The notes under the pieces: generated by a model | What the model was told of the DNA's origin: nothing | The model's input: the letters and a program-made list of their open reading frames with translations, nothing else | Databases searched by the model: none | NCBI GenBank assembly: GCA_030704795.1 | Contig: JAUYCZ010000012.1 | Location: 1 to 38,222 of the forward strand | Direction of reading: 5' to 3' | DNA from: a bacterium | Lineage (GTDB): Bacteria > Patescibacteriota > Minisyncoccia > Minisyncoccales > GWA2-46-15 | DNA length: 38,222 nucleotides | Shown: in pieces, positions 1 through 38,222 of the stretch | Position numbering within the stretch: position 1 is the stretch's first letter | How the letters are laid out: each line of letters starts with the position of its first letter | Made by a program: the position numbers and the translations under genes

Positions 1-1352
1 AAATTGACATCGACGGCGCTTTCTCGTTTCAAGTAACCGGAAACAATGACGGAACCCGAGATCCATTGAGTGCCCACCCGGCCATGGCTGCCAATCGAAC
101 CGACAATCTCCAGTTTTTCCCGGAGATTGCCGGGATAATGATTCCGAGAGAATCTTCCTTTCTGCGCCAAAAAAATGCCTTTCAGTTCCATTTGGTTGGG
201 CGATTGCGGGCCGATGAGAATATTTTTTTCGGCCATCAGGGTCAAGCCGTCTGAGCCGTCATTAATCGTGTAATTGAGGTTGGCGGCCAGGACCGTATCA
301 GTGTCAAGGTTGGGATTAATGAGATTGGCCGAAGCGACCGTCACCTTGCCCTTGACGGTTCCTTCGGGCCAAAGATTGTCTTCGACAAAGATTAGAGAAC
401 AGCTGGAAGGAACGGGCAAGGTCTGATAGAGATATTGGTTGCTGATGGTAAAATAATCGTAATGCCAGCCTTCTTCCAGGCTATAGGCATAGGTGGCCGA
501 AAGACCAGTGATGATCCAGATCTCGACCTGGCCGGCGCTAGTAAATTTCAGGCGATAACCCTTGCCCTGGGAATTAATGTTGACCGAGGGTTGAAGATAA
601 ATACCACCCGACTGAGCCGCCGATTTCATCTGCGACAGATCAATGGTTATGCCGTCAAAGTCAAAAGAGGGCACCGGATAACTAAAGAGGTTGGGATTGC
701 TGTTCTGGGTGGTGGTAAAGACGCCGGGACAAACGCAGTCTGATCCCTGGATCGAACAACCAGAGCTCGTGGGACAGGCAGAGCAACCAAACGAAGAAGT
801 ACAAATCCAGCTTTGCTTGGCCGAGGTCATCAAAGACTGATTTTCTCCGTCCATGCGGACACCGCCGTTAGAATGATAAGGCCCTTTGATCTCGTGATCA
901 CCGCCAATCCAGACATTGTTGTTCAGAATATAGGAATACTTGGCCAGTGATGTTTTGCCGTAAAAAACCTTAATCTTTCTTTTGAGCTGAGGGTATTTTA
1001 AGGTCCAACCCTCACTCCGGGCCTCGCCATAAACCGTTTGGCCGCAAGTAAGGCTGGAATTGGCCTGAAGAGAAAATCTGCCTAGAAGATTTCCTCCGGG
1101 ATCGAAATAGTCTCTTTCTCCCTGACAGGTCGAGACGATGCCGTGATTAAGACACCAGCGATAGAAATCGATCCCGGCTTCGGCTATCTCCAGGGACTCG
1201 GCCGCGGCCGCCTTTTGAGCACTCTGCCGGAGCTGTAAGAGAATAAAACCCAGCAACCCCGACAGCATTAATAAAAACAAGGTGCCGAAAACCAGGGCGT
1301 AAGTGACGATGATTCCTTTTGTGCGGGTAATAGGTTTAGACAGAATTAACAT
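1..1352 (-). CDS. PilX-like pilus assembly / minor-pilin-associated protein (3'-partial, runs off window)
   Basis: Absent from the ORF track because it has no stop in the window. ATG at 1352 overlaps the upstream TAA (TAATG). Translation begins MLILSKPITRTKGIIVTYALVFGTLFLLMLSGLLGFIL (hydrophobic N-terminal helix), then AEAGIDFYRW as in PilX N-termini. It has a Cys-rich middle, stays open to base 3 (...YLKRESAVDVN), and is the last visible gene of the pilus operon. Confidence 0.75.
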   Translation of the reverse strand, partial: MLILSKPITRTKGIIVTYALVFGTLFLLMLSGLLGFILLQLRQSAQKAAAAESLEIAEAGIDFYRWCLNHGIVSTCQGERDYFDPGGNLLGRFSLQANSSLTCGQTVYGEARSEGWTLKYPQLKRKIKVFYGKTSLAKYSYILNNNVWIGGDHEIKGPYHSNGGVRMDGENQSLMTSAKQSWICTSSFGCSACPTSSGCSIQGSDCVCPGVFTTTQNSNPNLFSYPVPSFDFDGITIDLSQMKSAAQSGGIYLQPSVNINSQGKGYRLKFTSAGQVEIWIITGLSATYAYSLEEGWHYDYFTISNQYLYQTLPVPSSCSLIFVEDNLWPEGTVKGKVTVASANLINPNLDTDTVLAANLNYTINDGSDGLTLMAEKNILIGPQSPNQMELKGIFLAQKGRFSRNHYPGNLREKLEIVGSIGSHGRVGTQWISGSVIVSGYLKRESAVDVN

Positions 1353-2326
1353 TATTGCACGGTTTTTAGATTGCGCAGTTCGACAAAAGACTCCAGCTCA
1401 AAATCCGCCGGCGGCCGGTCGGGATTGGCGTTGATAATTAAATAGACTTTCATTAATTTGGTGTCCTTGAGCCGGGCGGGATAAATAATGATTTTGTTAT
1501 TATTGACATCAAAATATTCAAAGATGGGCGGAGCGTTCCGAACGTAATAGCTGAGGTTCTTAACTTCTTCCTGGCCGAGAGGATAGGTGGGTGGCACGCC
1601 CACCGGCTCGGTCACTCCTTTTTTAAATTCATGGCTCAAACCGGTTAATTCTTCGGTCCAGGAAAGAATAAATCTCGCCTTGAGAGCGTGATTGGGATTC
1701 TGCCAGCTGCAGACCGGATCAACCTGGTTGGTGGCGTCAGCTAAAAACTGAAGAGAATTATCGGTGGCCTGACTGGTGACGTCATAAGTCATCGTTCCCT
1801 GCCAAGTCGAGGCGCAATCAGAGCATTGCGTTTGGCAAAGGTTTCCCAGTTTTTGCCCATCGGCGAAAATCTCGGCGTATTCGTTGGAGGCGCCCAGATC
1901 TCCCTCAACGGAAACCTGAACCTGCGCCGTTTTTATCGTTCCCTGCAAAAAATTGGAAAAACTGACGCTGCAGGAACCGCCCTTGCTAAAAACAACGCAT
2001 TCTTTGGTTGAACTGCCCGAGCTCACCTCTCCCAAGAAATACCTGACTCGTTCGGTTTTGCCGTCATTGTCGATGTCGCTGTAAAAAATGAACTCCTTAT
2101 CCTCGGCTTTCTCAATCGGATAGGAGCCGTCATCCCCTTGTTTGGCCTGGCGAATTTCCCGAGTCATCGTCTCGACGCCTTTTCTGGCTTCATCAATGGC
2201 GACGGATTGCTCGTAGGTATAGCCATAGATCCGGTAGCTTAAAACGATAAAGCTCATCAGAGCGCCAGAGGCCAAAGTGAAAACCACGATGGCCACTAAG
2301 GTTTCAACTATGGTAAATCCTTTCAT
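1352..2326 (-). CDS. Prepilin-type N-terminal cleavage/methylation protein (PilW-like minor pilin) with an internal Cys-rich insert
   Basis: Class III signal peptide KG|FTIVE followed by a hydrophobic helix. ATG at 2326 is preferred over the TTG at 2335. Confidence 0.85.
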   Translation of the reverse strand: MKGFTIVETLVAIVVFTLASGALMSFIVLSYRIYGYTYEQSVAIDEARKGVETMTREIRQAKQGDDGSYPIEKAEDKEFIFYSDIDNDGKTERVRYFLGEVSSGSSTKECVVFSKGGSCSVSFSNFLQGTIKTAQVQVSVEGDLGASNEYAEIFADGQKLGNLCQTQCSDCASTWQGTMTYDVTSQATDNSLQFLADATNQVDPVCSWQNPNHALKARFILSWTEELTGLSHEFKKGVTEPVGVPPTYPLGQEEVKNLSYYVRNAPPIFEYFDVNNNKIIIYPARLKDTKLMKVYLIINANPDRPPADFELESFVELRNLKTVQ

Positions 2327-2327
2327 G

Positions 2328-4055
2328 TTATTCAATTTGTTCCAGCATCACGATTTTCGTCTGGTCGCCCGCCACCGAAACCGTGGTCGTCAGGGTGGCA
2401 TAGCCGGGCGCCTGAATTTCTAGGCCATAGGTGGCAGACTGAAGAGGAAGAAAATAGGCTTGGCCCTTTTCGTTGGTGTAAAGAGTTGAGTCGTAACCCA
2501 GCTGGGCATTAGTCAGCCTCGCCTGGGCGGCAAAGATGGGCTCCAGGGTCAGGTTGTTCTGGCTGGTCAGCAAAAGAGAGGTTTGCGCTTTCAGGTAAAG
2601 TTTAACTTGAAGCGTCGTGTTCGGGGCTAAGCCCACCGGCTGCGGCTCGGGATTGGTGACGATCAGATCGAGCGAGCTGCCGGGATTGATGGAAAAATAA
2701 TAATTATCCCATTCAAAAGAGGCCAGGGTAAATTGGCCGGAGCCGTCAGAGACGTGGTCTGAGGAATATTTAAAAACTGGTTGCTCTAAAGCATTGCGGC
2801 CAACAATTTTTTCTCCTCTCAAATGAAAAGGTATCCAGGGGGCGGCCGTCGCTTCGGAAGTCTGCCACGAAACCTGCCAGTCGGAAAGAATCGGCGTCAG
2901 GCTCGGGTCCGGAGTCGAAAAATCGCCGCGAATCCTCAATTGAGGATAAATGGTTTTATCCAAGTTCTTCAAATTGACGGGAGAAACCTCAAAACCAGAT
3001 TCGTTGCCGGGCAAATCGCGGTCGGGAACAATTAGCCAGTTTTCTCCTTGGAGATAAAGAAGGCGGTAAAGAATCTGGGTCGTTCCCGGTTCTGAATCCG
3101 AAAAGGAGAGGTTGTCCCAGGTAATCATGTTCTCTGGAGTGATCGTGGTTGAAATCAAATAGCCCGAGCTTTGATAAGTGGTTAAACTAACCCGGCCCTC
3201 GGCTAAAGAAAGTTGAAAGATCTGAAAAATCTTGCTTTCGTTTAAAAAAGAATCGTAAAACGAGGCCGACCCCCAAGCCGAAAGAGTCAGCACTGCCATC
3301 GTACTCAAACGATCGATGTTAAAACTTAAGGGAATTAATTCGCCTTCCAGAACAATGGGGTGGGGCTTGGCCGGGGTCGTCACCTCCTCGGTCCCGAAAC
3401 TACGCTCCTGGCTGTAGCCGGCCTTCGAAACCACCACTTTGTAAGTGGCCGGACTGAGTGAAAAATAGTGTCGGCCGCTGAGGGGAGTGGCGCTTTTAAT
3501 GACTTGGTTGGTCGCCGGATTCTTCACTTCTATAAGGGGCGAAGGAACCATGGCGCCCGAGGCGTCAAAAACCGAAACTTGAAGAATGCCGCCGATCTCT
3601 GAGCACTCTTCGGCCAGAGAAGCGGGCGCTATATCCGTAATCAAAGCGACCTGGCCCGAAAACCGGCCCGACCAAGAAACTTTTATCTCCACTTTTTTGT
3701 AATCATTGGGGCAATCGTCGGCCGGAGAAACAAGGCCGTCTAAGGCATCAACGACATAGTCAACTCTTCTTTCGACCTGATAATCAACGTTGTTTTGCCG
3801 ACGGGTAGAAAGCTGAGACAAACTGCCCGAAGGAAAACCGTTGATAATCCCGACGGAACCGTAAGGAAGGTTTCTGATTTTTTCGATTTCACCGTTAGCC
3901 AGCTGCGTCGCCACAATCTTGTTGCGGCTCTGGATGATGACTTTCAATCCCAGTTGATAAGCGCCGAAAATACCCAAAAAAACAATCAGGGTCAAAAAAA
4001 TTCCCACCATAGTTTCGACTAAGCTCAAACCTCTTTGAGAAAAAAGGTTTTTCAT
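2328..4055 (-). CDS. Large prepilin-type protein (PilV-like) with beta-sandwich / carboxypeptidase-regulatory-like domains
   Basis: RG|LSLVE prepilin motif with Glu at +5. Ig-like repeats such as TYKVVVSKAGYS and TYGLEIQAPGYAT. 575 aa. Confidence 0.8.
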   Translation of the reverse strand: MKNLFSQRGLSLVETMVGIFLTLIVFLGIFGAYQLGLKVIIQSRNKIVATQLANGEIEKIRNLPYGSVGIINGFPSGSLSQLSTRRQNNVDYQVERRVDYVVDALDGLVSPADDCPNDYKKVEIKVSWSGRFSGQVALITDIAPASLAEECSEIGGILQVSVFDASGAMVPSPLIEVKNPATNQVIKSATPLSGRHYFSLSPATYKVVVSKAGYSQERSFGTEEVTTPAKPHPIVLEGELIPLSFNIDRLSTMAVLTLSAWGSASFYDSFLNESKIFQIFQLSLAEGRVSLTTYQSSGYLISTTITPENMITWDNLSFSDSEPGTTQILYRLLYLQGENWLIVPDRDLPGNESGFEVSPVNLKNLDKTIYPQLRIRGDFSTPDPSLTPILSDWQVSWQTSEATAAPWIPFHLRGEKIVGRNALEQPVFKYSSDHVSDGSGQFTLASFEWDNYYFSINPGSSLDLIVTNPEPQPVGLAPNTTLQVKLYLKAQTSLLLTSQNNLTLEPIFAAQARLTNAQLGYDSTLYTNEKGQAYFLPLQSATYGLEIQAPGYATLTTTVSVAGDQTKIVMLEQIE

Positions 4056-4065
4056 ATTGATCTTT

Positions 4066-5277
4066 TTAGATGGCTTCCAGCATGGAATACATCGGCTGGA
4101 TCATGGAAATGGCAAAAAAACCGACGGCGCCGCCCACGGCCAACATCAGCAAGGGCTCAATCAAAGAAGCCAAGTTTTTTGTCGTATTGGCCACCTCGTC
4201 TTCCAGGAAAGTGGCGAGCTGGTCCAGAATCTGAGACGTTTCTCCGGTCTCTTCTCCCACTTCAATCATCTGAATGACGATCGGCAGATAAAGGTTATCA
4301 TAAGGCTTAAGAGAGTCCGAAAGTTTAGCGCCTTTCCTGACCTTCTCGGCCGCCTCCAGCAACGACTCGCGGAAATAGACATTACCCAGGGTGCCGGCAA
4401 TAATTTCAAGTGATCTAACCAGGGGAACCCCCGAGCCGATCAAAGAACCAAGCGTTCGGGTAAAGTTAGCGGAACTGGTTTCCTTGACCAATTGGGAGAG
4501 AACCGGGATTTTCAAAAAAAATCCATCAAAAAACTGCTTACCCGCCCGGGTCCGGAGAATCCAACGCAGAGAAAAAACCAGAGCCAGAACGATCAAGGGT
4601 AAGAGATACCACCGAGTCTGTAAAAAAACGCCCAGGCCGATGACAATCTTGGTGGTAAGGGGCAGGGGTAACTCCAATTCGGCAAAAGTCTCGGCCAACT
4701 GAGGCACGACAATGATGAGCATTAAAAACCCGATGCCGATCATGGCCGAGATGACCACCAGGGGATAAACCAGGGCGCCGATGATTTTGGATCTTAATTC
4801 TTGCTGCTTTTCCAGTTGCTGGCAAAGATTTTTTAGCACTCCCTCAAGAGTGCCGGATTCTTCCCCCACCTTGATCATATTCTGAAAAATCTCGGGGAAG
4901 ATATCCGGATACTCCCGCAGGCTTTCCGAAAGGCTCTGACCGTGAATTATCTTTTCTTCGATCTCGGTCAGGGCTTTCTTGAACTGTTTATTCCGGGCCT
5001 GAACGGCTAAAGTATCGAGCGCCCGAGGCAAAGAAACTCCGGCCGAGGTCATGACGCGAAGATTACGGATAAAAAAGACTTTATCGGAAATGCCGACGCC
5101 TCGATTGAAAGAAAAAATAGATCTCTTATTCTTTTGAGAAAGTTTCTCAGCTTTAAAAGAAATCAAAAATAACCCTTCTTGGCGCAGGGCGCTGGCTAAT
5201 TCCTGTTCGTCTTTAGCCTCAAAAAACCCTGGTCTGGTGACGCCCGCTTGAGATTTGGCGGTGTAAGAATAACGCAT
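4066..5277 (-). CDS. pilC: Type IV pilus / T2SS inner-membrane platform protein (PilC/GspF)
   Basis: Two T2SSF-like repeats (MIKVGEESGTL, MIEVGEETGE), 'LVYP' and 'IEPLL' motifs, three TM segments, directly downstream of the ATPase. Confidence 0.93.
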   Translation of the reverse strand: MRYSYTAKSQAGVTRPGFFEAKDEQELASALRQEGLFLISFKAEKLSQKNKRSIFSFNRGVGISDKVFFIRNLRVMTSAGVSLPRALDTLAVQARNKQFKKALTEIEEKIIHGQSLSESLREYPDIFPEIFQNMIKVGEESGTLEGVLKNLCQQLEKQQELRSKIIGALVYPLVVISAMIGIGFLMLIIVVPQLAETFAELELPLPLTTKIVIGLGVFLQTRWYLLPLIVLALVFSLRWILRTRAGKQFFDGFFLKIPVLSQLVKETSSANFTRTLGSLIGSGVPLVRSLEIIAGTLGNVYFRESLLEAAEKVRKGAKLSDSLKPYDNLYLPIVIQMIEVGEETGETSQILDQLATFLEDEVANTTKNLASLIEPLLMLAVGGAVGFFAISMIQPMYSMLEAI

Positions 5278-5283
5278 CTAATT

Positions 5284-7038
5284 TTACTCAATAATGACTC
5301 TTAAGATTTCTTCCACCGAGGTCAGTCCCTGGGCCGCCTTAATAAATCCGTCTTCAATCATGGTCATCATGCCCTCCTTTTGTGCCTGGGCCTGAATTTG
5401 GTCGGCCGTCGCTTGTTTGACGATTAGTTCTTTGATGGCAGAACTGACGGTTAAAACTTCATAAATGCCCACCCGGCCGCGATAGCCTTCGGGGCATTCT
5501 TTGGAAGACTTGGGTCGATAAAAATTAATATCTTCCCAGGCGTCTTGGGGCTTGACGATTCTTTCTTCTTTAAGAACGGTTAAGATCTTTTCTAAATTGC
5601 AGTATTTGGCGATGTTTTTTAATTCCGAGGGTTTAAACTTGTAAGCCACTTTATCGTCGGTTAAGCGGCGAACCAATCTCTGGGCCAGGATGACGTTCAG
5701 GGTCGAAGAAATCAAAAAGGGCTCAACCTTCATATCAATCAAACGGGGGATGGATCCGGCCGCCGAGTTGGTGTGGACGGTCGAAAGAACCAGGTGGCCG
5801 GTCAGAGAGGCATTGATGGCCAAGCTGGCGGTTTCATTATCTCTAATTTCACCGACCATGATGACGTCTGGATCTTGTCTGACCAGAGAACGAAGGCCCG
5901 AAGCGAAGGTCAGGCCGATCTTGGGATTGACCTGGGTTTGATTCGTCCGGGGCATACGGTATTCCACCGGATCTTCAACGGTGGAAATATTGATCTCCGG
6001 GGTATTTAAAATCTCCATCATAGCGTAAAGAGTCGTGGTTTTACCCGAACCGGTCGGGCCCGTGATCAAAATCATGCCCACCGGCTTTCTTAAATTAGTT
6101 TGGATCTTTTCCAAAGCCTCGCCGCTGATGCCCAGCTCTTCCAGAGTTAAAGCCGTCGTGCTCTCGGCGAGTAACCTCATGACCACTTTTTCTCCATCGA
6201 AAACGGGCAGGATGGAAACACGAATAGAATATTTATAATCTTCGGTTTCGGTTTTAAACCGGCCATCCTGGGGCAAACGGTGTTCGTCGAGCTTTAAATT
6301 GGCTAAAACCTTGATCCGGGCGACGATGCCCGCCAAAACCCTCTTGGGTAAAATCATCGCTTCTCTCAAAATGCCGTCGATCCGATAACGCACCAAAATA
6401 TCTTTTTCGAACGGTTCGATGTGAATATCGGAAGCTCTTTGCAAAATGGCGTGCCGCAAAAGAGTATCAACGATCTTGATAATGGGCAGATCCTGCGCCA
6501 CCTTTTCCAATTCTGCGTCTTCCAAGGGCAGTTCTCCCGCCTCCGGGACGGACTTAATTAAAGCCTTGGCCTGTCGTGAAATAATTTCCCCAAACTCAGC
6601 TTCCAGGCTCTGATGATACTGCCTCAAGACGTTCTTGATACCTTGAACGGTGGTCAGCCGCGGCAAGATTTTCAGATTCGCCTTTTTTTTAATGAAATCG
6701 ATGGTTCCCAGATCTTCCGGATCAAGCATGGCCACCTCCAAGTTATTACCCCGTCTGCGAAAGGAAACAATATTATGGGTTCGGGCAATTGGTTCCGGGA
6801 TTATCTTTAAGGCCTCGGGATCAATTTTCTCTTTCTCTAAATTGACGAAAGGGATGCCGAAGATATAGGCTTCGAGCTTGGCCAGTTCTTCTTGGGTGAT
6901 CAGTCCCTGAGAAATCAAAACATCGCCAATTCTTTGATTAGTTTCCCGGGCGACCTTCTCGGCCTCATCAAACTGCTCTTCCTTGAGCAGATTGGCGTCT
7001 AAGAGAAAAGCTTTCAGTTGTTGAGGTTCGACGCGCAT
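5284..7038 (-). CDS. pilB: Type IV pilus assembly ATPase (PilB/GspE) with MshEN-like N-terminus
   Basis: ASDIHIEP, LPQDGR, Walker A GPTGSGKTT, Asp box TVEDPVEY, Walker B RQDPDVIMVGEIRD, His box GHLVLSTVH. Confidence 0.95.
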   Translation of the reverse strand: MRVEPQQLKAFLLDANLLKEEQFDEAEKVARETNQRIGDVLISQGLITQEELAKLEAYIFGIPFVNLEKEKIDPEALKIIPEPIARTHNIVSFRRRGNNLEVAMLDPEDLGTIDFIKKKANLKILPRLTTVQGIKNVLRQYHQSLEAEFGEIISRQAKALIKSVPEAGELPLEDAELEKVAQDLPIIKIVDTLLRHAILQRASDIHIEPFEKDILVRYRIDGILREAMILPKRVLAGIVARIKVLANLKLDEHRLPQDGRFKTETEDYKYSIRVSILPVFDGEKVVMRLLAESTTALTLEELGISGEALEKIQTNLRKPVGMILITGPTGSGKTTTLYAMMEILNTPEINISTVEDPVEYRMPRTNQTQVNPKIGLTFASGLRSLVRQDPDVIMVGEIRDNETASLAINASLTGHLVLSTVHTNSAAGSIPRLIDMKVEPFLISSTLNVILAQRLVRRLTDDKVAYKFKPSELKNIAKYCNLEKILTVLKEERIVKPQDAWEDINFYRPKSSKECPEGYRGRVGIYEVLTVSSAIKELIVKQATADQIQAQAQKEGMMTMIEDGFIKAAQGLTSVEEILRVIIE

Positions 7039-7049
7039 TTTTTAAATTA

Positions 7050-7418
7050 TCAGCCCAAAGCTTTTTTAACCTTGTCGACAATCTCTCCCAAGCTGTAATT
7101 GGCTTTGACTAAGTAGGTGGTGGCGCCCAATTCCAGGGCGGTTTCGATGTTTTTCACATCCTCAAGATTGGTTAAGATGATGACCGGAATATGAGACGTT
7201 GCCTCGTTTTCCTTTAATTTCTTTAGAACCTCGAGGCCTGGGAGCCGGGGCAGGATTAGATCCAGAAGGATCAAATCCGGCTTTTCGCTTTGAGCCAGGC
7301 GCAAGCCGACTTCGCCATCAACGGCGGCGACGATTTCGTAACCATCGGACCCCAGGGCATCGCCAAAGGTTTTTTGAAGAACCGGCTCGTCTTCGATAAA
7401 TAAGATTTTTTTGCTCAT
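7050..7418 (-). CDS. Stand-alone response regulator receiver (CheY/PilH-like)
   Basis: ILFIEDE, DLILLD (phospho-acceptor Asp), PVIILTN, YLVKA; no output domain. ATG 7418 is preferred because the 7433 start lies inside a repeat array. Confidence 0.9.
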   Translation of the reverse strand: MSKKILFIEDEPVLQKTFGDALGSDGYEIVAAVDGEVGLRLAQSEKPDLILLDLILPRLPGLEVLKKLKENEATSHIPVIILTNLEDVKNIETALELGATTYLVKANYSLGEIVDKVKKALG

Positions 7419-7425
7419 TTTATTT

Positions 7426-7513
7426 ATCAGCATTAATCGGTTTAATCCGCATAATCAGCGTGGGCACCGGCCCCAACGCTGATTTATACTGATAATGGCT
7501 GATTTATACTGAT
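7426..7513. repeat. Imperfect palindrome built from ~10-bp periodic ATCAGC / RCTGAT modules
   Basis: ATCAGCGT (7454-7461) pairs with ACGCTGAT (7476-7483). GCTGATTTATACTGAT is repeated at 7478 and 7498. RCTGAT occurs at 7478, 7488, 7498 and 7508. Confidence 0.7.
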
Positions 7514-7523
7514 GTTAACTCAA

Positions 7524-8462
7524 CTAATGTTTTATCGGTATAGTGAACCAAAAAGTTGATCCTTCGCCCTCTTTTGATTTAAAGCTCAGCTTGCCGCCGG
7601 ACTTTTCCACGATCGCCTTGGCGATATAGAGCCCCAGACCCGAACCCTGGGCTTGATGACGAAAAGCATTGCCGCCGCGGAAAAACTTTTGGCCGATGTA
7701 TTTTTGGTCATCAGGGAAAATTCCAATTCCATTGTCAACGACCTCAAAATAGAGACCGTTGTTTTTCTTATTGAGAGTGACTTCAACTAAGCCCCGACCC
7801 TTGGTGTAGCGGATGGCATTGTCTAAAAGGTTTTCTATAGCTTGGCCAATTTGAAAAGGATCAAAAAGGGTTTCGGGCAGATTATTTTCTGCCGACAATC
7901 TAACTTCGACATTGGAAGCACGAGCTAGGGGATCTAGCCGGGCGATGGTTTTCTGGACCAATTCTGCCAAAGAAGCTTTCTCCTTCTTGAACAAAAACTC
8001 ATTGCTTTCGATTCGGGAAACGGTTAAAAGATCGGAAACCAGTTCTTCCATTCGTTGACCGTTTTCTCTCAAAATCTGCAGATAGTTGGTTTGTTTTTCC
8101 GGCACCTGTTCAACTTTACCCGAAATTAAGAGATCAATAATCCATCTTAAGTTGGCCAGGGGCGCCCGGAGCTGATGAGAAACAATACTGATAAACTCGG
8201 CCTTTAACCGAACGACCTCGGCCAGCCTTTCAAAGCTCTTGGTAATAGAAAAACCAATGATCATTAAAAGCGTTGACACTCCCAAGACAATCAGGACGAC
8301 GATCTCCGGGTCTTCGGCGTACCCGACTCCGATAAAATAGAGAGTGATAGAAGAGGTAATGACGACAAAACCTAAAATCAAGAAGAGAAACTGCGGACAC
8401 TGCCAAAGCGAAAGTCCGTATTTTTTGCATTGCTTCGCGATATTAAGAGAATCTAACAGCAT
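7524..8462 (-). CDS. Membrane sensor histidine kinase (2 TM, HisKA, HATPase_c)
   Basis: H-box FISIVSHQLRAPL, N-box NLLDNAIRY, G1 DNGIGI, G2 GSGLGLYI. The real start is taken as ATG 8462, because the track's extension to 8630 runs through tRNA-Pro. Confidence 0.92.
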   Translation of the reverse strand: MLLDSLNIAKQCKKYGLSLWQCPQFLFLILGFVVITSSITLYFIGVGYAEDPEIVVLIVLGVSTLLMIIGFSITKSFERLAEVVRLKAEFISIVSHQLRAPLANLRWIIDLLISGKVEQVPEKQTNYLQILRENGQRMEELVSDLLTVSRIESNEFLFKKEKASLAELVQKTIARLDPLARASNVEVRLSAENNLPETLFDPFQIGQAIENLLDNAIRYTKGRGLVEVTLNKKNNGLYFEVVDNGIGIFPDDQKYIGQKFFRGGNAFRHQAQGSGLGLYIAKAIVEKSGGKLSFKSKEGEGSTFWFTIPIKH

Positions 8463-8464
8463 TC

Positions 8465-8493
8465 TTGAATTATACACCAAATTAAAGTAAAGT
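8465..8493. promoter_or_regulatory. Divergent sigma70-type promoters for tRNA-Pro (+) and the kinase (-)
   Basis: Plus strand: TTGAAT (8465-8470), N17, TAAAGT (8488-8493). Minus strand: TATAAT (8474-8469), 6 nt before the kinase ATG. Confidence 0.55.
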
Positions 8494-8501
8494 GGGAAAT
8501 G

Positions 8502-8572
8502 CGGGGCGTAGTGCAACGGTAGCACGAGTGCTTTGGGAGCACTTAGTCCCAGTTCGAATCTGGGCGCCCCGA
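8502..8572 (+). tRNA. tRNA-Pro(TGG), CCA not encoded
   Basis: Acceptor CGGGGCG/CGCCCCG, anticodon arm AGTGC-TTTGGGA-GCACT, T-loop GTTCGAATC. Confidence 0.96.
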
Positions 8573-8649
8573 CACTTCGACTTCGCAAAGCGAAGAAGAA
8601 GTGAGCTGAGCTTGTCGAAGCTCGTCTCACGCTTTGCTTCGCTCAGTGT
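8572..8649. repeat. Composite nested hairpin: a 22-nt REP-like unit split by a 56-nt palindromic insert
   Basis: Outer ends ACACTTCGACTTCGC and TCAGTGT. Inner stems GCAAAGCG/CGCTTTGC, GTGAG/CTCAC and GAGCTT/AAGCTC. CTTCGC is duplicated at 8581 and 8637. Confidence 0.8.
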
Positions 8650-8673
8650 CCTTGACCTTTGAATTTGAAAAAA

Positions 8674-8694
8674 GCCCTGAGTTTGCCGAAGGGC
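8674..8694. repeat. REP-like hairpin copy GCCCTGAGTTTGCCGAAGGGC
   Basis: Stem GCCCT/AGGGC around the core CTGAG-N3-GYCGAAG, which is shared with 8606-8620. Confidence 0.75.
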
Positions 8695-8705
8695 AACAAA
8701 TTAAA

Positions 8706-8960
8706 ATGTTCTCTGTTTACATTCTTCGCAGCCCCAAAAATCACCTCTACGTTGGCTCTACGAGTAATCTTAACTGGCGAATAATCCGTCACAAATCTGG
8801 AGATGGCGCAGAATTTACCAAACGAAATAAAGCGTTTGGGTTGGTATATAAAGAGGAGTTTTCCACTCTATTGGGCGCGCGGCGAAGAGAAGAACAAATT
8901 AAAGGTTGGCGAAGAGAAAAGAAAGAAAATTTAGTTAAATTTGGAAAACCGATTTTATAA
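8706..8960 (+). CDS. Stand-alone GIY-YIG nuclease family protein (YhbQ/UPF0213-like), 84 aa
   Basis: VYILRS...LYVGST, conserved Arg (WRIIRH) and Glu (REEQIKGW). ATG 8706 is preferred. Confidence 0.88.
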   Translation: MFSVYILRSPKNHLYVGSTSNLNWRIIRHKSGDGAEFTKRNKAFGLVYKEEFSTLLGARRREEQIKGWRREKKENLVKFGKPIL

Positions 8961-8972
8961 TATCTCTCGATT

Positions 8973-8989
8973 CTTCGACAGATTCAGGG
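8973..8989. repeat. Degenerate REP-like copy CTTCGACAGATTCAGGG
   Basis: 12/15 match to the reverse complement of the core at 8606-8620, in inverted orientation to the copy at 8674. Confidence 0.55.
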
Positions 8990-9007
8990 TCTCTCAACAC
9001 AAAAATT

Positions 9008-9127
9008 TTAGGCGTCCACCGGTCGTATATTAGCGGCCTTGAAAGAGGCAGAAGAAACCCTTCCTTAATGACAGTTCACAAAGTCGCTAAAGCCCTTGGC
9101 GTTTCTGTGAATAAATTGTTGAACTAA
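9008..9127 (+). pseudogene. 5'-truncated XRE/Cro-family HTH regulator
   Basis: The frame reads LGVHRSYISGLERGRRNPSLMTVHKVAKALGVSVNKLLN*, i.e. the XRE recognition helix and C-terminal helices. There is no in-frame start before the TAA at 8936. Confidence 0.8.
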
Positions 9128-9134
9128 AAAATTT

Positions 9135-9656
9135 ATGAAAATTTTGGTTTTTCTACAAGGCACACTGATAATGCACAAAAGCGCGGTTGGTAAAACCCGC
9201 GAGGAAATTATTGAACAAGTAAAAGCTCAAGAAGAATCAGTTCGCGACTTTAGTTCATACGTTCCCATCGGTAACGCTGTAGAGAAATTAAATAAATGGA
9301 CCGAGCAAGGCGCGGAGATTTTCTATCTAAGCGCCTTAACCGAAGACAAAAAAGCGAGAGGAGATGAAATCATCGGTAAAGAAGGCCTAAAATTTGATCA
9401 GGAAATTTTAGATAGATATGGGTTTCCCGCAGGAGAAATTTATCACCGTCAAAAAGGAGAAAGCTACGCTCAAATAGCCGAAAGAATTGTACCGGACGTT
9501 TTAATTGAAGATGATTGTGAAAGCATTGGCGGAGAAAAAGAAATGACCATCACTTTTGTCAGGCCGGAAATTAAACAAAAAATAAAATCAATTGTTGTTA
9601 AAGAATTTAGCGGCATAGATTATCTACCAGATAATTTGAAGGATTTAATATTATGA
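9135..9656 (+). CDS. HAD-fold-like protein with degenerate motif I
   Basis: N-terminal VFLQGTL stands in place of DxDGTL; FYLSA (motif II-like) and LIEDD (motif IV-like) are present. Confidence 0.5.
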   Translation: MKILVFLQGTLIMHKSAVGKTREEIIEQVKAQEESVRDFSSYVPIGNAVEKLNKWTEQGAEIFYLSALTEDKKARGDEIIGKEGLKFDQEILDRYGFPAGEIYHRQKGESYAQIAERIVPDVLIEDDCESIGGEKEMTITFVRPEIKQKIKSIVVKEFSGIDYLPDNLKDLIL

Positions 9657-10198
9657 CAATAAAAATCACTTATTTTGTTCACGGAACAACAACTGACAAT
9701 GAAAAAGAAATTTCATCTGGCTGGTTTGATGTAGGGCTTTCTGATTTAGGAGTTAACCAATCGGTTGAGTTAAAAGATAAAATCAAGGATAAAAAATTTG
9801 ATGTTGTATTTTGTTCCGATTTAAAAAGAGCAGTTGATTCGGCAAAGCTAACTTTTAAGGGAACTGTTCCGATTATAACGGACAAAAGATTGAGAGAGTG
9901 CAATTATGGAAAATACAACGCCCAATCTTCGGCAATTGTTGAACCAATGCAAGAAAATTGTGTCACTGAAAGATTTCCCGAAGGCGAAAGTTATGAAGAT
10001 GTAAAAACAAGGATTGCTGATTTTCTTGAATTTTTGAAGAAAAACTATGACGGAAAATCTGTTGCAATAGTGGCGCACAAAGCACCGCAACTTGCATTAG
10101 ATGTTTTGTTAAAAAATAAAACATGGGAACAGGCGTTTGCCGAAGATTGGCGAAAAAGAAAAGCGTGGCAACCGGGTTGGGAATATGATATAAAATAA
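9653..10198 (+). CDS. Histidine phosphatase (phosphoglycerate mutase-like) family protein
   Basis: FVHGTT (RHG variant), CSDLKRA, DKRLRECNYG, PEGES, VAH. Confidence 0.88.
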   Translation: MTIKITYFVHGTTTDNEKEISSGWFDVGLSDLGVNQSVELKDKIKDKKFDVVFCSDLKRAVDSAKLTFKGTVPIITDKRLRECNYGKYNAQSSAIVEPMQENCVTERFPEGESYEDVKTRIADFLEFLKKNYDGKSVAIVAHKAPQLALDVLLKNKTWEQAFAEDWRKRKAWQPGWEYDIK

Positions 10199-10347
10199 AA
10201 GCGGCGCGCCAACTTCGTTGGCACGAAATCCTTCCCCTTAACCCTCTTTCCTCCCCGCCCCGCCCAAGCGATTTGGTTCCTGTCACGCGGAACGCGGCAG
10301 TCAGTTCCGTTCAAAGTAGGTTCGCGCTAAATTCAGAATATGCGACC

Positions 10348-10372
10348 ATGTTTAAGCTCCGAGCTTAAACAT
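10348..10372. repeat. Perfect 12-bp inverted repeat with 1-nt centre
   Basis: ATGTTTAAGCTC-C-GAGCTTAAACAT. Confidence 0.8.
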
Positions 10373-10426
10373 CCTGAAAGTCGAATTGGATCAATTAATT
10401 AAATCCTAAGAGTAAACCAGAAAAAT

Positions 10427-10513
10427 ATGTGCGATACTTGCGGTTGCTCGTCTTGCCCAAAATGCGGCAAAGCCGGGGCTGAATGTCAGTGCCCCGAAGA
10501 GAAAAAACAATAA
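10427..10513 (+). CDS. 28-aa Cys-rich metallothionein-like microprotein (not in ORF track)
   Basis: MCDTCGCSSCPKCGKAGAECQCPEEKKQ*, with 7 Cys in CxxC/CxC spacing. It has an AT-rich upstream region and is followed by a terminator. Confidence 0.7.
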   Translation: MCDTCGCSSCPKCGKAGAECQCPEEKKQ

Positions 10514-10527
10514 ATTCAACAGGAATC

Positions 10528-10561
10528 AAAAAGCGGAGGAGACCGGGTTTCCTCCGCTTTT
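10528..10561. terminator. Bidirectional intrinsic terminator
   Basis: AAAAA-GCGGAGGAGAC-CGG-GTTTCCTCCGC-TTTT, lying between convergent genes. Confidence 0.88.
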
Positions 10562-10567
10562 GTCAAA

Positions 10568-11416
10568 TTAGCGAAATTCGGCTAGTAATTTTTCAATCGA
10601 TAACCCTAAGGGCTGCTCGGCTAAAATCGCATCTTTATCCGGCAACAATTGTTCTTCCAGAGTTAGCCGTTCTTCCCGATAGAAAATGCCAACCGGAATT
10701 CTATCTCCCCATTCAAGCGACTTTTCAAAAGCCAAGACTTTATTTTTGGCATCGTGATTCTCTAATTTGTAAATTCTCTCCCTAAACCAAGAATAAGTAT
10801 TTAAATGATTTAAGGCAACGCAGGGCTGTAAAACATCAACCAGGGCAAAGCCCTGGTGATTAATCGCTTCAACTAAAATTTTTGTCAGTTGAGGAACATC
10901 GCCGGCAAAACCGCGGGCGACAAAACTGGCCCCGGAAGCAATCGCTAGCGCCAGCGGATTAAATGGTTGGTCAAAAACACCTTCGGGAGTTAACCTGGTT
11001 TTTACGCCTTTGTCGGAAGTTGGCGAAGGTTGGCCAACCGTCAAAGAATACAACTGATTATTATGCAAAACACAAGTAATGTCGGGGTTTCTTCTGGCCG
11101 CATGGATTAAATGATTGCCGCCTTCACCCAGTTGATCGCCATCACCGACGATGGCCATTGTTTTAAGGCTTTTGTTGGCAATTTTCGCCCCGGTCGCCAA
11201 CGGCAAAGCCCGGCCATGAACCCCCTCAAAGCCATAAGTTTTTAAATAATTAATCATGTGGCCGTGGCAACCAATGCCATAAACGGAGAAAATCTGATCG
11301 GGTCGCAAGCCCATCTCAACGAAAGCGTTTTTCAGAGCCACCCAAATGCCAAAATTACCGCAACCCAAGCACCAAGTGATTTTTACTGGAGTATTAAATT
11401 CTTCTCGAGGCATCAT
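10568..11416 (-). CDS. korB: 2-oxoacid:ferredoxin oxidoreductase beta subunit (TPP-binding)
   Basis: WCLGCGN, GIGCHG, HGRALP, GDGD...GG..H, NNQLYSLT, LVDVLQPC. Substrate specificity cannot be determined from the sequence. Confidence 0.92.
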   Translation of the reverse strand: MMPREEFNTPVKITWCLGCGNFGIWVALKNAFVEMGLRPDQIFSVYGIGCHGHMINYLKTYGFEGVHGRALPLATGAKIANKSLKTMAIVGDGDQLGEGGNHLIHAARRNPDITCVLHNNQLYSLTVGQPSPTSDKGVKTRLTPEGVFDQPFNPLALAIASGASFVARGFAGDVPQLTKILVEAINHQGFALVDVLQPCVALNHLNTYSWFRERIYKLENHDAKNKVLAFEKSLEWGDRIPVGIFYREERLTLEEQLLPDKDAILAEQPLGLSIEKLLAEFR

Positions 11417-13161
11417 ATAATTTCTTTAACTTTTTGAACAATTTCCTCAGGATAAATCGGCCGGCCATCATAACTTAACAGCAGATTTTCGATTTTGATG
11501 CCGGTTTTCTCTCTGATTAGCCCAGCGGCCTGACCGGTAATGTTCTGTTCAATCATTAAAATCTGCTTACTGTTTTGTAAAAAACTTCCAACCGCTTCTG
11601 CCGGGAAAGGATTTAAATAATTAAGGTGCAAAAATCGGGTTTCAATGCCTTGATCCGCTAATGTTTTTTGCGCTTCTAAAATCACGCCTTTAGTCGAGCC
11701 CCAACCGACTAAACTAATTTCTATCCCTCGGACGGAATGCTCGGGACCTTCGGCTTTCTTTTCACTGTAAATTCGAGGGGCAGGAATTTCCCGGGCGCAA
11801 GTTTCCAGTTTTCTCATCCTTTTTTCCATCATCGCTTTCCGGTTATCTGAACTTTCTTCAGAAAAACCGGCCTGGTCGTGCTCATCGCTGTTAAAGATAA
11901 AGGTTTGACCGGGCCGACCGATAACCGGCCTCGGAGAGATGCCGCTTTCGGTTATTTGGTATCTTAAATAATCTTTCTTTTGATCCTCTTTTGAAAGCAG
12001 GGAGCCTTGATTAATTTTAACCTTGCTTTCGTCGAAAGCAACGACGCTCTTCTGGCTCTCGCAAAGAAATTTATCAACCAAAATGATGACCGGCGTCTGG
12101 TAAATATCGGCCAGATTAAAAGCTTCGATGGTTAACCAAAAACATTCTTCTTGGTCTCCGGGAGCGAGAATAATCCGCGGAAAATCATCTTGAGAGGCGT
12201 GTAAAACAAATCTTAAATCTCCCTGGCCTGACCAAGTGGGCAATCCGGTTGAAGGCCCGGGTCTTTGACCTTCAATAATAACCAACGGTACCTCGGCCAT
12301 ACCGGCTAATCCGAAAGCTTCTGTCATCAGAGAGAAACCACCGCCGGAGGTGGCGACCATTGATCGTAATCCGGCCGAGGAAGCGCCGATGGCAGAATTA
12401 ATGCCGGCAATCTCGTCTTCCGGCTGAAAATAAACCATCCCTAATTTCTTAGCCCGCGCGCTAAGATAGGAAATCATGGAATTAATCGGCGTCATTGGAT
12501 AAGCGGCGAAGAATTTACAGCCGGCCGCCACCGCCCCCAGACAAATAGCGTCATTTCCGCTAATCAAGATTTTCTTGGCCGCCTTCTTTGCCTTTAAACT
12601 ACCGGATGTCTGACTTCCGGCAAAGTGTTTGGCAAAGTCAAAACCGGCTCGAGCCGCCTTAATGTTTAAATCGATGATCTCGGGTTTGGCCGAAGAAAAA
12701 ACGTCACGGATAGCTGATTCCAAGATTTTGAAATCGGCTTCGAGTAAAAAAACGGTCGCGCCCAAAGCGACGTTGTTCATCATCACGTCCTGGCCGCCGT
12801 TTTCTTGAGCGAGCTTAATCAGGGGAATCGACAAGATATTTACTCCGGAAGGAAAACCGGAATCAACGGCTTTGTCCGAATTTAGAATAACAACGGCTCC
12901 CGGAGATAACTCTTTTTTGTGAAAATCAACCGCGTTCTGGTTAAGAGCAATCAAAAAGTCCACCTCCGACTTCGGGGAGTGGATCGCCTCCTCGGCGATT
13001 CTGGCGACGAAAACATTGTGGCCGCCCCTGATCAGAGACGGGTATTCGCTGGAAGTAAAAATAAAATAGCCGGACCGCTGGGCGGTCCTGGCAAAAATCA
13101 AACCCGCCGAAGCAATGCCGTAACCCGCCTCACCGGCAATCTTGAAGATAAAATCATTCAT
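11413..13161 (-). CDS. korA: 2-oxoacid:ferredoxin oxidoreductase alpha subunit (gamma-alpha fusion)
   Basis: GEAGYGI, RGGHN, AAYPMTP, EDEIAG, TSGGGFSLM, QRPGPSTGLPT. Confidence 0.93.
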   Translation of the reverse strand: MNDFIFKIAGEAGYGIASAGLIFARTAQRSGYFIFTSSEYPSLIRGGHNVFVARIAEEAIHSPKSEVDFLIALNQNAVDFHKKELSPGAVVILNSDKAVDSGFPSGVNILSIPLIKLAQENGGQDVMMNNVALGATVFLLEADFKILESAIRDVFSSAKPEIIDLNIKAARAGFDFAKHFAGSQTSGSLKAKKAAKKILISGNDAICLGAVAAGCKFFAAYPMTPINSMISYLSARAKKLGMVYFQPEDEIAGINSAIGASSAGLRSMVATSGGGFSLMTEAFGLAGMAEVPLVIIEGQRPGPSTGLPTWSGQGDLRFVLHASQDDFPRIILAPGDQEECFWLTIEAFNLADIYQTPVIILVDKFLCESQKSVVAFDESKVKINQGSLLSKEDQKKDYLRYQITESGISPRPVIGRPGQTFIFNSDEHDQAGFSEESSDNRKAMMEKRMRKLETCAREIPAPRIYSEKKAEGPEHSVRGIEISLVGWGSTKGVILEAQKTLADQGIETRFLHLNYLNPFPAEAVGSFLQNSKQILMIEQNITGQAAGLIREKTGIKIENLLLSYDGRPIYPEEIVQKVKEII

Positions 13162-13170
13162 CTATAGAAA

Positions 13171-13656
13171 CTACAAAGAGAGGAATTCAAAAACCTGGCC
13201 GCTCGAAACGCCAAAGATGTCAAATTTTCCGATTTTCGGGCCGGTCATTCCCGGCGCGCCCGAAGGCATGCCCGGTAGGGCGATGCCCTGAATTTCCGGT
13301 TTTTCCGAAAGAAGTTTTTTAATCGCCTCCACCGGCACGTGGCCTTCAATAAAATAATTGCCGATGACGGCGGTGTGGCAAGCTTCTAGTTCTGGGGGAA
13401 TGCCGTATTTTTCTTTGATGGCTAAGGTGTCGCGGACGTCCTCGACTTTAACATCAAATCCCTGTCCCTTAAGATAGGTTATATAACCGCCGCAGCAACC
13501 GCAAGTGGGAGATTTATAGACCGTAATTTGGATTTTTGGGGTGTCGTCGCCGTTGGCTTGCGGCTGTTGCAAACGACTTTCCGTTTGCCAAACAAGAAAA
13601 GCGCCTCCCGAAAGAATTATTATTCCTAATAGAATAAATTTAAGTTTTATTATCAT
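13171..13656 (-). CDS. DUF411-family exported metal-binding protein
   Basis: N-terminal TM, then YKSPTCGCC, CHTA, IEGHVP, LPGMPSGAPGM. Confidence 0.88.
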   Translation of the reverse strand: MIIKLKFILLGIIILSGGAFLVWQTESRLQQPQANGDDTPKIQITVYKSPTCGCCGGYITYLKGQGFDVKVEDVRDTLAIKEKYGIPPELEACHTAVIGNYFIEGHVPVEAIKKLLSEKPEIQGIALPGMPSGAPGMTGPKIGKFDIFGVSSGQVFEFLSL

Positions 13657-13676
13657 TTAAGATAAATTATTTTCAT

Positions 13677-15194
13677 CTAGGTGCCGCACCCGCCGCCGCC
13701 CGAAGGAGCTTCCTGCGAGAGTCCTTGGTCTTTTAACCAACCCTTGACTCTCTGCCAGCCTTGAGGGGTCGAATAATCTTTGCCGGCCACCACCGAACCG
13801 GGCACTTGTGACCAATCCTGCCCGTCTTTAGCCTTAAAGTAATTGGCGATGTCAAAGTAGGTCTGCGGGAACCAAAAGCTATTGAAATACTTAAAAGCCT
13901 CGAAGATTTCCTCCTTACTGGCCCCCTGAGAGGCCATCAATTCGCCCAAACCCAAGGCGGCCATGCCATGATTGCAGTCGGGAAAAGCGGTCGGATTGGA
14001 ACAGCAGGGACGATAAGAGTTGTAGGCGAATTCTTCAAGAATTTTTTGTTGTCCAGAATTAAGTCTGATCAAGTCGGATTTTGAATAGAGTTCGGTGGCC
14101 TCCTTTTTACCCAGAGTCCAGCCGCCGGTTGAAGCAAAATTTCCCAAGCCATCGGTTCCCCTGGAAACCATTGGACCGGCGTCGAGAATCGAATTCTTAT
14201 TGGCCAATCCCAAAGCCCAGAAGAAATTCAGAAGAAAATGGGCGTTGGCGGACGTAATTTTGATCTTTTGCTGGCTGCCTCGCGTCAGAATATTAATCTC
14301 GTCTTCGGTTAATGGCTGACCGCCGTCTTCATAGACTTTCTTGAATTTATCCAAATCAATGGCGCCAACCTCAATCAATCGGGGACCGAGGTTATTAAAA
14401 GTGGTCTTGATTTCATAACCGGCTTTAGGGTTAATCTGGTCAAGCGTCGCTTGGGCGTCTCCGGAAAGCTGAGAGGCGGCATTGTTCAGAGGAGAAGATT
14501 GGATGACGGCTCCTTTTTTAGCAAAATTGATTTTCAGATTCGAGGGCAAGAGCGGCAGAGCCAGGATCAACAATAGAGTTAAAATCGGAATCAGAACGGG
14601 CAAAGAAGAAATCAGGGCTTTACGATTAAAGTTCAAAACCAGGCTTCCTTGTTCAAAACTGACTAATTTTTCTTTTTTGTCGTCGGCGGCGACATCCGAT
14701 CGGCCGGCCACCGCTCGACTTGAATCAATAATAGAAAGGCTGAAGAGAAAGATGGCGGCCAATTTTAATTCCAGTCCCTGAAAGGGAAAGATGCTCAAGC
14801 CGCCGACAACCCCCAAGGCCGGCAGCAAGAGGCTGCCGCAGACCGGACAACCCATCGAAAGACCGCCAATCAGGCAACCGGTAAAGTCTTTTTCGCCCAG
14901 GCTGTCGGGAATCTTCTTTTCACGCCAACGGTAGGCGAGCATGGTAAAAGCCAGGCTAAAAAGAACCACGCTTAATAAAGTGAGAAGGATGGCCGACCAG
15001 GCATAGAAGGCATTCATCGTCTGAAAAAGCAGGGGCAGGGTGGTGCGCTGAAGAAATATCAGATAATAAGCTAAAAGCAAATTTAAACCCAGGCTGATGG
15101 CAATGAGAACATAAAACCGGTCGCGGAAAACCTGCTTGAGGGACGGAAGAACGTCTTGCAGCGCTGTCACAGTGCTGTGAATTGGATAACGCAT
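13677..15194 (-). CDS. Membrane protein with a TM CPxC module and a Cys/His-rich soluble domain, function unknown
   Basis: About 5 TM helices with GC...GCPVCG, then RPCC...DCNHG, and a C-terminal GGGGCGT. Confidence 0.8.
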   Translation of the reverse strand: MRYPIHSTVTALQDVLPSLKQVFRDRFYVLIAISLGLNLLLAYYLIFLQRTTLPLLFQTMNAFYAWSAILLTLLSVVLFSLAFTMLAYRWREKKIPDSLGEKDFTGCLIGGLSMGCPVCGSLLLPALGVVGGLSIFPFQGLELKLAAIFLFSLSIIDSSRAVAGRSDVAADDKKEKLVSFEQGSLVLNFNRKALISSLPVLIPILTLLLILALPLLPSNLKINFAKKGAVIQSSPLNNAASQLSGDAQATLDQINPKAGYEIKTTFNNLGPRLIEVGAIDLDKFKKVYEDGGQPLTEDEINILTRGSQQKIKITSANAHFLLNFFWALGLANKNSILDAGPMVSRGTDGLGNFASTGGWTLGKKEATELYSKSDLIRLNSGQQKILEEFAYNSYRPCCSNPTAFPDCNHGMAALGLGELMASQGASKEEIFEAFKYFNSFWFPQTYFDIANYFKAKDGQDWSQVPGSVVAGKDYSTPQGWQRVKGWLKDQGLSQEAPSGGGGCGT

Positions 15195-15227
15195 ATGAGT
15201 AATTGATTACTTAATTAATGATTAATA

Positions 15228-15380
15228 TTATTCTATCTTCTTTTTTTCTTCGCCCTTTAGAATCTTTAGCGTCTCTTCGGGAACGCGGCAATGCGGGCAA
15301 AATTCTTTGTCTTTCTTGGCCGCTGGCGCCTGGAATATTTTTCCAAAAAGCTTTTTGAGACTTTCGAAGATATTAACCAT
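15228..15380 (-). CDS. 50-aa CxxC microprotein (not in ORF track)
   Basis: MVNIFESLKKLFGKIFQAPAAKKDKEFCPHCRVPEETLKILKGEEKKKIE*. It fills the operon gap, starting 9 nt after the previous stop. Confidence 0.65.
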   Translation of the reverse strand: MVNIFESLKKLFGKIFQAPAAKKDKEFCPHCRVPEETLKILKGEEKKKIE

Positions 15381-15389
15381 GTTTTTTAG

Positions 15390-16091
15390 TTAAATAAGAA
15401 ATTTAAAGATGAAAACTCCCAGAGCTAGAAGCATCGTTCCCATAACCAATTTTTCCGCTTTTTCATTTTTTTCCTTTAGCTCGGCAATTTTCGCCAGAGT
15501 CAAAGGATTGGCGGCAAAGACCAGTAAAATTAAAAGGGGCAGGACAAACATAATATTATAGAGAATCAAATAGGAGAGACCGGTAAAGTAGGTCGTCTTC
15601 GAGGCCAAAAGCGAGGTGATGGCCACATAAATGCCGCCGGCGCAGGGGATGGAGCAAAGGCCGACCAGAAAAGCCGCCAAAGCAATCGAAGGCAGAGTCG
15701 TTTTCGCCAAAAGTTCTTTGGCCCGTCCGGAAGCAAAAGAAGGCATCCTAAAATGGGGCGGCAGTTGGGGGAAAAAGGCGTCTTTGATGTGAATTAAACC
15801 AAGAAAAATTAACAGCCAGGAACCCAGCCGAGCAAAAAAGTGGGGCTGGCCAAGAATAACGACGCCGGAAAACAGGCCGACGCCGACGGCCAAATAAGTC
15901 AGAAAGATGATGAAGATATAAAGGAGACCGACAGCGAAAATGTTTTTAAAGCTCTTTTGGAGAGTAATTAAAAAGGCAATGAAGAAAATCAAAATGGCAA
16001 TGGCGCAAGGATGGATGCCATCCAAAAACCCGGTGATGGCCACCAGGGGAATTAAGGTTAGAGGATTGTTAGAGGCGAAATTATTGAACAT
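15390..16091 (-). CDS. CcdA/DsbD-type transmembrane thiol-disulfide electron transporter
   Basis: Six TM helices with GFLDGIHPCA and LCSIPCAGGIY. Confidence 0.8.
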   Translation of the reverse strand: MFNNFASNNPLTLIPLVAITGFLDGIHPCAIAILIFFIAFLITLQKSFKNIFAVGLLYIFIIFLTYLAVGVGLFSGVVILGQPHFFARLGSWLLIFLGLIHIKDAFFPQLPPHFRMPSFASGRAKELLAKTTLPSIALAAFLVGLCSIPCAGGIYVAITSLLASKTTYFTGLSYLILYNIMFVLPLLILLVFAANPLTLAKIAELKEKNEKAEKLVMGTMLLALGVFIFKFLI

Positions 16092-16506
16092 CGGCGGAAA
16101 TTATTACTTCTGTCTGCGGATTTTCGGGGTCATTGCTTCGGACATAGATAATTCTTTCTTGTTTTCCTTTACCGTGAAACTCGCCCATAGCGCCGGTGTC
16201 GTAAGAAACCAGAATTTGAGCGTTTTCTCCCGGATTAATTTTCGGTTTATCAACCTTAGCCGTTGTACAAGAGCAGGAAGTACCGATTCTTTTTATTTCC
16301 AAAATTTCTTTTCCCTGATTTTTAACAATAAAATTCGTCTCAACGATCTCGCCATAAAGAACGCCTCCGAAATCAAAGTTTTTTGGCTCAACTTCTATTC
16401 GCGGACCAGCCGCCGCCTCCCCGGACGTGGCTTTGAAATAACCGTAGACTCCTAGGCTAATAAGAACTAGAAAAACTAAAAACAAATATGGCCATTTCTT
16501 CGTCAT
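16081..16506 (-). CDS. DUF1573-like Ig-fold exported protein with CxC
   Basis: N-terminal TM, FDFGGV, VKNQG, TSCSCT, I.PGE. ATG 16506 overlaps the upstream TGA (ATGA). Confidence 0.8.
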   Translation of the reverse strand: MTKKWPYLFLVFLVLISLGVYGYFKATSGEAAAGPRIEVEPKNFDFGGVLYGEIVETNFIVKNQGKEILEIKRIGTSCSCTTAKVDKPKINPGENAQILVSYDTGAMGEFHGKGKQERIIYVRSNDPENPQTEVIISADVQ

Positions 16507-17027
16507 TTCTTGAAGACCCATTTGACTAAAGCGATAATGATGAGAATGATGGCCGCTAAAGACAGGATTTGAAAAATCCAGGCGAACCAAAAGCTTCCGG
16601 CGGTCAAATTAGACCCCCAACCCGTGCCCATCCCCGAACCAAAAGCTCCGCTTTGGTACGGGGCAAGCATTCCTCCGCCCATCATCCCAAAACCGGACAT
16701 CATTCCGTAGCCAGCGGTCCCGCTCAAGCAGCCCAGATACCTCTTTCCCATCAGAATGTGCGCTGCCTTTAAAGACGGGGAGCCTTGGCCGCCCATCATT
16801 TGGTCCATCAGCTCATGGTCCTGTTCGTTCGGGTGCATCACCCCCATGACCGCGTCGCCTAAAACTTCAAACTGATCGTCGGTGGCTTTCTGACAATCGA
16901 TATCCGAAATTTCCGAAACTCCTTGGGCTTTCATGATTTCCCCGGTTGTCTGGTCAAAAGAAACGCTGTGAGCAAAAACGAAAAAAGGAACAACTAAAAG
17001 AAATGAGAACAAGAATAATTTTTTCAT
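16503..17027 (-). CDS. Exported/membrane Met-His-Gly-rich protein, possible Cu(I) binder
   Basis: Signal peptide (FAH), MGVMH...HELMDQMMGG...HILMGKRYLGC, GMMSGFGMMGGGM, and a C-terminal TM. Confidence 0.75.
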   Translation of the reverse strand: MKKLFLFSFLLVVPFFVFAHSVSFDQTTGEIMKAQGVSEISDIDCQKATDDQFEVLGDAVMGVMHPNEQDHELMDQMMGGQGSPSLKAAHILMGKRYLGCLSGTAGYGMMSGFGMMGGGMLAPYQSGAFGSGMGTGWGSNLTAGSFWFAWIFQILSLAAIILIIIALVKWVFKK

Positions 17028-17039
17028 ATTTTTTAGTTA

Positions 17040-17074
17040 TTGTTAATGTTAACAACGAAGGGTTTGATCGTCAA
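17040..17074 (-). promoter_or_regulatory. Promoter of the minus-strand redox/OFOR operon, with an overlapping inverted repeat
   Basis: TTGACG (17074-17069), N17, TAACAT (17051-17046) with an extended -10 TG. The palindrome TTGTTAA-TG-TTAACAA spans 17040-17055. Confidence 0.6.
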
Positions 17075-17137
17075 GCGCCGCCCGACCGCCCTTTTCTTGA
17101 GCGATTTTTTATGATAAATTAAAGGAAAATTGTCGTT

Positions 17138-17208
17138 GCGGGCGTCGTATAACGGCATTACCTGAGATTTCCAATCTCAAGACAGGGGTTCGACTCCCCT
17201 CGCCCGCT
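17138..17208 (+). tRNA. tRNA-Gly(TCC), CCA not encoded
   Basis: Acceptor GCGGGCG/CGCCCGC, anticodon arm TGAGA-TTTCCAA-TCTCA, T-arm AGGGG-TTCGACT-CCCCT. Confidence 0.96.
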
Positions 17209-17238
17209 CTGTTCTTACCCGCTCGCCCGGTGGAAGAA

Positions 17239-17267
17239 TTGTTTGCGAAAACAACTTATTGTATACT
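17239..17267 (+). promoter_or_regulatory. Sigma70-type promoter, probably leaderless
   Basis: TTGTTT, N17, TATACT (17262-17267), 6 nt before ATG 17274. Confidence 0.5.
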
Positions 17268-17273
17268 AACTAC

Positions 17274-17972
17274 ATGATTACTTCAGACCCAAAACTTGTG
17301 GAATACTTGAAAACCTCTTTAGTGTCAGGACGCTCAAAAGAGGACATTTATAAAGAACTTCTCGGTCAGGGATGGACCATCGAAGTTATCCAAGAAAGTT
17401 TTAACGCAATCGGCACAGAACAGGAAAAAGAAGATACGTCAAAAAAGACCATTCGCATAATTGTAACTATTGCCGCCGTACTCGTGGGAGCGGGGATTTT
17501 TTCTTTCATCGCCGCTAACTGGTTAGAAATGACGAAGCCAATCAAAATAGCGATCATTCTCATTTCAATGATTATTTCTTATGGCGCCGGGTGGCACCTC
17601 AAAGAGAAATCAGATCTTCTAAAAACCGGTGGGGCGTTAATTTTGCTCGGTTCGATAATCTATGGCGCGGGAATATTTTTAGTCGCACAAATGTTCAATA
17701 TTCGAGCCAACTGGCCTGACGGTTTCATCTTGTGGATGATAGGCACGGTTGCGATGGCTTTTGCGGTTGAATCATATCTATTGTTTTATCTTGCCATTCC
17801 ACTCGGCATTATTGCCATAGTAGGACATCCATTTGGAATTTTCACTGGTTTTGGATATAACTCTTTTCTGCTCACCTCATCATTCTTACTTCTGGCCGCA
17901 ACAATTATTACTTTTGCAACCGGGTGGATAGTCCGCAAAAAAATGCCGCCGGGGCTTAAGGATTTTTATTAA
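17274..17972 (+). CDS. DUF2157-like membrane protein
   Basis: GAGIFSFIAANW, GAGIFLVAQMFNI...WPDGFILW pattern. ATG 17274 is preferred to the TTG at 17259. Confidence 0.8.
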   Translation: MITSDPKLVEYLKTSLVSGRSKEDIYKELLGQGWTIEVIQESFNAIGTEQEKEDTSKKTIRIIVTIAAVLVGAGIFSFIAANWLEMTKPIKIAIILISMIISYGAGWHLKEKSDLLKTGGALILLGSIIYGAGIFLVAQMFNIRANWPDGFILWMIGTVAMAFAVESYLLFYLAIPLGIIAIVGHPFGIFTGFGYNSFLLTSSFLLLAATIITFATGWIVRKKMPPGLKDFY

Positions 17973-17977
17973 ACACC

Positions 17978-19081
17978 ATGATTTTCTTTAGCATATTATC
18001 TCTTCTTTTCTGGCCAATTGTTATTATCGGGCTTATTATCTTTTTTGCTCGGCGCAGAAAGAAAGGCATGCACCCCGTAAATGACAAAGAATGGTATTTA
18101 CAATTGGCCCTCTCCAAAGAAGATGCCGTTAGTCAATTTTTCCTTCTTTTGACGGTTTTCTTTCTTGGCGTAACGCTGCTTGCTTTCAATAGAGACCTTG
18201 GCGATCCATTTTCCTGGCGGACTATTTTGTTTGTCACATCTGCTCTTGGCTTGGTCAGTGCCTACTACTTAAAAACACTTTACTCGCTCGCATTCGGTTT
18301 GATCGGAATGACGGCTTGGTGGGGCGCACAAGCGGCGGAATGGATACAAGGAAAGGACATTAAGACTTCTGCGATTTTTGCTGGATTGGCTTTTGTGGCA
18401 TTACTTTTTTACTCATTAGGACACTTCCACGAAAGAGAAATAAAATGGAAACGATTTGCGCTGGTGTATTTGGTTCTCGGAATTATCTCAATAACGGGTG
18501 TTTTATTTTTCTTTTCCTCAAAACCCGGTCTCTCTGTTCTGGGCGATATGACAAAAGGGGCTTCATTCTTTGGCTCATGGCAAATAACTTTGTCCTTGTT
18601 TATATTTTTGGCGGCTCTGGCCGGAGTGGCTTTTTATACCATGGCCAAAAAATTAGTGTCTCCTTTTGAGTTTCTCGCCGTCCTGTTATTGACGCTTTTG
18701 TTCGGAACAATGGCTCTGCTTCCGCAACAAAGTCTGTTTCTTCAAGCTGGCAGTTCTTACAATTTTTACTCTGGCGGTCAAGAACTATCGAGGAGTGGCG
18801 TTTTGTGGGCTCTCATTTTCAATTTTGTCGTATTCTTTGAATTGCTCGGTTTGATTTTTTCGGGATATTTGCGGCGAGAAACTTGGCTAATAAATTTAGG
18901 GGCGCTTTTCTTGTTTCTTCTCATTATTGTCAAATACTTCGATTGGTTCTTTACTTTCCTCGACAAGAGCATCTTCTTCATTGGCGCCGGTATTCTCCTC
19001 TTTGTCGTGGGGTGGTTTATGGAGAGAGGGAGGAAATATATGATTTCAAATATCAAGAAGCCGACGCCACAAATCCCTTAA
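17978..19081 (+). CDS. Polytopic membrane protein (DUF2157/DUF4401-like partner)
   Basis: About 11 hydrophobic segments, with C-terminal KYFDWFFTFLDKSIFFIGAG...ER as seen in GDYXXLXY-operon partners. Confidence 0.7.
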   Translation: MIFFSILSLLFWPIVIIGLIIFFARRRKKGMHPVNDKEWYLQLALSKEDAVSQFFLLLTVFFLGVTLLAFNRDLGDPFSWRTILFVTSALGLVSAYYLKTLYSLAFGLIGMTAWWGAQAAEWIQGKDIKTSAIFAGLAFVALLFYSLGHFHEREIKWKRFALVYLVLGIISITGVLFFFSSKPGLSVLGDMTKGASFFGSWQITLSLFIFLAALAGVAFYTMAKKLVSPFEFLAVLLLTLLFGTMALLPQQSLFLQAGSSYNFYSGGQELSRSGVLWALIFNFVVFFELLGLIFSGYLRRETWLINLGALFLFLLIIVKYFDWFFTFLDKSIFFIGAGILLFVVGWFMERGRKYMISNIKKPTPQIP

Positions 19082-19086
19082 TAGCG

Positions 19087-19599
19087 ATGACGAAACAAAC
19101 AAAATTTATATTGGCGATAGCATTGCAGATGGTGATAGTTTTCGCCATTGTTATTTTCAAAGTGTCTGTTCTTTCCGGCGGCACGGATGTTTTGTTGCGG
19201 ATTGAACCAGTTGATCCGCGAGATATGTTGCGCGGAGATTACGCCACCTTTCAATATAGTAATATTTCTAATCTCGACTCGTATATTTTCGGCGGACAAC
19301 AAATTGGAAATGGCGATACTGTCTATGTCGTGTTACGGCAGAGCAGAAAGTATTGGATGGCGCAGAATGTTCAAAAAACAAAACCGCTTAATGGAGAAAT
19401 AGCTCTCAAGGGCAAGGTTGTGAGCGTTGGTGATTCTCGTATTCGTGTTGTCTATGGGATTGAGGAATATTTTATCCCCGAAGGAAAGGGCCAAGGCTTT
19501 AGTTTTTTCAATAAGGAGGCGGCGGCAAGAGTTGTGGTTGATGAAAATGGCAATGCCGTTCTCAAACAAATTTACGTTGACGACAAACCTTGGCCCTGA
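19087..19599 (+). CDS. GDYXXLXY domain protein
   Basis: PVDPRDMLRGDYATFQY, YGIEEYFIPEG. The start is moved to ATG 19087, just after the upstream stop. Confidence 0.9.
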   Translation: MTKQTKFILAIALQMVIVFAIVIFKVSVLSGGTDVLLRIEPVDPRDMLRGDYATFQYSNISNLDSYIFGGQQIGNGDTVYVVLRQSRKYWMAQNVQKTKPLNGEIALKGKVVSVGDSRIRVVYGIEEYFIPEGKGQGFSFFNKEAAARVVVDENGNAVLKQIYVDDKPWP

Positions 19600-19683
19600 C
19601 CTCCCTTTTTCGTAAATAACTTTCCCACAAGACGAGTGGCGTTCCGCGCGTCCGGTTTTTCGCCCGACCGTTTGGGTAAAGTC

Positions 19684-19712
19684 TTGCGTTAAATACTCTG
19701 GGGGAGTATAGT
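19684..19712 (+). promoter_or_regulatory. Promoter with an embedded CsoR/RcnR-type operator
   Basis: TTGCGT (19684-19689), N17, TATAGT (19707-19712). The inverted repeat ATACTC-TGGGG-GAGTAT (19693-19709) contains a G tract. Confidence 0.8.
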
Positions 19713-19720
19713 GAGAGGGT

Positions 19721-19996
19721 ATGAAAAAGGAGATTAAGAAAAGAGCCATCCATCGGCTTAAAATATTAGAAGGGCAGATCCGCGGTCTCCAACAGATGGT
19801 CGAAAAAGAAAAATACTGCCTTGATATTCTCCAACAGTCCTCGGCGGCAAAAAATGCTCTTTCCAGCATCGAAAATTTAATTTTGGAAAATCATCTGTCA
19901 ACGCACGTCATTGAACAAATCAAGGTCGGCCAAGAATCAAAAGCGGCCAAAGAAATTTTAACGATCTACAAATTATCAAAAAATAAGCAAGCTTAA
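19721..19996 (+). CDS. csoR: CsoR/RcnR-family metal-sensing repressor
   Basis: RLKILEGQIRGL, YC33LDIL, ENH58LSTH62, upstream of a Cu-type ATPase. Confidence 0.88.
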   Translation: MKKEIKKRAIHRLKILEGQIRGLQQMVEKEKYCLDILQQSSAAKNALSSIENLILENHLSTHVIEQIKVGQESKAAKEILTIYKLSKNKQA

Positions 19997-20050
19997 TTCT
20001 GACGAAATAAATAAGTAAATCTTAGCCTCGCTAAAACGAGGTAAAAAATT

Positions 20051-20224
20051 ATGTTCAACTTTTTTGGGCAAAAATGTCCCGTCTGTAAAATGGAATTGGA
20101 AAAAGGAAAAGATTATCCCGTTGCCGGTGGTAAAAAGTTTTGTTCAGAAAACTGCCGAGAGGAATACCGGCAGCAGTTAGTCAAAGAACAATCTCAACAT
20201 TCCGGCGGCGGTTGTTGCCATTAA
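20051..20224 (+). CDS. 57-aa YHS/TRASH-type metal-binding microprotein (not in ORF track)
   Basis: MFNFFGQKCPVCKMELEKGKDYPVAGGKKFCSENCREEYRQQLVKEQSQHSGGGCCH*. Confidence 0.85.
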   Translation: MFNFFGQKCPVCKMELEKGKDYPVAGGKKFCSENCREEYRQQLVKEQSQHSGGGCCH

Positions 20225-20257
20225 AGGGTCGAAAAATTAACCTTAACTAGATATCAC

Positions 20258-20458
20258 ATGAACCAAAATTTAGGCAAAGTGGACAGGATTTTGCGGTTTG
20301 CCTTGGCCGTCTGGTGGCTTAGTCCGCTGGCGCCGCAATTCGATGCCGGATGGGCCGGTTTACTCATTGCCGTTGTCGGTTGGATTGCACTGGCCGAGAG
20401 TTTTCTTGGCTGGTGCTGGCTTCACCGCCTGTTTGGCATAGACAATAAAAATCAATAA
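20258..20458 (+). CDS. DUF2892 / YgaP-like small membrane protein
   Basis: N.GKVDRILR...GWCWLHRLFGI. Confidence 0.85.
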   Translation: MNQNLGKVDRILRFALAVWWLSPLAPQFDAGWAGLLIAVVGWIALAESFLGWCWLHRLFGIDNKNQ

Positions 20459-20460
20459 TT

Positions 20461-21321
20461 GTGGAATTGCTTTTAAGCGCGTCAATTATGGCCGCTTTCA
20501 TCGCCGGCGTGGCCGCTCTTTTCGCGCCGTGTTGCATTACCGTCCTTCTGCCGTCGTACTTTGCTTCCATTTTTCGCGAGCGACGCAAGGTATTTTTAAT
20601 GACTTTTATTTTCTTTCTGGGCATCCTGACCGTTTTTCTCCCGATCGGATTAGGGGCGGCGGCCCTCGGCCAGTTCTTCAGCCGATATCATAGCGCCGTC
20701 TTCGGCGTCGGCGGCATTTTCCTCACGATATTGGGAATGATTATCCTGACCGGCAAGCATTTCTCCTTGCCGTTCCGGGTTCATCCGACGCTTAAAAAGC
20801 ACAACGCCGTTTCCGTCTACAGCCTTGGCCTATTTTCCGGGATTGCCACGACTTGCTGCGCGCCGGTTCTGGCCGGCGTCCTCGCCCTGGCCGCGCTGCC
20901 CGGGTCAGTGTTTTGGGGCGGCATCTACACCTTGAGCTATGTTTTTGGCATGGTCGCGCCTCTTTTTCTGATTTCGCTTTTCCTTGACAAGGCCGACTTT
21001 AGGCAAAAGTTTCAACAAATCTTTAATCGGCCAATTCAATACCGATTAGGCGGTAAAGAGTTAAAGATTGCCGTTTCTGAAGCCGTCTCGGGCATTACTT
21101 TTCTGGCCATGGGCCTTTTGATTCTTTATCTGGCCCTGACCAATCGGCTCTTTATGCAAGCCGGAGGCTATCAGACAAGCATCAATATCTACCTGACAAA
21201 AACTCTACAATCAATTAGCGGCGTCGTGCAGGTGGTTCCCGAATCTGTCTGGGCGCTTTTATTAATCATCATCATTGGCTTCGTCTGCTGGCGCGTCGTT
21301 CGCCAATTTAACAAAGATTAA
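20461..21321 (+). CDS. ccdA: CcdA-family transmembrane thiol-disulfide electron transporter
   Basis: AFIAG..ALFAPCC...LLPSY and TTCCAPVLAG, multi-TM. Confidence 0.82.
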   Translation: MELLLSASIMAAFIAGVAALFAPCCITVLLPSYFASIFRERRKVFLMTFIFFLGILTVFLPIGLGAAALGQFFSRYHSAVFGVGGIFLTILGMIILTGKHFSLPFRVHPTLKKHNAVSVYSLGLFSGIATTCCAPVLAGVLALAALPGSVFWGGIYTLSYVFGMVAPLFLISLFLDKADFRQKFQQIFNRPIQYRLGGKELKIAVSEAVSGITFLAMGLLILYLALTNRLFMQAGGYQTSINIYLTKTLQSISGVVQVVPESVWALLLIIIIGFVCWRVVRQFNKD

Positions 21322-21330
21322 CAAAAATAA

Positions 21331-21362
21331 CGAGTACGATATATCGGGCGTTCTGCCCGCTA
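21331..21362 (+). repeat. Hairpin repeat copy 1 (CGAGTACGATATATCG + variable hairpin + CGCTA)
   Basis: The 16-mer is identical to the reverse complement of 23230-23245. Confidence 0.8.
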
Positions 21363-21372
21363 TTAAAAAAAC

Positions 21373-22020
21373 ATGGATAAAAAAATGAATGCGGCCATTA
21401 TTATCGCCATCGTCATCGTTGCCGCCGCCGGTCTTCTTGTTTGGAATGGCAGCCAGAATAAAACCGGGGCGCCGGCAGCGGGCCAAGCGCCGGCCGTGGA
21501 TAGGCACGGACATCCCGTAGCGGCCAACGTTGACACCGCGCTACTTAATGAATTGCTTGATAAGCCGGCGCCGGATTTTGCGCTGACGGACAAAGACGGA
21601 AAAACATATTCCTCGAATGAATTACGCGGCAAAGACGTTATCCTTTTCTTCAACGAGGGATTGATGTGTTATCCGGCCTGCTGGAATCAAATCGTCGCCT
21701 TGGCTAAAGACGAACGATTAAAGAATACCGACACCGTTGTTCTATCGGTCGTCGTCGACCCGCTCGTAGAGTGGCAAAAAGCCATTAAGCAAATGCCGGA
21801 ACTGGCCGAGGCCACGGTGGTCTTTGATAAAGATGCGATGGTCTCCAAACAATTTGGCATGCTCACGACGGCGTCTTCAATGCATTATGGATCGCTGCCC
21901 GGTCATACTTTTGTCCTGATTGATAAAAAAGGCGTCATCAAACACGTTTTTGACGACCCCAACATGAGCATCCACAATGATCAATTGGTCGCCGAGTTAA
22001 GTAAACTAAATCAAAATTAA
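21373..22020 (+). CDS. Membrane-anchored thioredoxin-fold protein with SCO-like CxxxC + His
   Basis: TM anchor, KPAPDFAL, FFNEGLMCYPAC, PGHTFVLIDKKG. Confidence 0.75.
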   Translation: MDKKMNAAIIIAIVIVAAAGLLVWNGSQNKTGAPAAGQAPAVDRHGHPVAANVDTALLNELLDKPAPDFALTDKDGKTYSSNELRGKDVILFFNEGLMCYPACWNQIVALAKDERLKNTDTVVLSVVVDPLVEWQKAIKQMPELAEATVVFDKDAMVSKQFGMLTTASSMHYGSLPGHTFVLIDKKGVIKHVFDDPNMSIHNDQLVAELSKLNQN

Positions 22021-22058
22021 AAAAGTCGAAAAAATAACCAATTAATTTAACTCAAAAA

Positions 22059-22334
22059 ATGGAACAATTATCACTCAAAAAATACGGCTGGAAATGCGTT
22101 CTTGGTTCGGAGGTGGTTTATTTTATTTGCCTTCTCGGCGGATTACTCTTTTTACGCACCGCGAGAGGCATAGAATTGCACCACACTATTTTTGAAGCTC
22201 TCCCCGGATTTACATGGATAAATGTCGGCAGCGTCATTCTCGGCGCCGTCTATTTCTTTGTCTTCGCCTGGATATTCGCCTGGTATTTTGTCTGGATGCA
22301 TAATTCCAGCTTGGAAAGAATAACCACTAGTTAG
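22059..22334 (+). CDS. Small membrane protein (possibly DUF5676-like)
   Basis: Three hydrophobic segments, ELHH...LPGFTW; in operon context. Confidence 0.6.
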   Translation: MEQLSLKKYGWKCVLGSEVVYFICLLGGLLFLRTARGIELHHTIFEALPGFTWINVGSVILGAVYFFVFAWIFAWYFVWMHNSSLERITTS

Positions 22335-22335
22335 A

Positions 22336-22764
22336 ATGTATGCAAAATCAATCGCGTACGGAACGCTCGCAAGCGCAATCTTGTTGGGGGTTTATTTTGC
22401 GGCGCTCTCGTTAGTGTCTGGATGGGAGTTCGCTCAAAATCAATTTGCTTCCTTTTGGTATTTTATTGTCAGCCTCGCTATTGGCTTCGGCGTTCAGATC
22501 GGCTTATACGCCTATCTGCGAAATCTTATTCATGGCGGTCATGATAGTGGCAAAGTTTTGGGAGTGACCGGCACGACATCCACGGCGGCAATGATTTCCT
22601 GTTGCGCTCACTATCTTGCCAACCTGCTTCCCATTCTCGGCATTGCCGGAGTTATTACTTTTGTCGCACAATATCAAATACAACTATTTTGGACAGGCTT
22701 GCTGTTTAATATCGGCGGCATTGTCTATATTGGAAGTAAAATCGCTAAGTTTCAAAAAAGATGA
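22336..22764 (+). CDS. 4-TM protein with MISCCAHY motif
   Basis: Hydrophobic, with intramembrane CC-x-H and a luminal HGGH. Confidence 0.7.
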   Translation: MYAKSIAYGTLASAILLGVYFAALSLVSGWEFAQNQFASFWYFIVSLAIGFGVQIGLYAYLRNLIHGGHDSGKVLGVTGTTSTAAMISCCAHYLANLLPILGIAGVITFVAQYQIQLFWTGLLFNIGGIVYIGSKIAKFQKR

Positions 22765-23213
22765 AGTATCTAATCATTCTCGCGCTTGTTTTTCTTCTGT
22801 ACTACTACTATCAGCCCCAAGAGCAGACGCTGTCTCCGCAAAACGAGCAACCGGAACAATCAATAAGCGCCGGGAGGAAACAATGGGAGACAAGAAGTGA
22901 CGATCAGCCGCCGGTTGCCATTAAAGTGACTCCCACCGAATTGGGCCGAGACGCGAAACAGTGGAGATTTAATATTGTTTTTGATACTCATTCCGGAAGT
23001 TTAGACGATGACCCGCTTGCGATAGCAACTCTTATAGACGATAAAAACAATATATATCAACCGAACAATTGGGAAGGAGCGGGACCCGGCGGTCATCATC
23101 GAGAAGGGGTGCTAATATTCGAGGCAATCAATCCTGCGCCGGCGTACGTGGAATTAAAAATCAAAAATGTCGGCGGTATTGCCGAACGTTTGTTTAAATG
23201 GAAAATGCAATAG
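22761..23213 (+). CDS. Exported hypothetical protein with His motifs
   Basis: N-terminal anchor, DTHSGSLD, GGHHREG. Confidence 0.7.
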   Translation: MKYLIILALVFLLYYYYQPQEQTLSPQNEQPEQSISAGRKQWETRSDDQPPVAIKVTPTELGRDAKQWRFNIVFDTHSGSLDDDPLAIATLIDDKNNIYQPNNWEGAGPGGHHREGVLIFEAINPAPAYVELKIKNVGGIAERLFKWKMQ

Positions 23214-23248
23214 CGAGCGGTACACCGCTCGATATATCGTACTCGCTA
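23211..23248 (-). repeat. Hairpin repeat copy 2, inverted relative to copy 1
   Basis: TAGCGAGCGG-TACA-CCGCTCGATATATCGTACTCGCTA; its TAG is the stop codon of the upstream gene. Confidence 0.8.
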
Positions 23249-23286
23249 TAAGCTGTCATTAACCCCGTTAAAAACCTAATCAATAT

Positions 23287-25533
23287 ATGAAAAAAAATGA
23301 ATTTCTGGCCCTAAAAGTCATGGGCATGGATTCGCCTCACTGCGCTATGGTCGTGGAGAAAGCCATCAAGACCCTGCCGGGCGTTGAAAAGATAGAAGTG
23401 GATTACAATAACGCTCGGGCAAAAGTGGTTTTTGATCCGCAAAAAGTCAACGAGGAACAGATTAAAAAAGTGATTACTGATTCCGGCTACAAAGTGATGC
23501 GGGAGGCGGCCGAAGCACAAAATCTTTTAGAGCAGGAAAAACAGGAAAGAGAAAAAGAATTGTCTGTCTTAAAAAAGAAAATACTGGTCGGCACCATTCT
23601 TTCGGCCATGATTTTTCTCGGCAGTTTCCCCGAATGGTTTCCGTTTGTTCCCGCGCTTTTTAATAACTATCTTGTTCTTTTAATTTTGACCACGCCGGTT
23701 CAATTCTGGGTGGGTTCAAGATTTTATTCTGGCCTCAAAATTCTTTTTAAATACCGGGCGGCGGATATGAATACTTTAATTGCCATCGGGACTTTGGCCG
23801 CTTATTTCTACAGCGCCGCCGTTACTTTCTTTGGAGACTTCTTTAGCCGAGGCGGAGTTGAACCGAAAATTTATTTTGACACCTCGGCCGTTATCATCAC
23901 CTTAATTTTGCTCGGACGTTATCTCGAGCTCTTGGCCAAGGGCCGGGCCTCGGAAGCGATCAAAAAATTGATGAAGCTTTCGGTCAAGACGGCGCGGGTC
24001 GTCCGCGATAACAAAGAACTGGAGATTCCAATTGAAGAAGTCGTTGTCGGCGATATTATCATTGTCCGGCCAGGAGAAAAAATCCCGGTTGACGGCGAAG
24101 TCATCGAGGGCCGTTCGCAGATAGACGAATCAATGGTCACCGGCGAGAGCATGCCGGTTTCCAAAGAGCCGGGAGCAAGAGTCATCGGCGCCACTATTAA
24201 CCAAGTTGGCTCTTTTAAGTTTAAGGCATTGAGAGTGGGCAAAGAAACGGTTCTGGCCCAAATCATCAAAATGGTGGAGCAGGCCCAGGGGTCAAAAGCG
24301 CCGATTCAGCGTCTGGCCGATATAATTTCCGGCTATTTTGTCCCGGCCGTCATCGGTGTGGCCATTTTGACATTTATTATTTGGTTAATTTGGGGACCGG
24401 AGCCGGCGTTTACCTTTGCTTTGATTAATTTCGTCGCCGTGCTCATCATCGCTTGTCCTTGCGCTTTGGGCCTGGCCACGCCCATGGCGATGATGGTAGG
24501 AATCGGCCAGGGGGCGGAAAAAGGAATTTTGATCCGTGAGGCGGCGGCGCTGGAAACGGCGCACAAAACCAAGGTCGTCATCTTAGATAAAACCGGAACT
24601 CTAACTCAAGGAAAACCGGCCGTCACCGATATTCTGCCGGTTGGGAATCAAACCAACGACTACATTTTGAAAGTCGCCGCCAGTTTAGAGCAAAGGTCAG
24701 AACATCCCTTAGGAAAAGCCATCGTTGAAAAAGCTAAAGAAAAAAAGTTTGAGCTTTTTGAAGTTTCCGATTTTGAGGCCGTCCCCGGCAAAGGAATAAA
24801 AGGGAATCTTTTAATTGACGGGGATAACGTGGCGGCGGCTTTGGGCAATCGCGAAATGCTAAAGTTTTTGAATTTGGATATCATAGATATTGAAGAAGAA
24901 ATGGAAAAATTAGAAAAAGAAGGCAAGACGGTTATGATTTTATCTTTAGGCCATCAAATCGCCGGACTGATGGCCGTGGCCGATATTCTAAAACCGGAAG
25001 CCAAAGAAGCGATCAGAAAATTAAAAGAAGCTGGCTTAGAAATTTGGATGATTACCGGCGATAACGAAAGAACGGCTCAGGCCATCGGCCAACAAGTAGG
25101 GATTCTAAATATAATGGCGCAGGTTTTACCGCAAAATAAAGCGCTAAAAGTTCAAGAACTGCAAAAACAAGGTAAAAAAGTTGCCATGATCGGCGACGGC
25201 ATTAACGACGCGCCGGCGCTAGCGCAGTCAGACCTCGGGATCGCCATGGGCGAAGGAACCGACGTAGCGATGGAATCGGCCGGGGTAACCCTGATGCGCG
25301 GCGATCTCAACCTGATCGCCGATCTCTTCAATTTGTCGCGCAGAACTTTGCGCATCGTCAAACAAAATCTTTTTTGGGCCTTTTTCTACAATATCGCTTT
25401 TATTCCGGTCGCGGCCGGCGCGCTTTATCCATTTTTTGGGATTTTACTTAATCCCGTTTTTGCCGCCGCCGCCATGGCCTTTTCTTCAATTTCTGTTGTT
25501 CTGAACTCTTTACGGCTGAAAGCAAGCAAATAG
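23287..25533 (+). CDS. copA: P1B-1 copper-exporting P-type ATPase
   Basis: [30 protein letters not shown], and the TM YN and MAFSS Cu(I)-type signatures. The N-terminal HMA reads GMDSPHC. Confidence 0.95.
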
Positions 25534-25539
25534 GGTATT

Positions 25540-25644
25540 CTAGCGGCCAAACAGATACCAGAGTAAAACGACAACCAAAACGGCACAAATAAAACCGGCT
25601 GCATAAACTAGTTTTTTGTTGGCGAGAAGGTCTTTTAAGGGCAT
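25540..25644 (-). CDS. 34-aa single-TM microprotein (not in ORF track)
   Basis: MPLKDLLANKKLVYAAGFICAVLVVVLLWYLFGR*; fills the gap between rny and copA. Confidence 0.45.
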   Translation of the reverse strand: MPLKDLLANKKLVYAAGFICAVLVVVLLWYLFGR

Positions 25645-25675
25645 GTTCTTAGAAAACGATTAACAAATAATGTGG

Positions 25676-27208
25676 TTACCGGGCGTGTTCCGTCACTCTT
25701 AATTCGCGGATCAAATTTACCTTGATTTCACCGGGGTATCTCAATTCTTCCTGGATTCTCGCTGCAATCTCTTTGGCCATTTTCTTGGCGGTTAGATCGT
25801 CAATCTCCTCGGGTCGGACAAAAACCCGGATCTCCCGGCCCGCCTGCAAAGCCCAAGCCTTTTCTGTTCCCGGAAAGCTCAAAGCGATCTTTTCCAAATC
25901 TCCCAGTCTTTTGAGATAATTTTCGACCGTATCTTTCCTGGCTCCGGGCCGGGCTCCGGAAATCTGATCGGCCGTCTGAACCAAAACGGCTTCCAGGCTC
26001 TCGTAAGGGTAATCTTCGTGATGAGATTTCATGGCGGTGATGACCGCCTTCTCAACACCGAACTTCTCTAAAATCTTGATGCCGATTTCAATGTGAGAGC
26101 CTTCAATCTGCTGATCAACCGCCTTGCCAATGTCGTGCAAAAGGCCGGCCCTTTTGGCGACCGGAACATTGGCGCCAACTTCGGCAGCCAAACCCGCGGC
26201 CAAATAGGCGACCTCAATTGAGTGCAAGAGAACATTCTGGCCATAGCTGGTGCGAAATTTTAATCGACCTAAAAGTTGAACTAATTTGGGATCAAGGCCT
26301 AAAATCCCGGTTTCGTAAATGGCGGTTTCGCCCGCTTCTTTAATTTGTTTGGCAATTTCCGACTGGGCCCGGGCCACCTCGTCTTCGATCCGAGCGGGCT
26401 GGATTCGGCCGTCCTGAATTAGTTTTTCCAGGGCCACCTTGGCGATCTGTCGACGGATCGGATCAAAGCCAGAGATGACTAAAGCCTGAGGCGTCTCGTC
26501 GATGATGACCTCAACGCCAGTTAATTTTTCCAAGGTCCTAATATTTCTGCCCTCCTTACCGATAATCCGCCCTTTGATCTCGTCGTTGGGCAAGGCAATG
26601 GTCGTCGTGGTAATTTCCTGAGCTTGAGATAAAGCCTGTTTTTGAATGACGGAAACCAATATCTCTTTGGCTCTTTTATCAAGTTGGTCCCGGCCATTCT
26701 CTTCCAGTTTTCTCATCTTTTCTACAATCTCCAGTTGAGAGTCCTTTTCGACGCTGGCTAATAACTCTTCTTTGGCGTCTCTGGCCGTCAAACCAGAAAC
26801 CCGCTCAAGTTCGGTCTTGGTTTTAGCATTGAGTTCTTCGATGTTCTTTTTTATCTCTTTGAGTTTTTCTACCTTTTCCGTAAAATCTTCTTCACGGGAT
26901 TCGAGCTGGTCGATTTTTTGCTCCAATAAACTCTCTCTTTTTAAAACCAAGCCTTCCGCCCGGAAAATTTCCTGACGGCGGTTCTCGGTCTCTCCTTGAG
27001 CAACTTCTAAGAATTTTTGAGCCTTGGTTTTGGCTTCGGCGAGAATGATGTCGGCTTCAATCTTGGCCTGAGAAACCATCTTCTGCAGTTTTTCTTCGAT
27101 GCTGCCTAAAGTTCTCTTGGCCATCGATCGGCGAGCCAGATAGCCCAAGACGGATCCGACCGCCAAAAATAAAAACGCCAGAATGAGGTAAAGTAATATT
27201 TGATCCAT
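25676..27208 (-). CDS. rny: Ribonuclease Y
   Basis: N-terminal TM, coiled coil, KH domain (KGRIIGKEGRNIR), HD domain (LLHDIGK). Confidence 0.97.
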   Translation of the reverse strand: MDQILLYLILAFLFLAVGSVLGYLARRSMAKRTLGSIEEKLQKMVSQAKIEADIILAEAKTKAQKFLEVAQGETENRRQEIFRAEGLVLKRESLLEQKIDQLESREEDFTEKVEKLKEIKKNIEELNAKTKTELERVSGLTARDAKEELLASVEKDSQLEIVEKMRKLEENGRDQLDKRAKEILVSVIQKQALSQAQEITTTTIALPNDEIKGRIIGKEGRNIRTLEKLTGVEVIIDETPQALVISGFDPIRRQIAKVALEKLIQDGRIQPARIEDEVARAQSEIAKQIKEAGETAIYETGILGLDPKLVQLLGRLKFRTSYGQNVLLHSIEVAYLAAGLAAEVGANVPVAKRAGLLHDIGKAVDQQIEGSHIEIGIKILEKFGVEKAVITAMKSHHEDYPYESLEAVLVQTADQISGARPGARKDTVENYLKRLGDLEKIALSFPGTEKAWALQAGREIRVFVRPEEIDDLTAKKMAKEIAARIQEELRYPGEIKVNLIRELRVTEHAR

Positions 27209-27256
27209 AGTAGTATCCGCAAAAACCTTTGGTTTGTTGCATCAAACTTCGGTTAG

Positions 27257-27841
27257 TTATGCTTTGGTTTTAATGACCGAGTCGATTAATCCGTACTCTT
27301 TCGCGTCGCTGGCGGAAAGGTAAAAATCGCGATCGGTATCTTTTTCGATCTTGCCCAGAGACTGACCGGTATGCCGGGCCAGGATCTGGTTTAACTTGTC
27401 TTTGATTTTCAGAATCTGTCTGGCCGTAATTTCAATCTCAACGGCCTCGCCCGTCACCCCGCCAGCTACCTGATGCAACAGGATTTCTGAATTGGGTAAG
27501 GCGAACCTTTTGCCTTTCTTGCCCGCGCAAAGTAAAACTGCTCCCATCGAGGCGGCCAGGCCCACGCAAACCGTGGAAATATCCGGTTTGACGTGCTGTA
27601 TCGTGTCATAGATGGCTAAGCCAGCCGTGACCGAGCCGCCGGGAGTGTTGATGTAAAGCTGAATGTCTTTGGCCGGATCTTTTGAGGTCAAAAACAAAAG
27701 CTGGGCAATAATGGAATTGGCCACGAAGTCATTGATCGGTCCGGCCAGAAAGACGATTCTTTCCTTCAGAAGCCGAGAATAAATATCGTAGGCTCTTTCG
27801 CCGAACTGGCTCTTTTCTATAACGGTAGGAATCAAATTCAT
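27257..27841 (-). CDS. clpP: ATP-dependent Clp protease proteolytic subunit
   Basis: [33 protein letters not shown]. Confidence 0.97.
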
Positions 27842-27847
27842 ATTGAC

Positions 27848-27856
27848 ATCATAACA
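27848..27856 (-). promoter_or_regulatory. Extended -10 promoter of clpP, leaderless spacing
   Basis: TG-T-TATGAT, then 6 nt, then ATG 27841. Confidence 0.55.
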
Positions 27857-27891
27857 AAAAACCGGTCGCAGGTAAAGCCGCGGCCGGTTTT
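27856..27891 (-). terminator. Intrinsic terminator after hppA
   Basis: The minus strand reads CCGGCCGC...GCGACCGG followed by TTTTTT. Confidence 0.75.
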
Positions 27892-27905
27892 CCTAAAATC
27901 TCGTC

Positions 27906-29888
27906 TTAAACTAAAAACCCAACAATCAGGAGAGCGACAATGTTAATCACCTTGATCATGGGATTAATGGCGGGGCCGGCCGTATCTTTATAGGGATCGC
28001 CGACCGTGTCGCCGGTCACGGCCGCCTGATGGGCAAAAGAGCCCTTGCCGCCATAATTGCCTTCTTCAATATATTTCTTGGCGTTATCCCAGGCCGCCCC
28101 TCCGGAAGTCATGGAGATGGCCAGGAAGAAACCGGTCAGAATGCTGCCCATTAAGACGCCGGCCAGGGCCAGCGGCCCCAAAAGAAAACCAATTAGGATG
28201 GGTGCCAAAACCGGCAAAAGGGTCGGAACAATCATTTCCCTCAGAGCGGCTTTGGTCACGATATCAACGCATTTGCCGTAATCCGGCTTAGCTGTCCCTG
28301 CCATCAAACCGGGAATCTCTTTGAACTGTCTCCGGACCTCATTAACGACTTCGCCCGCCGCCTTGCCCACCGCCGTCATCGCCAAAGAAGCAAAAAGATA
28401 GGGGATGAGCCCGCCCAAGAAGAGTCCGACAATCACCTTCGGATCATCCAGAGAAAATTGGAACCGACCGCCGGCCGCCATTAGTTCTTGGGAAAAACTA
28501 GCAAAGAGCACCAGGGCCGCCAATCCGGCCGAAGCAATGGCATAACCCTTGGTGACGGCCTTGGTGGTGTTGCCCACCGCGTCTAAGGCGTCGGTGACTT
28601 TCCGGACGTCTTCGCCGGCGCCGGACATTTCCGCAATGCCCCCGGCATTGTCAACAATCGGACCGAAAGCATCAATGGCAATGATCAAACCGGTCAAGGA
28701 AAGCATCGCCACCGCCGCCAGAGCGACGCCGAAAATTCCCGCCAGCCAGAAACTGACCAAAATCCCCGCGGAAATCAAAACCGCGGGCAAGGCCGTTGAC
28801 TGCATGCCCACAGAAAGACCAATAATAACGTTGGTGCCATGCCCCGTTTGAGAAGCGGCCGCGATCATTTTAACCGGTTTGTGTTTTTTAGAAGTAAAGT
28901 ATTCGGTAATGACAAAAACTCCCGCCGTCACCACCAAGCCCACCAAAGAAGCGAGATAAAGCTTGTCAGCCGAAAAAGGACTCAAAAAGCTAAACTTTTT
29001 AATAATCGGATAGAAACCAATGGCCGAAACCAGGGCGGAAACAATCAGACCCTTGTAAAGGGCGGGCATGATTTCCTGGTCTTTACCCAGGCGAACAAAA
29101 AAACTGCCAATAATTGAAGCGAGAATGGCCACCGTCCCTAGGAAAAGAGGCAAGAGCACTAACGGCGAGTCAGCCGAAACTAAAAGAGATCCCAGAATCA
29201 TGGTTGAAATTAGAGTCACAACATAAGTTTCGAAGAGATCCGCCGCCATCCCGGCGCAATCACCCACGTTGTCTCCGACCTGGTCGGCGATGACGGCCGG
29301 ATTGCGGGGATCGTCTTCGGGTATTCCCTGTTCCACCTTGCCGACAAGGTCGGCGCCAACATCGGCCGCTTTGGTGTAAATACCGCCGCCCAACCGGGCA
29401 AAAACAGAAATCAAAGAACTGCCAAAGCCCAGGGCTACCAAAGCTTTTAAATCATTGGTTAGAAGGTAAAACCCGGAAACCACCAATAGTCCCAGGCTCA
29501 CAACAAGAAAACCGGTGACGGCGCCGCCCTTAAAGGCCAGGTCCAAAGCCGGTTTTAATCCTTTTTTGGCCGCCTCGGTCACTTTGCCATTGGCTTGAGT
29601 CGAAACAACCATGCCCAAAAACCCGCAAAGGCTAGAAACGAGAGCGCCGAGCAAAAAGGCCAAGCCCGCCTTCAAGCCAAAAACAAGAGAAAGAATGAAA
29701 AATAAAAAAACCGCCACGATGGCCACGGTCTGGCCCTGCCTCTTCAGATAAGAAAGGGCTCCTTGTTTGATGGCAGAACTAATCTCGAGAGCCGGGCCCG
29801 AGGCTGATGGGGCTTCTTTTATTTTTTTGATTAAGAAAAAAACGAACAGGATAGCGAAAAGAGAAACGAAGATGGGAAAAAATAACAT
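27906..29888 (-). CDS. hppA: Membrane-integral pyrophosphatase (predicted K+-independent H+-PPase)
   Basis: [48 protein letters not shown]. Confidence 0.96.
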
Positions 29889-29897
29889 CTTAAAGTT

Positions 29898-31214
29898 TTA
29901 CTTATTTTTGACCTTGTTTTTAGTCTTTTCTTTTTTAACGGCACTTCGTAGCTTCCGCTCTCTTCGAGCCTGAGGGCTCGTCAGAGCCTGAACGGCCTCA
30001 GTGCCTTTGGCTTTTTCTTTTTCCGTTGCTTCTGGCGCTGCAGCGGCTCCAGCCGGAGATTCTTCTACGGGACTCCGAACATCAATTTTCCAACCCGTCA
30101 ATTTGGCCGCCAGCCGGACATTCTGGCCATCCTTACCAATAGCCAAAGACAGTTGGTCTCCCGGCACAATCGCTAAAGCCGTATTCTTCTCTTCAATTTT
30201 AACTTCTAAAACCTTGGCCGGACTCAGAGCATTGGCAATAAAGTCCTGAGGGTTGTCGGACCAGTTAATGATATCTATCTTCTCCCCTCCCAATTCATTA
30301 ATAACAGTCATGACCCGGGTGCCCCTTTGCCCGACGGCGGCGCCAATCGGATCAATTCTTTCGTCATTGGAAAAGACAGCGATTTTAGACCGGGAACCGG
30401 CTTCTCGGGCAATTAATTTTATCTGAACCTGACCCGAAGCGATTTCCGGAACTTCCAATTCGAAAAGCCGGGAAATCAATTTCGGATGTGACCGGGAAAG
30501 GAAAATGACCGGACCACGGGGCGTGCTCTCGGTTTTTAAAAGATAAACCTTGAGCCTTTGACCGGAACGATAAAACTCACCCGGAACCTGTTCTTCCCGG
30601 GGCATAATTCCCAAGGTTTTGCCGATGTTGAGAAAAACATTCCGTCCCTCGATCCGCTGGACAATGCCCGAAATCGCCTCACCCTCTTTGGCCTGGAATT
30701 CAGAAAAGATTATTTCTTTTTCGATCTCTTTAATCTTCTGTAAAACCACTTGTTTGGCCGTCTGGGCGGCGATGCGGCCGAAAGATGAAGCCGACTGGGT
30801 CTCGAGAGGAAACTCCAATTCTTCTCCGGATTTTGCTCCCTTTTTGAGCTTTTTGGCTTCCGGAAGCATCAAATGTCTTTCCGGGTTGAATCGGATCTTT
30901 TTTTCTTGTCCCTCTTCTTCCCGGCTTTCCGGTTCTCGGTTTTCCGAGAACCCGGGCCGGCCGGCCGTTTTCAATTCCTCTAATTCTTCTTCGGAATAAA
31001 TCATCTTATCGTCCACGACTAACTTTACCTGCCAAAATTTAACTTCGCCGGTATCTAAATCCAGCTTGGCCTTAAGGAGTTGGCCTTTCTTGCCGTAATC
31101 CTTTTTGTAAGCCGAGGCCAGGGCCTGTTCAATGGTCTCGATGACTTTTTCTTTGGGGATGCCGCGCTCTTCAGAAATTTGCGAGATGGCGGCGCCAAAT
31201 AATTTTAAATCCAT
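29898..31214 (-). CDS. nusA: Transcription termination/antitermination factor NusA
   Basis: FGRIAAQTAKQV, S1 domain, AREAGSRSKIA, GQRGTRV, LAIGKDGQNVRLA; low-complexity charged tail. Confidence 0.96.
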   Translation of the reverse strand: MDLKLFGAAISQISEERGIPKEKVIETIEQALASAYKKDYGKKGQLLKAKLDLDTGEVKFWQVKLVVDDKMIYSEEELEELKTAGRPGFSENREPESREEEGQEKKIRFNPERHLMLPEAKKLKKGAKSGEELEFPLETQSASSFGRIAAQTAKQVVLQKIKEIEKEIIFSEFQAKEGEAISGIVQRIEGRNVFLNIGKTLGIMPREEQVPGEFYRSGQRLKVYLLKTESTPRGPVIFLSRSHPKLISRLFELEVPEIASGQVQIKLIAREAGSRSKIAVFSNDERIDPIGAAVGQRGTRVMTVINELGGEKIDIINWSDNPQDFIANALSPAKVLEVKIEEKNTALAIVPGDQLSLAIGKDGQNVRLAAKLTGWKIDVRSPVEESPAGAAAAPEATEKEKAKGTEAVQALTSPQARRERKLRSAVKKEKTKNKVKNK

Positions 31215-31264
31215 ACCTCAATTTAACCTTAAAAACAAAGAAACGTCAATCTAGAAAGACGAGG

Positions 31265-31335
31265 TGGACCTGGCGAGAATCGAACTCGCGCCTCTACAAT
31301 GCGAATGTAGCGTAATGCCACTTTACTACAGGCCC
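31265..31335 (-). tRNA. tRNA-Ala(CGC), CCA not encoded
   Basis: Acceptor GGGCCTG/CAGGTCC, anticodon arm CTACA-TTCGCAT-TGTAG, T-arm GCGAG-TTCGATT-CTCGC. Confidence 0.95.
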
Positions 31336-31346
31336 TTTTTGGGATT

Positions 31347-31373
31347 AATGTGGGAGGTCGGACCTCCCACATT
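31347..31373. repeat. Perfect 13-bp inverted repeat between two tRNAs
   Basis: AATGTGGGAGGTC-G-GACCTCCCACATT. Confidence 0.85.
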
Positions 31374-31384
31374 TTTACATTCAT

Positions 31385-31455
31385 TCGGGGAGCCGGGAAT
31401 CGAACCCGGTTTTTACGGACCCGAACCGTATGTACTACCGGTGTACTACTCCCCG
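31385..31455 (-). tRNA. tRNA-Pro(CGG), CCA not encoded
   Basis: Acceptor CGGGGAG/CTCCCCG, anticodon arm TACGG-TTCGGGT-CCGTA. Confidence 0.95.
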
Positions 31456-31474
31456 TTTTTCCGTTTGTGGTTAA

Positions 31475-32947
31475 CTAGGTCACCCAATATTTTTCTCTCG
31501 TCATTTCGTCTTTTTTTATTTCTATGCCCTCTTTTTCTTTTTCCGCTTTTTGAGCTAAGGAACTTAGTTCCTCAGTGGTTAATTTCCCCAGTTTTTTAAT
31601 TTCTTTTTCTAAATAAATTTTTTTATTCTTTTTCGGATCTTCCAAAACATAACCGAGGAGAACGTCCAATATTTGTCCTATCTTTGGTCCGGGCTGGACG
31701 GCCAACATTTTCATGACGTCGTGACCGTCAACTTTAAGCATTTTAGCCGAGATCGGGTCTCGGCTCACTTTTTCAATGATATATTTCAAGTGCCTTAATT
31801 TGTAGGGCTCGGCTTTGGGAACCCCGGAACCGATCCGGTCAGCCTGTCTAACCTGCAGTAATTCTTCCATATTTTCCGGACCGACGTTTCTCGTCAGCCG
31901 CCGGACCGAGCTTTCGCCCACTTCGCCGACATTGTAATAGAAAAGATGGTACCGGACAAGTTTGATGATTTTGGCGCTCAAATCGCGCGGCAGCCGCAAA
32001 CGTTCCAATATCTTGGCCGTCATTCTGGCGCCCACAATTTCGTGATTATAAAAAGTAGAGTTTAGCCCCTCGCCTTTTTTCACCCGCGGCTTGGCAATAT
32101 CGTGGAAAAGACTGGCCAATCGAACGGCCAGATTGAATTTTTTTTCGGCCGCATATTTCAAAGAAAAAAGATTGTGTTCGTAGCAATCGTAAATGTGATG
32201 CTTGTTCTGACCGCAGCCCACTCCCTCCAGCAATTCCGGCACAACATACTTTAATAAGCTTAATTGGCGCAATAATTCCAAACCGTCGGCCGCCCGATCC
32301 GACAGGATAATCTTGATGAATTCGTCTCTGATTCTCTCGGTCGAAATCAACTTGAGTAAAGGGGCGTTCTGAATAATGGCGGCTTGAGTTTTTTCTTCCA
32401 GGCTGAAATTTAGAACCGTCGCCAACCTCACCGCCCTCATTAACCTTAAGGCGTCTTCAGAAAATCGATCGTCCGGATTACCCACCGCCCGGATGGTCTT
32501 TTTTTTAAGATCGGTTTGTCCGCCAAAGGGATCAATGACTTCATAGCTCTTGGCGCCCGTTTTTTTACTCTTTAGCTTTAGGGCTATCGCATTAATCGTG
32601 AAGTCTCTCCGGCTCAAGTCTTCTTTAAGCGTCTTGGCAAATCTAACCTCGTCGGGATGTCTTTTGTCGCTGTACTTAGCCTCCGATCGAAAAGTGGTGA
32701 TTTCGATCTCTTTTAGCGGCGGTTTCTTGCTTTCCGTCATTATGGTCACGGTCAAAAACCGGTTCTCGTAGAAGTTTTCCGGAAAAATCTCTTGAATCTG
32801 TTCTGGTTTGGCGCTGGTCGCCACGTCCCAATCATTAGGTTCTCGGCCCTGCAAAAAATCACGGGCGCAACCGCCGACAATATAGGCTTCAAAACCGGCT
32901 TTTTCCAGCTTGTTGATGACTGATTTGACTTCTTTGGGAATTTTCAT
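31475..32947 (-). CDS. cca: tRNA nucleotidyltransferase (CCA-adding class II) with HD domain
   Basis: VGGCARD, DWDVAT, RRDFTINA, EDALRLMRAVR, FHDIAK. Confidence 0.92.
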   Translation of the reverse strand: MKIPKEVKSVINKLEKAGFEAYIVGGCARDFLQGREPNDWDVATSAKPEQIQEIFPENFYENRFLTVTIMTESKKPPLKEIEITTFRSEAKYSDKRHPDEVRFAKTLKEDLSRRDFTINAIALKLKSKKTGAKSYEVIDPFGGQTDLKKKTIRAVGNPDDRFSEDALRLMRAVRLATVLNFSLEEKTQAAIIQNAPLLKLISTERIRDEFIKIILSDRAADGLELLRQLSLLKYVVPELLEGVGCGQNKHHIYDCYEHNLFSLKYAAEKKFNLAVRLASLFHDIAKPRVKKGEGLNSTFYNHEIVGARMTAKILERLRLPRDLSAKIIKLVRYHLFYYNVGEVGESSVRRLTRNVGPENMEELLQVRQADRIGSGVPKAEPYKLRHLKYIIEKVSRDPISAKMLKVDGHDVMKMLAVQPGPKIGQILDVLLGYVLEDPKKNKKIYLEKEIKKLGKLTTEELSSLAQKAEKEKEGIEIKKDEMTREKYWVT

Positions 32948-32954
32948 CGGTTTA

Positions 32955-32983
32955 ATCTTAGCCTAAAACCAGCTTGTTTTCAA
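32955..32983 (-). promoter_or_regulatory. Sigma70-type promoter of cca, leaderless spacing
   Basis: TTGAAA, N17, TAAGAT, then 7 nt, then ATG 32947. Confidence 0.6.
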
Positions 32984-33009
32984 TCAAAAAGTGAGATAAT
33001 CTGGGATTA

Positions 33010-33081
33010 GCCCCCATGGTGAAATGGATATCACGCGACGCTTCGGACGTCGAAGTCCGGGTTCGAATCCTGGTGGGGGCA
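33010..33081 (+). tRNA. tRNA-Arg(TCG), CCA not encoded
   Basis: Acceptor GCCCCCA/TGGGGGC, anticodon arm CGACG-CTTCGGA-CGTCG, GTTCGAATC. Confidence 0.95.
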
Positions 33082-33102
33082 CACTTCGACTTTGCTCAGT
33101 GT
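33081..33102. repeat. 22-nt REP-like hairpin starting at the tRNA discriminator
   Basis: ACACTTCGACTTTGCTCAGTGT, one mismatch to the joined ends of 8572-8649. Confidence 0.85.
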
Positions 33103-33115
33103 AAACTATTTCGGC

Positions 33116-33400
33116 CTACATCATCGGCAGTTCAATGTAAAAAGTACTGCCTTTGTTTCTGCCTTCGCTTTCTGCCCAGGCGCGGCCGCGGTGCATTTCG
33201 ACAAAACGCCGGGCAATATATAATCCCAGGCCGACCCCCTCGGTATAAGCTTTAGTTCCGACTGTTCCTCTTGAAAAACTCTCGAATATTTTGGTTAATT
33301 CCTCTTCGTTCATTCCCTCGCCCGTATCTCTTATCAGAATTCGGCATCTAGAATCTAAAATCTGAGCCTCAATCGCGATTCCTCCTTTTTGGGTGTATTT
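33116..33400 (-). pseudogene. Orphan 3' fragment of a histidine kinase (HATPase_c, KYT...ELPMM*)
   Basis: Preceded in frame by TAA (33403-33401), with no H-box or N-box; duplicate of 37778-38053. Confidence 0.9.
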
Positions 33401-33401
33401 T
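33126..33401. repeat. 276-bp direct repeat, copy 1
   Basis: Manual alignment to 37778-38053 (offset 4652) gives 16 mismatches and no gaps. Confidence 0.95.
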
Positions 33402-33467
33402 TAACCGTAAAGGTGATAGTCACCAAACAATAGGTTGAGTGGAATAAGAGAAATAGGAAGAAAATTA

Positions 33468-33614
33468 ATGGCAAACAGAAAATATAATTTTACCGATTAC
33501 GATTTAGAATATAGGCGCTATTTGGAAAAAAGACGAGAAGAAAGAGATGGATTGGTAAAATGTCCACCAAGGGGTTTTCTCGACGACTGGCCGAATAGCG
33601 GTCAAATTGATTAG
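33468..33614 (+). CDS. 48-aa micro-ORF at the head of the island (not in ORF track)
   Basis: MANRKYNFTDYDLEYRRYLEKRREERDGLVKCPPRGFLDDWPNSGQID*. An AGGAAG lies 7 nt upstream, and the ORF ends 26 nt before the methyltransferase. Confidence 0.45.
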   Translation: MANRKYNFTDYDLEYRRYLEKRREERDGLVKCPPRGFLDDWPNSGQID

Positions 33615-33640
33615 TTGACGGGAAAGTAATTTCTAATCTA

Positions 33641-34276
33641 ATGAGTAAAAATTTTAACACAATTCAATATTGGAATAAAATTTACAGGAAGGAATCGACC
33701 GCTGGCGAAATAGTGAAAGATACTTATCATAGGAATTATAAAAATGTCTTTGACGAAATTCTGAAGATGATTCCTAATGGATCAAATGTGCTAGATGTTG
33801 CTTGCGGACCTGGAATTTTTTGCAGAGCGTTGAAAATTAGAAAACCGCAAACAAGAATTATGGGGATTGATTTTTCCGGTTTTATAATCAACCAGAACAA
33901 AAAAAGAGATAGGGGCTTGGGTATAAAGTATTTACAGGGCGATATCAGGAAAGAGTTGCCGATTGGGGGTAAATTCGATGTGATAGTAATGAGCGAAATA
34001 CTCGAACACCTTAAATATCCAGAAAAGATAGTTTTTAATATTATGAAATCCTTAAAGAGGGGCGGCTTATTCTTTATAAGCTGCCCTCATGATAAGGATG
34101 TGGTGCATTGGATGAAAAAGCATAAGACTTTGGGCGAACATATCAGAATATGGACCCACGACGATATTTTCCATTTGTTGGTAAAACATAGCGATAAAGT
34201 TATCTTTATCCAGCCGAAGCGGTTGCGTCCGGATTGGTATGAGTGGCACATCTTGGCCTATATAAAGAAATCATAA
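33641..34276 (+). CDS. Class I SAM-dependent methyltransferase
   Basis: VLDVACGPG, GIDFS, FDVIVMSEILEHL. Confidence 0.9.
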   Translation: MSKNFNTIQYWNKIYRKESTAGEIVKDTYHRNYKNVFDEILKMIPNGSNVLDVACGPGIFCRALKIRKPQTRIMGIDFSGFIINQNKKRDRGLGIKYLQGDIRKELPIGGKFDVIVMSEILEHLKYPEKIVFNIMKSLKRGGLFFISCPHDKDVVHWMKKHKTLGEHIRIWTHDDIFHLLVKHSDKVIFIQPKRLRPDWYEWHILAYIKKS

Positions 34277-34280
34277 TTCT

Positions 34281-35372
34281 ATGAAGAGCGCTTCTGTTAT
34301 AATTATTTCTTATAACAATTCGCATAACCTTGAAGAATGTTTAAGGAGTTTAATCGAGCAAGATTATGATCGAAGCCTCGCTGATGTCGAAATTATTGTT
34401 GTTGATAGTGGTTCGACAGATAATTCTGTTGAAATTCTGAAAAAGTATAGAGATAGAATAAAAGTAATCCCTAAGCCTATAAAGTTTTCTAGCTTCCATC
34501 ATCTAGCGCCGGCAATAGCAAGAAATATCGGGGCCCAAAACACAAACGGCGAGATTTTGGTTTTTACTGACGGAGATTGTATTCCTCCAAAAAGCTGGGT
34601 AAAAAGCATGTTTGAGTCTTTCGATGAATTCGATGTCGATTGCATAATCGGTAATAGAGAACCGGACGTCGGTCAAGGAATAGGGACATTCATTAAAAGA
34701 TATGATTTCATTCTTTATTCAGAGAAATTTTTAGTCAATGAAGCTTTCGTTTTCGATAAAGAAACCATAGAAAAAAACAAAAAATTCATGCCCTTGGCCG
34801 GCAATAATTTCGCCTTAAAGAAAACTGTCTGGAACGAAATCGGGGGCATGAAAGAGTGTTTTAAAAACCCCACCGGAGAAGATGTGATGCTGGAATCAGA
34901 GATAATAAAAAGAGGGTATAAAATCTTATTTAATCCTGGTATAAGGGTTGTTCACATCCACCCAATTTCTCTAAGGAAGATGATGGAAAAGGCTATCCAG
35001 CGCGGGGAAAGTAATTACTTACAAGGCAAGCACTCTAGAAATTTTATCAGCTGGAAGCTTTATGCCAAACGCGGCCATATGTTAAATCACGACGATTTTT
35101 TGAGAGGCATTCTAATAGGGATTATTATTTTGGGGTTTGCCATAAAATTCGGTTTTTCTTTCCAGTTAATTTCAATTATTCTTATAGGATTTTTTATTCT
35201 TTGGACAATAAAAAGATTATTTGATCTAGATAATCAGCTGTGCAGTCTTCGGAAGATAAAAGGAGATGCTTATAAGACAATGCTCAATCTTAACCTTTCT
35301 CAGAAACTTTTCTTTATTTACATCCACACATTTTTAAAAGACAATGTTTTCTCTCAAAAAACGCTTAATTAA
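34281..35372 (+). CDS. GT2-family glycosyltransferase with C-terminal TM helices
   Basis: SVIIISYN, VVDSGSTD, ARNIGA, FTDGDC, GED. Confidence 0.9.
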   Translation: MKSASVIIISYNNSHNLEECLRSLIEQDYDRSLADVEIIVVDSGSTDNSVEILKKYRDRIKVIPKPIKFSSFHHLAPAIARNIGAQNTNGEILVFTDGDCIPPKSWVKSMFESFDEFDVDCIIGNREPDVGQGIGTFIKRYDFILYSEKFLVNEAFVFDKETIEKNKKFMPLAGNNFALKKTVWNEIGGMKECFKNPTGEDVMLESEIIKRGYKILFNPGIRVVHIHPISLRKMMEKAIQRGESNYLQGKHSRNFISWKLYAKRGHMLNHDDFLRGILIGIIILGFAIKFGFSFQLISIILIGFFILWTIKRLFDLDNQLCSLRKIKGDAYKTMLNLNLSQKLFFIYIHTFLKDNVFSQKTLN

Positions 35373-36381
35373 AAAAGATAATAATTATTCTCGTTTCGAA
35401 AAATCGTTTAAGACAAAAACCGGGACCAGTTTTATTAATGGTAATCCTGATCGAATTTCCATTAATAAAAGCTGTAGTATAATTATTCCTTTCTACAAAA
35501 ACTACTCGTTTTTCAAGGAAAACTTAATCGCGTTGCAACGTCAAGAATTACCTAAGTCGAATGTAGAGATTATTGTCGTAAACGACGGATTTTCTGTCGA
35601 TTTAGACAGAATCATTGATAAAACGGCGAAGGTTTATCCAATAACTTATCTGAAGTTAAAAAAGAATTATGGAAGAGCCGCGGCTAGAAATTTAGGTTTA
35701 ATTTATGCCAAGAACGATATAGTCATTTTTTTAGACGAAGATATTGTTGCTCCGAAGGATTTTTTTTTAAACCATCTTATCAGACATAATTTCTGCGATA
35801 GTTGCGTTGTGGTTGGTTTAAGAGAAAACATAAGTATCAAAGATCTTTCTCATTGTAATCGACAACCGAACTTTAAAAAAGATTTCAGGTATAAAAAATT
35901 CATTCCGAATAATTGGAAGAATGTTTATAGAAATGTGCCCGAAGATCATTTTGGCAGATGGTGTTTTCCTATGAAAGAAAGTGATTATTTCAAAAAGTTT
36001 GGCAAGGAAAGGATTGTCGGTATTTGGACATTGCCCTGGATGTTTATTGCTTGTAACGTTAGCATCCCACGAAAAGATATTTTTAAGGTAGGTGGGTTTG
36101 ACACGAGGTTTAAGGGCTGGGGCATGGAAGATGTTCATCTTGGCGCCAAACTAATCGCCAGCGGCTTATATTTAGTTCCTAATTTGACGACTACGGTTTA
36201 TCACTTGATTCATGAGCTCTCTGTAGAAGAAACTAGGGACAGAGCCGAGGAATTTACGAGAAATCGTGAACTGTTTAACCAACTCAAAAAAGAGCCATTT
36301 ATTATTTTTAGCGAGGGAGAGTGGAAAAAGAAGGTTAAAAAACATTTTGCGAATAAATTTACAATAAAGTATTTTGAATAA
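35344..36381 (+). CDS. GT2-family glycosyltransferase with GT7-like C-terminal motif
   Basis: SIIIPFY, VVNDG, ARNLG, FLDED, GGFDTRFKGWGMED. Confidence 0.9.
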   Translation: MFSLKKRLIKKDNNYSRFEKSFKTKTGTSFINGNPDRISINKSCSIIIPFYKNYSFFKENLIALQRQELPKSNVEIIVVNDGFSVDLDRIIDKTAKVYPITYLKLKKNYGRAAARNLGLIYAKNDIVIFLDEDIVAPKDFFLNHLIRHNFCDSCVVVGLRENISIKDLSHCNRQPNFKKDFRYKKFIPNNWKNVYRNVPEDHFGRWCFPMKESDYFKKFGKERIVGIWTLPWMFIACNVSIPRKDIFKVGGFDTRFKGWGMEDVHLGAKLIASGLYLVPNLTTTVYHLIHELSVEETRDRAEEFTRNRELFNQLKKEPFIIFSEGEWKKKVKKHFANKFTIKYFE

Positions 36382-36416
36382 AAGAACGCTTAAAAAATAA
36401 CCTTGTTCTTCTAGGA

Positions 36417-36488
36417 TTGACTTTTTACAAAGAAGCTGTATAATTTTTACAGTTTTGGGTCAATGGATACGAATACGATTCGGGAGGT
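36417..36488 (+). promoter_or_regulatory. Near-consensus promoter plus strong Shine-Dalgarno
   Basis: TTGACT (36417-36422), N16, TATAAT (36439-36444). GGAGGT at 36483-36488 precedes ATG 36495. Confidence 0.65.
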
Positions 36489-36494
36489 GGAAAG

Positions 36495-37307
36495 ATGCTG
36501 TTACGAAAAGGACGACTCAATGAAGTTCATTTCATCGACCAGCGGATGGTCAAAAAGATAGGGGTCGTGAGAGAGGAAATCAGGCCGGCGCGCTTAGAAA
36601 TAGAGGCATGGGCGCTTTCGGTTGCTCACAAGAGCGGCCTGAATGTGCCGCAAGTGTTTGATTACTATCGCGACTTAGATGGAAGAGAAGTGCTTGTTCT
36701 CGAGAGGATTCATGGAATGCCATTCTCTCTTGGTAGTCTTAAGGGAGAGACGGTCTGTATGCGCGACGTCGGCGAGCAAATGAAGCTCTTGAGAAATGTT
36801 TCTTGCGGCTACGGATGGGTTGACCCACCATCTTTTGTCGGAAGATACAGAACATGGAAATCTTTCCTTGTTTCTTATACAGATTTCTATGGCAAGCGAT
36901 TGCTCGAGAATGGTATTTTCGAGCGCGACACCCTAAGAGATTTGTTGGAGGCAATTGAGAGATGTCCGTTTTCTCTGGAACAACCATATCTCGTCCATCG
37001 TGATCTCAAGCCAGGAAATCTGGTCAAAGATGATTCCGGCAAGATATGGATTATCGACTGGGAAAACGCCATGCTCGGCGACCCGCTCTACGACATAGCG
37101 ATCTTTGGCGTTCGTGAAGGCCATGGAGCGCCGTGGCAAAATCTAGTTTGCGGCTACGAAATAGACCCTCCCTCGCCGAAGTACCTTCTCTACGAAGTCG
37201 TTTGCCTAATCGGTATCATTGATTTCTATACAGAATACAAGCTCAGATACCTGAAAGGACAGCGACAGCTTTTTCAACTAATCCGCAACCTACAAAACCT
37301 TTCGTGA
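36495..37307 (+). CDS. Aminoglycoside phosphotransferase / choline-kinase-like (APH-fold) kinase
   Basis: VPQV, LVLERIHG, catalytic HRDLKPGNL, IIDWE, GDPLYDIA. Confidence 0.85.
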   Translation: MLLRKGRLNEVHFIDQRMVKKIGVVREEIRPARLEIEAWALSVAHKSGLNVPQVFDYYRDLDGREVLVLERIHGMPFSLGSLKGETVCMRDVGEQMKLLRNVSCGYGWVDPPSFVGRYRTWKSFLVSYTDFYGKRLLENGIFERDTLRDLLEAIERCPFSLEQPYLVHRDLKPGNLVKDDSGKIWIIDWENAMLGDPLYDIAIFGVREGHGAPWQNLVCGYEIDPPSPKYLLYEVVCLIGIIDFYTEYKLRYLKGQRQLFQLIRNLQNLS

Positions 37308-37352
37308 ATTCATCTTGCGAAAGGTTTTTGTTTTTGATACGCTTAAATCAAC

Positions 37353-37739
37353 ATGATTAGTCAACCAAATGTCGCAGTGAAAATTATTATCAAATGGAAA
37401 GACCGGATCCTGATAAGGAGGCATAAAAACGGCGCTTTTGACTTTCCCGGAGGAAGAATGGAATTCGGCGAGACGATTATAGGCGCCTTAAAAAGGGAAT
37501 TGAGAGAAGAACTTGATTATAATCTCACCAAAGAACCGCAATTTCTCGATGTTTACAACTACGTCTCTAGAAATAAAAAGCGCCATAGCGTCTTTTTAAA
37601 TTATTTCCTGCGTCTCTCTAAGAAACCGAAAATTGTTGCCAAAGAAAGCGCTAAAAATCTCTGGCTAACCAAAAAAGAATTAATCTCCAGAGAGATTGTC
37701 AAGGAAGGAAAGTTTTTGGATGAAATCTTTAGCCGTTAA
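37353..37739 (+). CDS. NUDIX hydrolase
   Basis: Nudix box FPGGRMEFGETIIGALKRELREEL. Confidence 0.92.
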   Translation: MISQPNVAVKIIIKWKDRILIRRHKNGAFDFPGGRMEFGETIIGALKRELREELDYNLTKEPQFLDVYNYVSRNKKRHSVFLNYFLRLSKKPKIVAKESAKNLWLTKKELISREIVKEGKFLDEIFSR

Positions 37740-37743
37740 AAAT

Positions 37744-38222
37744 TCAGTGAGGATTATGGAGGACGGGAGAGATATAAGGCAGTTCGATGTAAAAAGTACT
37801 GCCCTTATTTCTGCCTTCGCTTTCCGCCCAGACGCGGCCACGGTGCATCTCAACAAAACGCCGGGCAATATATAATCCCAGGCCGACCCCCTCGGTATAA
37901 GCTTTAGTTCCGACCGTTCCTCTCGAAAAACTTTCGAATATTTTGGTTAATTCCTCTTCGTTCATTCCCTCGCCCGTATCTCTTATCAGAATCCGGCATC
38001 TAGAATCTAGGATCTGAGCCTCAATCGCAATTCCTCCTTTTTGAGTGTATTTTATGGCGTTATCCACTAAATTTAAAATTGCCTGCCGCATTTTATCCTT
38101 GTCTAGCATAATTTTGGGTAGGGGCTCTGTTGGTTTTTCGAATTTTAGATAAAGCTTTTTCTTTTCGGCCGTAATCTTTAAGTCGTCAATCGCTCCCATA
38201 ATTATTTCTTCTATTGATGACT
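37744..38222 (-). CDS. Sensor histidine kinase, C-terminal part (5'-partial, start outside window)
   Basis: NLVDNAIKY, DTGEGM, GVGLGLYI, GSTFYIELP. The frame stays open from 38199 to the window edge. Confidence 0.92.
   Translation of the reverse strand, partial: SSIEEIIMGAIDDLKITAEKKKLYLKFEKPTEPLPKIMLDKDKMRQAILNLVDNAIKYTQKGGIAIEAQILDSRCRILIRDTGEGMNEEELTKIFESFSRGTVGTKAYTEGVGLGLYIARRFVEMHRGRVWAESEGRNKGSTFYIELPYISPVLHNPH
37778..38053. repeat. 276-bp direct repeat, copy 2 (within the intact kinase)
   Basis: See copy 1. Confidence 0.95.

What the first reader, a model, noticed from the sequence alone, without database searches (positions are those of the whole stretch)
8572..8989. REP-like hairpin family anchored at tRNA discriminator bases and flanking a GIY-YIG gene
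Seen: ACACTTCGACTT(C/T)GCTCAGTGT begins exactly at the discriminator A of two unrelated tRNAs, Pro at 8572 and Arg at 33081, which are 24.5 kb apart. Related cores (CTTCG(A/G)C-N3-5-(C/T)TCAG) lie at 8606, 8677 and 8973. The last two flank the GIY-YIG gene in inverted orientation, and the downstream copy sits where an XRE gene loses its 5' half. Established: REP elements are normally paired with an HUH tyrosine transposase (RAYT) flanked by inverted REPs. Inference: here a minimal GIY-YIG nuclease occupies that position, suggesting a nuclease-associated repeat system that targets tRNA 3' ends. I cannot confirm from the sequence whether this has been described. An alternative role is as a tRNA 3'-processing or termination signal.
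Basis: partly seen in the sequence, partly recalled or inferred. Interest (0 to 1): 0.8.

Follow-up and report, generated by a model that had tools for sequence, protein, structure and literature searches.

The report
tRNA-linked GIY-YIG nuclease hairpin cassette
The hairpins after two tRNA genes belong to a widespread DNA repeat that regularly brackets a tiny nuclease gene of unknown function, and together they behave like a selfish mobile cassette that I could not find described in print.

Summary
The 22-mer is contiguous after tRNA-Arg (33081-33102). After tRNA-Pro it is split: the first 15 nt are at 8572-8586 and the last 12 nt at 8638-8649.

Window 8573-8989 is lineage-specific. Five congeners carry the same kinase and tRNA-Pro(UGG) but lack the segment.

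It holds an 84-aa UPF0213-type GIY-YIG nuclease gene. An inverted hairpin lies upstream and a same-sense hairpin downstream, each with the loop TTCGRC-N3-YTCA and a short covarying stem. A composite hairpin module starts at the first base after the tRNA discriminator.

- Of 152 homologues sampled, 87 have a tRNA within 250 nt, always on the same strand.
- The tRNA type follows the nuclease clade. The window's clade is found only beside tRNA-Pro.
- CACTTCG starts exactly after the discriminator about ten times more often than at neighbouring offsets.
- Genomes with such trailers almost always carry the nuclease (30/32 against 100/219).
- In other phyla the same hairpins bracket UPF0213 genes in 13 of 30 loci, without tRNAs.
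- Solo hairpins sit in frame inside ThrRS, KsgA and PolX, present in some congeners and absent in others.

A role in tRNA processing or termination is not. The mechanism (homing or trans-mobilisation) is inferred only.

The parts
8502..8572 (+). tRNA-Pro(UGG), no encoded CCA; discriminator A at 8572. It anchors the cassette.
   Evidence: ARAGORN. Rfam tRNA 65.8 bits, 8502-8572.
8573..8603 (+). Left half of the tRNA-end unit U plus its inverted copy: CACTTC-GA-CTTCGC-AAA-GCGAAG-AA-GAAGTG.
   Evidence: Sequence. The same layout occurs in L235, L231, L028 and L038, with CAY/RTG covarying.
8604..8622 (-). Nested hairpin copy AGCT|GAGCTTGTCGA|AGCT. It reads TTCGACAAGCTCA on the - strand.
   Evidence: An identical AGCTGAGCTTGTCGAAGCT sits at the same place in L235 and L231.
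8623..8649 (+). Right half of unit U, ending in GCTTCGCTCAGTGT. It pairs with CAC at 8573-8575.
   Evidence: 37 of 45 trailers have a complementary YTCR-N2'-G.
8674..8694 (-). Upstream hairpin GCCC|TGAGTTTGCCGAA|GGGC, 11 nt before the ATG. GAAGGG may act as the ribosome-binding site.
   Evidence: An inverted copy lies 8-58 nt upstream of the gene in sister loci of this order and of other phyla.
8706..8960 (+). 84-aa minimal GIY-YIG nuclease gene of the UPF0213/YhbQ family. Y5, Y15, G17, R25, H29 and E62 are invariant in a 12-sequence alignment (A1), so the catalytic set looks intact.
   Evidence: PF01541 2e-14. Alignment A1. PDB 1zg2 BH0048 E = 4.5e-23. The window protein falls in the tRNA-Pro clade, SH-aLRT 98.
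8973..8989 (+). Downstream hairpin copy CTTCGACAGATTCAGGG, same sense as the gene, with a degenerate stem. It marks the right end of the cassette.
   Evidence: A same-sense copy lies 31-57 nt downstream of the gene in sister loci.
9005..9127 (+). 5'-truncated XRE-type HTH gene remnant abutting the cassette's right end.
   Evidence: HTH_3 profile positions 18-54 of 55. Absent from the empty site in G007.
33082..33107 (+). Gene-less copy of unit U (CACTTCGACTTTGCTCAGTG plus TAAAC), starting right after the tRNA-Arg(UCG) discriminator at 33081.
   Evidence: Present in G007 and absent after the orthologous tRNA-Arg in G005, G001 and G004. The ...CTCAGYGTAAAC end matches the left end of cassettes L052, L055, L059 and L061.

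Best explanation
Window 8573-8989 is one copy of a selfish, tRNA-gene-linked cassette. It consists of a minimal UPF0213 GIY-YIG nuclease gene bracketed by two copies of a dispersed hairpin repeat, inverted upstream and same-sense downstream. The repeat has a conserved loop, TTCGRC-N3-YTCA, and a 3-5 bp covarying stem. A composite hairpin module joins the cassette to the first base after the discriminator of tRNA-Pro. The 20-nt hairpin after tRNA-Arg, and other copies in the genome including some in frame inside genes, are gene-less copies of the same repeat family.

**Shown**
- The cassette is present in some congeners and absent in others.
- The nuclease genes lie next to tRNA genes and always on the same strand.
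- Each nuclease clade goes with a particular tRNA.
- Sister loci carry partial tRNA duplications and terminal inverted repeats.
- The nuclease and the hairpin are coupled at locus level and at genome level.

**Inferred**
- The nuclease is expressed by read-through from the tRNA promoter.
- It cuts cassette-free tRNA genes near the T-loop or 3' end, or cuts hairpin DNA.
- Repair from a cassette-bearing copy installs the cassette together with a fresh tRNA 3' end.
- The hairpins are the nuclease's cis sites. They are also spread in trans, as REPs are by RAYT.
For: **In this genome and genus**
- All 4 GIY-YIG paralogues in the 637-kb genome abut tRNA genes.
- Empty site: G007 has the kinase, tRNA-Pro, 33 nt, then the orthologue of window gene 9135-9656. 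Four other congeners also lack the segment.

**Link to tRNA genes**
- 87 of 152 homologues have a tRNA within 250 nt. About 3.6% of the genome lies that close to a tRNA. All 87 are on the same strand as the gene.
- tRNA identity clusters on the protein tree: 27 changes against 47.8 when shuffled, as low in 0 of 200 shuffles.
- The 9 closest relatives (64-76% identity) all follow a tRNA-Pro gene or a 3' piece that looks like one. The rows scored as tRNA-Pro form one clade with SH-aLRT 98.
- Anchoring at discriminator+1: 43 of 95 hits fall at that one spacing.

**Link to the hairpin**
- Co-occurrence with the nuclease gives Fisher p = 7e-8.
- Covariation: 37 of 45 trailers carry a complementary partner, against a control mean of 1.4, across 8 N2 variants. 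Stems average 2.5-3.3 bp against 1.0-1.4 when shuffled.
- Hairpin type clusters on the nuclease tree.

**Signs of mobility**
- The protein tree disagrees with taxonomy. L036, L041 and L045 are separated by branch lengths of 0 to 0.11 yet come from three taxonomic families.
- Partial tRNA copies lie on the far side of the gene in 19 of 117 gene-tRNA pairs, with the expected polarity. This genome's contig C4 has terminal inverted repeats plus a 14-nt direct repeat of the tRNA end.
- In other phyla, 13 of 30 UPF0213 loci are flanked by the hairpins in the same layout.
- Solo hairpins inside ThrRS, KsgA and PolX are present in some congeners and absent in others.

**Expression and activity**
- The catalytic residues are intact.
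- No terminator lies between the tRNA and the gene.
Against: - No experiment or transcript data exist. Only metagenome contigs were available.
- The 84-aa protein has no DNA-binding domain, so how it would recognise a site is unknown.
- GIY-YIG enzymes are not known to join DNA strands.
- In the window itself no clean duplicate of the tRNA 3' end follows the cassette. The best candidate matches 13 of 20 positions by eye.
- The junction with the empty site in G007 is not precise.
- Across phyla, 79 of 80 hairpin loci have no GIY-YIG gene within 8 kb.
- 12 of 50 hairpin-bearing genomes show no UPF0213 gene, and I had no baseline frequency for comparison.
- The clade-specific tRNA could come from shared homology arms rather than from the nuclease's own specificity.
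- The sampled loci were chosen by similarity to the window protein, and the hairpins were called with regular expressions.
Confidence: 0.68

Rival explanations
1. The hairpin is an independent miniature mobile or recombinogenic repeat, moved by some other enzyme or by replication slippage. The GIY-YIG genes and tRNA ends are only preferred landing sites or passengers. On this reading the nuclease does not act on the hairpin.
For: - 79 of 80 hairpin loci from other phyla have no GIY-YIG gene within 8 kb.
- 12 of 50 hairpin-bearing genomes show no UPF0213 gene.
- Hairpins occur nested in one another (window 8604-8622) and inside genes.
- A second, unrelated hairpin family (CAACGTA...) is also anchored at tRNA ends.
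Against: - The layout around the gene is constant and oriented, inverted upstream and same-sense downstream, in several phyla.
- Hairpin type clusters on the nuclease tree.
- Genome-level coupling is 30 of 32 against 100 of 219.
- No other candidate enzyme gene lies in the cassettes, which are about 320-560 nt long.
Confidence: 0.14
2. The hairpins are host RNA signals. They would be tRNA 3'-trailer structures that guide RNase Z, RNase P or exonuclease processing, termination or stability. The GIY-YIG gene would simply be co-transcribed.
For: - The unit starts exactly after the discriminator of CCA-less tRNAs.
- Its stem covaries.
- It lies within the tRNA transcription unit.
- GAAGG in the upstream hairpin could occlude the ribosome-binding site.
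Against: - Only 4 of 39 tRNAs in the genome carry it.
- It is absent after the orthologous tRNA-Pro and tRNA-Arg of congeners.
- No U-tract or terminator is present.
- Folding is weak: z = -2.0 for the composite module and +1.0 for the compact unit.
- There is no Rfam match.
- The same hairpin occurs in both orientations, far from tRNAs, in frame inside ThrRS, KsgA and PolX, and in more than 15 phyla.
Confidence: 0.08
3. The UPF0213 nuclease is a domesticated host factor, for example in repair of tRNA genes or stalled forks at structured DNA, or in defence. The hairpins would be by-products of its repair activity rather than parts of a selfish element.
For: - The family is related to the structure-specific nuclease SLX1.
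- Hairpins mark synteny breakpoints at the tRNA-Pro and tRNA-Arg ends.
- From my own knowledge, not checked here: the E. coli homologue yhbQ is single-copy and not tRNA-linked.
Against: - Copy number varies from 0 to 9 per genome, and the gene is absent from about half the genomes of the order.
- The phylogeny is discordant with taxonomy.
- Some cassettes have terminal inverted repeats plus direct repeats of the tRNA end.
- Degraded copies with internal stop codons exist.
Confidence: 0.05

Closest known systems
REP / REPIN elements with their RAYT transposases (REPtrons; PMC3116915, PMC3337134)
   Same: A short palindromic repeat is dispersed in many copies. A small nuclease gene is flanked by inverted copies of that repeat. 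Repeats far outnumber the gene. Repeat type goes with nuclease lineage.
   Different: The enzyme is a GIY-YIG (UPF0213) nuclease, not an HUH/Y1 transposase. The conserved part of the repeat is a 13-nt loop, not a stem with a GTAG or CGTC tag. RAYTs are reported as single-copy and vertically inherited (PMC5581495; bioRxiv 10.1101/2022.05.22.493013). The gene here is multi-copy, and its tree conflicts with taxonomy. In this phylum it is tied to tRNA genes.
Phage T4/T6 SegB, a free-standing GIY-YIG homing endonuclease in the tRNA gene cluster (PMC2330249, PMC13096335)
   Same: A GIY-YIG nuclease gene lies between or beside tRNA genes. It is present in some relatives and absent in others. It spreads by cutting the cassette-free tRNA region.
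   Different: From my own knowledge, SegB is larger and carries DNA-binding modules, whereas this protein is the bare 84-aa catalytic domain. SegB has no associated hairpin repeat family, no terminal inverted repeats and no duplicated tRNA ends. It is a phage gene, not a chromosomal one.
UPF0213 / YhbQ (COG2827) proteins BH0048 (PDB 1zg2) and EF2693 (1ywl), and the SLX1 URI domain
   Same: The protein family is the same (E = 4.5e-23 and 1.5e-18).
   Different: Both PDB entries are titled hypothetical proteins. No paper I could search links the family to repeats or tRNA genes.
Rickettsia palindromic elements (RPEs)
   Same: Small palindromic repeats are inserted in frame into conserved protein genes and kept as extra peptide segments. 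Here the hairpin reads PSTSSG or LRQAQGK in ThrRS, KsgA and PolX.
   Different: From my own knowledge, RPEs are 100-150 bp, restricted to one genus and have no known enzyme. This hairpin is 18-20 nt, occurs in more than 15 phyla and is coupled to a nuclease gene.
IS200/IS605-family single-strand transposons
   Same: Subterminal hairpins serve as cis elements. Insertion is at a fixed position 3' of a specific host sequence. The elements are very small.
   Different: Those elements use an HUH TnpA with a covalent intermediate. No such gene is present here. Some sister cassettes show 14-19 nt direct repeats of the target, which IS200/IS605 elements do not make.

Membership tests
REP/RAYT (REPtron) | Short palindromic repeat dispersed in multiple copies in the genome | tested here: met
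   14 copies with a stem of at least 3 bp in the 637-kb genome. Hundreds occur across the fetched loci.
REP/RAYT (REPtron) | Associated gene flanked by inverted copies of the repeat | tested here: met
   Window copies at 8674-8694(-) and 8973-8989(+). The same layout occurs in 13 of 30 loci from other phyla and in L176.
REP/RAYT (REPtron) | Associated gene is an HUH Y1 (IS200-like) transposase | tested here: not met
   The only Pfam hit is PF01541 GIY-YIG. The closest PDB relatives are UPF0213 proteins and SLX1.
REP/RAYT (REPtron) | Conserved unpaired GTAG or CGTC tag at one end of a long stem with a short loop | tested here: not met
   The conserved part here is a 13-nt loop closed by 3-5 bp. 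This differs from PMC3733652.
Free-standing GIY-YIG homing endonuclease (Seg-like) | GIY-YIG catalytic residues intact (Tyr, Tyr, Arg, His/Tyr, Glu) | tested here: met
   Y5, Y15, G17, R25, H29 and E62 are invariant in A1.
Free-standing GIY-YIG homing endonuclease (Seg-like) | Separate DNA-binding domain that gives long-site specificity | tested here: not met
   The protein is 84 aa, and the GIY-YIG domain covers residues 2-75.
Free-standing GIY-YIG homing endonuclease (Seg-like) | Gene present or absent at a conserved site among close relatives | tested here: met
   G007 and four other congeners lack it at tRNA-Pro(UGG).
Free-standing GIY-YIG homing endonuclease (Seg-like) | Cleaves the cassette-free allele and is copied in by repair | not testable with these tools
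   This needs enzyme and genetic assays.
UPF0213 / YhbQ protein family | Full-length sequence similarity to family members | tested here: met
   1zg2 (BH0048) E = 4.5e-23 and 1ywl (EF2693) E = 1.5e-18.
Integrase-mediated tRNA-targeting island | Tyrosine or serine recombinase gene inside the element | tested here: not met
   The 560-nt insert holds only the 84-aa ORF and an XRE remnant.
Integrase-mediated tRNA-targeting island | Direct repeat of the tRNA 3' end at the far border | tested here: inconclusive
   In the window only a 13-of-20 match is seen by eye at 8981-9000. The repeat is clear in sister loci L065, L070 and L233 and in this genome's contig C4.
Intrinsic terminator / tRNA 3'-processing signal | Stable GC-rich stem followed by a U-tract, conserved at orthologous tRNAs | tested here: not met
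   No terminator lies between 8573 and 8706. Folding z = +1.0 for the compact unit. The unit is absent from orthologous tRNAs in congeners.

The most novel reading that the evidence does not exclude
UPF0213 mini GIY-YIG nucleases and the TTCGAC-N3-CTCA hairpin may form a mobile-DNA system that spans many bacterial phyla and has no transposase or integrase. It would be a GIY-YIG counterpart of REP/RAYT.

On this reading the 18-20 nt hairpin is itself the transposable unit. It is small enough to land in frame in essential genes. In CPR bacteria the nuclease cassettes would have specialised on tRNA genes, and they would regenerate the tRNA end that they disrupt. This would give a large protein family of unknown function its first proposed role.
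Probability: 0.33. Interest if true: 0.9.

Novelty: new variant of a known kind. Interest (0 to 1): 0.8.

Why it matters
- **A role for UPF0213.** The family (YhbQ, BH0048) is a widespread bacterial protein family with solved structures and no known function. A repeat-associated, tRNA-linked selfish role would be its first functional assignment.
- **An explanation for annotation clutter.** The hairpin occurs in more than 15 phyla. It produces recurrent spurious or inserted peptides (PSTSSG, LRQAQGK, FDKLR) in annotated proteins.
- **Genome plasticity in CPR bacteria.** The cassettes mark synteny breakpoints at tRNA genes in ultra-small genomes. They leave broken tRNA copies that confuse annotation.
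- **A possible new tool.** An 84-aa nuclease with a roughly 20-nt DNA hairpin partner would be among the smallest self-contained mobile systems known, and a possible structure-directed DNA tool.

Tried and rejected
- **Rfam scan** of 8300-9300 at E up to 10 found only the tRNA.
- **RNA folding.** The composite module gives z = -2.0 and the compact unit z = +1.0, so neither is a stable stand-alone RNA hairpin.
- **Promoter and terminator scan.** Nothing lies between the tRNA and the gene.
- **Transcript evidence.** No RNA runs exist, only metagenome contigs.
- **Literature.** No paper holds the hairpin sequence or its three peptide readings. None links GIY-YIG with RAYT or REPIN or says anything useful about YhbQ or UPF0213. 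CGTC/GTAG-tagged REPs (PMC3733652) were considered and rejected, because they have 4-5 nt loops, 8-9 bp stems and a terminal tag.
- **Hairpins always next to GIY-YIG?** Rejected. Only 1 of 80 loci from other phyla has the gene within 8 kb.
- **Chance for the 18-mer.** About 35 chance hits would be expected in 596 Gb. The clustered copies and covarying stems do.
- **Precise empty sites at the two tRNA ends.** Not obtained. Downstream DNA differs in every congener.
- **The 8973 core as a decayed copy of the old tRNA-Pro T-arm and 3' end.** It matches 13 of 20 positions by eye. I could not settle this. The conserved same-sense downstream hairpin in other loci favours a real hairpin copy.
- **NCBIfam** gave only a sub-threshold group I intron endonuclease hit.
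Full report
**1. Observation**

tRNA-Pro(UGG) occupies 8502-8572 and tRNA-Arg(UCG) occupies 33010-33081. Neither encodes CCA.

The 22-mer ACACTTCGACTTTGCTCAGTGT is contiguous only at 33081-33102. After tRNA-Pro the unit is split:
- ACACTTCGACTTCGC lies at 8572-8586.
- TTCGCTCAGTGT lies at 8638-8649.
- The stretch between them contains an inverted core.

The core CTTCGRC-N3-5-YTCAG occurs four times in the window, against 0.06 expected.

The ORF at 8706-8960 is a GIY-YIG domain protein (PF01541, 2e-14). The frame from 8963 matches only positions 18-54 of the 55-position HTH_3 profile, so it is a 5'-truncated XRE gene.

**2. This genome**

The window is contig C29 of a 637-kb, 30-contig genome of the CPR (candidate phyla radiation) type.

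The same trailer follows 4 of 39 tRNAs:
- It is compact after tRNA-Arg(UCG) and tRNA-Pro(GGG).
- It carries an internal insert after tRNA-Pro(UGG) and the initiator tRNA-Met.

All four GIY-YIG paralogues abut tRNA genes.
- On contig C30 the gene lies between a 5' fragment of tRNA-fMet and the intact tRNA-fMet.
- On contig C4 the layout is tRNA-Gln(CUG) | TATCCTTCG...GGA - gene - TCC...GAAGGATA | CCAAGCCCCGCAGC. That is a pair of terminal inverted repeats plus a 14-nt direct repeat of the tRNA end.

Fourteen hairpin copies in the genome have a stem of at least 3 bp. Half of them lie inside long ORFs.

**3. Filled and empty sites at the tRNAs**

Five congeners keep the histidine kinase and tRNA-Pro(UGG) but lack 8573-9132. 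In G007 the tRNA is followed after 33 nt by the orthologue of the window gene at 9135-9656.

The hairpin after tRNA-Arg is shared with G007. It is absent in G005, G001 and G004, whose downstream genes also differ.

Both tRNA ends are therefore synteny breakpoints, and no base-precise empty junction was available.

**4. Survey of the order**

130 of 251 genomes have between 1 and 9 small homologues. In 80 fetched loci:
- 42 of 79 genes have an intact tRNA within 200 nt.
- All 47 tRNAs seen within the 800-nt flanks are on the gene's strand.
- All 17 hairpin cores lie within 200 nt of the gene, and none lies in the outer flanks.

The pattern GTTCRA-N10-20-CACTTCG gives 95 hits.
- 43 hits fall at the one spacing that puts CACTTCG right after the discriminator.
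- The other spacings have 2-11 hits each.
- A secondary peak of 10 hits represents ...A-CCA-CTTCG.

Genomes with an anchored copy carry the nuclease in 30 of 32 cases, against 100 of 219 for the rest (Fisher p = 7e-8).

**5. Closest relatives and architecture**

A metagenome scan found more than 570 relatives. The nine closest (64-76% identity) all follow a tRNA-Pro gene (CGG, GGG or UGG) or a 3' fragment that looks like tRNA-Pro.

On a tree of 152 proteins:
- 87 have a tRNA within 250 nt, all on the same strand.
- tRNA identity is clustered: 27 changes against 47.8 when shuffled, as low in 0 of 200 shuffles.
- The rows scored as tRNA-Pro form one clade with SH-aLRT 98.

The shared layout is: discriminator | C-N2-TTCGAC...CTCA-N2'-G ... 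GAA-N2'-G + (N)CCTGAGCnnnnCGAAGG(N) + 8-11 nt + ATG. L235 and L231 have the same interrupted unit as the window, including an identical AGCTGAGCTTGTCGAAGCT.

N2 covaries (AC, AT, CC, CT, TT, CA, TC, GC). Of 45 distinct trailers:
- 37 carry the complementary YTCR-N2'-G, against a control mean of 1.4 and maximum of 5.
- 24 carry GAA-N2'-G, against a control mean of 3.0.

Closing stems beside the core average 2.5-3.3 bp against 1.0-1.4 when shuffled, with 15 distinct 3-bp stems.

Hairpin sub-type clusters on the nuclease tree. Proteins separated by branch lengths of only 0 to 0.11 occur in three taxonomic families, which indicates horizontal transfer.

**6. tRNA duplications**

In 19 of 117 gene-tRNA pairs, an exact copy of at least 13 nt of part of the tRNA lies on the other side of the gene.
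- When the tRNA is upstream, the copy is the tRNA's 3' end (about positions 55-72) in 8 cases.
- When the tRNA is downstream, the copy is 5' or internal.

This suggests that cassettes enter inside the tRNA gene, near the T-loop, and bring or leave a replacement segment. That would explain why the hairpin abuts the discriminator.

**7. Other phyla**

About 35 would be expected by chance.
- The hosts include Bacteroidota, Cyanobacteria, Actinomycetota, Chloroflexota, Acidobacteriota, Planctomycetota, Nitrospirota, several classes of Pseudomonadota and several CPR groups.
- The flanks form longer covarying stems, and copies often come in inverted pairs.
- Only 1 of 80 loci has the nuclease gene within 8 kb.
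- 38 of 50 of these genomes hold 1-9 UPF0213 genes.

In 13 of the 30 best gene loci the hairpins lie within 250 nt of the gene (50 copies near, 21 far). The typical layout is an inverted copy 25-58 nt upstream and a same-sense copy 31-57 nt downstream, as in the window. Only one of the 30 loci lies next to a tRNA-like gene, a tmRNA.

The nuclease-plus-inverted-hairpins unit is therefore general. The tRNA linkage is a speciality of the CPR clades.

**8. Solo hairpins are DNA insertions**

In this genome the hairpin is read in frame as PSTSSG or LRQAQGK inside threonyl-tRNA synthetase, KsgA, a PolX/PHP protein and one further gene. Alignment with congeners shows:

| Gene | This genome | Congeners |
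|---|---|---|
| ThrRS | GGT-CCTTCGACAAGCTCAGGA-TTT | GGT-AAAGAA-TTC in the four congeners aligned across the site |
| KsgA | 24-nt hairpin insert | Present in G001 with a different central triplet; absent in four others |
| PolX | Full hairpin | G007 is 12 nt shorter (CCCTTCG-TAAAC) |

**9. Protein**

The family profile matches UPF0213 proteins BH0048 (1zg2, E = 4.5e-23) and EF2693 (1ywl), then SLX1. Y5, Y15, G17, R25, H29 and E62 are invariant. From my own knowledge, these correspond to the I-TevI catalytic set.

**10. How it most likely works**

Shown:
- A lineage-specific cassette.
- A strict link to tRNA genes with shared orientation.
- A tRNA type specific to each nuclease clade.
- Duplicated tRNA segments and terminal inverted repeats in sister copies.
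- Coupling between the nuclease and the hairpin.
- Hairpin insertions that are present in some congeners and absent in others.

Inferred:
- The gene is expressed by read-through from the tRNA promoter. No terminator intervenes.
- GAAGG in the 3' arm of the upstream hairpin may be a sequestered ribosome-binding site.
- The nuclease cuts cassette-free tRNA genes or hairpin DNA.
- Repair copies the cassette in.
- The hairpins serve as cis sites and are also spread in trans.

**11. Rivals**

- A host signal for tRNA processing or termination is contradicted by several results. Distribution among tRNAs is patchy, orthologous tRNAs lack the unit, and there is no U-tract. Folding is weak and Rfam finds nothing. 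Copies also occur in both orientations, inside genes and across phyla.
- An independent hairpin element with the nuclease as a passenger remains possible. Most hairpins are far from any nuclease gene.
- A domesticated repair role fits the variable copy number and the discordant tree poorly.

**12. Novelty**

No searchable paper contains the hairpin or its peptide readings. None links GIY-YIG with REP, RAYT or REPIN, or assigns a role to UPF0213.

Earlier notes from this scan describe similar cassettes in other genomes. I treated them as leads, and the tests above are independent of them.

**13. Caveats**

- Loci were sampled by similarity to the window protein.
- Hairpins were called by regular expression.
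- Many of the genomes are incomplete MAGs.
- No baseline frequency of UPF0213 in hairpin-free genomes of other phyla was available.
- There are no expression or activity data.

Noticed in passing
Own genome: C7:4646, C20:13068, C30:109369(-), C30:79400(-), C18:15706(-). Not in the window.: A second, unrelated AT-rich hairpin family starts with CAACGTA right after the discriminator of at least 5 tRNAs. Across the order about 27 of 41 hits have that exact spacing. In L045 and L064 it lies between a tRNA and a GIY-YIG gene.
   Followed up: partly
Own genome C30:109593-109960 (-): A GIY-YIG gene lies between an intact initiator tRNA-Met and an upstream duplicate of its 5' ~45 nt. In the duplicate, the D-arm and anticodon-stem segment is replaced by a hairpin (TCCCGCTTACAGCGGGA).
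   Followed up: partly
Own genome C4:59093-59515 (-): A ~340-nt element holds only a GIY-YIG gene. It has inverted ends TATCCTTCG...CGGA / TCCG...GAAGGATA and a 14-nt direct repeat (CCAAGCCCCGCAGC) of the 3' end of tRNA-Gln(CUG).
   Followed up: partly
Own genome C30:95874, C2:5294, C17:40524, C4:69013: The 18-nt hairpin is translated in frame (PSTSSG or LRQAQGK) inside ThrRS, KsgA, a PolX/PHP protein and one other gene. Congeners lack it or carry variants. G007 PolX keeps a form 12 nt shorter, CCCTTCG-TAAAC, which may be a footprint.
   Followed up: yes
L022 (G007:C22) about 1990-2115: Downstream of the empty site lies a second, disrupted tRNA-Pro copy. Its 5' arm and its 3' 28 nt are separated by about 70 nt of inserted hairpin-like DNA.
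   Followed up: no
L004 (G002:C24) 1380-1520: An intact tRNA-Pro(GGG) is followed by an orphan 3' fragment of another tRNA-Pro(GGG). That fragment still carries CACTTCGACTTCGCTCAGTG. It looks like a tRNA replacement event.
   Followed up: no
window 8675-8925: A contig from an unrelated groundwater study (run X2) is 100% identical over 251 nt of the nuclease gene. Its pieces matching the adjacent kinase gene differ by about 6%.
   Followed up: no
Own genome C17:28067 and C30:23148: Two identical copies of a longer variant, CTCCTTCGACCCCGAGCTCAGGACCGAGGGGCAA, lie on different contigs.
   Followed up: no
Own genome C2 ~5380-5440 (KsgA N-terminal part): A low-complexity repeat (TTCCAAA/CCCAAA, read as NSKFQSPNSKQIQNPKTQ) is inserted in KsgA. 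At the same place G001 carries a hairpin copy.
   Followed up: no
window 31385-31455 (-): The window's other tRNA-Pro (CGG) has no repeat trailer. It has an ordinary terminator-like hairpin instead (GTGGGAGGTCCGACCTCCCAC).
   Followed up: no

What the first reader, a model, noticed from the sequence alone, without database searches (positions are those of the whole stretch)
10427..10513. Unannotated 28-aa, seven-cysteine metallothionein-like peptide
Seen: MCDTCGCSSCPKCGKAGAECQCPEEKKQ, which is 25% Cys with no aromatic or large hydrophobic residues. It is a separate transcription unit ending at a strong terminator and converges on the metal/redox operon. Established: metallothioneins such as SmtA/BmtA and MymT are small Cys-rich chelators often missed by gene callers. 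Inference: an exceptionally short bacterial metallothionein, and possibly an unrecognised CPR family.
Basis: partly seen in the sequence, partly recalled or inferred. Interest (0 to 1): 0.75.

Follow-up and report, generated by a model that had tools for sequence, protein, structure and literature searches.

The report
Conserved tiny seven-cysteine peptide gene
A real 28-codon gene, too short for standard gene finders, encodes a peptide that is one-quarter cysteine and is kept by selection in a few ultra-small uncultured bacteria; it most likely grips metal ions, but that has not been tested and the family is very rare.

Summary
The ORF is exactly as described: 10427-10513 (+), MCDTCGCSSCPKCGKAGAECQCPEEKKQ, 7 Cys in 28 residues. 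It is not chance. It is the only such ORF among 8,318 in this 637-kb genome, and none arose in 40 simulated genomes.

Two distinct homologues exist in unrelated contexts:
- MCDTCGCTKCPKCGKVPAECECEE
- MCDTCGCTTCPKCGKVPAEREYEKETPPPQA

A third, 97 % identical copy sits in a hot-spring metagenome. Over the first 15 codons synonymous sites are nearly saturated (pS 0.78-0.90) while pN is 0.04-0.10, so the peptide is translated and under purifying selection. The invariant core is MCDTCGC-xx-CPKCGK-xx-AE: two back-to-back rubredoxin-type knuckles (CxxCG, CPxCG) plus a fifth Cys. The last two Cys vary.

It matches no Pfam, NCBIfam, PDB or Rfam family. It fails the membership criteria of SmtA/BmtA, rubredoxin, CPxCG zinc-finger µ-proteins and SCIFF.

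The family is extremely rare. It is absent from about 860 Patescibacteria genomes, including all genus relatives, and from a motif scan of 185,579 species genomes.

A metal-thiolate (metallothionein-like) role is the best inference. The gene lies at the edge of a Cu/thiol-redox gene region, but that link is not conserved and binding is untested. This is a new small family of a known kind.

The parts
10427..10513 (+). 28-codon gene (stop included) for MCDTCGCSSCPKCGKAGAECQCPEEKKQ. The invariant family core is residues 1-15 (MCDTCGCxxCPKCGK) plus A18 and E19. C20 and C22 are variable.
   Evidence: sequence; not chance; homologues; pS 0.78-0.90 against pN 0.04-0.10 in codons 1-15, with 7-8 of 9-10 differences at third positions.
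10529..10561 (.). Bidirectional intrinsic terminator, AAAAGCGGAGGAGACC/GGTTTCCTCCGCTTTT, 16 nt after the stop codon. It is shared with the convergent OFOR-beta gene.
   Evidence: (-23.4 kcal/mol on +, -19.3 on -, no shuffle as good). Positions 10529-10548 are retained without change in the hot-spring contig.
10377..10387 (+). AAAGTCGAATT, 40-50 nt upstream of the ATG. A similar AAAGTCG(G)AATT lies upstream of the ORF in the hot-spring contig and in L012. It is a possible promoter or operator element. The support is weak: three sequences, two of them close relatives.
   Evidence: (loose-end consensus). Eleven-mers with one mismatch occur 29 times in the genome, so this is only a lead.
10348..10372 (.). 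Perfect 12+1+12 palindrome ATGTTTAAGCTC-C-GAGCTTAAACAT, 55 nt upstream of the ATG. It is a dispersed repeat with 3 copies in the genome. It probably does not belong specifically to the peptide gene.
   Evidence: z -4.6; copies at C4:52631 and, inside an ORF, at C30:8253.

Best explanation
SHOWN. Positions 10427-10513 are a real protein-coding micro-gene. Its 28-residue product belongs to a small, previously undescribed family of 24-31 aa peptides with an invariant N-terminal module, M-C-D-T-C-G-C-x-x-C-P-K-C-G-K-x-x-A-E. That module is under strong purifying selection.

INFERRED. The peptide has no hydrophobic core, so it can only fold around metal. The five invariant cysteines are arranged as two adjacent rubredoxin-type knuckles, C2-x2-C5-G and C10-P-x-C13-G, with C7 between them. 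In this genome C20 and C22 add two more. Together they would ligate soft metal ions through thiolates: Zn(II), Cu(I) or Cd(II), either one tetrahedral site plus extra thiolates or a small polynuclear cluster.

Functionally I read it as a metallothionein-like metal buffer or sink. It is carried as a sporadic accessory gene. Here it sits in a variable spot (GIY-YIG, VHG-type histidine phosphatase) at the edge of a roughly 15-kb Cu/thiol-redox gene region (DUF411, CcdA-like, CsoR, CopA-type ATPase).

It is unannotated because 87 nt is below the 90-nt minimum of Prodigal-type gene callers (own knowledge).
For: Existence and selection:
- ORF and composition.
- Unique in the genome, and absent from 40 simulated genomes.
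- A phmmer search of 1.84 billion representative proteins gives one hit, P0001 (E 1.5e-4). It carries MCDTCGCTTCPKCGK behind a mis-called upstream start.
- A degenerate DNA pattern finds a 24-aa member in metagenome contig FWWL01050840.1 with an in-frame stop one codon before its ATG.
- A hot-spring metagenome contig is 97 % identical over the ORF and keeps the terminator, but has indels in both flanks.
- Nei-Gojobori over codons 1-15: pS 0.78-0.90, pN 0.04-0.10.
- Cys codon choice follows each host's composition: TGC 6:1 here, where the genome prefers TGC 64 %; mostly TGT in the AT-rich contigs.
- The missing Shine-Dalgarno sequence is normal here. Only 16 % of 375 long ORFs have one.

Metal reading:
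- 25 % Cys, with no aromatic or aliphatic core.
- The invariant G6, P11 and G14 match the CxxCG/CPxCG knuckle signatures. The only PDB and Pfam resemblances are CPxCGK zinc knuckles and a sub-threshold Metallothio_Euk match.
- The neighbourhood contains DUF411, a DsbD/CcdA-like protein, a CsoR-family repressor and an HMA-P1B ATPase.
Against: - No experiment or expression data exist. No RNA runs hold the locus.
- No metal-responsive operator lies upstream. The CsoR-type TACT-N7-AGTA site occurs only at csoR itself.
- The gene context is not conserved among the three members.
- The sister species with the same OFOR operon lacks the gene.
- Such strict conservation of non-Cys residues is unusual for metallothioneins and fits a specific binding or structural role.
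- The last two Cys are replaced by R and Y in one member.
- AlphaFold2 models have modest confidence (pLDDT 68 and 65) and no structural match.
Confidence: 0.55

Rival explanations
1. Single-site mini zinc (or iron) knuckle that acts through binding a partner. C2, C5, C10 and C13 hold one structural metal. The rigid 15-residue module plus the charged tail then binds a protein or nucleic acid, as the archaeal C(P)xCG zinc-finger µ-proteins (Brz, HVO_2753) do, rather than buffering metal.
For: - D3, T4, G6, P11, K12, G14, K15, A18 and E19 are invariant despite saturated synonymous sites.
- The CxxCG and CPxCG patterns are the defining patterns of CPxCG-related zinc fingers (PMC2253796).
- The PDB profile search hits only CPxCGK knuckles, including an HVO_2753-like small zinc-finger protein.
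Against: - The two patterns are only 3-4 residues apart, against the 7-40 required by the published definition.
- There is no beta-hairpin or ribbon between them.
- The invariant fifth Cys and the two extra Cys are unexplained.
- No conserved neighbour points to a partner.
Confidence: 0.22
2. Redox micro-protein: a minimal Fe(Cys)4 (rubredoxin-like) or [4Fe-4S] (C7-x2-C10-x2-C13 plus a fourth Cys; C22-P23 in this genome) electron carrier. It could possibly serve the adjacent two-subunit 2-oxoacid:ferredoxin oxidoreductase.
For: - Rubredoxin-type knuckles and a CxxCxxC...CP string are present in the window's peptide.
- The gene is convergent with, and shares a terminator with, OFOR alpha/beta.
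- The genome has no rubredoxin.
Against: - The genome already encodes a conventional 2x[4Fe-4S] ferredoxin at C30:7043-7228.
- The sister genome has the same OFOR without the peptide.
- The homologues are not next to OFOR.
- The C20/C22-P motif is not conserved.
- There is no aromatic or hydrophobic shielding of a redox centre.
Confidence: 0.07
3. Genetically encoded thiol reagent or modified-peptide precursor. One option is a Cys-rich sink for electrophiles and oxidants. The other is a RiPP core, where Cys plus Ser/Thr could give thioether links.
For: Cys alternates with Thr and Ser (T4, S/T8, S/T9). CPR genomes lack glutathione-type systems (own knowledge).
Against: - There is no leader peptide; the conserved core starts at Met1.
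- There is no radical-SAM gene on this contig.
- There is no SCIFF or other NCBIfam/Pfam hit.
- No maturase, protease or exporter is conserved next to any member.
Confidence: 0.06
4. Non-functional chance ORF, or a DNA/RNA element that only happens to be open.
For: Distribution is very sparse. There is no RNA evidence. No promoter was identified.
Against: - The third-position substitution pattern, pS far above pN.
- The ATG and reading frame are preserved in three unrelated contexts while the flanks are unalignable.
- Zero of 40 simulated genomes produce such an ORF.
- There is no Rfam match.
Confidence: 0.03

Closest known systems
Fungal family-8 Cu(I) metallothioneins (Neurospora crassa / Agaricus bisporus type: about 25 aa, 7 Cys; own knowledge)
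   Same: Similar size (24-31 aa), 7 Cys in two members, no aromatic residues, built from C-x-C and C-x2-C motifs, and no fold without metal.
   Different: There is no sequence homology. The Cys spacing differs: C-x2-C-x-C-x2-C-x2-C-x6-C-x-C here. Only 5 Cys are invariant. Non-Cys residues are strictly conserved. The gene is bacterial (CPR-like) and its metal preference is unknown.
Bacterial metallothioneins SmtA/BmtA (Pfam PF02069) and MymT of Mycobacterium
   Same: Small, Cys-rich, sporadically distributed accessory genes of bacteria, often missed in annotation. The presumed role is as a sink for soft metals.
   Different: Those are about 53-56 aa and use His ligands. SmtA also has a zinc-finger-like fold with an aromatic residue. 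The peptide here is half that size, has no His and matches no Pfam model. It also lacks an adjacent SmtB- or RicR-type regulator.
CPxCG-related zinc-finger µ-proteins of archaea and some bacteria (Brz, HVO_2753; PMC2253796, PMC10117724)
   Same: One-domain micro-proteins defined by a CxxCG and a CPxCG pattern. They are often unannotated. The profile search touches an HVO_2753-like chain.
   Different: Those are 50-70 aa with the two patterns 7-40 residues apart, forming a zinc ribbon. Here the patterns are separated by only G-C-x-x, and there are additional invariant and variable Cys.
Rubredoxin (PF00301)
   Same: The same pair of knuckle signatures in the same order: C-x-x-C-G then C-P-x-C-G.
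   Different: Rubredoxin has about 29 residues and an aromatic core between the knuckles. There is no Pfam hit, and the genome has no rubredoxin at all.
Other unannotated Cys-rich mini-peptides noted by this scan in CPR genomes (AI notes, e.g. e1-5040394, e1-2552511, e1-1022749)
   Same: Same lifestyle group, same size range, same MT-like composition and the same reason for being missed.
   Different: No shared sequence words with any of them. This one has a knuckle-type core and is far rarer.

Membership tests
Metallothionein (operational definition) | Low molecular weight, high Cys content, few or no aromatic residues | tested here: met
   28 aa, 25 % Cys and no aromatic residue in the window and L012 peptides. 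L011 has one Tyr in its tail.
Metallothionein (operational definition) | Binds several metal ions in metal-thiolate clusters | not testable with these tools
   Needs a peptide and ESI-MS or spectroscopy.
Bacterial MT family 14, SmtA/BmtA (PF02069) | Match to the family profile; about 55 aa with 9 Cys and 2 His in a Zn4 cluster | tested here: not met
   No Pfam hit at E <= 0.1. At E <= 10 only Metallothio_Euk appears, at 11.8 bits against a cutoff of 22. There is no His.
MymT-type Cu(I) metallothionein | Sequence similarity to the 53-aa mycobacterial protein | tested here: not met
   phmmer against 1.84 billion representatives returned only P0001, a homologue of the peptide itself.
CPxCG-related zinc-finger small proteins (Tarasov et al. 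2008) | [quoted passage not shown] | tested here: met
   CDTCG (residues 2-6) and CPKCG (residues 10-14), invariant in all members.
CPxCG-related zinc-finger small proteins (Tarasov et al. 2008) | The two patterns lie 7-40 residues apart | tested here: not met
   Only 3 residues (C7-x-x) lie between the patterns. The definition was read.
Rubredoxin (PF00301) | Profile match; knuckles separated by about 29 residues with an aromatic core | tested here: not met
   No Pfam hit. There are no aromatic residues.
4Fe-4S ferredoxin | CxxCxxCxxxCP motif and a Fer4 profile match | tested here: not met
   The spacing here is CxxCxxC-x6-CxCP and only in this genome's copy. There is no Fer4 hit. A true ferredoxin lies elsewhere, at C30:7043-7228.
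SCIFF / ranthipeptide-type RiPP precursors | Leader peptide plus an adjacent radical-SAM maturase; TIGR03973-type profile | tested here: not met
   No NCBIfam hit. No radical-SAM gene on contig C29. The conserved core starts at Met1.

The most novel reading that the evidence does not exclude
The 15-residue module MCDTCGCxxCPKCGK is the smallest natural two-knuckle metal centre. It would be a rubredoxin-like Fe(Cys)4 or mini Fe-S redox micro-protein rather than a passive metal sink. On this reading it works as a minimal electron carrier or redox sensor for the oxidoreductase and thiol-redox machinery it abuts in this minimal genome.
Probability: 0.07. Interest if true: 0.8.

Novelty: new variant of a known kind. 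Interest (0 to 1): 0.45.

Why it matters
If metal binding is confirmed, this would be the shortest bacterial metallothionein-type peptide. At 24-31 aa it is about half the size of SmtA or MymT. It would also be a natural example of two rubredoxin-type knuckles fused with almost no linker, which is useful as a minimal metal-binding scaffold.

It also shows concretely that genes just under the 90-nt gene-caller threshold are invisible in protein databases. The only database hit existed because one homologue was mis-called with a longer upstream start.

Its biological weight is limited by rarity. It is an accessory gene seen in only three or four populations, not a CPR-wide trait.

Tried and rejected
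An X-padded query found nothing. The exact sequence is not in the 15-billion-protein collection. A search with P0001 found only itself.
- The two weak hits from the genome search among 60 relatives were artefacts: one is antisense inside an alpha/beta-hydrolase gene, the other is the zinc ribbon of ribosomal protein L32.
- Profile searches of 400 phylum and 400 order genomes gave only CPxCG knuckles of large proteins.
- The relaxed motif CGCxxCPKCG gave 24 hits in 185,579 species genomes. I judged all of them to be off-frame, GC-rich or unrelated long proteins. The strict pattern gave 0 in the genome and viral collections.
- Rfam searches, at gathering thresholds and at E <= 10, returned only tRNAs and terminator-like noise.
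- No RNA-seq run holds the locus. The L011 stretch could not be sent to the run index. Run X6 only holds an identical copy of L012.
- I tested CsoR control of the gene. The operator-like site is found only at csoR.
- I tested the upstream palindrome as a private operator. It is a 3-copy dispersed repeat, one copy inside a gene.
- AlphaFold2 plus Foldseek gave modest confidence and no match.
- Placing L012 taxonomically through UvrB gave only 59-61 % identity, with the best hits in the same order and class as this genome. That is compatible with Patescibacteria but not decisive.

Full report
1. OBSERVATION

The window carries ATG at 10427 and TAA at 10511-10513 on the + strand. The product is MCDTCGCSSCPKCGKAGAECQCPEEKKQ. 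It has seven Cys in 28 residues and no aromatic or aliphatic side chains. No alternative in-frame start exists upstream; the stop-to-stop frame is only 36 codons.

The window is contig C29 of a 636,697-bp, 46 % GC genome of the ultra-small Patescibacteria/CPR type. Among all 8,318 ORFs of at least 20 codons in that genome, this is the only one with 7 or more Cys; the next best have 5. Forty genomes simulated from a second-order Markov model produced no ORF with 7 or more Cys at 25 % or more. They gave a mean of 0.025 per genome even for 5 or more Cys. Long ORFs of the genome contain 0.86 % Cys.

Sixteen bases after the stop lies a 15-bp-stem hairpin (10529-10561, -23.4 kcal/mol, z -4.9). It is flanked by an A-run and a U-run, which makes it a bidirectional terminator shared with the convergent gene at 10568-11416.

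2. IS IT A GENE?

Protein databases were nearly blind to it.
- The exact peptide is not in the 15-billion-protein collection.
- It has no Pfam or NCBIfam match.
- At 87 nt it is just under the 90-nt minimum of Prodigal-type callers (own knowledge).

A phmmer search of 1.84 billion representative proteins, using the 36-residue stop-to-stop translation, returned a single hit, P0001 (E 1.5e-4). P0001 is a 55-aa call on a 1.7-kb Logan contig (L011). Its real gene evidently starts at an internal ATG, 21 nt after the stop of the preceding esterase gene. That gives MCDTCGCTTCPKCGKVPAEREYEKETPPPQA.

A degenerate DNA pattern for C-[DE]-x-C-G-C-x-x-C-P-K-C-G found one more member in metagenome contig FWWL01050840.1 (L012): MCDTCGCTKCPKCGKVPAECECEE. 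It has an in-frame TAA one codon before the ATG and lies between uvrB and a 155-aa gene.

Logan contigs of a hot-spring metagenome (run X3) hold a 224-nt contig that is 97 % identical over 10413-10512. It is identical over the terminator stem but has indels in both flanks.

Alignment of the three distinct members gives these invariant positions: M1 C2 D3 T4 C5 G6 C7 C10 P11 K12 C13 G14 K15 A18 E19.

At the DNA level, 7-8 of the 9-10 differences in the first 45 nt fall on third codon positions. Nei-Gojobori counts give pS 0.78-0.90 and pN 0.04-0.10. The flanks cannot be aligned.

Cys codon choice tracks the host. It is TGC 6:1 here, in a genome that prefers TGC, and mostly TGT in the AT-rich contigs. 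This argues for long residence in each lineage.

The lack of a Shine-Dalgarno sequence is normal in this genome: only 16 % of 375 long ORFs have one.

I conclude with about 0.9 confidence that the peptide is translated and selected as a peptide.

3. DISTRIBUTION AND CONTEXT

The family is very rare.
- No copy in 60 relatives (the two weak hits are artefacts).
- None in 400 evenly drawn genomes of the phylum.
- None in 400 genomes of the same order, including all seven genus relatives.
- Zero true hits in motif scans of 185,579 species genomes and of viral contigs.

In the closest species (G007; OFOR-beta 92 % identical) the HAD-like gene is followed directly by an unrelated 377-nt spacer and then OFOR-beta. 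The VHG-type histidine-phosphatase gene, the 228-nt spacer and the peptide gene are all missing. The gene therefore sits in a variable, accessory spot downstream of tRNA-Pro that also holds a GIY-YIG gene.

The three members share no neighbours.

In this genome the gene lies at the edge of a metal/thiol-redox region:
- OFOR alpha/beta, DUF411 and an unassigned 505-aa Cys membrane protein;
- further on, DsbD/CcdA-like, a CsoR-family repressor and an HMA-containing P1B ATPase.

No CsoR-type operator precedes the peptide gene; the only TACT-N7-AGTA site is at csoR itself.

The striking 25-nt palindrome 55 nt upstream of the ATG is a dispersed 3-copy repeat, one copy lying inside a gene.

A short AAAGTCG(G)AATT string is shared upstream in the window, X3 and L012. 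It is only a weak lead.

No sigma-70-like promoter was detected and no RNA run contains the locus. 'Separate transcription unit' therefore remains unproven.

4. MECHANISM

Shown: a 24-31-residue peptide with a strictly conserved 15-residue, five-Cys N-terminal module and a variable acidic/basic tail. The tail carries two more Cys in two of the three members.

Inferred: without any hydrophobic core the peptide can fold only around metal.

The invariant Gly after C5 and C13 and the Pro after C10 reproduce the CxxCG and CPxCG 'knuckle' signatures of rubredoxins and zinc ribbons. The only similarities in the PDB and Pfam are CPxCGK knuckles and a sub-threshold eukaryotic metallothionein match.

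Unlike every described knuckle pair, the two are separated by just G-C-x-x. The published CPxCG-related zinc-finger definition requires 7-40 residues (PMC2253796). A fifth invariant Cys sits in the linker.

This geometry fits two readings:
- a compact M(Cys)4 site with spare thiolates;
- a small polynuclear thiolate cluster, as in the 25-aa, 7-Cys fungal Cu-metallothioneins (own knowledge).

Together with the sporadic, accessory distribution and the metal-gene neighbourhood here, I favour a metallothionein-like soft-metal buffer or sink (0.55).

The main rival is a structural single-metal knuckle that acts by binding a partner, as archaeal zinc-finger µ-proteins do (0.22). The strict conservation of non-Cys residues speaks for it.

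A redox role for the neighbouring OFOR is unlikely (0.07). The genome has a normal 2x[4Fe-4S] ferredoxin, the sister genome has the OFOR without the peptide, and the CxCP tail is not conserved.

A RiPP or thiol-reagent role is also unlikely (0.06). There is no leader, no radical-SAM gene on the contig and no SCIFF-type hit.

A chance ORF is essentially excluded (0.03).

AlphaFold2 gave pLDDT 68 (79 over residues 1-10) and 65, with no Foldseek match. This is uninformative.

5. COMPARISON AND NOVELTY

The peptide works most like a metallothionein or mini zinc knuckle. It is not a member of SmtA/BmtA, MymT, fungal MT, rubredoxin, ferredoxin, CPxCG µ-protein or SCIFF families; each fails at least one defining feature tested here (see the membership table).

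No paper in the library contains the motif or links metallothioneins with CPR.

Earlier AI notes of this scan list many other unannotated Cys-rich mini-peptides in CPR genomes, none sharing sequence words with this one. The kind of object is therefore recurrent and this is a further, unusually rare, sequence family.

I class it as a new variant of a known kind.

6. VERDICT

Interest is 0.45. It is a clean case of a hidden micro-gene with an unusual fused-knuckle motif, but it is rare, accessory and functionally unproven.

Noticed in passing
window 10348-10372; also G000 C4:52631 and C30:8253: A perfect 25-nt palindrome, ATGTTTAAGCTCCGAGCTTAAACAT, occurs three times in the 637-kb genome. One copy is identical. 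One has 2 mismatches and lies inside a 322-aa ORF. Only the palindrome is shared, not the flanks, so it looks like a tiny dispersed element or a regulon site.
   Followed up: partly
window 9653-10198 (+): The histidine phosphatase (His_Phos_1, E 9e-30) begins YFVHGTTTDNE: Val replaces the Arg of the RHG catalytic motif. The gene is absent from all six genus relatives at this locus. Scan notes report the same VHG variant as accessory cargo in other Patescibacteria.
   Followed up: partly
window 10210-10328: The C-rich spacer upstream of the peptide gene is 99 % identical to a 151-nt contig in a different groundwater metagenome (run X2). That contig continues into unrelated sequence after 10328. 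The hairpin at 10199-10229 also recurs on other X1 and X2 contigs. The spacer may be built from mobile or repeated pieces.
   Followed up: no
window 7524-8630 (-) and 8502-8573 (+): The longest frame of the histidine-kinase gene (GTG start at 8630) overlaps tRNA-Pro(TGG). The sister genome shows the same arrangement, so the real kinase start must lie downstream of the tRNA.
   Followed up: no
window 13677-15194 (-): A 505-aa membrane protein with several Cys motifs and a C-terminal SGGGGCGT has no Pfam or NCBIfam match. It lies directly upstream of a DUF411 (CopG-like) gene in the operon that ends with OFOR.
   Followed up: no
window 19694-19708 and 19721-25533: A single TACTCTGGGGGAGTA site lies just upstream of a CsoR-family repressor gene. 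That gene heads a run of genes including zf-FLZ/YHS-like, YgaP-like, DsbD/CcdA-like and AhpC/Redoxin-like proteins and an HMA-P1B ATPase: a copper-type operon.
   Followed up: partly
L011 376-1488: The gene before the L011 homologue encodes a 370-aa Abhydrolase_2-type esterase. Its N-terminus (MKCPNCKSDYV...) looks like an IS1 InsA-type zinc finger followed by a membrane helix.
   Followed up: no
L005 (G007) 1380-1450: The spacer that replaces the peptide gene in the sister species contains a tRNA-3'-half-like string (…CCCAGTTCGAATCTGAGCGCCCCGA…) that ARAGORN does not call. It may be a tRNA remnant marking an old integration site.
   Followed up: no

What the first reader, a model, noticed from the sequence alone, without database searches (positions are those of the whole stretch)
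33116..38053. Island inserted in a histidine kinase 3' end, swapping its C-terminus
Seen: a 276-bp direct repeat with 16 mismatches, all transitions, of which 15 are synonymous and 1 is Ala/Val. The intact gene ends ELPYISPVLHNPH; the orphan copy ends ELPMM and abuts the tRNA-Arg hairpin. Homology starts precisely at KYT after the N-box. Inference: the synonymous bias means both copies diverged as functional genes, so this is not a decayed tandem duplicate. An incoming DNA circle carrying a homologous kinase 3' end probably recombined in and displaced the native end. That would be an integrase-free capture route using a conserved HATPase sequence as the landing pad, and it should be reversible by recombination.
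Basis: partly seen in the sequence, partly recalled or inferred. Interest (0 to 1): 0.7.

Follow-up and report, generated by a model that had tools for sequence, protein, structure and literature searches.

The report
Gene cassette inserted with duplicated kinase end
In an ultra-small uncultured bacterium (Parcubacteria), a 4.4-kb block of sugar-modification genes sits in the tail of a sensor-kinase gene, bracketed by two slightly different copies of that gene's last 276 bases and with no mobile-element enzyme; it is a well-documented example of a known, recombinase-free kind of insertion, not a new kind of element.

Summary
Window 33126-33401 and 37778-38053 are a 276-bp direct repeat with 260/276 identity: 16 transitions, of which 15 are synonymous and 1 is Ala/Val. 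Between the copies lie 4376 bp encoding a methyltransferase, two GT2 glycosyltransferases, an APH-like kinase and a NUDIX hydrolase. No recombinase is encoded there.

A sister species (G007) and two independent metagenome contigs carry the exact empty site: kinase ending ELPMM, then the hairpin, then tRNA-Arg. The substitution pattern rejects an in-place duplication followed by decay (P about 2e-9). The two copies therefore diverged as working genes in different lineages.

The same architecture recurs. A congener (G001) has three orphan kinase ends, and one junction there shows 8-nt microhomology. One metagenome contig has a further orphan.

The best reading is RecA-type homologous recombination through a kinase 3' segment plus one illegitimate joint. 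This is a Campbell-type insertion-duplication or a transformation-driven equivalent, the class published as "insertion with long target duplication".

- The new tail is only read-through into island DNA.
- The kinase runs off the contig.
- The kinase cluster is itself accessory DNA beside tRNA-Arg.
- The homology used is allele-level, not a generic HATPase motif.

No circle was shown, and read mapping was unavailable.

The parts
31475..32947 (-). CCA-adding enzyme gene: conserved flank of the site. Its first ~75 bp begin the block that is 92-99% identical to G007.
   Evidence: Pfam PolyA_pol/HD; sliding identity to G007
33010..33082 (+). tRNA-Arg(TCG). In all relatives it marks the edge of the variable region.
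   Evidence: ARAGORN, Rfam; same tRNA in G007, L062 and L063
33081..33102 (+). Hairpin ACACTTCGACTTTGCTCAGTGT directly after the tRNA. It starts with the same 12-mer as the repeat after tRNA-Pro at 8572.
   Evidence: present in G007, absent from L062
33116..33401 (-). Orphan 3' end of the histidine kinase (copy A). It runs from KYT to ELPMM-stop and is closed upstream by an in-frame TAA. The repeat proper is 33126-33401.
   Evidence: contiguous with the G007-type spacer and tRNA-Arg
33402..33640 (.). Unique spacer at the illegitimate joint (33401|33402). It holds a 59-codon ORF with no family match and no homologue in any locus fetched.
33641..34276 (+). SAM-dependent methyltransferase (module 1).
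   Evidence: Pfam Methyltransf_23/11. The 3' half is 100% and the 5' half ~85% identical to a Logan contig.
34281..35372 (+). GT2 glycosyltransferase (module 1). It is unique to G000 within the genus.
   Evidence: Pfam; genus search 1 of 8; ~50% identical homologues in a conserved Parcubacteria cluster
35344..36381 (+). Second GT2 glycosyltransferase (module 1). Module 1 has 35% G+C against 46% for the contig.
36417..36444 (+). Promoter-like site (TTGACT-16-TATAAT) in the spacer between the two modules.
   Evidence: consensus match only
36495..37307 (+). APH-family small-molecule kinase (module 2, 48% G+C).
   Evidence: Pfam APH. G002:C75 has an 85%-identical 3' part followed by the same NUDIX gene.
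37353..37739 (+). NUDIX hydrolase (module 2), convergent with the kinase.
   Evidence: Pfam; 74-79% identical homologues in G002 and G007 at other places
37744..37777 (-). New kinase tail YISPVLHNPH plus stop. These codons are read from island DNA just after the NUDIX stop. The joint is at 37777|37778.
   Evidence: not homologous to the DNA after NUDIX in G002/G007
37778..38053 (-). Repeat copy B, inside the kinase gene that continues upstream.
37744..38222 (-). 3' 158 codons of the 7TM histidine kinase. The gene runs off the contig and continues on C27:1-977 after a ~215-bp gap.
   Evidence: Pfam on the G007 orthologue gives HisKA_7TM, HisKA and HATPase_c

Best explanation
A 4.4-kb accessory cassette was joined to the 3' end of an accessory 7TM histidine-kinase gene by the cell's own recombination, not by a mobile-element enzyme. 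One joint is homologous: two alleles of the last ~276 bp of the kinase, from different lineages and 94% identical, were paired by RecA. The other joint (33401|33402) is illegitimate.

The product is an 'insertion with long target duplication'. The upstream copy keeps the kinase domain complete and reads 10 further codons into island DNA. The downstream copy is left as an orphan next to the hairpin and tRNA-Arg.

A second sub-route under the same umbrella (about 20%) is the reverse order. A strain that already carried the cassette between the kinase and tRNA-Arg took up an island-free fragment (CCA 5' end, tRNA-Arg, hairpin, kinase 3' end). This was anchored homologously on the tRNA side, and its far end was joined illegitimately at the edge of the cassette (homology-facilitated illegitimate recombination, a 'failed cure').

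Shown: the anatomy, the empty site, the absence of a recombinase, the selection signature and the recurrence.

Inferred: the recombination route, the direction of transfer and DNA entry by natural transformation.
For: - The exact empty site is found in G007 and in two independent assemblies, with identical spacer and tail. Both flanks of the G000 insert are syntenic with G007: CCA/tRNA-Arg on one side and the TM protein/YfcE/MiaB on C27 on the other.
- The copies differ by 15 synonymous and 1 non-synonymous change. Polarised with G007, copy B has 11 private changes (all synonymous) and the orphan has 5 (4 synonymous). An in-place duplication with neutral decay of the orphan predicts about 33 changes on the orphan (P = 2e-9).
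- No recombinase is present. Pfam and NCBIfam find only enzymes in the insert. The whole genome (estimated 100% complete) has one Xer-like tyrosine recombinase, on contig C4. There are no viral relatives.
- Recombination is rife here. G000 and G007 are ~80-85% identical in flanking genes but 94-99% identical from the CCA start through tRNA-Arg to the H-box region of the kinase. Identity shows sharp steps at ~32870 and at C27:98. The cassette itself is mosaic against a Logan contig: 100%, then 85%, then nothing.
- RecA and ComEC are present and Ku is absent. Natural competence has been shown for cultured Patescibacteria (PMC10633639).
- The architecture recurs. G001 has three orphan kinase ends, all stopping at the same ELP codons, with cargo and no recombinase between them. 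They are enriched for synonymous differences (P = 4e-4 and 0.017). One joint fuses the kinase interior to a copy of the downstream neighbour's 3' end at the microhomology TTTTTGGG; that is what closure of a circle or a tandem duplication leaves. L039 has another orphan.
- The class is published, mostly from naturally competent species, with repeats up to ~420 bp (PMC2853133).
Against: - No circle, no excised form and no donor arrangement (kinase followed by a convergent NUDIX) was found. The closest APH homologue in 5.8 billion proteins is 57% identical.
- The private changes of A and B interleave along the repeat, so no crossover point can be placed, and the sub-routes cannot be told apart.
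- Copy B is only slightly more diverged from G007 than copy A (16 against 10 of 276), which is not significant.
- The structure rests on one metagenome-assembled contig that ends 170 bp beyond the repeat. This species has no second assembly in the databases, and reads could not be examined.
- A recombinase acting in trans cannot be excluded from sequence alone.
Confidence: 0.68

Rival explanations
1. Tandem paralogues followed by truncation. An ancestor had two full-length kinases in tandem that diverged as working genes. Cargo later replaced the 5' part of the downstream one. G007 either lost one copy by recombination between them or never had the duplication.
For: - It explains the synonymous bias equally well.
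- G003 (same genus) has two full-length kinases 3.4 kb apart with two genes between them.
- L045 has several kinase N-terminal halves without catalytic halves.
- The G001 joint at microhomology could be a tandem-duplication joint.
Against: - It needs at least three events, against one or two for the best explanation.
- No remnant of a second kinase 5' part lies upstream of the orphan: 33402-33640 has no homologue.
- G003's two kinases are only ~56-67% identical to this one in protein sequence, so they are an old pair and not this one.
- In G000 the DNA next to the orphan's inner end is not a copy of the kinase's native downstream region, which a simple tandem duplication would leave there.
Confidence: 0.1
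2. Site-specific integration by a tyrosine or serine recombinase supplied in trans or since lost. The element would carry a replacement 3' end of its target gene, as e14 and phage 21 do at icd in E. coli (from memory: Hill, Gray and Brody 1989).
For: - The layout is the classical one: the gene is rebuilt by an element-borne 3' end, the displaced original end lies at the far side, and synonymous differences lie between them.
- The site lies beside a tRNA gene in a region that varies between relatives.
Against: - No recombinase is found in the insert, in the G001 cargo blocks, or anywhere in the genome apart from one Xer-like gene.
- The inner edges of the orphans fall at four or five different places in the kinase: residues 1, 18, 43, 62 and about 50 of the 92-residue segment. 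A fixed attachment site would not give that.
- The leftmost perfect match in the repeat is only 9 nt.
- No tRNA-end duplication is present.
Confidence: 0.1
3. Assembly artefact. Contig C29 wrongly joins two co-occurring strains or species that share a near-identical kinase segment.
For: - The contig stops 170 bp beyond copy B and the kinase is split over two contigs. This is typical where strains share sequence.
- The G007-type kinase segment is 94-99% identical, so it would tangle an assembly graph if both organisms were present.
- The genome is a metagenome bin with 3.45% estimated contamination.
Against: - The critical joint 33401|33402 is not inside shared sequence. A graph error would join within the repeat and give hybrids, not a kinase fragment cut at KYT and fused to unique DNA.
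- The orphan differs from G007 at 10 of 276 positions, so it is not simply G007 DNA.
- The same architecture is present in a 5-contig genome (G001, on a 453-kb contig) and in a JGI contig.
Confidence: 0.07

Closest known systems
Insertion with long target duplication (Nobusato et al. 2000, cited from memory; Furuta, Abe and Kobayashi 2010, PMC2853133)
   Same: - An insert of a few kb sits between direct repeats of tens to ~420 bp.
- The repeats align with a single-copy sequence in a related genome lacking the insert.
- No mobility gene is present.
- The insert often has deviant G+C.
- Most cases come from naturally competent species.
   Different: - The published cases carry restriction-modification genes, and the authors suspected those enzymes' DNA breaks. 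Here the cargo is glycosylation and nucleotide-metabolism genes.
- The two copies here differ by 5.8%, almost only at synonymous sites. That argues for a donor-borne homologous copy rather than a filled-in staggered cut.
Campbell-type insertion-duplication (single crossover of a non-replicating circle carrying a gene segment)
   Same: - The product has the same form: gene, homology copy, inserted DNA, homology copy, downstream DNA.
- It is reversible by recombination between the copies.
- In G001 one joint looks like the closure point of such a circle.
   Different: - The route is known mainly as a laboratory method.
- No circle was observed here.
- DNA taken up by transformation enters as linear single strands.
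Homology-facilitated illegitimate recombination during natural transformation (described in PMC3240628), and transformation-triggered interchromatid duplication (PMC3784515)
   Same: - There is one homologous anchor and one illegitimate joint.
- It needs only RecA and competence genes, both of which are present.
- The interchromatid route explains how a linear fragment can leave a duplication.
   Different: - Classical events of this kind replace or delete recipient DNA and do not duplicate the anchor.
- The pneumococcal duplications are 100-900 kb and lie between IS copies.
Integrases that target a gene's 3' end and carry a replacement end (e14 / phage 21 at icd; tRNA-integrating islands)
   Same: - The target gene stays functional through an element-borne 3' end with synonymous differences.
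- The displaced end is left as an orphan.
   Different: - No integrase is present.
- The inner repeat boundaries vary between events.
- No identical core is seen at the boundary.

Membership tests
Insertion with long target duplication | Direct repeats longer than 30 bp flank an insert shorter than 20 kb | tested here: met
   The repeats are 276 bp and the insert is 4376 bp.
Insertion with long target duplication | Both repeat copies align with one single-copy sequence in a related genome that lacks the insert | tested here: met
   G007, L025 and L026 have one kinase end. Copy A matches at 266/276 and copy B at 260/276.
Insertion with long target duplication | No transposase, integrase or other mobility gene in or beside the insert | tested here: met
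   Pfam and NCBIfam scans of all five genes found none. There are no terminal inverted repeats.
Campbell-type insertion-duplication | A circular intermediate carrying one copy of the homology | not testable with these tools
Campbell-type insertion-duplication | Each copy is a donor/recipient hybrid with a switch at the crossover point | tested here: inconclusive
   Private changes of A (5) and B (11) interleave along the repeat, and no switch can be placed with one outgroup.
Homology-facilitated illegitimate recombination | RecA and a DNA-uptake channel are encoded | tested here: met
   RecA is on C15 and ComEC on C9. Ku is absent.
Homology-facilitated illegitimate recombination | Microhomology at the illegitimate joint | tested here: inconclusive
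   In G000 the donor context of 33402 is unknown. In G001 the comparable joint has ~8 nt (TTTTTGGG).
Integrase-mediated island with replacement gene end | A site-specific recombinase gene in the element | tested here: not met
   There is none in the insert. The only tyrosine recombinase in the genome is Xer-like and on another contig.
Integrase-mediated island with replacement gene end | A fixed attachment site, meaning the same inner boundary in independent events | tested here: not met
   Orphan inner edges fall at residues 1, 18, 43, 62 and about 50 of the 92-residue segment in G000, G001 and L039.
Diversity-generating retroelement (template/variable repeat pair) | Mismatches confined to adenines of the template, with a reverse transcriptase nearby | tested here: not met
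   Mismatches are transitions in both directions at all four bases, and there is no reverse transcriptase.
Transposon / insertion sequence | A transposase, terminal inverted repeats and a short target duplication | tested here: not met
   None of the three is present.

The most novel reading that the evidence does not exclude
In this genus (one source labels the G007-type protein Candidatus Wildermuthbacteria), and probably in other Parcubacteria, the nearly invariant catalytic half of this 7TM kinase, together with the tRNA-Arg flank, may act as a shared recombination 'handle'. Naturally transformed DNA would repeatedly stack or swap accessory cassettes at this handle without any recombinase. 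The sensor half and biosynthetic genes would be exchanged on one side, and glycosylation cassettes on the other. Each event would leave an orphan kinase end as a dated fossil. Breaks made at the tRNA-linked hairpin repeats by the small GIY-YIG nucleases found elsewhere in the window might start these events.
Probability: 0.15. Interest if true: 0.65.

Novelty: new member of a known kind. Interest (0 to 1): 0.36.

Why it matters
Ultra-small Patescibacteria carry few classical mobile elements, yet their genomes differ in accessory gene blocks. This locus gives a clean before-and-after pair: the empty site is present in three assemblies, and the filled site carries both alleles of the joint. Together they show how such a block can be gained using only the cell's own recombination.

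The synonymous-only divergence of the two copies bears on an open point about 'insertion with long target duplication'. It argues that the duplicated segment came in with the donor DNA rather than being made by fill-in at a staggered cut.

For annotation, the lesson is practical. Orphan 3' gene ends next to GC-deviant blocks mark this kind of event, and the 'kinase' next to it may have a read-through tail of no functional meaning.

Tried and rejected
Explanations considered and rejected:
- In-place tandem duplication with decay of the orphan. It is rejected by the numbers: about 33 changes expected on the orphan, 5 seen, P = 2e-9.
- Deaminase-type or RIP-like hypermutation as the reason for 'all transitions'. 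The changes go in both directions, and the same bias holds for all low-divergence comparisons here (38 of 42).
- A DGR template/variable pair. The mismatches are not adenine-specific and there is no reverse transcriptase.
- A transposon or IS. There is no transposase, no inverted ends and no short duplication.
- A phage or plasmid origin. Viral-contig scans with the kinase end and with GT2 found nothing relevant.
- An RNA element at the joints. Rfam finds only the tRNA.

Searches that led nowhere:
- No second assembly of this species exists. All five cargo proteins are in one-member clusters except the methyltransferase. An exact look-up and a homologue search with the CCA enzyme found nothing above 83%.
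- No donor was found. The best APH homologue is 57% identical and the best GT2 homologues in JGI metagenomes are ~50%.
- The three spacers (33402-33640, 36382-36494, 37740-37777) have no homologue in the genome or in any fetched locus.
- Further G007-type alleles gave no extra phylogenetic resolution, with 0-1 differences in 937 bp.
Full report
**1. The observation**

The window is the whole of contig C29 of a 637-kb, 30-contig metagenome-assembled genome. The genome belongs to the Parcubacteria. One source names the sister species' protein 'Candidatus Wildermuthbacteria bacterium GWA2_46_15'.

The repeat finder returns one long direct repeat, 33126-33401 and 37778-38053, 276 nt long with spacing 4652. 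The ungapped alignment has 16 mismatches, all transitions, and homology stops abruptly on both sides. In the kinase frame (minus strand), 15 are synonymous and one is Ala/Val.

Copy A ends LPMM-stop, 33 nt from tRNA-Arg(TCG). An in-frame TAA closes it directly upstream of KYT. Copy B ends LPYISPVLHNPH-stop.

With transitions only, 33.7% of random changes in this sequence would be synonymous. P(>=15 of 16 synonymous) is therefore 9e-7.

Two points need qualifying:
- The kinase that holds copy B runs off the contig after 158 codons. Its 5' part is on C27:1-977. That contig starts with 98 bp that are 99% identical to G007, then encodes a 7TM sensor half. The frames fit if the gap is 215 bp as in G007.
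- The transition-only pattern is the local rule. Against G007, 23/25 and 15/17 differences in this block are transitions, and 116/159 are in more diverged flanks.

**2. What lies between the copies**

The 4376 unique bases (33402-37777) carry five plus-strand genes:
- a SAM methyltransferase;
- two GT2 glycosyltransferases;
- an APH-family kinase;
- a NUDIX hydrolase.

There is no recombinase, no transposase, no terminal inverted repeats, and no RNA family apart from the tRNA.

The block is composite:
- Module 1 (33402-36381) has 35% G+C, against 46% for the contig. Its GT2 is found in no other genome of the genus. From about 34083 onward it is 100% identical to a 1.4-kb contig from an unrelated public run. 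That contig falls to ~85% identity in the 5' half of the methyltransferase and is unrelated upstream.
- Module 2 (APH-NUDIX) has its own promoter-like site and terminator-like hairpin. It resembles an APH-NUDIX pair in the congener G002, at 85% and 75% protein identity.

Homologues of all these genes (~50% identical) form a conserved cluster in other Parcubacteria: APH, small methyltransferase, NUDIX, epimerase, GT2, GT2, histidine phosphatase. In two long contigs that cluster lies a few kb upstream of the orthologous 7TM kinase.

**3. The empty site**

In G007 (same genus) the order is tRNA-Pro, CCA enzyme, tRNA-Arg, then a full-length 546-residue kinase ending ELPMM-stop. The spacer and hairpin are the same as next to copy A. 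Two independent assemblies (JGI 3300025308 and ENA ERZ27254745) show the same arrangement with 0-1 differences in 937 bp.

On the other side, C27 is syntenic with G007 upstream of the kinase (TM protein, YfcE-like phosphoesterase, MiaB). Relative to G007, G000 therefore has exactly one extra repeat unit plus the cassette. Either the cassette was inserted in G000, or G007 lost it by recombination between the copies.

**4. Did the copies diverge in place or apart?**

Using G007 to polarise the 16 differences gives 11 private to copy B, all synonymous, and 5 private to the orphan, 4 of them synonymous.

Suppose the repeat had been made in place. If copy B had since accumulated 11 synonymous transitions, an unconstrained orphan should carry about 33 changes. 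It carries 5 (P = 2e-9). The copies therefore diverged while both were parts of working genes, in different lineages, and were brought together recently.

The private changes interleave along the repeat, so no crossover point can be placed. The evidence that copy B is the foreign one is only suggestive: 16 against 10 differences from G007.

**5. Recombination background**

G000 and G007 are ~80-85% identical in flanking genes. They are 92-99% identical in a block running from the first ~75 bp of the CCA gene through tRNA-Arg into the kinase catalytic half. Identity steps sharply at about 32870 and at C27:98. Beyond that point the sensor halves are only 47% identical as proteins.

Mosaic tracts of this kind are the signature of homologous exchange between species. 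The genome encodes RecA and ComEC, has no Ku, and has a single Xer-like tyrosine recombinase on another contig. Natural competence has been demonstrated for cultured Patescibacteria (PMC10633639).

**6. Recurrence**

In the congener G001, one 16-kb stretch holds a full kinase and three orphan 3' ends of 229, 145 and 73 bp. All stop at the same ELP codons. They are separated by cargo blocks (epimerase, GT4, cytidylyltransferase, HD proteins, kinases; dihydroorotate dehydrogenase and an FAD oxidoreductase) with no recombinase.

Their differences from the full copy are again enriched for synonymous changes: 14:10 and 6:4 against 24% expected (P = 4e-4 and 0.017).

One G001 joint fuses the inner edge of an orphan to a 179-bp copy of the 3' end and spacer of the gene that natively lies downstream of the kinase. 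The fusion is at an 8-nt microhomology, TTTTTGGG. This is what the closure point of a circularised chromosomal fragment, or a tandem-duplication joint, looks like. Two successive single-crossover integrations explain the whole G001 arrangement.

A JGI contig (L039) has a further orphan kinase end directly after the phosphatase gene of the conserved glycosylation cluster.

The inner edges of the orphans lie at five different positions. That pattern speaks against a fixed attachment site.

**7. Mechanism**

The best-supported statement is the umbrella one: RecA-type pairing of two alleles of the kinase 3' end plus one illegitimate joint, with no dedicated recombinase (confidence about 0.68). Within that umbrella:
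- (a) Campbell-type integration of a circularised donor fragment, or its one-ended copy-and-join or interchromatid equivalent (PMC3784515 shows that transformation can create duplications by interchromatid pairing). This needs a single event and fits G001 best.
- (b) Import of an island-free fragment anchored on the CCA/tRNA-Arg side, with its kinase end joined illegitimately to the edge of a pre-existing cassette. This is homology-facilitated illegitimate recombination (PMC3240628). It uses only established steps and fits the identity step at ~32870, but it needs an extra earlier event.

I cannot separate (a) from (b) with one outgroup and no reads.

The rivals and my confidence in each:
- tandem paralogues then truncation (0.10);
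- a recombinase in trans (0.10);
- mis-assembly (0.07).

Mis-assembly is unlikely because the critical joint is not inside shared sequence and because the architecture recurs on a 453-kb contig of another genome.

**8.

- The new C-terminus is not a swapped functional end. The HATPase_c domain ends at ELP. The 10 extra codons are read from island DNA that begins 4 nt after the NUDIX stop and has no homologue downstream of NUDIX in G002 or G007.
- The 'landing pad' is a 94%-identical allele of the same gene, not the HATPase motif in general.
- The kinase is not a stable host gene. In two further relatives (L062, L063) the TM-protein gene lies 65-110 bp from tRNA-Arg, with no kinase and no ligase/ThiF/nitroreductase genes. 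The whole kinase cluster (6.3 kb in G007, about 11.5 kb with the cassette in G000) is therefore itself accessory DNA, placed within ~15 bp of the tRNA-Arg 3' end, again without an integrase.

**9. Comparison with what is known**

The structure meets every tested criterion of 'insertion with long target duplication' (PMC2853133). That class was described for restriction-modification genes, mostly in naturally competent bacteria, with repeats up to ~420 bp. The difference here is the cargo, and the clear divergence between the copies, which points to donor-borne homology.

Earlier notes of this scan list several similar recombinase-free insertions bracketed by duplicated gene ends in other phyla, one of them also at a histidine-kinase 3' end. 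I treated these as leads only. They directed me to the published class, which I then read.

I file this as a new member of a known kind, of moderate interest. Its value lies in the clean empty site, the selection signature and the recurrence at one gene family in Patescibacteria.

**10. Limits**

The joints, the population frequency of the island, the excision products and any circles therefore remain untested. No second assembly of this species and no donor were found.

Noticed in passing
Window 33083-38222 plus contig C27:1-6155; compare L062:9753-9817 and L063:9671-9776: The whole histidine-kinase cluster is accessory. It comprises the kinase, a nitroreductase-like gene, an F390-synthetase-like ligase and, in G007, also ThiF and a methyltransferase. 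Two other relatives have the TM-protein gene 65-110 bp from tRNA-Arg with nothing in between. The insertion point is within ~15 bp of the tRNA 3' end. No integrase and no duplicated tRNA end were seen.
   Followed up: partly
Contig C27:1-977 against G007 (L021:2401-4041): The kinase is a mosaic. The catalytic half is 94-99% identical in DNA between the two species, but the 7TM sensor half is only 47% identical in protein. The break is sharp at C27:98, in the coiled coil before the H box. The biosynthetic genes upstream differ too.
   Followed up: partly
Window 33081-33102 and 8572-8660: The hairpin after tRNA-Arg starts with the same 12-mer (ACACTTCGACTT) and ends with the same CTCAGTGT as the longer repeat after tRNA-Pro that precedes a small GIY-YIG nuclease gene. 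It looks like an 'empty' copy of that repeat. It is present in G007 and absent from L062.
   Followed up: partly
L024 (Logan SRR13727536 contig, 1428 bp) against window 33641-34700: A contig from an unrelated run is 100% identical to the 3' half of the methyltransferase and the start of GT2. It is ~85% identical in the methyltransferase 5' half and unrelated upstream. This is a recombination breakpoint inside the gene, and a second context for the same module.
   Followed up: partly
L023 (G001:C3:98000-114000): 1380-1524, 8059-8287, 10947-13190, 14943-15015, and 1128-1306 = 8274-8452: Three orphan kinase 3' ends lie around one full kinase, plus a 179-bp duplicate of the neighbouring aminotransferase 3' end. 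That duplicate is joined to an orphan at the microhomology TTTTTGGG. A fourth, 73-bp fragment lies upstream of the kinase and is unexplained.
   Followed up: partly
L045:11190-13805: Several open frames encode only the 7TM sensor half plus coiled coil of this kinase family, without HisKA or HATPase. They lie between the glycosylation cluster and a full kinase and may be the 5' counterparts of the orphan 3' ends.
   Followed up: no
Window 31895-32144 within the CCA gene: There is a second island of 90-99% identity to G007 inside a gene that is otherwise 55-85% identical. This is another short recombination tract.
   Followed up: no
Window 38222 / C27:1: The assembly breaks on both sides of a ~215-bp stretch around the H box of the kinase. 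No contig of the bin holds that stretch. The cause could be sequence shared with a co-occurring relative.
   Followed up: partly
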